Assembly (NCBI GenBank): GCA_039679545.1
Contig: JBDKUT010000155.1
Location: forward strand, 1 to 38,511
Length of the DNA stretch: 38,511 nucleotides
DNA from: Thermotogota bacterium
Lineage (GTDB): Bacteria > Bipolaricaulota > Bipolaricaulia > UBA7950 > UBA9294
Direction of reading: 5' to 3'
Within the stretch, counting starts at the first letter, position 1. Each line of letters starts with the position of its first letter. The translations under genes and the position numbers were made by a program. Positions 1-38,511 of the stretch are shown here, piece by piece. A model generated the notes under the pieces. That model ran no database searches. It had not been told where the DNA came from and saw nothing but the letters and a program-made list of their open reading frames with translations.

Positions 1-128
1 TGTCAGAGGAACGCAACGGATGGACAAGGGCTTCGCCTCGTTTGGACTCATGGCAAAGGGAGTCTAATGGCCGTGCTCCGGTTGTCCAAGCCGGGAGCCC
101 ATCAGATTGCGCGACCTAGGTACGGGCG

Positions 129-1109
129 TCAAGTTTCCGCTGGGCGGAGGATGCCCGAGAGGCTTCGACGGAGACCGATCGCGATTCGGTCCGCGGCTTC
201 GCCCTTTGACCGGCGATCCTGGCGTAGAGCGTCGAAACCGACGGAGGCCTCCTCCAACGCTCGAAGCGCGACGTACGCACGGAGCGCACCTTCGGGGGCC
301 GCGGGCCACGGGCGCACAGAGCGATAGCCGTCAAGAAGCGCTCCTTGAAGCTCGGGAGCGGTCTTGCGCTCGCCAAGCTCGGCCCAGAGAGAAGAGAGGT
401 CCTCGAGGTCGCATCCGGCGCGGCAGCGGTCGAACCCGAGAACGCCAGCGACTCCTTCCTTTAGGCGGAGCTTGCGCAGCCGGAGGTCGCCGTGGATCGG
501 GCAGGCGTCGGCGAGTTCTGAGGTGCTGTCGGCGATCAGCGCCGCGGCATCGGTGAGGAGTGTGGGATCGCCGGGAAGGCTGAGAACGGACCGCAGCGTG
601 TCACAGACGGCAAAGGCCCGTCCCGCAGCATCGTCGTGCGCTGGCGCAATCTCCTGAGGCCAGCGGAACCTCTCCGCGTGCTCGTGCAGGGACGCGGCCA
701 GGACGCCCATCGCAAAGACCTCATCTTGGGTTAGCTCCGCCTCGCGACGCTCGCCCTCGATCCAACGAACCACGGAGCAAGAGCGGGTTCCAGGAACGCC
801 CTCCATGGACACGCTCGAGAAGAGATCTCCGTGCAGGGTCAAGAGGGGTTCCGGTACGGAGAGCAACGTGTCGCGCCCCAGGGAGGCGAGCCATAGGAGC
901 TCGCGGCGAAGTGACGTCAGGTCCCGCCCGGCCTCGCCGATTCGCACCGCAAGGTTTCCGCCACCGAAGGAAGCGCGAAAAACGGTGTACGTACCCTGTC
1001 CCACGTAGGTGAGGTCGGGGGAGAGGCCGTAGGCGAGAAGCGCCTTCTTCGCGAGGGCCTTGTAGCGATCGACCCGCTCTTCTTCGGACAGGACCTCGAA
1101 ACGCCGCAT
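129..1109 (-). CDS. APH / type II homoserine kinase-like phosphotransferase-fold protein with degenerate catalytic motifs
   Basis: 326 aa. The N-lobe is typical (TVFRA..LAVRI, ELLWLASL, VPEP, WIEG, LASLHEH). The Brenner motif reads IHGDLRLRK and the Mg-binding DFD motif reads LGFDRC. Confidence 0.75.
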   Translation of the reverse strand: MRRFEVLSEEERVDRYKALAKKALLAYGLSPDLTYVGQGTYTVFRASFGGGNLAVRIGEAGRDLTSLRRELLWLASLGRDTLLSVPEPLLTLHGDLFSSVSMEGVPGTRSCSVVRWIEGERREAELTQDEVFAMGVLAASLHEHAERFRWPQEIAPAHDDAAGRAFAVCDTLRSVLSLPGDPTLLTDAAALIADSTSELADACPIHGDLRLRKLRLKEGVAGVLGFDRCRAGCDLEDLSSLWAELGERKTAPELQGALLDGYRSVRPWPAAPEGALRAYVALRALEEASVGFDALRQDRRSKGEAADRIAIGLRRSLSGILRPAET

Positions 1110-1242
1110 GGGGAGAGTTTCCCTTTCCGCGGCCGCGGGGGCAACCGCCCCGATCGATTGTCCTCGCCGCCCGGGAAGAGATAGAATCGACTCATTGATA
1201 AGACAATCTCGCCTGAGGAGGGAGAAACGTGGGACCGTGGTC

Positions 1243-1289
1243 TTGAGTTGAAACGGTCGGTTGGCAGGGCAAGCCGACCCTCAACTCGA
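1243..1289. other. Imperfect inverted repeat / hairpin just downstream of the STAND gene
   Basis: GAGTTGA-AAC-GGTCGGTT ... AGCCGACC-C-TCAACTC, with no clear U-tract. Confidence 0.45.
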
Positions 1290-1304
1290 CTTCAAGCGCG
1301 TAGA

Positions 1305-3485
1305 TCAAGGAGAGTCAGACATTCCGGCTCGGGCGAGGGCTCGTTCCAGCTGTGCCCCAATGCTGGTCGAGTTGTCTCGCAGGTACAACTCAGCAAAGGT
1401 AGAGATGATCACCTCTCGGTACTCCGCGCTGTCCTGCGGCGATAAGTCCAGCAAAGAGGGGAGCACGTCGCCGTACGACCACGCCGTGCGCACGAGCCAA
1501 GCCGAGAAGGCCAGGGCAGCCGCTCTCCGCAGTCCTGCGGTGGCACCGCGTTTCGCCCAGGTCTCGAGCGTGGAAGGCGTGACGTCCGCGTAGTCCGAAG
1601 CCAAGTACTCACCCGCTACCCACTGGAGCTCGGGCTCGCTTTGCAGGCGGGCATCCTTTTCGCACATCGCGTGGAAACTTTTTTCGTCGTACTTCGTTTG
1701 CAGCACGCAGTAGTAGGCGCGTGCTGCGGCGGACCGAATCTCCTTGGTGCGAGTGGGATTGGTGGCGAGCAAATACAGCTCATCAGGCTTCTTCTGTCTC
1801 GACCATTGGTTTGCCAGGGGAGGTACTGCCGCCCGTCGTAGCTCGGCACTTGCGCTTCGATCGCTGGCGATCTCCTCAAGCCACTTCGGGATCCAGCCCC
1901 ATTGCGACAGCGGACCAATGAGCGCGATCCCAGCAGCTCGACGTTCTGCGTCATTGCCCTTGATGGCCAAGCTTCGGAGTGTCACGAACTCCCGGTACCC
2001 CGTGGTCGTGCGAGAGGCGGACTGTTGCTGGCACTCGAGCCCCGCCGCGGTGGCGTAGCCGAGAGCGACGTTCGGCAAGGCATTGACGAACTCGGTATCG
2101 AAGACCTCGTACCACGTGTCCGGCGTGCTGGGCGACGCCAGGCGGGCGGACACGACATCCAATCGGCTTGCAGCCAATGCGATCTTAGCGTTGCCCAACT
2201 CAAGTTGCTGTGCGTGGCGGGTCACGAGGAGGACAACGCTTGTCACCGCCAAGGCAACGACGAGCCCTCCCCCCGCCAGAGCCAACCTCCATCTGCGGCG
2301 GCTTGCCCACCGCGCGTTCGACTGCCGAATGGGCTCGACGAGCGAGTCGTGCGGGATCTCAATCCAGCGGGCGCCAGCGCGCCTCTCGCTCCGAATGATC
2401 CGCTCCGCCTCAAGGGAAGCGATGGCCTCGTTGGGCACTCCCGCGGTGCGTCGTGCCTCCACGTGCATCGTCCCTCGAGTCCCTGTCGACGTGATCAGAT
2501 GCCGGCCGAACAGTCGGCGGAGCGCGGCCTCCCGCGTTCGCGTCTTCTTTCCTACGCGGCGGAGCGCGGCCTCGTAGTAGCGGGCAAGGACGACGCGGGG
2601 GTCCCCGACGGTCGCAACGTGGAAACGCGAGATCTCGGACACGCTGGGGGGAAGGGAGTCCCAGAGCTGCTGGCACACGACCTGGAGCTGAACGGGCTCG
2701 ACGAATTCGCCTTCAACGAAATCCACTCGCCCTTCGTCCTCGAAACGGATGAGGGACAGCTTCCGAATCAGCTCCTCAGCGGCTCCGGGAGCGAAGCTCC
2801 GCTCTGTTGCTGCGAGGGGCATCCTGACCGCCGCAAGAGCGGCGTCCCTTCGGAGTCGCTCGAGGCGGAATCGATTCCTCAGTCTGTCGTCGAACAGCGG
2901 TTCGTAGGGCACGAACGACGCGACGAAGTCCTCACGCACGACGAAGAGCACGCGGAGAAGCGGGTCGCGGCTGAGGGCTTCTTGAACCTGGACGAAGAAC
3001 CCCTCTCGATCCTTCCAGCGGGACGGGTAGTTGACGAAAAGCTCTTCAAACTGGTCGAAGAGAAGAAGGCGCGGCTCCGGGAGCCCATCGGCGTCGGTCA
3101 GGTGCGGTCTTACCGCGAGGAAATCGGCGACCGTTGTCTCGGAACGAGGCTCAAGTTCGCCGAGGAGGAGCCACTGCAGCAGGGCATTGCGGACGAAGAT
3201 GTTCTCTCGTTGGGGAGGAGAAAGGTCGGGAAGGGTTGCTCCGACTCGCGCCGGGGGGAACACCTCGAATCCCTCCCGACGAAGGTTTGGAACCAGTCCC
3301 GCTTGGAGAAGCGACGTCTTGCCGGCTCCGGATTCCGCGTAGAGGAGGACGACGCGATGGGCTGTGATGAGGGCGCGCAAGGCTGCAATCTCTCGCGTCC
3401 GTCCGAAGAAGAGGCTCTCTTCGCCCTCGTCGAACGCACGTGGGCCGACGTAGGGGTACGCCGCCTGCACGACCGCTTCATTCAT
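1305..3485 (-). CDS. nSTAND1-type NTPase with one transmembrane helix and a C-terminal HEAT-like helical repeat domain
   Basis: Motifs: PYVGPRAF..LFFGR, Walker A AESGAGKTS, Walker B LLFDQFEELF, VVREDF, EPVQLQVVCQQLW, EIPHDSL. A hydrophobic stretch LALAGGGLVVALAVTSVVLLV follows RRRWR, then repeated (E/G)(L/I)RxAA helices. The ATG at 3485 overlaps the upstream stop (ATGAATGA). Confidence 0.85.
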   Translation of the reverse strand: MNEAVVQAAYPYVGPRAFDEGEESLFFGRTREIAALRALITAHRVVLLYAESGAGKTSLLQAGLVPNLRREGFEVFPPARVGATLPDLSPPQRENIFVRNALLQWLLLGELEPRSETTVADFLAVRPHLTDADGLPEPRLLLFDQFEELFVNYPSRWKDREGFFVQVQEALSRDPLLRVLFVVREDFVASFVPYEPLFDDRLRNRFRLERLRRDAALAAVRMPLAATERSFAPGAAEELIRKLSLIRFEDEGRVDFVEGEFVEPVQLQVVCQQLWDSLPPSVSEISRFHVATVGDPRVVLARYYEAALRRVGKKTRTREAALRRLFGRHLITSTGTRGTMHVEARRTAGVPNEAIASLEAERIIRSERRAGARWIEIPHDSLVEPIRQSNARWASRRRWRLALAGGGLVVALAVTSVVLLVTRHAQQLELGNAKIALAASRLDVVSARLASPSTPDTWYEVFDTEFVNALPNVALGYATAAGLECQQQSASRTTTGYREFVTLRSLAIKGNDAERRAAGIALIGPLSQWGWIPKWLEEIASDRSASAELRRAAVPPLANQWSRQKKPDELYLLATNPTRTKEIRSAAARAYYCVLQTKYDEKSFHAMCEKDARLQSEPELQWVAGEYLASDYADVTPSTLETWAKRGATAGLRRAAALAFSAWLVRTAWSYGDVLPSLLDLSPQDSAEYREVIISTFAELYLRDNSTSIGAQLERALARAGMSDSP

Positions 3486-4359
3486 GGTGCGACCGGTTTC
3501 GCCAGCGTTCACTCAACTCCTTCACAAAGCTCCGCGCGTCTCCCCAATAGACGCGCATGTCCATCCGTTCAAAGTAGTCCGCCAGGTACCCTTCGGCGCG
3601 CGAGCGAACGTCAGCGGGTGCGTCCGAGGCGATCGGCGGCAGCTGAACGGTGACGCTCAGCCTTCGAAGGCTTGATTCCGTCGCTCCGATCAGTCCCTGG
3701 AACAGGACTCGGAAGCTCCAGTCCCCCAGGCTGTATCCGATGAAGAGGAGGGATCGCCCGCTGAGGGCCTCCTTCACGGCGGGGTGGAGGAGCTGCGGAT
3801 CCTGCGAGATCATCACAAGGTAGTTGAGGTAGTCATCCTCGGTAAGAACGAGCGACTCCGGGAGCCCGCGCCAACCGTGAAGGTGGAACACGACCGGCTC
3901 CTGCACGGTGGGCGGGGCGGAATCGAAGAGGCACTCCTCGTCGCGGAGTCGGGTGTTCCAGCGGCACACGGCGCGGCGCGGGGAGCGTCCGTGGTGCTCC
4001 AGCGCGGCGAACATCAGGTCGTCGTAGTTCGTCGTCAAGTAGAGCTTGAGGGGAAGGGACGCGAGAAAGGCGTGCGGCTCGAGAGGGTCGTCGAAATCGG
4101 GGAGCGCGGCATCGGTGAGGAATTGACGGACGAACTCCTCCTTTGGGAACATCGGGTCGTACTCGACGGCAAGGTACTGAGCGACACGGGCCAGGTCCGA
4201 ACTGCTGTCGAGGGGATAGCCGTAGTCGTGGCTCCACCGCGCGGCAATCTCGCCCCCAAGGGGCAGGACGCCGGCGCAAGCGCCGGCGCCGAGGAACGGC
4301 GTGCACTTCTTCTCCCCGATTCGGTCTATGAGGAGCCGCCAGTTCTCTTCCGTCAGCAT
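3478..4359 (-). CDS. Stand-alone SIR2-like (SIR2_2 family) protein, putative NADase
   Basis: Motifs: PFLGAGA, YLTTNYDDL, VFHLHG, LVLTEDDY, LLFIGYSLGDWSFR. AAGGAGG lies upstream of the ATG at 4359. Confidence 0.88.
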   Translation of the reverse strand: MLTEENWRLLIDRIGEKKCTPFLGAGACAGVLPLGGEIAARWSHDYGYPLDSSSDLARVAQYLAVEYDPMFPKEEFVRQFLTDAALPDFDDPLEPHAFLASLPLKLYLTTNYDDLMFAALEHHGRSPRRAVCRWNTRLRDEECLFDSAPPTVQEPVVFHLHGWRGLPESLVLTEDDYLNYLVMISQDPQLLHPAVKEALSGRSLLFIGYSLGDWSFRVLFQGLIGATESSLRRLSVTVQLPPIASDAPADVRSRAEGYLADYFERMDMRVYWGDARSFVKELSERWRNRSHHE

Positions 4360-4514
4360 GGTGGGTGCATGCCTCCTTCGACCGCACGGCCAGCCGGCTC
4401 CGTCGCCGACGGATATCATAGGTGAACAGAGCCTAAACGAGAGTAGAACCGATGAGCGCCGGCGATGTCAAGTCAAGCGAACGGTCAAGACCAACCTCGG
4501 CGCCCGCAGTGCGC

Positions 4515-4520
4515 TACGAT
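4515..4520 (+). promoter_or_regulatory. Putative -10 box for a leaderless cat transcript
   Basis: TACGAT lies 5 nt before the ATG at 4526, and there is no strong Shine-Dalgarno. Confidence 0.4.
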
Positions 4521-4525
4521 AAGGC

Positions 4526-5182
4526 ATGGATGAGCCTCGGCGGATCGATCTTGAGCGATGGCCTCGGCGCGAGGCGTTCGAGCTCTTTCGCGGGCTCGGG
4601 TTTCCGTACTTCAACCTGACGGCCGACGTCGACGTCGGCCCGCTGCGAGAGGCGGTTCGCGCTTGTGGGGCGTCGTTCACCGTGGCGCTCGTCTATGTGC
4701 TCGCTCGTGCGGCCAACGAGGTTCCCGAGTTCCGCCAGCGGACGTGCGGAGTGGGGGTCATCGAGCACGCCGCGGTGCATCCCTCCATTACTGTACTTGC
4801 CGACGACGGGACGTTCCGCTTCGTGACGCTCAAGTACGAGGAGGCGTTTGGTTGCTTTGCGGCGGACGCGAAGCTGCGCATCGAGCGTGCTCGTCGCGCC
4901 GAGTCGCTCTGGTCGGAGCCCGATCGGGACGATCTCCTGTTCATGACGGCGATCCCCTGGGTCGCGTTCACAGGGATGATCCACCCGGTTCCGCTCGACT
5001 CGCCGGACTCCGTGCCGCGGATCGCGTGGGGCAAGTACCGCGACGTCGGCGGACGGCTGGCAATGCCCCTCAACGTGCAGGCCCACCATGCGCTGGTCGA
5101 CGGGATCCACGTTGGATACTTCTTCGGCCGCGTGGAACAGCTGCTCGCGTCGCCGAACGGGGCACTCGGGGCAGCCGCCTAG
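4526..5182 (+). CDS. cat: CatA-family (chloramphenicol) O-acetyltransferase
   Basis: 218 aa. Motifs: IDLERWPRREAF, RAANEVPEFRQR, TAIPWVAFT, PRIAWGKY, and the catalytic QAHHALVDGIH. Confidence 0.88.
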   Translation: MDEPRRIDLERWPRREAFELFRGLGFPYFNLTADVDVGPLREAVRACGASFTVALVYVLARAANEVPEFRQRTCGVGVIEHAAVHPSITVLADDGTFRFVTLKYEEAFGCFAADAKLRIERARRAESLWSEPDRDDLLFMTAIPWVAFTGMIHPVPLDSPDSVPRIAWGKYRDVGGRLAMPLNVQAHHALVDGIHVGYFFGRVEQLLASPNGALGAAA

Positions 5183-6492
5183 GCGATCGCCACGGCCTCG
5201 AGGTCGTAGTCGTCAAACCCGACGATTCGAGCGCGCATGAACTGGCCCGCGGAGAGGCCCTTGCCGCGGAGTCTCGTGACAGAGTCGACGTCGGGGGCCT
5301 GCGTCGCCGTGCGCGCGATCCAGATGCTGCGTTTTGCTGTGGGCTCGTCGACAAGCACCTCGACCTCCGTGCCAACTCGTGCTTCGTTCGCTCGGCGCAC
5401 GATCTCCTGCTGCCGCTCCATCAGGCGTCGGAGACGGCTCTCGATAACCTCGGCGGGAACGCGGTTTGGCAGTGCGGCGGCCGGCGTGCCCTCCTCGGGG
5501 GAGTAGGCGAACGCTCCAAGGTGGTCGAAGCGCAGGTCGCGAACCAAGTCGAGCAGCTCGTTGAACTGGGCTTCCGTCTCGCCGGGGAAGCCGACGATGA
5601 ACGTCGTTCGCAGCGAAACGCCCGGCACCCGCTCGCGCCACCGCTCGATCAGATGCAGGCAGTCGGCCTGCGTGATGTGCCGGCTCATCGCATCGAGGAT
5701 CGGGTCGGATAAGTGCTGCAGCGGGAGATCGACGTACGGCACGAGGTTGGGGAGCGAGGTGTAGGCGTCGATGAGTTCGCTCGTGACGTGGGCCGGGTGA
5801 ACGTAGAGGAGGCGGATCCAGCGGAACTCCTGGATCCCTGACAGGTGGCGCAGAAGGTCGTGGATTCCGACGCGCGGCGAGAGGTCGACGCCGTAGAGGC
5901 TCGTGTCTTGTCCGATGACGTTGACTTCGCGGACCCCGAACGCTGCAAGGTCGGACGCCTCGCGAAGGATTTCGTCCATCGGCCGGCTCCGGAACGGGCC
6001 TCGAATCGACGGGATCGTGCAGTACGAGCATCGGTTGTCGCATCCGTCGGAAATCTGCAGGTACGCCGTGTGGTATGGCGTTAAGAGGAGTCTGCCCTCC
6101 TCTTCATCGCTGCTTCCGGCGAGCCCGACCGCGCGAGCGATGGCCGCGTGGTCGTCGATTCCAAAGAATCCGTCGACCTCGGGGGCGCGCGCACGCAGCT
6201 CATCTGGGGATCGCGCGACGAGGCATCCCATCACGAACAGTCGTCTCGTCGGGACCTCGACTCGCCACGCGGCGTACTCACGAATTGCGTTGATCGATTC
6301 CTCGCGAGCGGGCGCGATGAACCCGCACGTGTTGACGATGACGATGTCAGCCTCGTCGACCGGAGCGCCGACGATCGCGCCCGCGGCGGCAAGGCGCCCG
6401 AGGAGGCGTTCGGAATCGACCAAGTTCTTCGCGCAGCCGAGACTGGCGAGGTGGACGCGCGGCGCGCGGGACGGCTCGGACCTCTTCGCCAC
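5179..6492 (-). CDS. rimO: Ribosomal protein S12 methylthiotransferase (radical SAM)
   Basis: Motifs: SLGCAKNLVDSE, NTCGFI, GCDNRCSYCTIP (CxxxCxxC), LRTTFIVGFPGET, and a C-terminal TRAM region with APDVD. GTG start. Confidence 0.95.
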   Translation of the reverse strand: MAKRSEPSRAPRVHLASLGCAKNLVDSERLLGRLAAAGAIVGAPVDEADIVIVNTCGFIAPAREESINAIREYAAWRVEVPTRRLFVMGCLVARSPDELRARAPEVDGFFGIDDHAAIARAVGLAGSSDEEEGRLLLTPYHTAYLQISDGCDNRCSYCTIPSIRGPFRSRPMDEILREASDLAAFGVREVNVIGQDTSLYGVDLSPRVGIHDLLRHLSGIQEFRWIRLLYVHPAHVTSELIDAYTSLPNLVPYVDLPLQHLSDPILDAMSRHITQADCLHLIERWRERVPGVSLRTTFIVGFPGETEAQFNELLDLVRDLRFDHLGAFAYSPEEGTPAAALPNRVPAEVIESRLRRLMERQQEIVRRANEARVGTEVEVLVDEPTAKRSIWIARTATQAPDVDSVTRLRGKGLSAGQFMRARIVGFDDYDLEAVAIA

Positions 6493-6520
6493 GGACGGGT
6501 TCCTTTCGTACGGCGGAAAC

Positions 6521-6606
6521 TAGTGGACATGGCATCCTAACGGGCGCGGCGACGCGGGACAACCGACTCGCTTCCTGAAGACGTCCAGGATAGAATAGTC
6601 CACTAT
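6521..6606. promoter_or_regulatory. Divergent promoter region rimO/padR with a repeated GTCCACTA box
   Basis: The minus-strand -10 TAGGAT (6534-6539) and the plus-strand -10 TAGAAT (6591-6596) are each followed by GTCCACTA (6521-6528 rc; 6598-6605). Palindrome ATAGT-CC-ACTAT at 6595-6606. Confidence 0.45.
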
Positions 6607-7159
6607 GGAATCTAGAGTGTCACGTGGTTTTCCGGTGGAATACGCCGCTCTCGGTTTCCTGGTCGAGGCTCCTCGTCACGGCTATGACCTTCGCCGGGAT
6701 CTGGTGGAAGGGCTTGGAGAGCTGTGGCACGTGGCGCTCAGCCAGTTGTACAGCGTCCTTCACCGCCTCGTGGAACAAGGGTGGGCCGAGGTTGAGGTCG
6801 AGCCGCAGGAGGATCGTCCGTCCCGGCAGATGTACTCCGTGACGAGGGAGGGGTGCCGCGCGTTCTGGGAATGGACGTGCTCCCCGGTGACGCACCCGCG
6901 CGATCTGCGCGTGGTCTTTTTGGCCAAGGTTTACTTCCTTCGAAAGCTGCGTCCGGAGGCCGTCGGGAGTCTCATTGACGTCCAGAGATCCAAGCTATCC
7001 GAAGCTGTGGCATCCCTTGGGGAGCGTGGAGCAGTGAGGAGCAACGACACAGCGCTCGGAGCGGCGGCGTGCTCGTTCCGAGTTGCGCAGATGGAGAGCG
7101 CGCTGCGTTGGCTTGAGGAGAATCGGTCTCTGTTGGAGACCGTGAAGGAGGCAGCGTGA
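6605..7159 (+). CDS. PadR family transcriptional regulator (with C-terminal Vir_act_alpha-like helices)
   Basis: Motifs: ALGFL..PRHGYDL, SQLYSVLHRL, RPSRQMYSVTREG..FWEW, LAKVYF. Confidence 0.9.
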   Translation: MESRVSRGFPVEYAALGFLVEAPRHGYDLRRDLVEGLGELWHVALSQLYSVLHRLVEQGWAEVEVEPQEDRPSRQMYSVTREGCRAFWEWTCSPVTHPRDLRVVFLAKVYFLRKLRPEAVGSLIDVQRSKLSEAVASLGERGAVRSNDTALGAAACSFRVAQMESALRWLEENRSLLETVKEAA

Positions 7160-8178
7160 AACGTTGGTTGGCTGCGGTACTTGTCACAAGCATCGCGATC
7201 AGCACGATGGTCGCCGCGTTCGGGCAGGACGCGGTCCGGGTCATCGATCAGACGGGAGACGTCGTTCTCGTTCCTCAGCCGGTGGAGCGACTGATCTGCG
7301 TGTACGGCCCCGGGACGTACCTCATCTACGCGCTCGGAGCCGGAGACCTTCTCGTCGAGGCGTGGTACGTCGGGGTGAAGGGAATCTCCCAGGCGTGGGA
7401 CTCGATGTTCAAGATCGAGCCACGGCTCGCTGACATCCTCGGCTTCGGCGACCCGAACGTCGAAGACATGGTTGCCCGCGGTGCGCAACTCGTGTTCGCA
7501 GGCGGTTCTCAGCACGATGCGTTCGCCAAACAGCTCAACGACCTTGGGATCCCGGTGATCCAGTACGTGATGGAGACGCCTGACGCCCTGAAAGAGGCGA
7601 TGGTCACGACTGCGCAGGTGTTGGGTCCGGAGGCCAAGCAGCGTGCGGCGCTCTTTCTCTACGACTTCGTGCGCATCACCGAGACGGTCGAACACGACCT
7701 CGGCGGGATGGCCGCCTCCGACCGACCGCGAGTCCTGTTCGTTGGCACGGACCCGCTCAAGGTGGCGAGCGGCGACATGTACCAAACGTGGCTGATCGAT
7801 GCGGCGGGCGGTGTCTCCGTAAGCGCAGACTTGCGTGGCGCGTGGAACACCGTGAACCTGGAGCAGGTCCTGGTGTGGGACCCCGACGTCATCGTCATCC
7901 CTCCGTACGGCCCGGTGAAGCCCGCCGATCTTGCGGCGAATCCGGATTGGCAAGCGGTCCGCGCCGTTCGTGAGAACCGCATCTACCGCATGCCACGCGT
8001 GTTCGGCCCGATGGACACACCCGTTCCGGAGTCCCTGCTTGGCGTTCTCTGGCTGGCCAACGTCCTCCATCCAGGGACGATCTCTCTTGACATCGCGCGC
8101 GAGATGAACGCCTTCTACACCACGTACTACGACTACACGCTGACGGAAGCAGAGCTCCAACTTCTCGTCCATCCATGA
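7156..8178 (+). CDS. ABC transporter substrate-binding protein (class III, iron-siderophore/heme/cobalamin type)
   Basis: Signal peptide; motifs VIDQTG..VPQPVERL, NVEDM, VNLEQVLVWDPDVI, AVRENRIY. The GTG start overlaps the padR stop. Confidence 0.88.
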   Translation: MKRWLAAVLVTSIAISTMVAAFGQDAVRVIDQTGDVVLVPQPVERLICVYGPGTYLIYALGAGDLLVEAWYVGVKGISQAWDSMFKIEPRLADILGFGDPNVEDMVARGAQLVFAGGSQHDAFAKQLNDLGIPVIQYVMETPDALKEAMVTTAQVLGPEAKQRAALFLYDFVRITETVEHDLGGMAASDRPRVLFVGTDPLKVASGDMYQTWLIDAAGGVSVSADLRGAWNTVNLEQVLVWDPDVIVIPPYGPVKPADLAANPDWQAVRAVRENRIYRMPRVFGPMDTPVPESLLGVLWLANVLHPGTISLDIAREMNAFYTTYYDYTLTEAELQLLVHP

Positions 8179-9176
8179 CGTTGCGACGGGGCCGCCGCGC
8201 TCTTTGGATTCTGATTCCCGCGGCGGCGGCCCTGTTCCTCGTCTCGCTCGTCGTCGGCCGGTACGGCGTCCGACCGATCGAGGCGCTCCGCGCCTTGTTC
8301 GGGGCGGACGAATCGGATGTCCTTCGCGCTCTCATTCTGCGGGTACGTCTCCCGCGGACGATCGCGGCTGCGTGCGTGGGCGCGAACCTCGCGGTGAGCG
8401 GAGCGGTGCTCCAGGGGTTGTTCCGCAACCCGCTCGTCGACGGCAAAGTGCTTGGAGTGAGTTCCGGAGCGGCGTTCGGCGCCGCACTGGCGCTCTCCGT
8501 GGTCGGCGGAGCCACGGCCGTTCAGGGATTGTCGTTCCTGTTCGCACTGGCGGCCGTCGGACTGGTCGCCTGGATCGGCTGGCGGTTCGGCGCAGCTCCG
8601 CTCGTCCTCGTGGTCGGCGGGATTGCTGTCAGCGCGCTGTTTGACGCGCTGATTGGACTCGTTAAGTACGTTGCGGACCCGTTGAGTCGACTCCCCGCAA
8701 TTACCTACTGGCTGCTCGGCGGCCTCAGCGCGAGCCGGTGGGAGACGCTGATCCCCGTCGTTGTCGTCACCGTCGTCGGACTCACGCTCTTTCTTCTCTT
8801 CTCGTGGCGCCTGAATCTCCTCACGTTGAGCGAAGCCGAAGCCGCGAGCCTCGGGCTACGCGTGCGGCCGCTTCGCATCGTCGTGATCGGCGCGTCCACC
8901 GTTCTGATCGCGGCGTCGGTCTCCGTCTCCGGGATGATCGGCTGGATCGGACTCGTCGTGCCGCATGTGACGCGTGCATGGGTCGGCGCCGATCACGAGC
9001 GGCTGATCCCGACGTCGGCGGTTCTCGGGGCGGCGACCCTCATCGGCCTGGATACGATCGCCCGCACGGTCCTGCCAAGCGAGATTCCGCTCGGGATCCT
9101 GACCGGGCTGATCGGGATCCCCGCGTTCCTGCTTCTCTTCCTTCGACTCGTGCGGTCCCGAGGAGCGGAGCGATGA
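8175..9176 (+). CDS. FecCD/BtuC family ABC permease
   Basis: Motifs: RVRLPR, LQGLFRNPL, LGVSSGAAFG, EAEAASLG, GMIGWIGLVVPH, EIPLGILTGLIG. ATGA overlaps at both ends. Confidence 0.93.
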   Translation: MTLRRGRRALWILIPAAAALFLVSLVVGRYGVRPIEALRALFGADESDVLRALILRVRLPRTIAAACVGANLAVSGAVLQGLFRNPLVDGKVLGVSSGAAFGAALALSVVGGATAVQGLSFLFALAAVGLVAWIGWRFGAAPLVLVVGGIAVSALFDALIGLVKYVADPLSRLPAITYWLLGGLSASRWETLIPVVVVTVVGLTLFLLFSWRLNLLTLSEAEAASLGLRVRPLRIVVIGASTVLIAASVSVSGMIGWIGLVVPHVTRAWVGADHERLIPTSAVLGAATLIGLDTIARTVLPSEIPLGILTGLIGIPAFLLLFLRLVRSRGAER

Positions 9177-9958
9177 GGCTCGCAGCGGCCGACGTCTCGT
9201 ACGCCTATGTTCACGGCGAGGAGGTTCTGCATGGCGTGTCGCTGTCCCTTGTTGATGGGGAGGTGGCCTTCGTTCTTGGCGCGAACGGGTCGGGAAAGAC
9301 GACACTCCTTCAGTGCTTGAGCGGTGTGCGACAACCTACGTCAGGAGTTGTGTCTGTCGACGGTCGAGCGCTTGTACAGCTCACGCCCCGGGAACGGGCG
9401 CGATGGATCGGCGTCGTGCCTCAGCTTCACGAGCCCGCGTTTGCATTTACGGTGACCGAGGCTGTTCTGATGGGACGCGCCCCGCACTTGGGACTGTTTG
9501 CTCGCCCGGGACCCGACGATCAAGCGATCGTAGACCGTGCCCTTGAGGCCGTGGGAATCCTCGGCATGAAGCATCGCCCATACACCGAGATTAGCGGAGG
9601 GGAGCAGCAACTCGTCCTCATCGCGCGCTGACTGGCTCAAGGCGCGCGGTGCCTCTTAATGGACGAACCGGCCGCGCACCTCGACCCGCACCACCAGCAT
9701 GGGATCCTCGGCATCGTCAAGGAATTGACGGTAGGGGGACATTCGTTCGTCGTTACGTCACACCAGCCGGACAACGCCTTTCTCTACGCAGACTACGTCC
9801 TTCTTCTCGTCGCCGGAGCGGCGCACAGCGGCGGACGTCCGGCCGAAGCGATTACCGAGGCGTCGCTGCGAGCCGCCTACGGAATGGAGTTCGAGATCGT
9901 ACAGGGGCAAAGCGGCGCTCGCGCCGTCGTACCTCGTCTGCTGGCCTCTCCGAGCTGA
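9173..9958 (+). pseudogene. FepC/BtuD-like ABC ATP-binding protein interrupted by an in-frame TGA at 9629-9631
   Basis: Walker A GANGSGKTT and signature ISGGEQQLVLIAR, then TGA, then in the same frame LAQGARCLLMDEPAAHLD (Walker B) and the H-loop TSHQPD. Confidence 0.85.
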
Positions 9959-9969
9959 CGCGAGCGCTT

Positions 9970-11457
9970 CTACGACGCGGGGAACTCTTCCTTCGGGGCC
10001 TCGATGACCGAGCGTTGCCAGCTTCCCGTTCGGAGCCACAGGATCGCCGCGATGCCGGACAAGACGTTCGAGGCAGACATGCCGAGCCAGATGCCCGTCG
10101 AGCCGAGTCCGAGGGAGAAGGCGAACAGCCACGACAACGGGATGCGAAGGATCCACAGGCGGATGAGTCCAAGCATCATCGCGGGGAAGTTGTGTCCCGC
10201 GCCCCGGTAGACCGCCTCCGCGGCGAGGAACGTGCACAAGAAGGGCATGCTTGCCGCGAAGAGAGCGATGAAACTCATGGCCTCACGGATCGCCTCGCTC
10301 TGTCCGGGCATGAACACACCGACGAGCGGCCGGCGCACCACGTAGAGGACGACGGCCTCTACCAGAACAACGATGAACAGGGCGCGAATTCCCTTGCTCA
10401 CAAGGTGGCGTGCCCGATCGAGGAGCCCCGCTCCGAGAGCCTGGCCAATCATCGTCGTCAGCCCGACGCCGAGCCCGTCGGTGGCTATGAAGAGGAGTCC
10501 GAAGACACGATCAGCCACTCCATAGCCGGCCAGCGCGGCCGCGGCATTCGGAAGCCGGCCGATGAGGGCGATCATGATCATGAAGCCAAACGCGACGCTT
10601 GATTGACCAATCCCAGCTGGAAGTCCGATGTGGATTGCCTTCTTCATCCACGCCGCTTGGAGGGGCATGAGCTCTCGGCGCAGCCGTAGTACGCCGCGCC
10701 GCCGAGTCAGAAGAGCAAGAAAGGCAAGCATCGCCACGCCCTGCGCGGCGACCGTCGCGTAGGCAGCGCCGGCAATCCCGAGGTGGGGAAACTGAACCTG
10801 AGTCAGGGACGCGAGGACGCCGGACTCGGGGATGCCCACCCAGCCGAAGACTGTTCGGAACGGGTTCCATCCTAGGATAAGCATTGGGTCGAGAAGGATG
10901 TTGAGCCCGACGCCGAGGACATTGACGCCGACCGGCAAGAGTGTGTTCCCTGTCGCGGAGAACGCGGCCGACGCCAGCATGGGCAGCAGCATCGTGTGGA
11001 TTCCACAGAAGACGATCCGGAGGTAGGTGGTCGCCTCGTGGGCCACAGCCGGGTCGGAGACGAGGATGCCGACAACCCATGAAGTGATGAAAGATCCGAC
11101 GCCGGCGATGACCAGTCCGCCGATAAGCCCGACGGTGAACAGCTGGTTCAGAGCGCGGTTCGCGTCGTCCGGGCGATTCGCTCCGATGTTCTGGGCGACC
11201 AACGCGCTGACCGCCGCGCCGGCGAATCCCCCCAGGAAGGAGACGAGAAACCAGACGAACGGCCACGAAGTCTGGACTCCCGCCATCGCCGCAAGGGCGC
11301 CGGTTCCCTGCAGCCTGCCGATCCAGAAAGCGTCGGCGAGGTTGTAGAGAGAGAAGAGCACTGATGAAACGACCGCGGGAGCACCGATCCGCACCATCAT
11401 GCGGATCGGATGCCCCGTCAGGATCTCGTCTCGACTCGGAGGCGCAAACAAACTCAT
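9970..11457 (-). CDS. MATE family efflux transporter
   Basis: Motifs: LYNLADAFWIGRL, NILLDPMLI, LGIAGAAYATV, IGLPAG, GQALGAG, YRGAG, RLWILRIPL. AAGGAG precedes the ATG at 11457. Confidence 0.93.
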   Translation of the reverse strand: MSLFAPPSRDEILTGHPIRMMVRIGAPAVVSSVLFSLYNLADAFWIGRLQGTGALAAMAGVQTSWPFVWFLVSFLGGFAGAAVSALVAQNIGANRPDDANRALNQLFTVGLIGGLVIAGVGSFITSWVVGILVSDPAVAHEATTYLRIVFCGIHTMLLPMLASAAFSATGNTLLPVGVNVLGVGLNILLDPMLILGWNPFRTVFGWVGIPESGVLASLTQVQFPHLGIAGAAYATVAAQGVAMLAFLALLTRRRGVLRLRRELMPLQAAWMKKAIHIGLPAGIGQSSVAFGFMIMIALIGRLPNAAAALAGYGVADRVFGLLFIATDGLGVGLTTMIGQALGAGLLDRARHLVSKGIRALFIVVLVEAVVLYVVRRPLVGVFMPGQSEAIREAMSFIALFAASMPFLCTFLAAEAVYRGAGHNFPAMMLGLIRLWILRIPLSWLFAFSLGLGSTGIWLGMSASNVLSGIAAILWLRTGSWQRSVIEAPKEEFPAS

Positions 11458-11574
11458 GGCCGACGGCTCCTTGTAGCGACTCGTTAGGAAGCGAACGACC
11501 TGCGGAAGACCGCGGGATAGTACCTCTTGGAGCCGGATTCCGCAGTCTTCCAAGAACTAGCGAAAAGTGATAGA

Positions 11575-11652
11575 GTGGAGAACGCTGCGGCTCGAGCCAA
11601 CAACCTCATCGGGACGGTCAGAGGCGAAGTCTCGGCCGCAGCATCACTCCAC
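11575..11652 (-). other. Long imperfect hairpin between the beta-CASP gene and the MATE gene (terminator or leader structure)
   Basis: Nested stems GTGGAG/CTCCAC, GCTGCGGC(T)CGAG/CTCGGCCGCAGC and CCTC/GAGG. On the minus strand it is followed by TCTATCACTTTT. Confidence 0.45.
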
Positions 11653-11706
11653 CATTCCGATTCTGGGGGGCCAGCGTCTCGGAAGCGTCTCCAGCCACCA
11701 GGGCGG

Positions 11707-13083
11707 TCAGACGGTCACCGTTTCCTTCCACGCGGGGATGCGTGGAACGATCCCAAGCTCCGATTGGATCTTTCTTTGGAGCGCCTGTTGAGAGGTAGGC
11801 TCTCCGTGGACGAGGAATAGGTCGCGGGGCTTGGCCTTGGCGAGCCAGTCCATCAGGATCGGCTGGTCGGCGTGCGACGAGAAGCCGTTGACCGTCCACA
11901 CCTTGGCGCGAACGGCGACCTCCTCTCCGAAGAGGTGCACGCTCTTGGTCCCCTCGACGAGATTCCGGCCAAGGGTGCCGACCGCCTGATACCCGACGAA
12001 CACAACCCCGGCGGAGGCATTCCACAGGTTGTAGCGCAGATGGTGCAGAATCCGCCCGCCGGTGCACATTCCGCTTCCGGCGATGATCACGTTGCCGCCC
12101 GGTTGGGCGTTGATCTGCTTCGACTCGTCGGTCGTCTGGGCGTAGTGAAGGAGCGGGAAGTCGAACGGGTTCGGGCGTTGAGAGAACACCTTTCGACCCT
12201 CGTCGTCGAAGTAGTCGGGGAAGCGCTCGAACACGCGCGTCGTCGACGTTGCGAGCGGACTATCCAGGTAGATTCGGCATCGCGGAAGATCGTGGCGCGA
12301 CCACAGGAGGAAGACCTCGTACAGGACTTCCTGTGCCCGCTCCAGGGCGAACGACGGGATGAGGACATTCCCGCCGCCGGGGATGACGTCATGGATCGCG
12401 TCTCGAAGCTCCGCGACGGAGTCCTCGATCGATCGGTGAACGCGATCGCCGTACGTCGACTCGACGAGGACCACGTCGACGTGGGGCGGCGTGCTGGGGT
12501 CACGAACGATCGGCTGGTGGCGATTGCCGAGGTCGCCGCTGAACAAGAGCCGGCCGTTCGACGTGCGAAGTTCGATGCACGCCGATCCGAGGATGTGCCC
12601 GGCGTCGTGGAAGACACAAGAGAGCCCTTTCCCGAGATCCACGAGGTCGCCGTACCCGGGAATCGGGTGGAACAGGTCGGCCGTGCGGAGCACGTCGTCC
12701 ATGTCGTAGAGGGGCGGGGTCCCGGTCTCGCCGCGGCGCTTCGCTTTGCGCGTGCGGAAGGCGGCTTCTTCAACCTGGAGGTGGGCGGAGTCGGCGAGCA
12801 TGAGCTTGGCGATGGCCGCCGTCGGCGGCGTGCAGAGAATGCGGCCGACGAACCCGTCGTGGACGAGGCGTGGCAGAAGGCCGGCGTGGTCGAGGTGCGC
12901 GTGGGAGAGAAGGACGAAGTCGAGGCTGGCCGGGTCGAACGGGAATGGGCTACGGTTTCGCTCGTCGATCTCCCGGCTCCCCTGAAACAACCCGCAGTCG
13001 AGCAAGACTCGAAGGCCGTTGGTTTCGACCAAGTGGGACGAACCTGTGACCGTCCCTGCTGCCCCGCAGAATGTGACCTTCAT
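11707..13083 (-). CDS. MBL-fold beta-CASP ribonuclease-like metallo-hydrolase
   Basis: Motifs: GAAGTVTGS, LDCGLFQG, SHAHLDHAG, AGHILGS, ESTYGDR, GSGMCTGGRILHHL, FSSHADQ, LVHGE. Confidence 0.95.
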   Translation of the reverse strand: MKVTFCGAAGTVTGSSHLVETNGLRVLLDCGLFQGSREIDERNRSPFPFDPASLDFVLLSHAHLDHAGLLPRLVHDGFVGRILCTPPTAAIAKLMLADSAHLQVEEAAFRTRKAKRRGETGTPPLYDMDDVLRTADLFHPIPGYGDLVDLGKGLSCVFHDAGHILGSACIELRTSNGRLLFSGDLGNRHQPIVRDPSTPPHVDVVLVESTYGDRVHRSIEDSVAELRDAIHDVIPGGGNVLIPSFALERAQEVLYEVFLLWSRHDLPRCRIYLDSPLATSTTRVFERFPDYFDDEGRKVFSQRPNPFDFPLLHYAQTTDESKQINAQPGGNVIIAGSGMCTGGRILHHLRYNLWNASAGVVFVGYQAVGTLGRNLVEGTKSVHLFGEEVAVRAKVWTVNGFSSHADQPILMDWLAKAKPRDLFLVHGEPTSQQALQRKIQSELGIVPRIPAWKETVTV

Positions 13084-13216
13084 CGTTCCTCCTGTTCACG
13101 AGTGCGGCGGACTTCGAGCCTCTCCAAGTGCGGTCCGGCTCGAAGCTCCACCGTCCGGCAGATCGTCGCATCATACTCGACGGGGCGGGATCGAAACGGC
13201 GTATCGGGTCAGGTGG

Positions 13217-13246
13217 AAAGAAAGGCGGCGCACCGGAGTGCGCCGC
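13217..13246 (-). terminator. Intrinsic terminator after the cold-shock gene
   Basis: 9-bp stem GCGGCGCAC-CGGA-GTGCGCCGC (13225-13246), followed on the minus strand by CTTTCTTT. Confidence 0.75.
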
Positions 13247-13272
13247 GTGAAAGCCTTGCGTACGGCTCGTTC

Positions 13273-13485
13273 CTAGAGAACGGGCGTCACGTCGACGGCC
13301 TGCGGACCTCTCTGTCCCTGACCCAACGTGAACTCGACCTTTTGACCCTCGGCCAGCGACTTGAAGCCGGCGCCGCGGATCGAGCTGAAATGCACGAAGA
13401 CGTCTTCACCTTGCTCTCGCGAGATGAAGCCAAACCCCTTCGCGTCGTTGAACCACTTGACGGTACCCGTTTCGCGATCGGACAT
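13273..13485 (-). CDS. cspA: Cold-shock protein (CspA family)
   Basis: 70 aa. Motifs: [15 protein letters not shown] (RNP1), DVFVHFSSI (RNP2), GPQAVDV. AGGAAGGT precedes the ATG. The paralog name is uncertain. Confidence 0.95.
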
Positions 13486-13596
13486 ACTCAACACCTTCCT
13501 CGATGCTGGGAGCTTTAGTGAAGCAGGACATCCTCCGTGGGTTGCAGAAAGACTGAACTCCAAGAAAGCGACTGCAAACTACCAACAACGCGCTTC

Positions 13597-13624
13597 AGTA
13601 TACCGCGTTGCCCAGGAATCTCAA
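13597..13624 (-). promoter_or_regulatory. Sigma70-like promoter of the cold-shock gene
   Basis: TTGAGA-16 nt-TATACT on the minus strand, implying a 5' UTR of about 105 nt. Confidence 0.6.
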
Positions 13625-13650
13625 CTCCCGGCGAACCTTGCGACAAGCGG

Positions 13651-14712
13651 CTACAGCGACGTCTTCTCTTGGAGGTTGTAGCGCATGATGGCTCCGTGCG
13701 CGCCGTCGCGGATCCGCTCGAGGCCGTAGACCGCGCCCTTCGGGCCGCGGGCATGCTGCAAGACATCGTCGACAAGAGCGACATCCCCCGCGTCAAGGTG
13801 GAACGAGCACAGTCCCGCGATGTCGGACAGGTGATGAGCGTGCCGCGCGCCGACGATCACGGCGGCGACCGCCGGCTTCTCCAGGACATAGCGCGACGCC
13901 ACCGCCGAGAGGCTCACCCCGTGGCGGTCGGCGATCGCCTGCAGGGTCGCGAGCAACGACTGGAACAACCGCCAATCCCCGAACTCGTCGACAATCAGCT
14001 TGTACTTCGTGAGAGAGCGGTTCTCGTACGGCGGGGACGGCTCCGCGGCGCCCACGAAGCGGCTTGATAGCAGCCCGCCGGCAACCGTTCCGTAGCACAG
14101 GAGCGAGATTCCGCGAGCCTGACAGAAGCCCGCCATCTCCGACTCGGGCCGCCGATCGAGCGCCGAGTACTGAACCTGGTTTGACACCACGGGGATTCCT
14201 TCGTGGAGGATCTCCTCGAGATGCTCGATGTCGAAGTTCGTCACGCCGACGTGCCGGATCTTCCCGCGCTTCTCGAGGTCGTGGAGCCACCCTGCGGCGT
14301 CGACGTACCCGGGGACGGAGTAGTCCCACCAGTGCAGCTGGACGAGGTCGAGCCGCTCAACCCCCAGGCGCCGGAGCGACCGGTCGACCGTCGCTTCGAC
14401 GTCGAACCGGGAGAGCGTCGGGAGTCGATCGAGATCGGGGACGCACTTCGTGTGCACCTGGATGGGAGGGATCTCGCCTGCTCGTACGGCGTCGCGCGAG
14501 AGGCGCAGGAAGGCGCCGATCATCTCCTCGACGCCGGTGTAGATGTCGGCGCAGTCAAACGTCGTCACGCCGGCGTCGACAAAGCGGCGCATGTCGGCAA
14601 GTGCACCGCCCATGTCAACGGGACCGTGGCCTCCGGCCAACTGCCAGGAGCCCTTGATGACCTGGGAGATGGAGTATTCCGGTGCCAATTCGATGCGTTC
14701 GATGTTCGCCAA
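13651..14712 (-). CDS. Aldo/keto reductase
   Basis: Motifs: GSWQLAGGHG, TFDCADIY, VHTK, SLRRLGVERLDLVQLHWW, GKIRHVGVTNF, NQVQYS. Confidence 0.93.
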   Translation of the reverse strand: MANIERIELAPEYSISQVIKGSWQLAGGHGPVDMGGALADMRRFVDAGVTTFDCADIYTGVEEMIGAFLRLSRDAVRAGEIPPIQVHTKCVPDLDRLPTLSRFDVEATVDRSLRRLGVERLDLVQLHWWDYSVPGYVDAAGWLHDLEKRGKIRHVGVTNFDIEHLEEILHEGIPVVSNQVQYSALDRRPESEMAGFCQARGISLLCYGTVAGGLLSSRFVGAAEPSPPYENRSLTKYKLIVDEFGDWRLFQSLLATLQAIADRHGVSLSAVASRYVLEKPAVAAVIVGARHAHHLSDIAGLCSFHLDAGDVALVDDVLQHARGPKGAVYGLERIRDGAHGAIMRYNLQEKTSL

Positions 14713-14736
14713 GGTTCCCTTTCGCGCGTCCGGAGA

Positions 14737-14787
14737 GAGAAAGAAGAGCCGCAGCCGTGCACGCTCTCGTCACAGGCTGCGGCTCTT
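14737..14787 (-). terminator. Intrinsic terminator after the PKD lipoprotein gene
   Basis: Perfect 13-bp stem AAGAGCCGCAGCC / GGCTGCGGCTCTT, followed on the minus strand by CTTTCTCT. Confidence 0.65.
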
Positions 14788-14817
14788 GGGAGTGCCGGTT
14801 ACGATCCCGTCAGCGCG

Positions 14818-15471
14818 CTAGTCAAGGGTTACGTCCCAGCTCCACATGTTGACCGGAGCCCCGAGGATCCACCAATCCCCTTCGATGCGGGTCTCTGATG
14901 CATCCATGGTTCCGTCAAGGCGGATGCCGAGGTCGAACAGGCTGAACCTCACCCGTTTGGTCTCCGGGTCGAAGGACGTGTCACTGCACGCGAGCGTCGC
15001 TCCCAGCATATAGCAGGTGCCCTGGATCCCGCCGGTCGAGGATTGGGTGATGACAAGCTCCATGTCGTTTGCGAAGCCCGTGTTGTCGACGATGTACCCC
15101 CGCCATGTCCCGGCGACGCTTGCCGTGATCGGAACAGTCTTCTCGACCGTGGCGCTCTTGCCCCCAGCGTCGGTCACCGTGAGGGTCACGTCGTAGTCGC
15201 CGCTCTTGTCGAACTCATGGGTTGGGTTCCTGGACGAGGCCGACTCGCCGTCGTCGAAGTCCCAGTCCCACGAAATGACGCCGCCGCTGCCGAACAGCCC
15301 GCCTTCGTCCGTCGACGTGTCTTCGAACTCAACCTCGGTTCTTGCCAGCGGTTCATTGGGCGACCAATCAAAGTCCGCTTCTGGTGCCGCATTGAAGAGA
15401 TTGCACCCGGTCACAACCACGAACGCCCCTGCCAAGACCGCCAACCCAATCCAACGGAGTGAACGTTTCAT
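14818..15471 (-). CDS. PKD-domain lipoprotein
   Basis: Signal peptide with lipobox VTGC; PKD motifs PEADF, WDWDFDDG, PTHEFDKSGDYDVTLTVTD; unknown C-terminal beta domain. TATAAT at 15493-15498 (rc). Confidence 0.85.
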   Translation of the reverse strand: MKRSLRWIGLAVLAGAFVVVTGCNLFNAAPEADFDWSPNEPLARTEVEFEDTSTDEGGLFGSGGVISWDWDFDDGESASSRNPTHEFDKSGDYDVTLTVTDAGGKSATVEKTVPITASVAGTWRGYIVDNTGFANDMELVITQSSTGGIQGTCYMLGATLACSDTSFDPETKRVRFSLFDLGIRLDGTMDASETRIEGDWWILGAPVNMWSWDVTLD

Positions 15472-15535
15472 GTTGCTTGCCCTCCCATCTCCATTATAGC
15501 AGGTCCGCCGAATCCGCCTACTCTGCGGACCTGCG

Positions 15536-16201
15536 TTAGCGTCGCTCCGCCGCGTGGATGTACTCGTCCAGAGATCGCTCGGCGATGGAACCGACGACGA
15601 GATCCGCATTCGGGAAGTTCGAGTGCCGGGTGACGCGATTGGGGACGACGACTACGAAGAGGCCGGCACGCCTCGCCGCCTCGGCCCCGTGAACGGAGTC
15701 TTCGAACGCGATGGCCTCGTCGGCGCGGGCGCCGAGGGCGCAAAGGGCCGCTGTATAGAGTTCGGGATCGGGCTTCACGAGCGTGACGTCCTCGGCGCAC
15801 AGAAGGGCCTGGAAGCTCGAGAGGAGGCCGAAGGTCCGAAGGTGTCTCTCAACCCACGCTCGGTCGGAGCTCGAGGCGACCGCAAGGCCTAGCCCACGGG
15901 ATCGAGCTTCACGGATCAGCTCCGTGACGCCGGGGAGGATTGTCTCCCCGGCCAGGAGTTCGTGTTCGCGGCGCAGTCGCTTCCGACGAACAGACTCACG
16001 GTCGATGGGATGGCCGAGGTGCTCCTCCAGAAGGGCGTACGCCTCCGGTGGGTCCGCAGCGGCTCCGAGAAGAGACGCCCACCGGACCGGAGGGACTGAG
16101 AGCCCGACCTCGGAGTAGATCTCCTCCCAGGACAGCTGAAGAGGAGTCTCGGTGTCGAGAATCAGACCGTCGAAGTCGAACACGAGCGCGCGGATCATCA
16201 T
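15536..16201 (-). CDS. HAD-superfamily hydrolase (subfamily IA, beta-PGM-like)
   Basis: Motifs: VFDFDGLILDTE, AVASSS, KPDPELY, AFEDSVHG. Confidence 0.93.
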   Translation of the reverse strand: MMIRALVFDFDGLILDTETPLQLSWEEIYSEVGLSVPPVRWASLLGAAADPPEAYALLEEHLGHPIDRESVRRKRLRREHELLAGETILPGVTELIREARSRGLGLAVASSSDRAWVERHLRTFGLLSSFQALLCAEDVTLVKPDPELYTAALCALGARADEAIAFEDSVHGAEAARRAGLFVVVVPNRVTRHSNFPNADLVVGSIAERSLDEYIHAAERR

Positions 16202-16331
16202 TTGCCCATCAATAGACTCGCCGTGCCGTCCTCCAGCGATCACAAGTCGACAGCATACCATGGGGTAACGTTGAACGGCGAGCCGCCGGCCAGGGTGTCT
16301 GCAGCGCGCCGTGGCGCGGCCCGAACCGCAC

Positions 16332-17018
16332 TTAGAAGGTGACTTCGGACTTCGAGCCGCTCTGAGGCGTTGATGGGGTAGGTGTGGAGATACCGGCTCG
16401 CACGGCCTGTTCGAAGAGGGATGCGGCGAAGCCGCGAAGAGCCGCTACATCGGAGGCCGTGGCGTCCCGGTCACCCGACCCGACGATGGCCAGACGCCCG
16501 GGGACAGCATTGACTGTCGTGTCGCCGCTTTCCTCTCGATCGAGAGGCTTCAGCGTGCGTAGCCACTCGTTCAGCTGGTTTCGCTGAGCCTCGTTGAGCA
16601 TAAGATTTCCGCGCTCCGCTTCCCCTTGCCCCTTGCAGGAGGTTGCGACGGCCCGGCCGTCGGCGTGGATGATGAGACGGTCGCAGAGGCTGGAAGTAGT
16701 CCCGCCGCGCTTCCAAGCCAGGACCTGGCCCGGCGAGAGGAAGGCCGGCTCGGGTGCCGGCTGCTTCACGGCCGGCGTTGTCGGCTTGCCGGCGGTCTCC
16801 GTCTTGGATGTTGCCGAAGTGGGTGTTGAAGCGGTTGGGGCCGAAGGTTTGGCGGCGGTTGAGCCTGCCGTAGGGGGCGTGGCCGCCGGCGCGCTCGTCA
16901 CGGGGCTGCTTGGCATCGTCTTCGTTGCTTTCTCTGTGCATCCACCGATGCACAGAAGCACGATGAAGAGGATTACTAGCCCACCTAGAGCATACGCCCG
17001 CACGGCTCGATACTGCAC
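16332..17018 (-). CDS. Hypothetical lipoprotein with a Pro/Thr/Ala-rich linker and a small globular C-terminal domain
   Basis: Hydrophobic signal ending IGGC; low-complexity linker; domain WKRGG..LCDRLIIHADG..SC. Confidence 0.65.
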   Translation of the reverse strand: MQYRAVRAYALGGLVILFIVLLCIGGCTEKATKTMPSSPVTSAPAATPPTAGSTAAKPSAPTASTPTSATSKTETAGKPTTPAVKQPAPEPAFLSPGQVLAWKRGGTTSSLCDRLIIHADGRAVATSCKGQGEAERGNLMLNEAQRNQLNEWLRTLKPLDREESGDTTVNAVPGRLAIVGSGDRDATASDVAALRGFAASLFEQAVRAGISTPTPSTPQSGSKSEVTF

Positions 17019-17104
17019 CCCGCTTTTCCCTCCCTAGTCTCGGAGCGGCTCCGTGTGAGTCTCGGTCCGCTCCAACACCCGCTTTGGCTGCTCCGGAAAC
17101 GGCC

Positions 17105-17605
17105 CTACGGCTTCGGGGTCGTCGTCGCGGGTGCGGTCGTCGTAGTGGCGGCCGGTGCCGCGGGCGTCGTCGACGGTGACTGGGTCACGGTCGGAGACGT
17201 CGTTGCCGGAGTCGTAGTGGCCGGAGCCGTCGTGGTCGTTGCCGGAGTCGTGGTGGCTGGGGCCGTGGTGGTTGCCGGGGTGGTGGTGGCCGGCTTCGTC
17301 GTGGTGGCCGGGGCCGTGGTCGTTGCCGGGGTGGTGGTGGTGGTGGCCGGCTTCGTCGTGGTGGTTGGGGCCGTGGTGGTGGCCGGCTTCGTTGTGGTGG
17401 CCGGGGCCGTGGTGGCTGCCGGCTTCGTCGTGGTGGCCGGAGTCGCCGTGGTGGTTGCCGGCTTTGTCGTCGACGTGGTCGACGTCGCTGCCGGCTTTGT
17501 CGTCGATGTCGTCGAAGCCTTCTCGCCGCATCCCGCCAACATTAAGACCAGTGCAAGGCTAACTAGTGCGCAGAGCGCGATTGAGTAAGAAGCAACTCGC
17601 TTCAT
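17105..17605 (-). CDS. Thr/Pro/Ala-rich tandem-repeat lipoprotein (mucin-like)
   Basis: Signal peptide with lipobox LAGC; AAGGAG RBS; the mature part is almost only (K/A/T)PATTT repeats. Confidence 0.8.
   Translation of the reverse strand: MKRVASYSIALCALVSLALVLMLAGCGEKASTTSTTKPAATSTTSTTKPATTTATPATTTKPAATTAPATTTKPATTTAPTTTTKPATTTTTPATTTAPATTTKPATTTPATTTAPATTTPATTTTAPATTTPATTSPTVTQSPSTTPAAPAATTTTAPATTTPKP
17108..17515. repeat. Imperfect coding tandem repeats (about 18-nt units encoding xPATTT)
   Basis: Recurrent gccggcttcgtcgtggtg / gccggggccgtggtggtg / gccggagtcgtggtg units. Confidence 0.85.
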
Positions 17606-17698
17606 TGTGTTCGTCTCCTTCCCTCGGCCTGCCGTCCCGCGCCCAGAGCCGAGGGTCTCCGAAAGCGCGGACCCGGAGAGTAATCCAAGTCACATATG

Positions 17699-17726
17699 AG
17701 CCTATCACGTCTTTCGCTTCTGTCAA
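17699..17726 (-). promoter_or_regulatory. Sigma70-like promoter upstream of the Thr-rich lipoprotein
   Basis: Consensus TTGACA-16 nt-TAGGCT with TG just upstream of the -10. Confidence 0.6.
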
Positions 17727-17946
17727 GTTTCACGCTCTCCGCCTCGAGTGCTCCGGAGGTCGATTGGCTCGAGGTTTCTCCGACGCGCAGTTGGAGGCGG
17801 CGCGCCGAAGGCCGCAGTAGAAGAGCTTCCACGCCTTGCTTCCAGTGGGAGTGCTTCCCGACGCGGTCCCACGCTCAGAGGATGGCATGGAGGGCCATCG
17901 GGGGAGTTGGAGTGGGAGTAATGGGCTTTGCGCCGTTGCCTACCGT

Positions 17947-19815
17947 TCAAGGTGCGCCGACGAGCTGCTCCGCGATCCAGTCGTCGACGCGCCGATCCAG
18001 GAGCAAAAGCGGCATCGGCCCGGCCTCGAGAACGACGCGGTGGAACTCTTGGAAGTTGAACGCGTCGCCCAGCTGGCCCATCGCGCGCTGCCGCGCGTCG
18101 CGGATCGTCCACATCCCCAGCGTGTAGCCGCACGATTGGCCGGGTTGGGTGAAGTAGCGAAGCGCGGCGCTCGGGCGTGGAGGGGATCCGGTGACCGTCT
18201 CGAGGTAGTCCGCCGCGTCCTCCCACGTCCATCCGTAGGCGTGAATTCCCGTGTCGACGGCGCTGCGGGCCGTTCGCTGGAGCTCGAGGCGCAGGCGGCA
18301 CAGGTTCCCGAGTGGATCGTCGTCGTAGAGCCCCATCTCCGCCGCGAGTCCTTCCCCGTAGAGGGCCCACCCCTCGACGTAGGGCTGGAACGAAGGATGC
18401 CAATCGTAGACGCTCGTGATGGTGTCCCGTTGGACGTTGACGAGCCCCAGTTCTTGGGCCAGGGCGATCTGGAGGTGGTGCCCTGGAACGGTCTCATGGT
18501 GCATGAGGACCGGCTCGTCGTACGCGGTGTACGGGACCGCGCTCACGAGGTTTGTAAGCATGCGCCCGGGCTTCGAGCCATCGAGTGCCGGCGCGACGTA
18601 GCAGGCGAACGTCGTGTTCGGGTCCACCTCGATCGCTAGTCCAGCTTTCGGCAGACGCGCGAAGTACGCCGGGAGGGCCGCCGTCGCGCGATCGATCAGA
18701 CGCTGGTACTCGGGGAGCAGCGCATCCCCCTCGATCGGCGTGTTGGCCTCGGTGATCCGCTGGTCCAATTCGGCCGCCGTCAAGTTCTCCGGCCATCCCA
18801 GGCGGGCGGCGCAAGTCCGCATTTCTTCGAGAATCCGAACGACCTCGGCGCACGCGCGCTCGTGGATCCTCGCCGGCGACCAGTCGCTCGTTGTGTGGTG
18901 ATGGAGCGAGGCGGCGTAGAACGCTTCACCCTCTCGGAGCCGCTTGGCGGTCAAGGTGTCATCGGCGCGGGTCTGCAGCTCGATCAGACAGGCTTCGAGG
19001 CGGTCGAGGGCCGGAATGACCACTCGAGCGACGTCACTCTCGGCGGTGGCGACCCAGCGCTCGACCTCCGGCTTGGTGAATCCGCTTTCCTCCAGCCGAT
19101 CGCGGAACGACTCACACAGCGGCGAGAGCGTGGCCTGACGCACACCGGTGTCGTCCGCCGGCACGAACTGATCGATCGCCCCGAGCGCTTGTCGGAGGAG
19201 GACCCGCGGCGGGAGAGCCCCCGCTTCCTCGCGGAGGCGGAACCCCTCGAGGACCTGGTCCATCCACGTGCCGAACGTGGAGAGCCGCTCGGCGTATGCC
19301 TCCGCGTCCGCGGCGTTCTCGATCGGGAACGAGATGAGGAAGTCGAGGACGGCGCTCTGGAGATCGTAAGGGTTGTTGCAGTAGTCGACGTTCGCGAAGT
19401 CGTGCCAACGCACACGATCGGCGAGGTACCACTCGTAGACGTCGTACGTGCTGCGTTCCTCAGGAGAGAGAGCTTCGCGATCGCGGCGATGAAGCATCCC
19501 GAGCGTCCTCTCCTCGAGCGCGTAGGTCTCCTCAAGGTAGTCGGGCGAGCGATCGCTCCATCGTCCGCGTTCCTCGACGCCGTAGACCTGCGAGAGTTCG
19601 TTCGAGATCAGGGTGTCCGGATCCCGTAGTTCAAGCCTCCGGTACGACTCCTCGACGAACGCGCGGAACGGAAGCTCCGCGAGACCGCGAAGCGGGTCGA
19701 CTTCTGCAGGAGCCGGCTCGTCGTTGCGCACGCTATCAAGAAGGGGCGGCACAGCGAAGAGCAGACCGAGAAGGGCAAGGCCGACCACGAGAATCCATCG
19801 AAACGGCATCGGCAA
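17947..19815 (-). CDS. DUF885 family protein (putative metallopeptidase-like, exported or membrane-anchored)
   Basis: N-terminal hydrophobic helix; motifs HHETVPGHHLQ, YVEGWALYGE, VDTGIH..GWT, PGQSCGYTLG, FHRVVLEAGPMPL. Confidence 0.9.
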   Translation of the reverse strand: MPMPFRWILVVGLALLGLLFAVPPLLDSVRNDEPAPAEVDPLRGLAELPFRAFVEESYRRLELRDPDTLISNELSQVYGVEERGRWSDRSPDYLEETYALEERTLGMLHRRDREALSPEERSTYDVYEWYLADRVRWHDFANVDYCNNPYDLQSAVLDFLISFPIENAADAEAYAERLSTFGTWMDQVLEGFRLREEAGALPPRVLLRQALGAIDQFVPADDTGVRQATLSPLCESFRDRLEESGFTKPEVERWVATAESDVARVVIPALDRLEACLIELQTRADDTLTAKRLREGEAFYAASLHHHTTSDWSPARIHERACAEVVRILEEMRTCAARLGWPENLTAAELDQRITEANTPIEGDALLPEYQRLIDRATAALPAYFARLPKAGLAIEVDPNTTFACYVAPALDGSKPGRMLTNLVSAVPYTAYDEPVLMHHETVPGHHLQIALAQELGLVNVQRDTITSVYDWHPSFQPYVEGWALYGEGLAAEMGLYDDDPLGNLCRLRLELQRTARSAVDTGIHAYGWTWEDAADYLETVTGSPPRPSAALRYFTQPGQSCGYTLGMWTIRDARQRAMGQLGDAFNFQEFHRVVLEAGPMPLLLLDRRVDDWIAEQLVGAP

Positions 19816-19907
19816 CCTCCGTCTTGCCTGGAGCGCGCGCCGTCCCCGCTGCAGGGCTCCAGGGATGGCTCAGATTCTAGGGGAACTGGGCGCAGGCCGC
19901 CCACTCG

Positions 19908-20456
19908 CTAGAGAGGAGCCAGCAGGTCGGAGAGCGCAGTCGCTTCCGCGCGCAGAATGGAGTACATCCGCAAGTCGTGGAACGTGCCGCGATCGAAGTG
20001 CGCGCGGCGAAGCGTCCCCTCGAACGTGAACCCCGACCGCTCGAGGAGCCTGCACGACGCCGTGTTCTCGGAGTGGGCAAGCGCCTGGATTCGCTCGATC
20101 GGCTTCGCTTCGAACAAGTACGCGACGAAGAGGGGGACGGCTTCGCCCATGAATCCCCGCCCGCGATGTTCGGGGCGGAAGATCCGGTATCCGATCTCAA
20201 GGCCCTGGTAGCTGTGCGAGGACTTGTAGTAGTTGACGTACCCGAGGCGATTCCCCGCGTGATCGGTGACAAGGAGGCGTCCGTAGTCCTCCGTCCACCA
20301 ACCGTTCTCGCGAAACCGCTTGAGCCACTCCGACTCCGAGCCGATTCCGAGCGGCCAATGATCCCCGATGGTTCGGACGTCGGCGATCAGATCGTAGAGG
20401 CCTTCCAGATCGGGCTCTCGGAATGTCCTCAGGAGGATCGAAGACCCGGTGAGCAC
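19908..20456 (-). CDS. GNAT N-acetyltransferase, RimJ/RimL type
   Basis: Motifs: EIGYRI..RGRGFMGEA, ENTASCRLLERSGFTFEGTLR. Confidence 0.9.
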   Translation of the reverse strand: MLTGSSILLRTFREPDLEGLYDLIADVRTIGDHWPLGIGSESEWLKRFRENGWWTEDYGRLLVTDHAGNRLGYVNYYKSSHSYQGLEIGYRIFRPEHRGRGFMGEAVPLFVAYLFEAKPIERIQALAHSENTASCRLLERSGFTFEGTLRRAHFDRGTFHDLRMYSILRAEATALSDLLAPL

Positions 20457-20562
20457 ACTTTCTCCTTTGCTCGGGTGAGACGGATGCGCCGCCGCGCTTG
20501 AGTTCGCATCGTATCCACGTCTCGTTCTCTGTGCGAGCTGGGAATGAGCGCGACGGCCTTCT

Positions 20563-21456
20563 CTAGGGCCAAAGGACCCGGTCGAAGAACGCCTTCACAA
20601 GACCGTCGACGAAGGGCGGAAAGCCGCCATGGGCGCCACGGCCGACCAGGTAGAGGCTCGCATCGACGCCGGCGGCGGCGAGGGCTTGATGGAAGACCAC
20701 CGACTGGTCGTACGGGACAACTTCGTCCGCGTCGCCGTGCAGGATCAGGAATGGTGGGTCGGTCTCGTCGATGTGGGTGATGGGACTTGCGAGGCGCGCG
20801 AGCTCCGCGTGCTCGTCGCGAGGCCCGCCGAGCAGGCGGCCGACGGGCGAGTACGCGGCACCGACATCGATGTCCCCGGTGGGGTCGACGAGAGTTAAAA
20901 GGTCGATCGGTCCGAAGGAATCGCAAACTGCCTGGACCCTACTCGAAACGCCGAGACAGTCACCGACGGTTCCCTCGAGTTCCGCGACTCCGCCCGAGGT
21001 GCCGAGGAGGGCGGCCAAGTGCCCGCCGGCCGACACGCCCCACGCCCCGATTCGGTCGGGGTCGATGCCGTAGGTTGCGGCGTGGGCTCGGAGCCAGCGG
21101 ACCGCCGCCTTGCAGTCGTGGATCTGTGCCGGGAACGGAGCCTGCTGAGCCAGCCGGTAGTTCACACTGGCCACCGCGTACTGCGGCCCGAGAACTGCCG
21201 GCGCGTGCGTGGAGTCCTTGTCTCCGCTGATCCACGCGCCCCCGTGGATGTAGACGACGAGGGGCATGGGCTTCGCGGGCGGGGTGCCGGGGAGAACGAG
21301 ATCGAGCTTGAGCGAGAAGCCGTCGACAACCGCGTATTCGATGTCCCGCAGCGTCTCTCCGAAGCAAGTCGACGCAATCCCAGTCGCAGTGAGCGCGAAG
21401 AGAACCCCGATCATCACGAGCGTCTTCTGTGGACTGAGCCCATCATACCGCCTCAT
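20563..21456 (-). CDS. Alpha/beta hydrolase (HSL-like / BD-FAE-type esterase), probably exported
   Basis: Motifs: YIHGGAW, VNYRL, nucleophile GVSAGG, HGDADEVVP, GAHG. AAGGAGG precedes the ATG at 21456. Confidence 0.92.
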   Translation of the reverse strand: MRRYDGLSPQKTLVMIGVLFALTATGIASTCFGETLRDIEYAVVDGFSLKLDLVLPGTPPAKPMPLVVYIHGGAWISGDKDSTHAPAVLGPQYAVASVNYRLAQQAPFPAQIHDCKAAVRWLRAHAATYGIDPDRIGAWGVSAGGHLAALLGTSGGVAELEGTVGDCLGVSSRVQAVCDSFGPIDLLTLVDPTGDIDVGAAYSPVGRLLGGPRDEHAELARLASPITHIDETDPPFLILHGDADEVVPYDQSVVFHQALAAAGVDASLYLVGRGAHGGFPPFVDGLVKAFFDRVLWP

Positions 21457-21609
21457 GGCCTTCCTCCTTGGCTGCGTGGGCGCCACCCTGGCGGCGCCCA
21501 CAGTGCTCGAGAATACCGGAGCTGCCGCGGCGAGTTCCAGCAAGACTCGAGTGTGCCCGAGCGCGAGAAGAGATGGGAGGATACGATCTCTCCTCCACCG
21601 AGGAGGGTC

Positions 21610-22608
21610 ATGAAGCTTCGTATTGTCCGACTGGGGAAGGAGCATGTCGAAGAGGCCGCAGGGCTCGTAGGTCGACGCTGCGCCGCGCTGCGTGCGAAGG
21701 TTCCGTCCCTTCCTCCGGCGTACGACAATCCGGCGATGTTCTCCAGCCGGCTCCTACGGCTGGTCGACCGCGGTGCCGGAGTTGCGGCCTTCGAGGGCGA
21801 GCGCATGGTTGGGCTCCTCGGTGCGTACTCCATCGGCACGCTCTACGGGCGTCCGTGCATGCTCTCTCCGGAATGGGGGAATGGCGCGGAGCCGACGGTG
21901 GCCCGGCGCGCCGTGGAGGCAATGTACCGGGAGGCCGCGCCGGAGTGGCTACGCCAGGGAGGCGAGATCCACGCGATCTGCGCGCTGGCCCACGATGCCG
22001 CCGCCCTCGAGGCGTGGGCGTGGGGCGGGTTCGGTCGTATGGTCTGCGATGCCGTGCGTCCTCTCGAGCCGATCTCCGTCACCCACGGTGACTTCGAGAT
22101 CCGGCGCGCGGTGCCGGACGACGTTGATCTGGTTCTACCGTTGGCTCGCGGGCTTCAGGAGCACCTTGCCGGTCCGTCGATCTACATCCTCGATCGGGAG
22201 CCCGAGGACCGCGCGACGTGGGAGGCCACGTTGCACGATCCGACGATGGGGATCTGGCTCGCTGTGCGCGACGGGTCTGCGCTCGGGTACATTCGCCAGG
22301 GGCCGGCAACTCGCGACGCCTGTGCGGTCATCGTCGATGACGGGACGACGAGCATCACCGGCGCATACGTCGAGCCGACCGCGCGGGGAGCGGGCGTCGC
22401 CACGGCGCTCTTGGCGCGCGCCGTAGACTGGGGACGCGAACAAAGCTACGTGCGCTGCTCCGTGGACTTCGAGACGGCGAACAGCCTGGCCGCCCGGTTC
22501 TGGATGCAGCACTTCGACCCAGTCGTCGTTTCGCTTGGCCGAATCCTCGATCCGCGGCTCGTAGGAGCACAATCGGTCGAGCCCGCACGTCACGAGTCTG
22601 GCGCCTAG
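21610..22608 (+). CDS. GNAT acetyltransferase (probably tandem domains)
   Basis: C-terminal motif A YVEPTARGAGVATALL and VDFETANSLAARFW. GAGGAGG precedes the ATG at 21610. Confidence 0.85.
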   Translation: MKLRIVRLGKEHVEEAAGLVGRRCAALRAKVPSLPPAYDNPAMFSSRLLRLVDRGAGVAAFEGERMVGLLGAYSIGTLYGRPCMLSPEWGNGAEPTVARRAVEAMYREAAPEWLRQGGEIHAICALAHDAAALEAWAWGGFGRMVCDAVRPLEPISVTHGDFEIRRAVPDDVDLVLPLARGLQEHLAGPSIYILDREPEDRATWEATLHDPTMGIWLAVRDGSALGYIRQGPATRDACAVIVDDGTTSITGAYVEPTARGAGVATALLARAVDWGREQSYVRCSVDFETANSLAARFWMQHFDPVVVSLGRILDPRLVGAQSVEPARHESGA

Positions 22609-23243
22609 GAGCCCTTGTCCAGTGGAACGGGGTAGCTTCCCGAGCACTCGGTCACGTAGGCCGTCACGGAGGCGTGAACGGAGGCAACGACGTCCGGGTA
22701 CGATGGCCCTTCCACCGTGAACCGAACGTGCTCACCGGCATCGACTTCGGTCACGTCGGTGGTCCCCTCGCCGATTCTCACCCCATCGGCATCGTAGAAC
22801 TTGACCTTGATCGTGACCGAAAGAAGCAAGGAGTCGGACCGATTCTCGACCTCTCCCACGGCACGCCACGGAGACCCGGAGACGATCGAGACGTCGTCGA
22901 TCACGGCCGGATACTCAACGTCAAGGCTCTGCTCCGTGCTCGCCGTGAGCCCGCGGTCGTCAGTCACCGTGAGCCGGACCGTGTACGTCCCTTCTTCCGC
23001 GTAGAGGTGGCTGACCCATCCGCCGTAGTCATCGACCGTCTGACCGTCGCCGAAGTCCCACGAGTATAGGGTGATCCAGTGACTGTCGATCGTGGAAGAT
23101 GTCGAGCCGAACTGCATCTCGAGCAATCCCTGCCACCCGTTGAGACACGTCGTGAACCCCGCGATTGGAGGAACCACCGGTCCGAAACAACCGCCGACCC
23201 CGACAAGGGCGACCGCCACGACAAGCACCGCAAGACGTCTCAT
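22605..23243 (-). CDS. PKD-domain plus FxLYD-domain lipoprotein
   Basis: Lipobox-like VGGC; PKD motifs YSWDFGDG and HLYAEEGTYTVRLTVTDDRG; FxLYD-type GEVENRS..VKFYDADG. Confidence 0.82.
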   Translation of the reverse strand: MRRLAVLVVAVALVGVGGCFGPVVPPIAGFTTCLNGWQGLLEMQFGSTSSTIDSHWITLYSWDFGDGQTVDDYGGWVSHLYAEEGTYTVRLTVTDDRGLTASTEQSLDVEYPAVIDDVSIVSGSPWRAVGEVENRSDSLLLSVTIKVKFYDADGVRIGEGTTDVTEVDAGEHVRFTVEGPSYPDVVASVHASVTAYVTECSGSYPVPLDKGS

Positions 23244-23269
23244 CGCTTCTCCCCTCCCGCTCCCTGATT

Positions 23270-23896
23270 CTAGCGTTCTGAGGAGGCGCGAGGACAACTC
23301 TCGCGAGCCTCGTCGGGGCGAAGACCCTTTCCGACCTCGTACGCGTGGCCGATCCGCTGGCCGAGCGTCCAGTAACTGTGGACCTGCTTCCCTTGACTTG
23401 GATCAGGCGCGTAGAAGATCGGCTCGATACGGGCGACGTCCATGATTCCGTTCGTCATGCAGTCTTCACTCACGTGCACGGCGACGACCTCGCCCAGGAA
23501 CACCGTGTGCACGGGGCGAATCAGGGTCTGCACCACTCGGCATTCGATGTTGACGGGGCACTCGGCGATCATCGGCGCGGTCTTCGTCTCGCCGTAGAAC
23601 GTTTCGAAGAGAGACGCCTTGTCGACGGTCCGGCCGCTCGCCATCCCACAGAAGTCGAGCTCACGCACGAGCTTGGCTCCCGGTTGGTTCACGCTGAAGG
23701 TCCGGTTCTCCTCGAACCCTCGGCGCGAGTACTGCTGGTGCCCCACCGAGACCGCCATGATGTCATAGCACAACCAGCCGATGAGGCCGATCGCGATGTA
23801 ATTCGGCTTCTCGTCGACGTTCACCCCGACGAGGGTAGGAAGGTAGGGAAAGACGAGGTTCTTCATCACCTTGAGATCCAGTTTGCGCTTCGCCAT
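23270..23896 (-). CDS. Flavin reductase family (flavoredoxin-like) protein
   Basis: Motifs: KPNYIAIG, FSVNQP, DFCGMASGRTVDK, APMIAECPVNIECRV, HTVFLGEV. Confidence 0.9.
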   Translation of the reverse strand: MAKRKLDLKVMKNLVFPYLPTLVGVNVDEKPNYIAIGLIGWLCYDIMAVSVGHQQYSRRGFEENRTFSVNQPGAKLVRELDFCGMASGRTVDKASLFETFYGETKTAPMIAECPVNIECRVVQTLIRPVHTVFLGEVVAVHVSEDCMTNGIMDVARIEPIFYAPDPSQGKQVHSYWTLGQRIGHAYEVGKGLRPDEARESCPRASSER

Positions 23897-24090
23897 GGAG
23901 CACCTCCGTTCGGATCATACGCCGAGCAGTTTCGCCATCGTCTCCACCCCGGCGGAAGACGGACCAGACACGTGAGCCCTTGCGGGGTGTCGCGCTTCGC
24001 CGCGCAGAGGTTCGAGATGGCCGACCTGAAGGGCGCAGCTCGGGTACGCTTCAGGGAGACAGGATGTGACAGTTGCGTCAGGGAGGCGAA

Positions 24091-24636
24091 ATGCGCATCT
24101 GCCGTGCCCAGCGAGAGGATTTGATGCCGTGGCTCGACCTTACCGCCGAGGTCGAGCCGCTGTTTGGGCCGATGGTCGATGACCCAGTCTTCCGGAGGGC
24201 GCTGTCGCGCAACATCTCCCGGGGCACCGCCTACTGCATCCGCGAGGAGGATGGGCCCGCCGGTTCTCGGCTTCTCGCCGGTCTTCTTCTCTCGCCGCGA
24301 CCACCCGTATACCGGATCGGTTGGCTGGTCGTTGCGAAATCGCACCGGCGAAACGGACTTGGCACGGCGCTCGTTGAGCACGTCGCCCGCGAGATCTCTT
24401 CTCCTGCAGAGCTTGTTGTGATCACCTTCGGACCCGGAGTCCGTGGCGGCGAACCGGCGCGTCGGTTCTACGTGCGGACGGGGTTCGCTCCCGCGGAGAC
24501 GGTCGAGCCTGGGCCGAGCGGTACTCCTCGCCAAGCGTTTCGTCGTCAGATCGAAGGTGAGGCCAGCAGCGCACAAGCGCTGGCCGTGGGTGCGCGGGAC
24601 GAGTCACCCGCTGACCGACGGGCGCTTCGGACCTAG
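24091..24636 (+). CDS. GNAT N-acetyltransferase
   Basis: Motifs: IGWLVV..HRRNGLGTALV, ARRFYVRTGF. GGGAGG precedes the ATG at 24091. Confidence 0.85.
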   Translation: MRICRAQREDLMPWLDLTAEVEPLFGPMVDDPVFRRALSRNISRGTAYCIREEDGPAGSRLLAGLLLSPRPPVYRIGWLVVAKSHRRNGLGTALVEHVAREISSPAELVVITFGPGVRGGEPARRFYVRTGFAPAETVEPGPSGTPRQAFRRQIEGEASSAQALAVGARDESPADRRALRT

Positions 24637-24728
24637 AACCCGCTGACCCGCCAGCGTCCATCTTCTCTTCCAGCTTGCCGTTCGCCGTGGCACCCGCTAG
24701 GCTGGCAGGTCGCGACGAGGAGGGACAC

Positions 24729-26270
24729 ATGGCCGAAGGAGACCAGCGCAGGCAGTCGGTTGCCATCATTGGAGGGGGAATTGCGGGACTCTCCGCCGGG
24801 TGCTACGCACGAATGAACGGATACGGGGCGACCATTTTCGAGATGCACAACCTGCCCGGCGGCGTGTGCACGGCTTGGCAGCGCAAGGGATACACGATCG
24901 ACAGCTGCATCCACTGGCTTGTTGGATCGGGTCCCGGATCCGGATACCACAGGCTTTGGAACGAGGTCGGCGCGCTGCGAGGGTTGACGGTCGTGGATCT
25001 TGACGAGTTCATGCGCGTCGAGTGCGAAGGTGGCCGCGCGCTCGTCTTCTACCGCGACGTTGAGCGATTCGAGAAGCACTTGCTCGAACTCGCTCCGGAA
25101 GACGGGAAACCGATTCGCGAGTTGACTCGCACGATCCGAAAGTTTGTCCACATGGACATCCCTGTGGGCAAGGCCGCCGAGCTTGCCACCTGGGGAGACA
25201 AACTCTCGATGATGGCGGGAATGCTCCCTTACGGCGCAGACTTCGCGAAATGGCGGAAGGTGACCGTGACGAGCTTCGCCAAGCGGTTCAAGAGCCCCAT
25301 CGTGCGCCGCGCATTGGAGTCGATGGCGAGTGAGGCACAGGATTTCCCGATGCTCGGCGTCATCATGCCGCTTGCGTGGCAGTACGCGAAGACCGCGGGG
25401 TATCCGCTCGGCGGCTCGCTGCCGTTTGCGCGCAACATCGAGCGGCGCTTCCTCGACCTTGGCGGCCAGATCCGCTACTCCGCACGCGTGAAAGAGATCC
25501 TTGTCGAGCCTGACTCGGCCGGGGAGCACCGGGCGGTTGGCGTGCGCCTCGCGGACGGGAGCGAGTACCGCGCCGATGTCGTCATCTCCGCTGCCGACGG
25601 CCGCACGACGATCTTTGACCTGCTCGGCGGCCGCTTCGTCAACGAAGAGATTCGCAAGCCGTACGAAGGGGGGATGAAGCCGTTCCCACCGCTTCTGTAC
25701 GTGAGCCTTGGGGTCGCCGACCCGCTCGACGGGGTTCCGCAGGTCTCGTCAGGGATCAGCTTCCCGCTCGAGCCCAAGGTCGAGATCGACGGCAAGGCGC
25801 GCGATCGCCTGTCCATGAACGTCTACAACTTCGATCGCTCGCTGGCCCCGGCGGGCAAGACCGTCGTCATCATCATGATTGGCGCGGACTACGATCGCTG
25901 GAAGGCGCTGTCATCCGATCCCGCTCGCTATCGCGCCGAGAAGGACCTTGTCGGTCAACGTGTCGTGGACGCGCTCGAACAGCGGCTGCCGGGAATCCGA
26001 GGCAAGATCGAGATGATTGACGTCGCCACGCCGACGACATGGGAGCGCTACACCGGGAACTGGCGCGGCAGCTACGAAGGATGGCTGATGACCGCCGCGT
26101 CCTTCGGGTCGAGCATGAAGAAGACCCTGCCGGGCCTGAAGGACTTCCGCATGGTCGGGCAGTGGGTCGCCCCGGGAGGCGGGCTGCCGCCCGCGGTGTC
26201 TACCGGGCGCGATGCAATCCAGATCCTCTGCAAGGAGGACGGAAAGCGATTCGTCACGTCCGAACCCTAG
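24729..26270 (+). CDS. FAD-dependent oxidoreductase, phytoene dehydrogenase-like (COG1233-type)
   Basis: Rossmann IIGGGIAGL..FE; motifs PGGVCTAWQRKGYTID, YPLGGS, DVATPTTWERYTGN, GQWVAPGGGLP. Confidence 0.88.
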   Translation: MAEGDQRRQSVAIIGGGIAGLSAGCYARMNGYGATIFEMHNLPGGVCTAWQRKGYTIDSCIHWLVGSGPGSGYHRLWNEVGALRGLTVVDLDEFMRVECEGGRALVFYRDVERFEKHLLELAPEDGKPIRELTRTIRKFVHMDIPVGKAAELATWGDKLSMMAGMLPYGADFAKWRKVTVTSFAKRFKSPIVRRALESMASEAQDFPMLGVIMPLAWQYAKTAGYPLGGSLPFARNIERRFLDLGGQIRYSARVKEILVEPDSAGEHRAVGVRLADGSEYRADVVISAADGRTTIFDLLGGRFVNEEIRKPYEGGMKPFPPLLYVSLGVADPLDGVPQVSSGISFPLEPKVEIDGKARDRLSMNVYNFDRSLAPAGKTVVIIMIGADYDRWKALSSDPARYRAEKDLVGQRVVDALEQRLPGIRGKIEMIDVATPTTWERYTGNWRGSYEGWLMTAASFGSSMKKTLPGLKDFRMVGQWVAPGGGLPPAVSTGRDAIQILCKEDGKRFVTSEP

Positions 26271-26278
26271 GCGGAGGC

Positions 26279-27091
26279 CTATCCCAGGGCGACGTCGAGA
26301 ACCATCATCACCGCGAATCCAAGCATCGCGCCGAACGTGGCGATGTGAGTGTTTTGCTCCCGTTGGGCCTCGGGAATCAGTTCCTCGACCACGACGTAGA
26401 TCATCGCGCCGGCGGCGAACCCAAGCGCGTACGGAAGCAGCGGCCGGGCGAGGACGACCGTTGCAGCGCCGAGCACGCCGGCGATCGGCTCGACGACCGC
26501 CGATAACTGTCCGTACCAGAAGCTCTTGAGCCGCCCGAGCCCCTCGCGTCGAAGCGGCACCGACACCGCGGCGCCCTCGGGGAAATTCTGGATTCCGATG
26601 CCGAGGGCGAGCGCGACCGCCCCGGCGAGCGACGCGCCCGGAAGGGCCGCGGTCAGGGCGCCGAACGCCACGCCCACCGCAAGGCCCTCCGGAATGTTGT
26701 GCAGCGTGATGGCGAGGACGAGAAGGACACTCCGGCGCCACGGCGTCTTCACGCCCTCCGCCTCCTCGATCGGAAAGCCGATGTGGAGGTGCGGGAGGAC
26801 CCGGTCGATGGCCCACAAGAACGCTCCTCCGGCGAGGAATCCGACGACCGGGGGGAGAAAACTCGGCAGGCCTGAGTTTGCGGAGAGCTCAATCGCCGGC
26901 GCGAGGAGCGACCAGAAGCTGGCAGCGATCATTACTCCGGCGGCGAACCCGAGCATCGCGTCGAGAACCCGCCGCTCGATCTCCCGGAAGCAGAAGACGA
27001 GAGACGCGCCGAGCGCCGTCACGAACCACGTGAAGAGCGTGGCGAGGAACGCCTGGAGCATCGGGGACATCTGGGAGAAGCCGTCGAGCAT
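26279..27091 (-). CDS. zupT: ZIP family divalent metal transporter (ZupT/GufA-like)
   Basis: Motifs: [55 protein letters not shown]. Confidence 0.93.
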
Positions 27092-27180
27092 GCAGCCTCC
27101 TCCCGCGCCAACTTGCGCGCGACGACCACCAGACTAGCGGGACGAGAGGAGTGTGTCGAGGAAGGGGTTCTGCGTGGCGA

Positions 27181-28698
27181 TCACGGAACAAGGTCCGTCC
27201 GTCCCGTCGTCCGGCGAGCGATGGAGAGAACTGCGAACGCGTACAGGGTGAAGGCCGCGAGCACGATGCCGAACGCAGCGTCGACTGCAACGGAGGTGAG
27301 CGGCAGCCGGCCGAGCGTCGTCACGATCCACGTCATTGCCGTGAGGAGCGCTCCGAACACACGTGCGAACAGGGAGAAGAGAGGCGTTGCCGAGAAGAAG
27401 ACGGTGACGACGCCGACCCAGAGGGCCAGCGTGGCCAAGGGAACAACCAGAAGATTCGCGAGAAGCCCGAGCGGGTACAGCATTCCGAACTGCCACGCGA
27501 GAAACGGCGCTGTCCCCGCTTGAGCGGCCAGCGAGACCGCCACAAGGTCAGACCCATACGCCGCGGCTCTCCGGAGAAGGTCGCGCCTCGGCGAGCGCTC
27601 GCCCGCCGATCTCGCGGGCTCGGAGGGGAGAGCGGCCCAAGCGAGGATCGCAGCCGTGGCGCCGAAGCTCAGCTGGAATCCGACATCGAAGAGAGCGGTC
27701 GGGCGGACGGCAAGGATCACGAGGCCTGCGGCCGCGAGCCCGTGGCTCAGACGAACCGAGCGGCGAAGAATGAAGCCAAGGTCGGCGAGAACGCTCCCGA
27801 GAGCAAGGAACCCGAACATGATGGCGGCGCGGACGAGGCTCACCGGGAGCCCCACCAGCCAGAGGATGGCGAGAACGCTCACTCCGACGAGGGGGTACGC
27901 CACGGCAGGACGCAAACCGACGAGACGAAGCACGAACCACACCCCGGCGAGGAGGATCGCGAGGTTCATTCCTGAGATGGCGAGGACGTGAGACAGTCCC
28001 GTGCGGCGAAACGCATCCGATACCTCGTCCGTGAGCGCGTTCGTCTCTCCGAAGAGAAGGCCGCGGGCGAGCGCGGCGTTCTCGGCGGAAAGAGCGCCGT
28101 CCAACCGGCGAAGCAGGCGGTCGCGAACGACGTTGCCCACTCGAAGGATGGAGCTTCCGCCCCGGCCCAGGCGCTCGACCCCTAAGCTCGTGTCTACGCT
28201 CATCACGGCGAAGACGCCTTGCTCCGCGAGGTAGGCGCGGTAGTCGAAGTCCTCGAACTGCGGTGGAGCCTTGACTGAGCCGTGCAGTCGGAGTCGGTCG
28301 CCGTAAAGCACGTTCCCCGGTGCGCCCTCGTCCCAAAAGAGCGTGACCCGAAGGCGTGCAGGGAGGTTATCGGGGCTGAACGTGAACGTGGACCTCCCCG
28401 TCTGCGAGTCGGGGTACGAGACGACGACTCCGGTGATCTCTTGGAGGGATGAAGCCCGATGGTAGAGGTCCTCGTACGACCGCTCGACGCTCTCGGTGCG
28501 GAGCGCGCCGAGGAGCGCGATGGAGATCCAGAGCCCGGCGAGAAAGGCGCGTCGGAACCGGGCCAGAAGTACGGACAGGAGGGCCGCTCCTGCGGCGAGG
28601 CCCCAGAGCATCCCGAAGCTAGGCGCTAAGGGCACAATCCGGTCAAGGAGAATCCCGGCCGCGAACGAGATCACGACCTGTAGAAGAGAAGGATTCAT
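27181..28698 (-). CDS. comEC: ComEC/Rec2 competence protein (DUF4131 and Competence domains; no C-terminal MBL domain)
   Basis: Motifs: FDYRAYL, FRRTGLSHVLAISGMN, SLVRAAIM, DVGFQLSF, LLANLLVVP. Confidence 0.9.
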   Translation of the reverse strand: MNPSLLQVVISFAAGILLDRIVPLAPSFGMLWGLAAGAALLSVLLARFRRAFLAGLWISIALLGALRTESVERSYEDLYHRASSLQEITGVVVSYPDSQTGRSTFTFSPDNLPARLRVTLFWDEGAPGNVLYGDRLRLHGSVKAPPQFEDFDYRAYLAEQGVFAVMSVDTSLGVERLGRGGSSILRVGNVVRDRLLRRLDGALSAENAALARGLLFGETNALTDEVSDAFRRTGLSHVLAISGMNLAILLAGVWFVLRLVGLRPAVAYPLVGVSVLAILWLVGLPVSLVRAAIMFGFLALGSVLADLGFILRRSVRLSHGLAAAGLVILAVRPTALFDVGFQLSFGATAAILAWAALPSEPARSAGERSPRRDLLRRAAAYGSDLVAVSLAAQAGTAPFLAWQFGMLYPLGLLANLLVVPLATLALWVGVVTVFFSATPLFSLFARVFGALLTAMTWIVTTLGRLPLTSVAVDAAFGIVLAAFTLYAFAVLSIARRTTGRTDLVP

Positions 28699-28897
28699 CT
28701 TGCCTTGGATGATATCCCTCTACCGTCAAGCCATCACGCCGTGCACCTCGCTACGCGGCATCGGCAAAGACCTCACAACCGTGCCACAGGCGTGCCGCCG
28801 TCCGGACACTGCCATCAGGCATGCTCGATGACGGATCGGGCGAACCGGAATCCGAAGGAAGGTTGGCCGCTCGCTCGACGCAACGGAGGGAATCGCC

Positions 28898-29494
28898 ATG
28901 AAAACGTGGAGACGTTCTTTGATCGTGACCGCGATGGCGGCCAGCTTCTCTCTTCTGATCGCATTCGCTGTCGGGGCGCAGCCGCAGATAGGTTCTTCCC
29001 CGCCGCGGACCGGCACGGAGGATCCATCAGCTCTTCTTCTTGGGATTGTCCGGCTGCAGGGAACCACGGATGCCGTGTCGCTGCAGCAGGCTGCTCAGCT
29101 GCTCGCTCTTGTACAGGCCTGGCGCATGCAGATGGTGCAGCCGCCTGCGATTCCGGCTGGGTCGCAGCCGGGGCAAGGGCCGGCTCAGCAACCGTCGCCG
29201 GAGACGTCGCTCTTGGACGGGATCCGAGCCGTCCTGACCCCCACGCAGTGGCAGGCCATCGTCGTCATGAACCTCAGTGCCAATGACGTGATGCAGTGGA
29301 TGGGTCTGCCGGCCTCCGGGGACCCGCCGCCTCCCCCGGGAGTAGGCTCGCAGGCACAGCCTCCCGCGAATCCCCCAGCTGGAAACCCGCTCGGAGCGCC
29401 TCCGCCGCCCGGCGGCGCACAGCAGGAGACCCCGAGGGTGCAGTTCGCCGACGCGGTCATCGCTCTCCTGACCTCGTGGATTGTGGGGTCATAG
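28898..29494 (+). CDS. Hypothetical exported Pro/Gln-rich protein
   Basis: GGAGG RBS; signal peptide MKTWRRSLIVTAMAASFSLLIAFAVGA; helical segments (QQAAQLL, VLTPTQWQAI) separated by P/G/Q-rich linkers. Confidence 0.65.
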   Translation: MKTWRRSLIVTAMAASFSLLIAFAVGAQPQIGSSPPRTGTEDPSALLLGIVRLQGTTDAVSLQQAAQLLALVQAWRMQMVQPPAIPAGSQPGQGPAQQPSPETSLLDGIRAVLTPTQWQAIVVMNLSANDVMQWMGLPASGDPPPPPGVGSQAQPPANPPAGNPLGAPPPPGGAQQETPRVQFADAVIALLTSWIVGS

Positions 29495-29954
29495 CCGCTG
29501 CACGAGAGTGTCTTGTCTTACCGAGGACGCACAGTCCCGTCGGAGAGCCGCAGCGCTCTCTTTGCGAGGTGACGAGGGGGCGAGTACGGACTTGCAGGAG
29601 CGTCCGCGATGAATCGCTCGGGCGCTTCGGGGTAGACACCTTCTTCTACGCTCTCCACGAGAGACCTGGAGGGAAGCCGTGTTGAGGCCGCTCCTGGGTA
29701 GCCATGGGAAAGTAGGCCTGCTTCTGCGGGGTGAGTCGAGACTATCTCGAAGCGCTCTTGTTGCTGGCCTTTCGAACGGCGAGCTCCTGTGGGCGCCAAT
29801 GCTAGCCGGCGCGACGCCGTGTCCGAGGATTGGGTCGGGGAACCACCGGATTGCATGAGGAGCGCCACCAAGGACTCGCTCTACGCACAGGCCGTACCGT
29901 CTCAACGCTCAGGCTCACGCCAAGGATACCCCATGCACTCAGCTCAACCTCTCC

Positions 29955-29982
29955 TTGACGCCGGTTGCCGTTCTGCTATGCT
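29955..29982 (+). promoter_or_regulatory. Sigma70-like promoter upstream of the C10 peptidase
   Basis: TTGACG-16 nt-TATGCT with an extended -10 TG. Confidence 0.55.
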
Positions 29983-30026
29983 TTTCATCATGCACGACGT
30001 TGCTAGCTTGACGGGGAGGATGTGAG

Positions 30027-30800
30027 GTGAAACGCACAGATCAAGGCACGCACGCGCTGTTTGTCCTGCTGGTAGCTGCCCTCGCCGTCACCGCGGCGGC
30101 ATCGTGGATGACGGGAAGGGGCGAGGCGGCGCCATCGTTCCCACTCCTTGCGACACACTGGGGACAAACGGGGGTGTATGCAAGATTCACGCCCGGCAAC
30201 GAGCGTGCAGGATGCTGGTCAACCGCCCTTGCCCAAATCCTCTACTACCACCGGCTGCAGCCATCAGGGTCGGTGAGCTATCGGTGTTCGGATGGGACTG
30301 TCGTTTCGGAGAACGTTGGAGCCCAGGCGTTCAACTGGAACCTCTTTGTCAACGACATCAACGCGACGACCTCGGAGCCTGCTGCAGATGAAGTAGCACG
30401 GTACATATACTACGTCTCCGTTGTCATTGAGAAGGACTTCGGGACAGGGGATTACGTGCTAGCCCACTCCGACCGCGCTCGGGCGCTCTCCCGATACTTT
30501 GACTGTCGGGCGAAGCTCTACACGAACGAGTCCAGCTCCATGGGGCAGATCGTGAACGTCATCAAGGCCGAGCTCGACGCTGGGCGTCCCGTCATGATGC
30601 ACCTGCGCGACCGGGCGCGGTCGAACTTCCACGCCGTTGCCGTTGACGGCTACCGTTCCACGGGCGGCAACCTCGAGGTCCACGTCAACATGGGCCATGA
30701 GGGAGAAGGCGATGGCTGGTACCTGTTTGGGGGCACGATTGGTGGCTACGACGACAACTCCTACCGTAGAGTGATGACGGTCGCTCGCGGAGGCGGATAG
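30027..30800 (+). CDS. Peptidase C10 (streptopain-like cysteine protease), exported
   Basis: Signal peptide; motifs PLLATHWGQ, catalytic AGCWSTALAQILYYH, ELDAGRPV, catalytic HAVAVDGY, HVNMG..G..DGWY. Confidence 0.85.
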   Translation: MKRTDQGTHALFVLLVAALAVTAAASWMTGRGEAAPSFPLLATHWGQTGVYARFTPGNERAGCWSTALAQILYYHRLQPSGSVSYRCSDGTVVSENVGAQAFNWNLFVNDINATTSEPAADEVARYIYYVSVVIEKDFGTGDYVLAHSDRARALSRYFDCRAKLYTNESSSMGQIVNVIKAELDAGRPVMMHLRDRARSNFHAVAVDGYRSTGGNLEVHVNMGHEGEGDGWYLFGGTIGGYDDNSYRRVMTVARGGG

Positions 30801-30848
30801 GACATCCCGCTTCGGCATGGCAGGGAAGACGCGCAATGAGGCTCTATC

Positions 30849-31472
30849 TCAGCTTTCGTACGGTCGGGCGTACAGGCTGCGGGTCGCGTGGTACTTCCTC
30901 GCGGCGCGGCGCCACATGAAGTTCCCGCCGAGCCGGTAGAGCCACGCAGGCATAGGCTTCGGGAGCACGGGCTCCGGGACCGGCTTCCCTGCGGCGATCG
31001 CCTCTCCGACGGGGACAAGCACGCCACTCACATCCTTGCCGTAACCGCCGGCGCCACCCAGAGCGACCGCGCCGAGCCACGTCCATCCGGCTTCGACGGC
31101 GAAGCGCTCCGCAATGGCGAGGGCGGTCGCATTCTGCTCCTTCTCAGGGAAGCCGCACTGGATGAGGACGAAGAGTCGAACTCGGCCGGCTCCGGGGCGG
31201 CGCTCGGCGACCCGTTCAAGCAGGGCAATGACCGGGGCGGGGAACGAGTCGACATAGAGCGGGAGCGAGAGGATGACCGTGTCGACCGCACCGACCATCG
31301 CAAGGGCTGACTCGAGTTCCTTCGCTGACGCCACGGCGGCGTGAGCGTGGAGCTTCTCCGTCAGGAAGCCGTGCTCCTTCAACACGTCGAGAACCCGACT
31401 TCCCAAGCGATCCGATGTGCTGTGGCCGATGCCCCGGGGGCTCCCGACGAGCAGCAAGGCTCTTCGTTCCAT
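30849..31472 (-). CDS. Flavodoxin-like NAD(P)H-dependent oxidoreductase
   Basis: Motifs: LLVGSPRG, LPLYVDSFP, QCGFPE. The start overlaps the upstream stop (TGATG). Confidence 0.8.
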   Translation of the reverse strand: MERRALLLVGSPRGIGHSTSDRLGSRVLDVLKEHGFLTEKLHAHAAVASAKELESALAMVGAVDTVILSLPLYVDSFPAPVIALLERVAERRPGAGRVRLFVLIQCGFPEKEQNATALAIAERFAVEAGWTWLGAVALGGAGGYGKDVSGVLVPVGEAIAAGKPVPEPVLPKPMPAWLYRLGGNFMWRRAARKYHATRSLYARPYES

Positions 31473-32023
31473 CACGCCACCGCCTTCACGAGAGCACACG
31501 CTGTGGCTCTGAGATCCGACTGGGGAGTGGCCACGGCTGCCGCGGTGCGCGGTGTGCGCAGGTTGAGACCGTTGTGTTCGACCAGAGTTTTGAAGATGTT
31601 CTCGGCTTCTCGGTCAGGACGCGGAAGGATCCCGAGCCCGATCAAGCGTGGCGACGTTCGATAGCGCCGCCTGTGGTGCGTCTCGCCGTTCACTCGCGCG
31701 AAGAATGGCAAGATGTTGGGGATCATTCGATCGACCGCCTTCTTCAGCTCCGAGGACACGCCGCCGAACGTTACCGGCGTCAGATAGACGAGCAGGTCAC
31801 AGCGCGCGGCCTCCTTTGCGACGTGGCGTCCCGCGTCGTCGATGACGCACTCTCCCGCCGTCGTGACCCAGCAGCCGAAACAGCCGCGGCACGGGGCGAT
31901 CGTCCTCTCACGTAGAGGGACGACTTCGGTCGTGTACCCGGCTTCCGCTAGAGCTTCTTGGAGCGCGGCGAGGGCGTTGCGGCACTCCTCGCCTCGGGAC
32001 CCGTCAAGCACGAGCGCGTTCAT
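31472..32023 (-). CDS. Flavodoxin family / iron-sulfur flavoprotein-like protein
   Basis: Motifs: LDGS, the Cys cluster PCRGCFGCWVTTAGECVIDD, TPVTFGGVSSELKKAVDR. Confidence 0.85.
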   Translation of the reverse strand: MNALVLDGSRGEECRNALAALQEALAEAGYTTEVVPLRERTIAPCRGCFGCWVTTAGECVIDDAGRHVAKEAARCDLLVYLTPVTFGGVSSELKKAVDRMIPNILPFFARVNGETHHRRRYRTSPRLIGLGILPRPDREAENIFKTLVEHNGLNLRTPRTAAAVATPQSDLRATACALVKAVA

Positions 32024-32074
32024 GATGTGACATCCTACCGTGACCTCAAGGCTGTGCCAACGCAGACACGTCGG

Positions 32075-33121
32075 TTACGGGAGTCCCCACAGGCGGATCG
32101 ATCCTTTGCCGGTTCTCAGCTCGTAGCCGCCGCTGCCGGCTGCGATCCGAGTCCCGTCGGGAGAGAAGGCGACAGACCAGACGTCAAGACCGCTGCTTGA
32201 CAGCGTTGCCAGGGGGCTGCCGGTCGCGGGATCCCACAAAAGGAGCTTTCCTCCCGCCCCCGATGTGGCCAGGATGGAGCCGTCGGGGGACCAGGATACG
32301 CCCCGCGCCCAGGAGCGCCCCACCTGAAGGCTTCGCACCTCAGCTTGGGTTGCGGGGTCCCAGAGACGCACGAAGCCGTCCTGGCCGGCGGCCGCGATCC
32401 ATTGCCCGTCGGGTGACCACGCGACGCCGTTAATGTCATTCCGCGCGCGCGTTGCAGCTCGCATCGTAGCGAGCGCGGCACCGGTCGTCGGATCCCAGAC
32501 GCGAAGCGCGTAGTCGAGTCCGCCCGAGGCGAGGCGTGCTCCGTCCGGGGACCACGCGATCGCGATGACCTCGGTCGAAAGACCTCCCTCCACGTGACCG
32601 GGCCACTGGAGGAGGATGTGGAGATCCATGGAGTCGAGGACGGCGATCGTCCCGTCGCCCTCGCCGACGGCAATGCGTGTTCCGTCAGGCGACCAGGCTG
32701 CGCAATGGGTGCACAGTGCGGGAAGCTCGAGCTCGACAAGCTTGTCTCCCGTCGCGGCGTTCCATACACGGACCATACTGCCGCAGCGCACGGAGACAAG
32801 GCGCGTCCCGTCCGGCGACCACGCCACACCCCAGCGGCTCACGTTGCCTTGCTCGAGCGTGAGGAGAGCTAGTGCAGTCTCCGAATCCCAAACGCGGACG
32901 GTTCCGTCCGAGCTGGCCGAGGCAAGGCGTGTTCCGTCGGGCGACCAGGCAATTGAGTAGACGGCGCCTTGGTGGCCTACCAGCTGAGCCAACTCCACGA
33001 CTTGGCTCACTTGCTCAAGGCGAATCGGGGACGGAGCGTCGGCAGAAACGCACGACAGTCCCGACACCAGGACGACGAGGAGGGCGGACCTACACGCAAC
33101 ACGACAGGACCTTGGATCCAT
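32075..33121 (-). CDS. WD40-repeat (about 7-bladed beta-propeller) exported protein
   Basis: Seven (W/F)SPDG repeats with VWD/LWD ends; N-terminal hydrophobic signal; AAGGAGG precedes the ATG at 33121. Confidence 0.9.
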   Translation of the reverse strand: MDPRSCRVACRSALLVVLVSGLSCVSADAPSPIRLEQVSQVVELAQLVGHQGAVYSIAWSPDGTRLASASSDGTVRVWDSETALALLTLEQGNVSRWGVAWSPDGTRLVSVRCGSMVRVWNAATGDKLVELELPALCTHCAAWSPDGTRIAVGEGDGTIAVLDSMDLHILLQWPGHVEGGLSTEVIAIAWSPDGARLASGGLDYALRVWDPTTGAALATMRAATRARNDINGVAWSPDGQWIAAAGQDGFVRLWDPATQAEVRSLQVGRSWARGVSWSPDGSILATSGAGGKLLLWDPATGSPLATLSSSGLDVWSVAFSPDGTRIAAGSGGYELRTGKGSIRLWGLP

Positions 33122-33376
33122 AGGCCTCCTTCGACTCCTCAAGGAGTCACCGTACTCTTGCCGCGGCTGCAAAGCGCTCCGCACGAAGAGGCCACGCCCG
33201 TCCCATCGCAGCGGTGAAGTTCTACTCGGACGCTCTCTGCTGCGCAAGATGGCCCTGCCTATCGGTGACCCTCATTCCGCGTGCTGTCCAGTGCGTTGGC
33301 TGGCTGCTTGTTGCAGCCCCGGAATCTGCGGCGGAGAATGCCTAGCCGAGCTTACGTGAGGTCGAGCGAATTGACG

Positions 33377-34312
33377 ATGACGCTCCAGATGAGGCACTAC
33401 CACGACGACTCAGACTACTGGCGAGTCCGCGACTTCCTGCGGGACCTGTTTCGGGAAGACGGCCGGCCGGGCGGAAACTGGCACGTCGCCCTGTTCGACT
33501 ATTGGCGCTGGCACTGGCTGGAGAATGTCGTCGAGCGAGCGCCCGACGAGCTATGCCTCTGGGAGACGGACGGCGGGGCGTTGGTCTCGGTTCTCAATCA
33601 GGGCGATCCTGGGGTCTGTCACCTGCACGTCGATTCGACTCATCGCAGCGAGGCCCTTGAGGACGAGATGATCGCTGTTGCCGAGCGCGAGTTCGCCGCA
33701 CCCAGTCAGAGGGGCGGCCGCGTGGTCTGCGTATGGTCGATGGAAGACGACGAGCTTCGGGATCGCGTCCTCACGCAGCGCGGCTACACGACGTTCGAGA
33801 GCGAGCACTCGACCGAGCACCACGGTCGGCGATCGCTGGCCGACTCGATTCCTCTAGCGCCCCTGCCGGAGGGGTTCGCCCTTCGTTCAATGGGTGACGT
33901 CGACGAGCATCCTCGACGTAGCCTCTGCTCGTGGCGGTCATTCCACGCGGGCGAGCCGGAAGACGGGTGCGATCGGACGGGCTCGTGGTACCGAAGCCTT
34001 CAGCGAGCCCCGCTCTACCGCCGCGACCTGGACGTCGTCGCCGTCGCGCCGAACGGGGACCTCGCATCGTTCGCGGTGTGCTACTTCGACGATGCCTCGC
34101 GCACCGGCGTGTTCGTCCTCGACGGTACGGCGCACCAGTACCAGCGGCGTGGACTCGGGAAGGCCGTGATGACCGAAGCGCTTCGTCGACTGCGAGACCG
34201 AGGAGCGACGACCGCGTACGTGTCGTGGTATGAAGCCCCGGCGGGTGCGCTGTACGAGTCGGTGGGCTTCGTCGACGAGCGGCGCGGTCGCGCCTGGCGG
34301 CGACGCCTCTAG
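33377..34312 (+). CDS. GNAT acetyltransferase (two-domain)
   Basis: C-terminal GTAHQYQRRGLGKAVM..ALYESVGF; the start codon is approximate. Confidence 0.85.
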   Translation: MTLQMRHYHDDSDYWRVRDFLRDLFREDGRPGGNWHVALFDYWRWHWLENVVERAPDELCLWETDGGALVSVLNQGDPGVCHLHVDSTHRSEALEDEMIAVAEREFAAPSQRGGRVVCVWSMEDDELRDRVLTQRGYTTFESEHSTEHHGRRSLADSIPLAPLPEGFALRSMGDVDEHPRRSLCSWRSFHAGEPEDGCDRTGSWYRSLQRAPLYRRDLDVVAVAPNGDLASFAVCYFDDASRTGVFVLDGTAHQYQRRGLGKAVMTEALRRLRDRGATTAYVSWYEAPAGALYESVGFVDERRGRAWRRRL

Positions 34313-34329
34313 CCGGGGCGTTGGGCCGC

Positions 34330-35118
34330 CTACCGCAGCCGGCGAACGGCCTTCTCGATCCGCTTCTTCAGTTTCTCGTAGGACAAGGGTGGGCCGTTAC
34401 GCACCTCGCGGCTGTCGATGTAGATCGCATCGAGGATCCCCCACTCTCGCGCCTTCGACATGTCCTTCGTGTCGATGACGCGGTGAACGACCGGGCTTCC
34501 GATCTCGGCGCACGCTCTGCGTGCCCGCTCGTGCCCCACGTTCCCAGCGCGGCACTGACCGTGAAGGAAGCTCGTAACGGTGACCTGGCCTGGGATTCGC
34601 TCGGGCGTCTTCTTCGGGCGCACGAAGCGCGGCGAGGGCGCGTCGGAGGAGAAGGGCTTCCACATCAGCGCGGCCATTCCTGAGCGGTCGGCCCTCCGGT
34701 ATCCGTGCTTGCGGAACCACGACGCCTTCATCCAGAAGGGAAAGACCAAGCCCCACGCCGCGAGTCCCGTCGCTCCGAGGCTCTTCGCGTCCGCCTCGGC
34801 AGCCTCGAGAAGTGCTGTGCCGACGCCTTTCCCCTGGTGGTTGCCGCGATCGTCGTTGAATCGGACGACCCAGATGCAGTAAATGAAGTAGGCGCCGGGT
34901 GATCCATCGAGGAGCGTTTCGCCCGCGGGCACGTACTGGATCATTCCGACCGGGACCTCCTGGTCGGTGACGGCGAGCTTGGCGCGCAGACCGCGGCTCT
35001 TCATCACGTGAATCCATTCGGCTCGCAGGCTCCCCGCTTCTCTCGCTTCCGGCAACCGGTCTTCCAGACACGATGCGAAGATCGACTCGTACTCCGGCGA
35101 AAGGTCGACAATGCGCAT
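34330..35118 (-). CDS. GNAT acetyltransferase, YoaP-like
   Basis: Motifs: VGMIQYVP, YFIYCIWV, HQGKGVGTALL, SWFRKHGY; thioredoxin-like C-terminus ending GPP. AAGGAGG precedes the ATG at 35118. Confidence 0.85.
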   Translation of the reverse strand: MRIVDLSPEYESIFASCLEDRLPEAREAGSLRAEWIHVMKSRGLRAKLAVTDQEVPVGMIQYVPAGETLLDGSPGAYFIYCIWVVRFNDDRGNHQGKGVGTALLEAAEADAKSLGATGLAAWGLVFPFWMKASWFRKHGYRRADRSGMAALMWKPFSSDAPSPRFVRPKKTPERIPGQVTVTSFLHGQCRAGNVGHERARRACAEIGSPVVHRVIDTKDMSKAREWGILDAIYIDSREVRNGPPLSYEKLKKRIEKAVRRLR

Positions 35119-35464
35119 GTTCTGCCCCTCCTTGGCCGTTCTGTGGTGCTCGGATGGCGCACTTCCGCTCGCCGGCAGTGTAGCGCGTTGGGTGCAACGG
35201 ACGCGAAAGCCAGCGCATCGCAGCGGCGCCTGGAAGATTGAGCGGGGCGCCTTCGAGGGACTTCCTACCGCGAGTGCGCCGAACATGCGGGCGCCATCGG
35301 AGAGGACTGCTTGTCGTTGGGTCGGCCGAGTCTGCCGGCCGGCGAAAGATGCTTGCAGAAGCGGTTCTCGGATCTCGGCGCCCCAGGGGGCTTGCCTGCC
35401 GGGAGAGGACGTGGCGGGAGGAGAAGGGTGAAGCAAGCGGATAGCCCTAGCCCGTGGCGATCCT

Positions 35465-35662
35465 CTAGTGTCTTCGCCCCTTGGGCCTTCCTTGGTACGG
35501 TCTCTTCTTGGTGGAGGTTCGCTTCGGGTTGCAGTCGGGGCAGTAGACGGGACGAGCTGAGCTCAGCGGCTCGAAGGGGAGTTCCTCCACCGGCTTGCCG
35601 CATTCGACACACTTCAGGTTGTAGACGCGGACGTCGTACATCTTTCGGCCTGTTGCGGCCAT
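35465..35662 (-). CDS. Small zinc-ribbon protein (CxxC-x17-CxxC-like) with a basic tail
   Basis: KCVECGK..LPFEP..RPVYCPDC; GGGAGG RBS. Confidence 0.85.
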   Translation of the reverse strand: MAATGRKMYDVRVYNLKCVECGKPVEELPFEPLSSARPVYCPDCNPKRTSTKKRPYQGRPKGRRH

Positions 35663-36053
35663 GGGCCTCCCTTCAGAACCTCGGTGCATGTCTGAGCAAC
35701 CCGCGCGATGCCGGACGCCTGCGCGTCGCCCAGCCCGATTCTACGCGAAGCCGGATTCCCGGTCTTTTTCTAGAAACTTGAACCTTGGGTCGCAGTTCCT
35801 GCGGCCCTCGGAGGCATTGCGATCGACGTGCTCGCTGCACGAACGCGCCCGCATGACGCGACAAGCGCAGAGAACAAGCTTTCGGTCTCGTGTTTGCCCC
35901 GGAGCCTCGGAGACGCAACGGCAGAAGATCCAACGGCAACGAGCAAGCGTAGCGTGGGCTCGCCGAGAACACAAGAATGCACGTCGGGGATCTGCGGGGC
36001 GAAGAGCTGGATCGGTGGGGCGCCGCCCGGCGCCCGACGCAGCGGGGGCTTCC

Positions 36054-36938
36054 CTACAACGCTGTCAGGACCTCGGTCAGAAGGTCGGTCGCGAAGCCGA
36101 GGAACGTGAACCCCTCCCAGCCGTGCGCGGGCGTCCCGAGCGCATGGTGGGTGAGTCCCCAGGCAACGACGTGCAGCTGCACGACGAGCACCATGTCGTC
36201 CAGGCGACGGCGGTGCTCAGGGGTTTCCTCGCCGAAGTATTCGTCAAGGATTGCGTGGCGGTGAGCGTTGGACAGGGGCGCCGTCTCATCACAGGAGACG
36301 AGGAGGGTCGCGAGATCGAAGAAAATGTCGCCCATCCCGGCGAACTCCCAGTCGATGAGTCGAATCGGATTCGCGTCAAGCAGGTTCCCGGCGAACAGGT
36401 CGTTGTGGCAGAGGGCGAGATACGGCGGGACGAGCGGCCCGCGCGCCGACTCGATCTCACCGAGTCGGCAAAGAACCCTCGCGCTTCCCGCCGGCAGCGC
36501 GACGCGAGCTTCGGCGGCGCGCCTGAAACTGGCACGGATGCGGGCGAACGGGTCGAACGCGTGATCGAGGGTCGGGAGAGAATGCACGCGACGCACGGTA
36601 CGAACGACAGAACGCAGAACCTCAGGATCGCGGTATCGGTCCGGGATCTCGCTGAACGAGCGGGCCGCGATGGGTTGCGTGATGAGATGGCCTTCCGGCA
36701 GGACGTAGCGGACGACCTCCGGTCCAAGGCCGGCGGCGTGCGCGAGACGGAGTGCCGTTGCTTCCGCTTCTCGGCTGATTCCGAGGCATCCGGCGTTCGG
36801 GCTCGCGAGGCGAACGATGTACTCGTCCTGGCCTATGGCGACCAAGAAGTTGCGATTCGAGAGGCCGCGGAGAGGTTCGATTCGATCCGGCTCGCGGAAC
36901 TCGCCGACCTGTGGCAGAAGGTCGCGCACAGACAGCAA
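36054..36938 (-). CDS. Choline/ethanolamine kinase family phosphotransferase
   Basis: Motifs: GLSNRNF, GISREAE, intact LCHNDLFAGNLL and LIDWEFAG. TTG start after AAGGAGGAG. Confidence 0.88.
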   Translation of the reverse strand: MLSVRDLLPQVGEFREPDRIEPLRGLSNRNFLVAIGQDEYIVRLASPNAGCLGISREAEATALRLAHAAGLGPEVVRYVLPEGHLITQPIAARSFSEIPDRYRDPEVLRSVVRTVRRVHSLPTLDHAFDPFARIRASFRRAAEARVALPAGSARVLCRLGEIESARGPLVPPYLALCHNDLFAGNLLDANPIRLIDWEFAGMGDIFFDLATLLVSCDETAPLSNAHRHAILDEYFGEETPEHRRRLDDMVLVVQLHVVAWGLTHHALGTPAHGWEGFTFLGFATDLLTEVLTAL

Positions 36939-37176
36939 AGGCTCCTCCTTTTTGCGTTTGCGATGGTGAAGCGGCGAAGAAGCCGAGACGTAGGCAGGAT
37001 CCGGCCAACTCCTTCCCTAAGATCGTGCCGCCGCGAGGATACGGGCTGCGATGGTGGAAGACAACGGACGGAAGCCTCACGTCGTCCGATCGACTCCTCT
37101 TCTCCCCCCTTCAACTCGGCGCTATGCTGAAAGAGCCTTCTGGCGGTGTAGGATTGTCGGATCAGGCATCGGAGGC

Positions 37177-38130
37177 ATGATGGTGTCGAAGAAGGGTCAC
37201 GTGGGTCACGTGGGTCTCGTAATTGTGATTCTTGCCTTCGGGGTAGCTTTGCCGTGCGCGGCGCGCACGTTGGATGTTCCCGGGGAGTATGCGTCGATTG
37301 CCGCGGCGATCGGCGTCGCGGTCGCGGGCGACGAAATCCTGGTCGCATCGGGAACGTACAACGAGAACTTTGTTGTTGCAGTTGACGTGACGATTCGAGG
37401 CGTGGGACCCGATCGCACCTCGACGACGATCAAGAGCGGAGACCCGGAAGCCGCGGTCGTTGTCGTTTCTCTGGCAGCGGCCGGCGAGGTTCGGCTCGAG
37501 AACCTTTCCTGGGTAGCGTCGGGTCCCGGCGACGGCATCAAGGTCGCCGGGAGTCCCGAGGGTACCGTGAGAGTGGTCAATTGTGCCTTCCGTGTGGAGT
37601 CCGAGTCGGTGGGCATTGCCGTTGAGAGCGGCACGCTGGTCGCGGAGGCATCTTCGTTCCGCGGCCCCGATGTGGCCGTCCACGTTCCCGTAAGGACTAG
37701 CGGGGTCGTCGTCGACCCCGGCGCCTCGGCCAAGATTCGTAACTGTGACTTCGCCTACTTCGCAGATGCAATCCAGGCGCGGGGCGGAACGAGCCTCACC
37801 GTCGAGGCGTGCAGCGTTGGCTACTCGGTGGCGGGGATTGCGATTCGAAACCAGTTCTCCGACTTTACGACGGTCCAGCTTGCGGCAAACCAGATCTATG
37901 GCTGCACGACGGGGATCGTCCTGAGCGGGGCCGTCACGATGGTCATGGTCCAAGGGAACACGATTCTCGACTGCAGCTCGGGACCGCTCCGAGCCACGGC
38001 GGGCTCCTGCATCGGAGGCGGCGAGCCGTTCTCCGGCGTCATCGCGGGAACGGCCAACGTCGTGCCGCAGCTCGATCTCCTCTGCCCTGATGAGGGGAGT
38101 GGGTTCTGGCCGGAAGGATTCTTCGAGTAG
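37177..38130 (+). CDS. Exported right-handed parallel beta-helix (pectin lyase fold) protein
   Basis: Signal peptide; N-cap VPGEYASIAAAI..GDEILVASGTYNE; repeated NC/GI/N-I beta-helix coils; GGAGG RBS. Confidence 0.8.
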   Translation: MMVSKKGHVGHVGLVIVILAFGVALPCAARTLDVPGEYASIAAAIGVAVAGDEILVASGTYNENFVVAVDVTIRGVGPDRTSTTIKSGDPEAAVVVVSLAAAGEVRLENLSWVASGPGDGIKVAGSPEGTVRVVNCAFRVESESVGIAVESGTLVAEASSFRGPDVAVHVPVRTSGVVVDPGASAKIRNCDFAYFADAIQARGGTSLTVEACSVGYSVAGIAIRNQFSDFTTVQLAANQIYGCTTGIVLSGAVTMVMVQGNTILDCSSGPLRATAGSCIGGGEPFSGVIAGTANVVPQLDLLCPDEGSGFWPEGFFE

Positions 38131-38158
38131 CGGCCTCGCCTGGCAGGGAGGCCGCTAC
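38127..38158 (+). terminator. Hairpin overlapping the stop of the beta-helix gene
   Basis: 11-bp perfect stem GTAGCGGCCTC / GAGGCCGCTAC, with no U-tract. Confidence 0.45.
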
Positions 38159-38389
38159 CGGAGATCGCTAGGTTTGCCCTAGATTAGAGGGGACGGACTC
38201 CCGGATGGGTTGTGACCCATGGGCGTCACTGAGTACTATCCGTAGGTTACCCTCAGCTGTTCGAGATGCATGGAGCAACCGGTGAATCTCGAGCGTAGGG
38301 AAGAGATGAGGATGGTGGCGTGTTGGCTGAGCAGGATCAGCGACGCGAACCACCCGCCAACTCATAGGCGCAAGTAAGGAGGCTCGACG

Positions 38390-38511
38390 TTGAAAAAGAG
38401 ACTAGGAGCAGCGAGTGTCCTAACGTTGCTCGTTATGGCGCTCTGCGCTCTCTCTGCTTTCGCGACGACCGCGGAGATCTGGTTGTCGAGCGACAGCAGT
38501 GGAGAGACTCG
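38390..38511 (+). CDS. 5' end of an exported protein (runs off the window)
   Basis: AAGGAGG then TTG; MKKRLGAASVLTLLVMALCALSAFA-TTAEIWLSS is a classic signal peptide ending in AxA. Confidence 0.7.
   Translation, partial: MKKRLGAASVLTLLVMALCALSAFATTAEIWLSSDSSGET

Follow-up and report, generated by a model that had tools for sequence, protein, structure and literature searches.

A conserved gene pair encoding a stand-alone SIR2 protein and an nSTAND1 NTPase with a predicted membrane helix: a candidate trans-membrane immune receptor

The SIR2 and nSTAND1 genes of the window

The window (the whole 38,511-nucleotide stretch of contig JBDKUT010000155.1 that was analysed) carries two co-oriented genes, the first encoding a sirtuin and the second a STAND NTPase. 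The coordinates of these genes and of their features are included in Table 1.

Table 1. Features of the SIR2-nSTAND1 locus in the window
Feature	Position	Strand	Remarks
Stand-alone SIR2_2 (ThsA-like) sirtuin	3478..4359	-	293 aa; predicted NADase effector, inferred adaptor
Stop/start overlap ATGAATGA	3478..3485	-	8 nt, SIR2 end / NTPase start
nSTAND1 NTPase - membrane helix - helical C-terminal domain	1305..3485	-	726 aa
nSTAND1 NTPase module, aa 1-398	2292..3485	-	Pfam E 1.6e-35
Walker A AESGAGKTS (50), Walker B LLLFDQFEE (140), R184, winged-helix EIPHD (376)	within NTPase module		
Predicted single transmembrane helix, aa 403-421	2223..2279	-	N-in/C-out, positive-inside rule
All-helical, HEAT-like C-terminal domain, aa ~464-726	1308..2096	-	predicted extracytoplasmic sensor
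Accessory slot between APH-family kinase gene and CAT-like acetyltransferase gene	1149..4495	.	holds the pair here

The SIR2 protein matches Pfam SIR2_2 with 86.7 bits (cut-off 24.5; E 2e-24) and contains the motifs G24-A-G, T109-TNYD and H159-LHG, with the catalytic residues N111 and H161 both retained. A PDB sequence search gave ThsA (7uxt and 6lhx; E 3e-19) as the top matches, and a Foldseek search with the AF2 model (pLDDT 91) gave BcThsA as the best match (8btp/8bto, TMq 0.74). In the alignment, the counterpart of N111 is the ThsA Asn replaced by Ala in 8bto, and the matching Asn is required for defence in EfAvs5, as described in PMC11897194. FAM118 needs both of the matching residues (Asn and His).

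The NTPase was assigned to nSTAND1 (Pfam PF20703) by a profile match over residues 11-384 (123.9 bits, cut-off 27.1), by its Walker A and B motifs and by the winged-helix HD motif; K56, D144, Q145, E147, R184 and H379 are invariant across 66 sequences. Since the match is already present from residue 11, the protein has no N-terminal effector, and this holds as well for an alternative in-frame GTG start at 3512 that would give 735 aa and an overlap of 35 nt. A PDB sequence search with the NTPase returned no significant match, and no PADLOC family matched it at E 0.1. Residues 403-421 form the only strongly hydrophobic stretch (Kyte-Doolittle 2.47; the runner-up is 1.26), with five K/R residues before it and one after, and a type-II single-pass membrane topology is predicted for the NTPase from hydropathy and charge rather than from a dedicated predictor. 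A preliminary description of this DNA had proposed a lone SIR2_2 domain with GAG, TTNYD and HG intact, an overlapping second gene that begins at its STAND NTPase, one membrane helix and a sensor outside the cytoplasm; each of these proposals was borne out, the last as a topology prediction. The effector is also a separate protein as stated there, with a stop codon and a frame change at 3478-3485.

The region after the helix is all-helical in the AF2 model, with 16 helices at high confidence over residues 464-721. The same description called these helices HEAT-like, which is hinted at from sequence by HEAT_2 in the nearest relative (E 5e-5, below the cut-off) and by an Atlas search with a score of 0.75 that serves as a lead only. 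Pfam gave no match in the C-terminal part of the window NTPase, and in a set of 1.84 billion representatives only its own cluster scored better than E 1e-30; the domain is nearly lineage-specific.

Conservation and genomic setting of the pair

Related loci were found by catalytic-motif patterns. Among the best 80 of 268 loci, nSTAND1 lies directly downstream of SIR2 in all 80, the two genes overlap in 63 and are spaced by -35 to +19 nt in 79, and the N-terminal extension of the NTPase is at most 33 aa in 79. Reciprocally, a SIR2-domain gene is found directly upstream of 7/7 assessable core-clade NTPases, a count that leaves out L084 (112 nt upstream). The same two-gene layout is present across many bacterial phyla. 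SIR2 and nSTAND1 are thus a conserved unit, and the overlap ATGAATGA suggests that their translation is coupled. SIR2-nSTAND1 fusions, which could be frameshift or gene-calling artefacts, account for 5 of the 120 longer homologues listed, and the helix is present in three of these. A single frameshifted gene was ruled out as the origin of the pair, as 80/80 loci keep the split and purifying selection acts on the two genes alike. A third core component was also ruled out: the commonest neighbour family occurs in 10/80 loci, and no such component is present in the window. The dN/dS value is 0.066 for the window SIR2 compared with that of locus L003 and climbs to 0.17 in the NTPase module and 0.27 in the helix and C-terminal region.

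The window neighbours of the pair are the APH kinase gene, the CAT-like gene and rimO. In two congeners (G001:C8 and G005:C94) the flanks adjoin without an insert, and the SIR2 gene is present in 2/41 genomes searched. Given this patchy presence, the empty sites and the rising dN/dS, the pair is a mobile unit. A tblastn search of its own genome found no paralogues, an Rfam scan gave no match and a promoter/terminator scan gave nothing informative. No defence genes and no defence island were recognised among the window genes scanned, and PADLOC matches at 1e-10 were found for 10/124 flanking genes in relatives (approximately 4-5 with defence-specific models), a proportion that has no background control. 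The defence-island context raised in the preliminary description is therefore absent in the window and weak in the relatives.

SIR2 copies and sensor domains in relatives

The SIR2 fold occurs in the relatives as lone copies, as tandem copies and fused to a CHAT protease. N111 and H161 are retained in 56/56 lone copies; in tandem loci both residues are present in 22/22 first copies and in 6/22 NTPase-adjacent copies (16/22 are degenerate). These counts leave out L039 and L059, in which the SIR2 genes are broken, and because the loci were found by catalytic-motif patterns, part of the conservation seen in lone and first copies follows from the search itself. H161 is lost in 90/90 CHAT-protease-SIR2 fusions, the protease His and Cys motifs are kept in 82/85 of the full-length proteins, and nSTAND1 is directly downstream in 8/10 CHAT-SIR2 loci, the remaining 2/10 having no adjacent NTPase. 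Dead SIR2 copies have lost the GAG-loop residues too and have kept their position and surface motifs. The relatives suggest that the SIR2 family serves as both enzyme and adaptor, since the dead copies retained beside the NTPase are fused to, or occur together with, another effector, either a CHAT protease or an active SIR2. A sirtuin pseudo-enzyme acting as adaptor is suggested by the series of lone active SIR2, dead SIR2-CHAT and active plus dead tandem; no description of one was found in literature searches. An adaptor role of the SIR2 fold did not form part of the preliminary description.

Q239, at the end of the strand after the GY motif and 30 residues past Y209, is kept in 56/56 lone copies, 20/22 tandem-second copies and 89/90 CHAT-SIR2 proteins and is lost in 22/22 tandem-first copies. 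Since EfAvs5 S233, at a like spacing (31 past Y202), is given as an NAD+ contact in PMC11897194, Q239 may belong to the pocket. We do not take it as an established docking residue, as the pattern has only one or two origins and the residue may line the NAD+ pocket. The tandem and CHAT-SIR2 patterns reflect few events: the tandem-first copies fall into two clades, which may share an origin, and the 20 sampled CHAT-SIR2 rows group in a single clade.

The membrane helix is present in 67/72 assessable loci and 100/115 homologues and absent in 5/72 and 15/115, where 8 of 80 loci were dropped as truncated and 5 of 120 homologues for short C-termini. An excess of K/R on the NTPase side of the helix was observed in 95/100 homologues. 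The commonest sensors after the helix are WD40 (32/72) and TPR (18/72), and other domains at this position include M23 (once with SH3_3), amidase_2, S8, M14, M4, LamG, CBM96 and InlB B-repeats. The post-helix domains swap freely between relatives, from WD40 and TPR to lectin and cell-wall peptidase domains. The WD40 and TPR sensors leave the compartment unfixed, and the enzymatic C-terminal domains (S8, M14, M23, amidase) suit a sensor role less simply. Helix-less members have S24, EAD9 or SIR2 after the NTPase.

Proposed function and relation to known systems

We propose that the pair is an immune unit in which a membrane-spanning single-pass receptor recruits and activates SIR2, resulting in NAD+ depletion, a model that we consider to have about an even chance of being correct. 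The helical domain, predicted to face outward, would detect a ligand or damage to the envelope. In response, the nSTAND1 NTPase in the cytoplasm would oligomerise and would bring in and switch on the separate SIR2 protein, which would deplete NAD+. By analogy with Avs5 and ThsA, such oligomerisation-driven activation of the NADase would be expected to cause growth arrest or death. It is also conceivable, although doubtful, that these proteins are widespread cell-surface pattern-recognition receptors with a Toll-like topology and an NLR-type switch inside, for which SIR2 is the universal docking adaptor, a role likened to that of CARD or ASC. Active SIR2 would then be the executioner and dead SIR2 the scaffold for a caspase-like protease or for another SIR2. 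Such receptors would enable cells to react to adsorbing phage, to predators or to an attack on the cell wall ahead of any entry into the cytoplasm. In the accounts of bacterial STAND receptors drawn on here, Avs5 and Avs7-21 detect phage proteins intracellularly, and in Avs5 and Avs7 the effector is within the same chain as the receptor. Outside sensing with a separate NADase, if true, would mean that the innate immunity of bacteria reaches as far as the cell surface. As the window member is compact (293 + 726 aa in two genes), trans-membrane STAND signalling can be tested directly with it by NAD+ readout.

The weak defence-island association is also what would be seen if the protein were an envelope or developmental signalling receptor that reports on cell-wall state or contact through a sub-lethal NAD+-derived signal or modification. 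The enzymatic and cell-wall-binding C-terminal domains, a receiver-domain gene directly upstream in three loci and the finding of no relative in the viral contigs searched all fit such a receptor. It is nevertheless unlikely, as the nearest folds to the window SIR2 are the anti-phage NADases ThsA, KomC and DSR2, the effector slot in relatives is also occupied by CHAT, TIR and trypsin domains, and the pair has been gained and lost patchily at its accessory slot.

Defence might also operate with no outside ligand, if the helix does no more than tether the NTPase or senses intramembrane events (DNA injection or pores, for example) and the C-terminal domain acts as a scaffold, a decoy or an additional effector. 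L052, L054, L067 and L073 are helix-less and retain the SIR2-NTPase pairing, and the linker between NTPase and helix ranges from 3 to 237 aa, which is awkward for one rigid transmembrane switch; clustering-based activation would tolerate variable linkers, however, and the post-helix domain is swapped wholesale and evolves faster, as a variable recognition domain would, so that we regard this explanation as rather improbable. A coupling that is indirect or reversed, in which SIR2, rather than docking on the NTPase, answers a nucleotide change or regulates the NTPase, for instance by ADP-ribosylation or NAD+/ADPR sensing, and dead copies act as ligand sensors, would account for a possible pocket residue, Q239, being kept in the NTPase-adjacent copies and lost from the tandem-first copies. 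Against it are the near-invariant translational coupling, the existence of fusions, and the dead copies, which lack the GAG-loop residues yet retain position and surface motifs, and we give it little credence. The trans-membrane receptor model can be compared with several known systems.

Thoeris ThsA is the nearest relative of the window SIR2 in sequence and fold (PADLOC E 1.8e-17), but the window protein ends after the SIR2 domain without the SLOG domain of ThsA, matching profile positions 19-202 of 478; no ThsB-like TIR gene is found among its neighbours, and its partner is a STAND protein. The match to DSR2 (NF041819) is 10.6 bits against a cut-off of 1400. KomC (Kongming) and Sir2-HerA are similar to the window system in that a stand-alone SIR2 is under the control of a separate partner protein. 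These partners are KomB or the HerA ATPase and not a membrane-spanning STAND. Avs5, as described in PMC11897194, also combines a SIR2 NADase, a STAND NTPase and a C-terminal sensor, and its catalytic Asn and Walker motifs are required for defence; Avs5 is one polypeptide, whereas the window system consists of two genes with a membrane helix before the sensor and has no match to an Avs profile. The pair is not Avs5, Thoeris or DSR.

Membrane-bound receptors of a related kind have been proposed. The TM-bearing bacterial NACHTs described in a bioRxiv preprint (10.1101/2022.07.19.500537) are STAND proteins with membrane segments and proposed intramembrane or periplasmic sensing, but belong to the NACHT clade, typically have multiple TM segments and are not described there with a separate SIR2 partner. 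PCTM, which is predicted only and is a proposed sensor of envelope perturbation (bioRxiv 10.64898/2026.10.19.760177), shares a cytoplasmic NTPase, a C-terminal helix, a variable periplasmic domain and an upstream effector gene with the window system; its NTPase is ParA and its effectors are SLATT, 2TM, caspase or CPPC-4h, in contrast to nSTAND1 and SIR2.

The closest layout was tabulated by Kaur 2021 (PMC8195603 supplement), where the same NTPase clade is found as an effector-less nSTAND1+TM+beta-propeller protein encoded downstream of a stand-alone gene for an NAD+/nucleotide-processing effector. The putative split operons listed there include 'TIR -> nSTAND1+TM' and 'TIR+DrHyd -> nSTAND1+TM+BetaPropeller' (the DrHyd rows bear DUF4062 deflines), and 'nSTAND1+TM' occurs 461 times in the Figure 2 source data. 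The window pair has this layout, with a lone effector directly upstream of an effector-less nSTAND1, a TM helix and a variable C-terminus. The effectors of the Kaur operons are TIR, TIR+DrHyd, caspase or kinase, whereas that of the window is SIR2_2; none of the 8 SIR2 occurrences in the Figure 2 source data is SIR2 -> nSTAND1, and section 7 of PMC8195603 discusses neither the helix nor the split layout. The earlier statement that no named system matches holds in that no PADLOC or NCBIfam system fits, but the layout has precedents in the PMC8195603 tables and in the PCTM preprint. The split layout is already known with TIR or DrHyd effectors (PMC8195603), and SIR2 as the effector is a new variant of it.

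The SIR2 and nSTAND1 genes as a conserved unit

The window spans an entire contig of the host genome (2.35 Mb, 65% G+C). As the preliminary description proposed, the two genes overlap (ATGAATGA), the first protein is a lone SIR2_2 domain (Pfam, E 2e-24) and the second starts directly at its STAND NTPase (Pfam nSTAND1 from residue 11, E 1.6e-35). An alternative in-frame GTG start of the NTPase gene at 3512 would give a 35-nt overlap. NCBIfam profiles name neither protein. The neighbours are an APH-family kinase, a CAT-like acetyltransferase, rimO, PadR and an ABC transporter, and a Pfam search of 30 further window ORFs returned no defence family. The CAT-like protein, which congeners also have, falls below all NCBIfam cut-offs, and the likeness does not by itself make it a resistance gene.

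Searching species-representative genomes turned up 268 relatives of the SIR2, of which the 80 best were used as loci. At least 13 phyla are represented among these 80 (most commonly Acidobacteriota, 23, and Chloroflexota, 20), and one locus is archaeal. The expectation that the pair is conserved as a unit was upheld, as an nSTAND1 gene lies directly downstream of SIR2 in 80/80 of these best loci. In 79/80 the spacing between the two genes falls between -35 and +19 nt, and they overlap in 63 of the 80; the NTPase is extended at its N terminus by no more than 33 residues in 79/80. A reciprocal NTPase-led metagenome scan covering 1 of 64 parts gave 62 loci. Eight exceeded 200 bits, and a SIR2-domain gene is directly upstream in 7/7 of those with enough upstream DNA; among the remaining 54, 30 have a SIR2-like match, those checked being SIR2-TIR, CHAT-SIR2, lone or fused. 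The pair is real and widespread, and its activity is predicted. SIR2-nSTAND1 fusions (5 of the 120 longer homologues listed, 3 with the helix described below) could be artefacts.

A third core gene was rejected, as the commonest neighbour family is present in just 10/80 loci. A family of 200-260 aa multi-helix membrane proteins with no Pfam match, sometimes TIG-fused, lies beside the pair in 10/80 loci and may be an accessory membrane effector. Three loci carry, directly upstream of SIR2, a protein whose N-terminal half has no known domain and whose C-terminal half is a receiver domain. Chains running SIR2, nSTAND1-HEAT-SIR2, nSTAND1 in that order were also seen (locus L091; proteins P0244, P0245, P0247-P0249, P0253); their middle member, a soluble STAND ending in a SIR2, precedes a second NTPase, which suggests relays. 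One SIR2-nSTAND1 fusion carries a near-complete Hsp70 domain (E 3e-196). Genes split into several ORFs (NTPase in L047, L057, L075, L080, L081 and L082; SIR2 in L039 and L059) reflect either decay or long-read frameshifts.

Features of the window and of related loci (L handles)
Feature	Location	Strand	Size
SIR2 gene	4359-3478	-	293 aa
nSTAND1 NTPase gene	3485-1305	-	726 aa
Gene overlap	3478-3485	-	
Slot, APH kinase to CAT-like gene	1149-4495		
CAT-like O-acetyltransferase	4526-5182		
Peptidase C10 family gene (Pfam)	30027-30800		
WD40/PD40 propeller gene (Pfam)	32075-33247		
Multi-helix membrane protein, directly upstream of pair	L024:3651-4253, L025, L030, L043:7144-7917, L048, L064, L073, L078		200-260 aa
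Multi-helix membrane protein, other placements	L052 (downstream), L056 (opposite strand)		200-260 aa
Receiver-domain protein	L021:7327-7968, L061:7294-7944, L070:7316-7945		~210 aa
SIR2/nSTAND1 chain	L091:1643-6824		
SIR2-nSTAND1-Hsp70 fusion	L092:333-4223		

The pair is accessory: SIR2 was present in 2/41 genomes searched, the host included. In congeners G001 and G005 the two flanks of its site adjoin without an insert, and in G003 the pair comes after the same CAT-like gene, with other DNA separating it from the kinase. The contents of the slot differ among congener contigs (G001:C193, G002:C103, G003:C1), so it resembles a small variable site. Compared with L003, the nearest named locus (SIR2 89% identical; labelled Candidatus Bipolaricaulota), dN/dS is 0.066 for SIR2, 0.17 for the NTPase and 0.27 for the helix together with the sensor. 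The pair has a dS of about 1.0, the flanking genes 0.3-0.4. In the SIR2 tree the window protein lies inside a starred clade of mostly Chloroflexota and Rhodothermota rows, a placement consistent with horizontal transfer.

Predicted catalytic and non-catalytic SIR2 copies

The window SIR2 belongs to a family of 3256 proteins (E <= 0.001), those listed being mostly about 290-305 aa. Its best solved relatives by sequence are ThsA, KomC and DSR2, and its AF2 model (pLDDT 91) best matches BcThsA (TMq 0.74). The protein is predicted to be an NADase because N111 aligns to the ThsA Asn replaced by Ala in 8bto, EfAvs5 defence depends on the equivalent Asn (PMC11897194, available text) and FAM118 activity needs both Asn and His (PMC12700824, available text).

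N111 and H161 are both present in 56/56 lone copies, 22/22 tandem first copies and 6/22 NTPase-adjacent second copies, H161 is absent from 90/90 CHAT-then-SIR2 proteins, and Q239, which may line the NAD+ pocket, is present in 56/56 lone, 20/22 tandem second and 89/90 CHAT-SIR2 copies and lost in 22/22 tandem first copies; these class counts are not independent because they fall into few clades of the SIR2 tree. That tree (141 rows, with 20 of the 90 CHAT-SIR2 rows as a sample) places CHAT-SIR2 in one clade and tandem first copies in two starred clades, the latter possibly of one origin. The CHAT His and Cys motifs are present in 82/85 full-length CHAT-then-SIR2 proteins, and SIR2-then-CHAT proteins (n=4) retain N and H. 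In a sample of 201 genomes of one class, of which 18 matched, H161 was absent from 10/10 CHAT-SIR2 loci; nSTAND1 was directly downstream in 8/10 and absent there in 2. The motif-based scan is biased towards intact lone and tandem first copies, and dead SIR2 is nevertheless retained next to the NTPase, which suggests a function other than catalysis, docking being the simplest one. This series of candidate adaptors is the newest element of the finding.

The predicted receptor and its proposed activation

Across 66 NTPase sequences, the Walker A and Walker B motifs, R184 and the winged-helix His do not vary. In the window protein a single hydrophobic helix (residues 403-421) follows the NTPase; the AF2 model (mean pLDDT 89.9, pTM 0.60) predicts the NTPase confidently, a long helix spanning 380-450 (residues 422-457 at low confidence), and 16 helices across 464-721. 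This C-terminal domain has almost no relatives: a single cluster falls below E 1e-30, and further matches are weak. A helix follows the NTPase in 67/72 assessable loci and 100/115 assessable homologues (exactly one in 90), with a K/R excess on the NTPase side in 60/67 and 95/100, respectively. Hydropathy and charge thus predict an N-in/C-out topology.

The region after the helix is interchangeable between family members. In 72 loci it matches WD40 (32), TPR (18), FGE (2), M4 (2), FHIPEP (2), CBM96 (1), HEAT (1) or nothing (14), and 30 chosen homologues include S8, amidase_2, M14, M23 (once with SH3_3), LamG, InlB B-repeat, Sel1 and collagen; such families are typically extracytoplasmic. Helix-less homologues carry S24, EAD9 or SIR2 instead. 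The FHIPEP matches (L035, L036), to a protein family of flagellar/type III export, are weak.

In the proposed mechanism, a ligand or envelope damage would cluster the outer domain and the NTPase would oligomerise; SIR2 would then dock on it, assembly would switch SIR2 on in the manner of ThsA and Avs5, and NAD+ would fall. We give this chain, drawn by analogy, about an even chance. The same receptor and SIR2 could serve non-lethal envelope signalling, which is unlikely. Defence-island context in relatives is weak: PADLOC at 1e-10 matched 10/124 flanking genes (about 4-5 specific, without a background control), and this low rate counts against a defence reading. Intramembrane sensing, with the helix as a tether, is less probable still. 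Equally improbable is a SIR2-NTPase coupling that is indirect or reversed.

Relation to known systems

PADLOC agrees with the view that the pair matches no named system, giving only a partial ThsA match for SIR2 and none for the NTPase. Membership in Avs5, Thoeris, DSR2 or PCTM was rejected, as the pair does not fit their definitions. A literature search on nSTAND1 and SIR2, with most subscription papers outside its reach, returned no description of the pair. In the accessible portions of the sources, Sir2 or sirtuin is absent from the main text of PMC7159879, a SIR2 to nSTAND1+TM arrangement from a survey of 589 STAND clades (PMC12803255), and the pair from 10.1101/2025.09.30.679545. TM-bearing NACHTs (bioRxiv 10.1101/2022.07.19.500537) and a periplasm-facing STAND target (10.1101/2023.09.22.558884) were predicted earlier, and PCTM (bioRxiv 10.64898/2026.10.19.760177), as far as its available text goes, is a ParA analogue of the pair. 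The closest precedent is Kaur 2021 (PMC8195603), which defined nSTAND1 and whose supplement, in the part available, has operons in which separate TIR or TIR+DrHyd genes lie upstream of those for nSTAND1+TM proteins, and 8 SIR2 entries, none a SIR2 to nSTAND1 pair. These operons share the layout but have other effectors; the layout was already tabulated, and SIR2 as its effector appears to be new.
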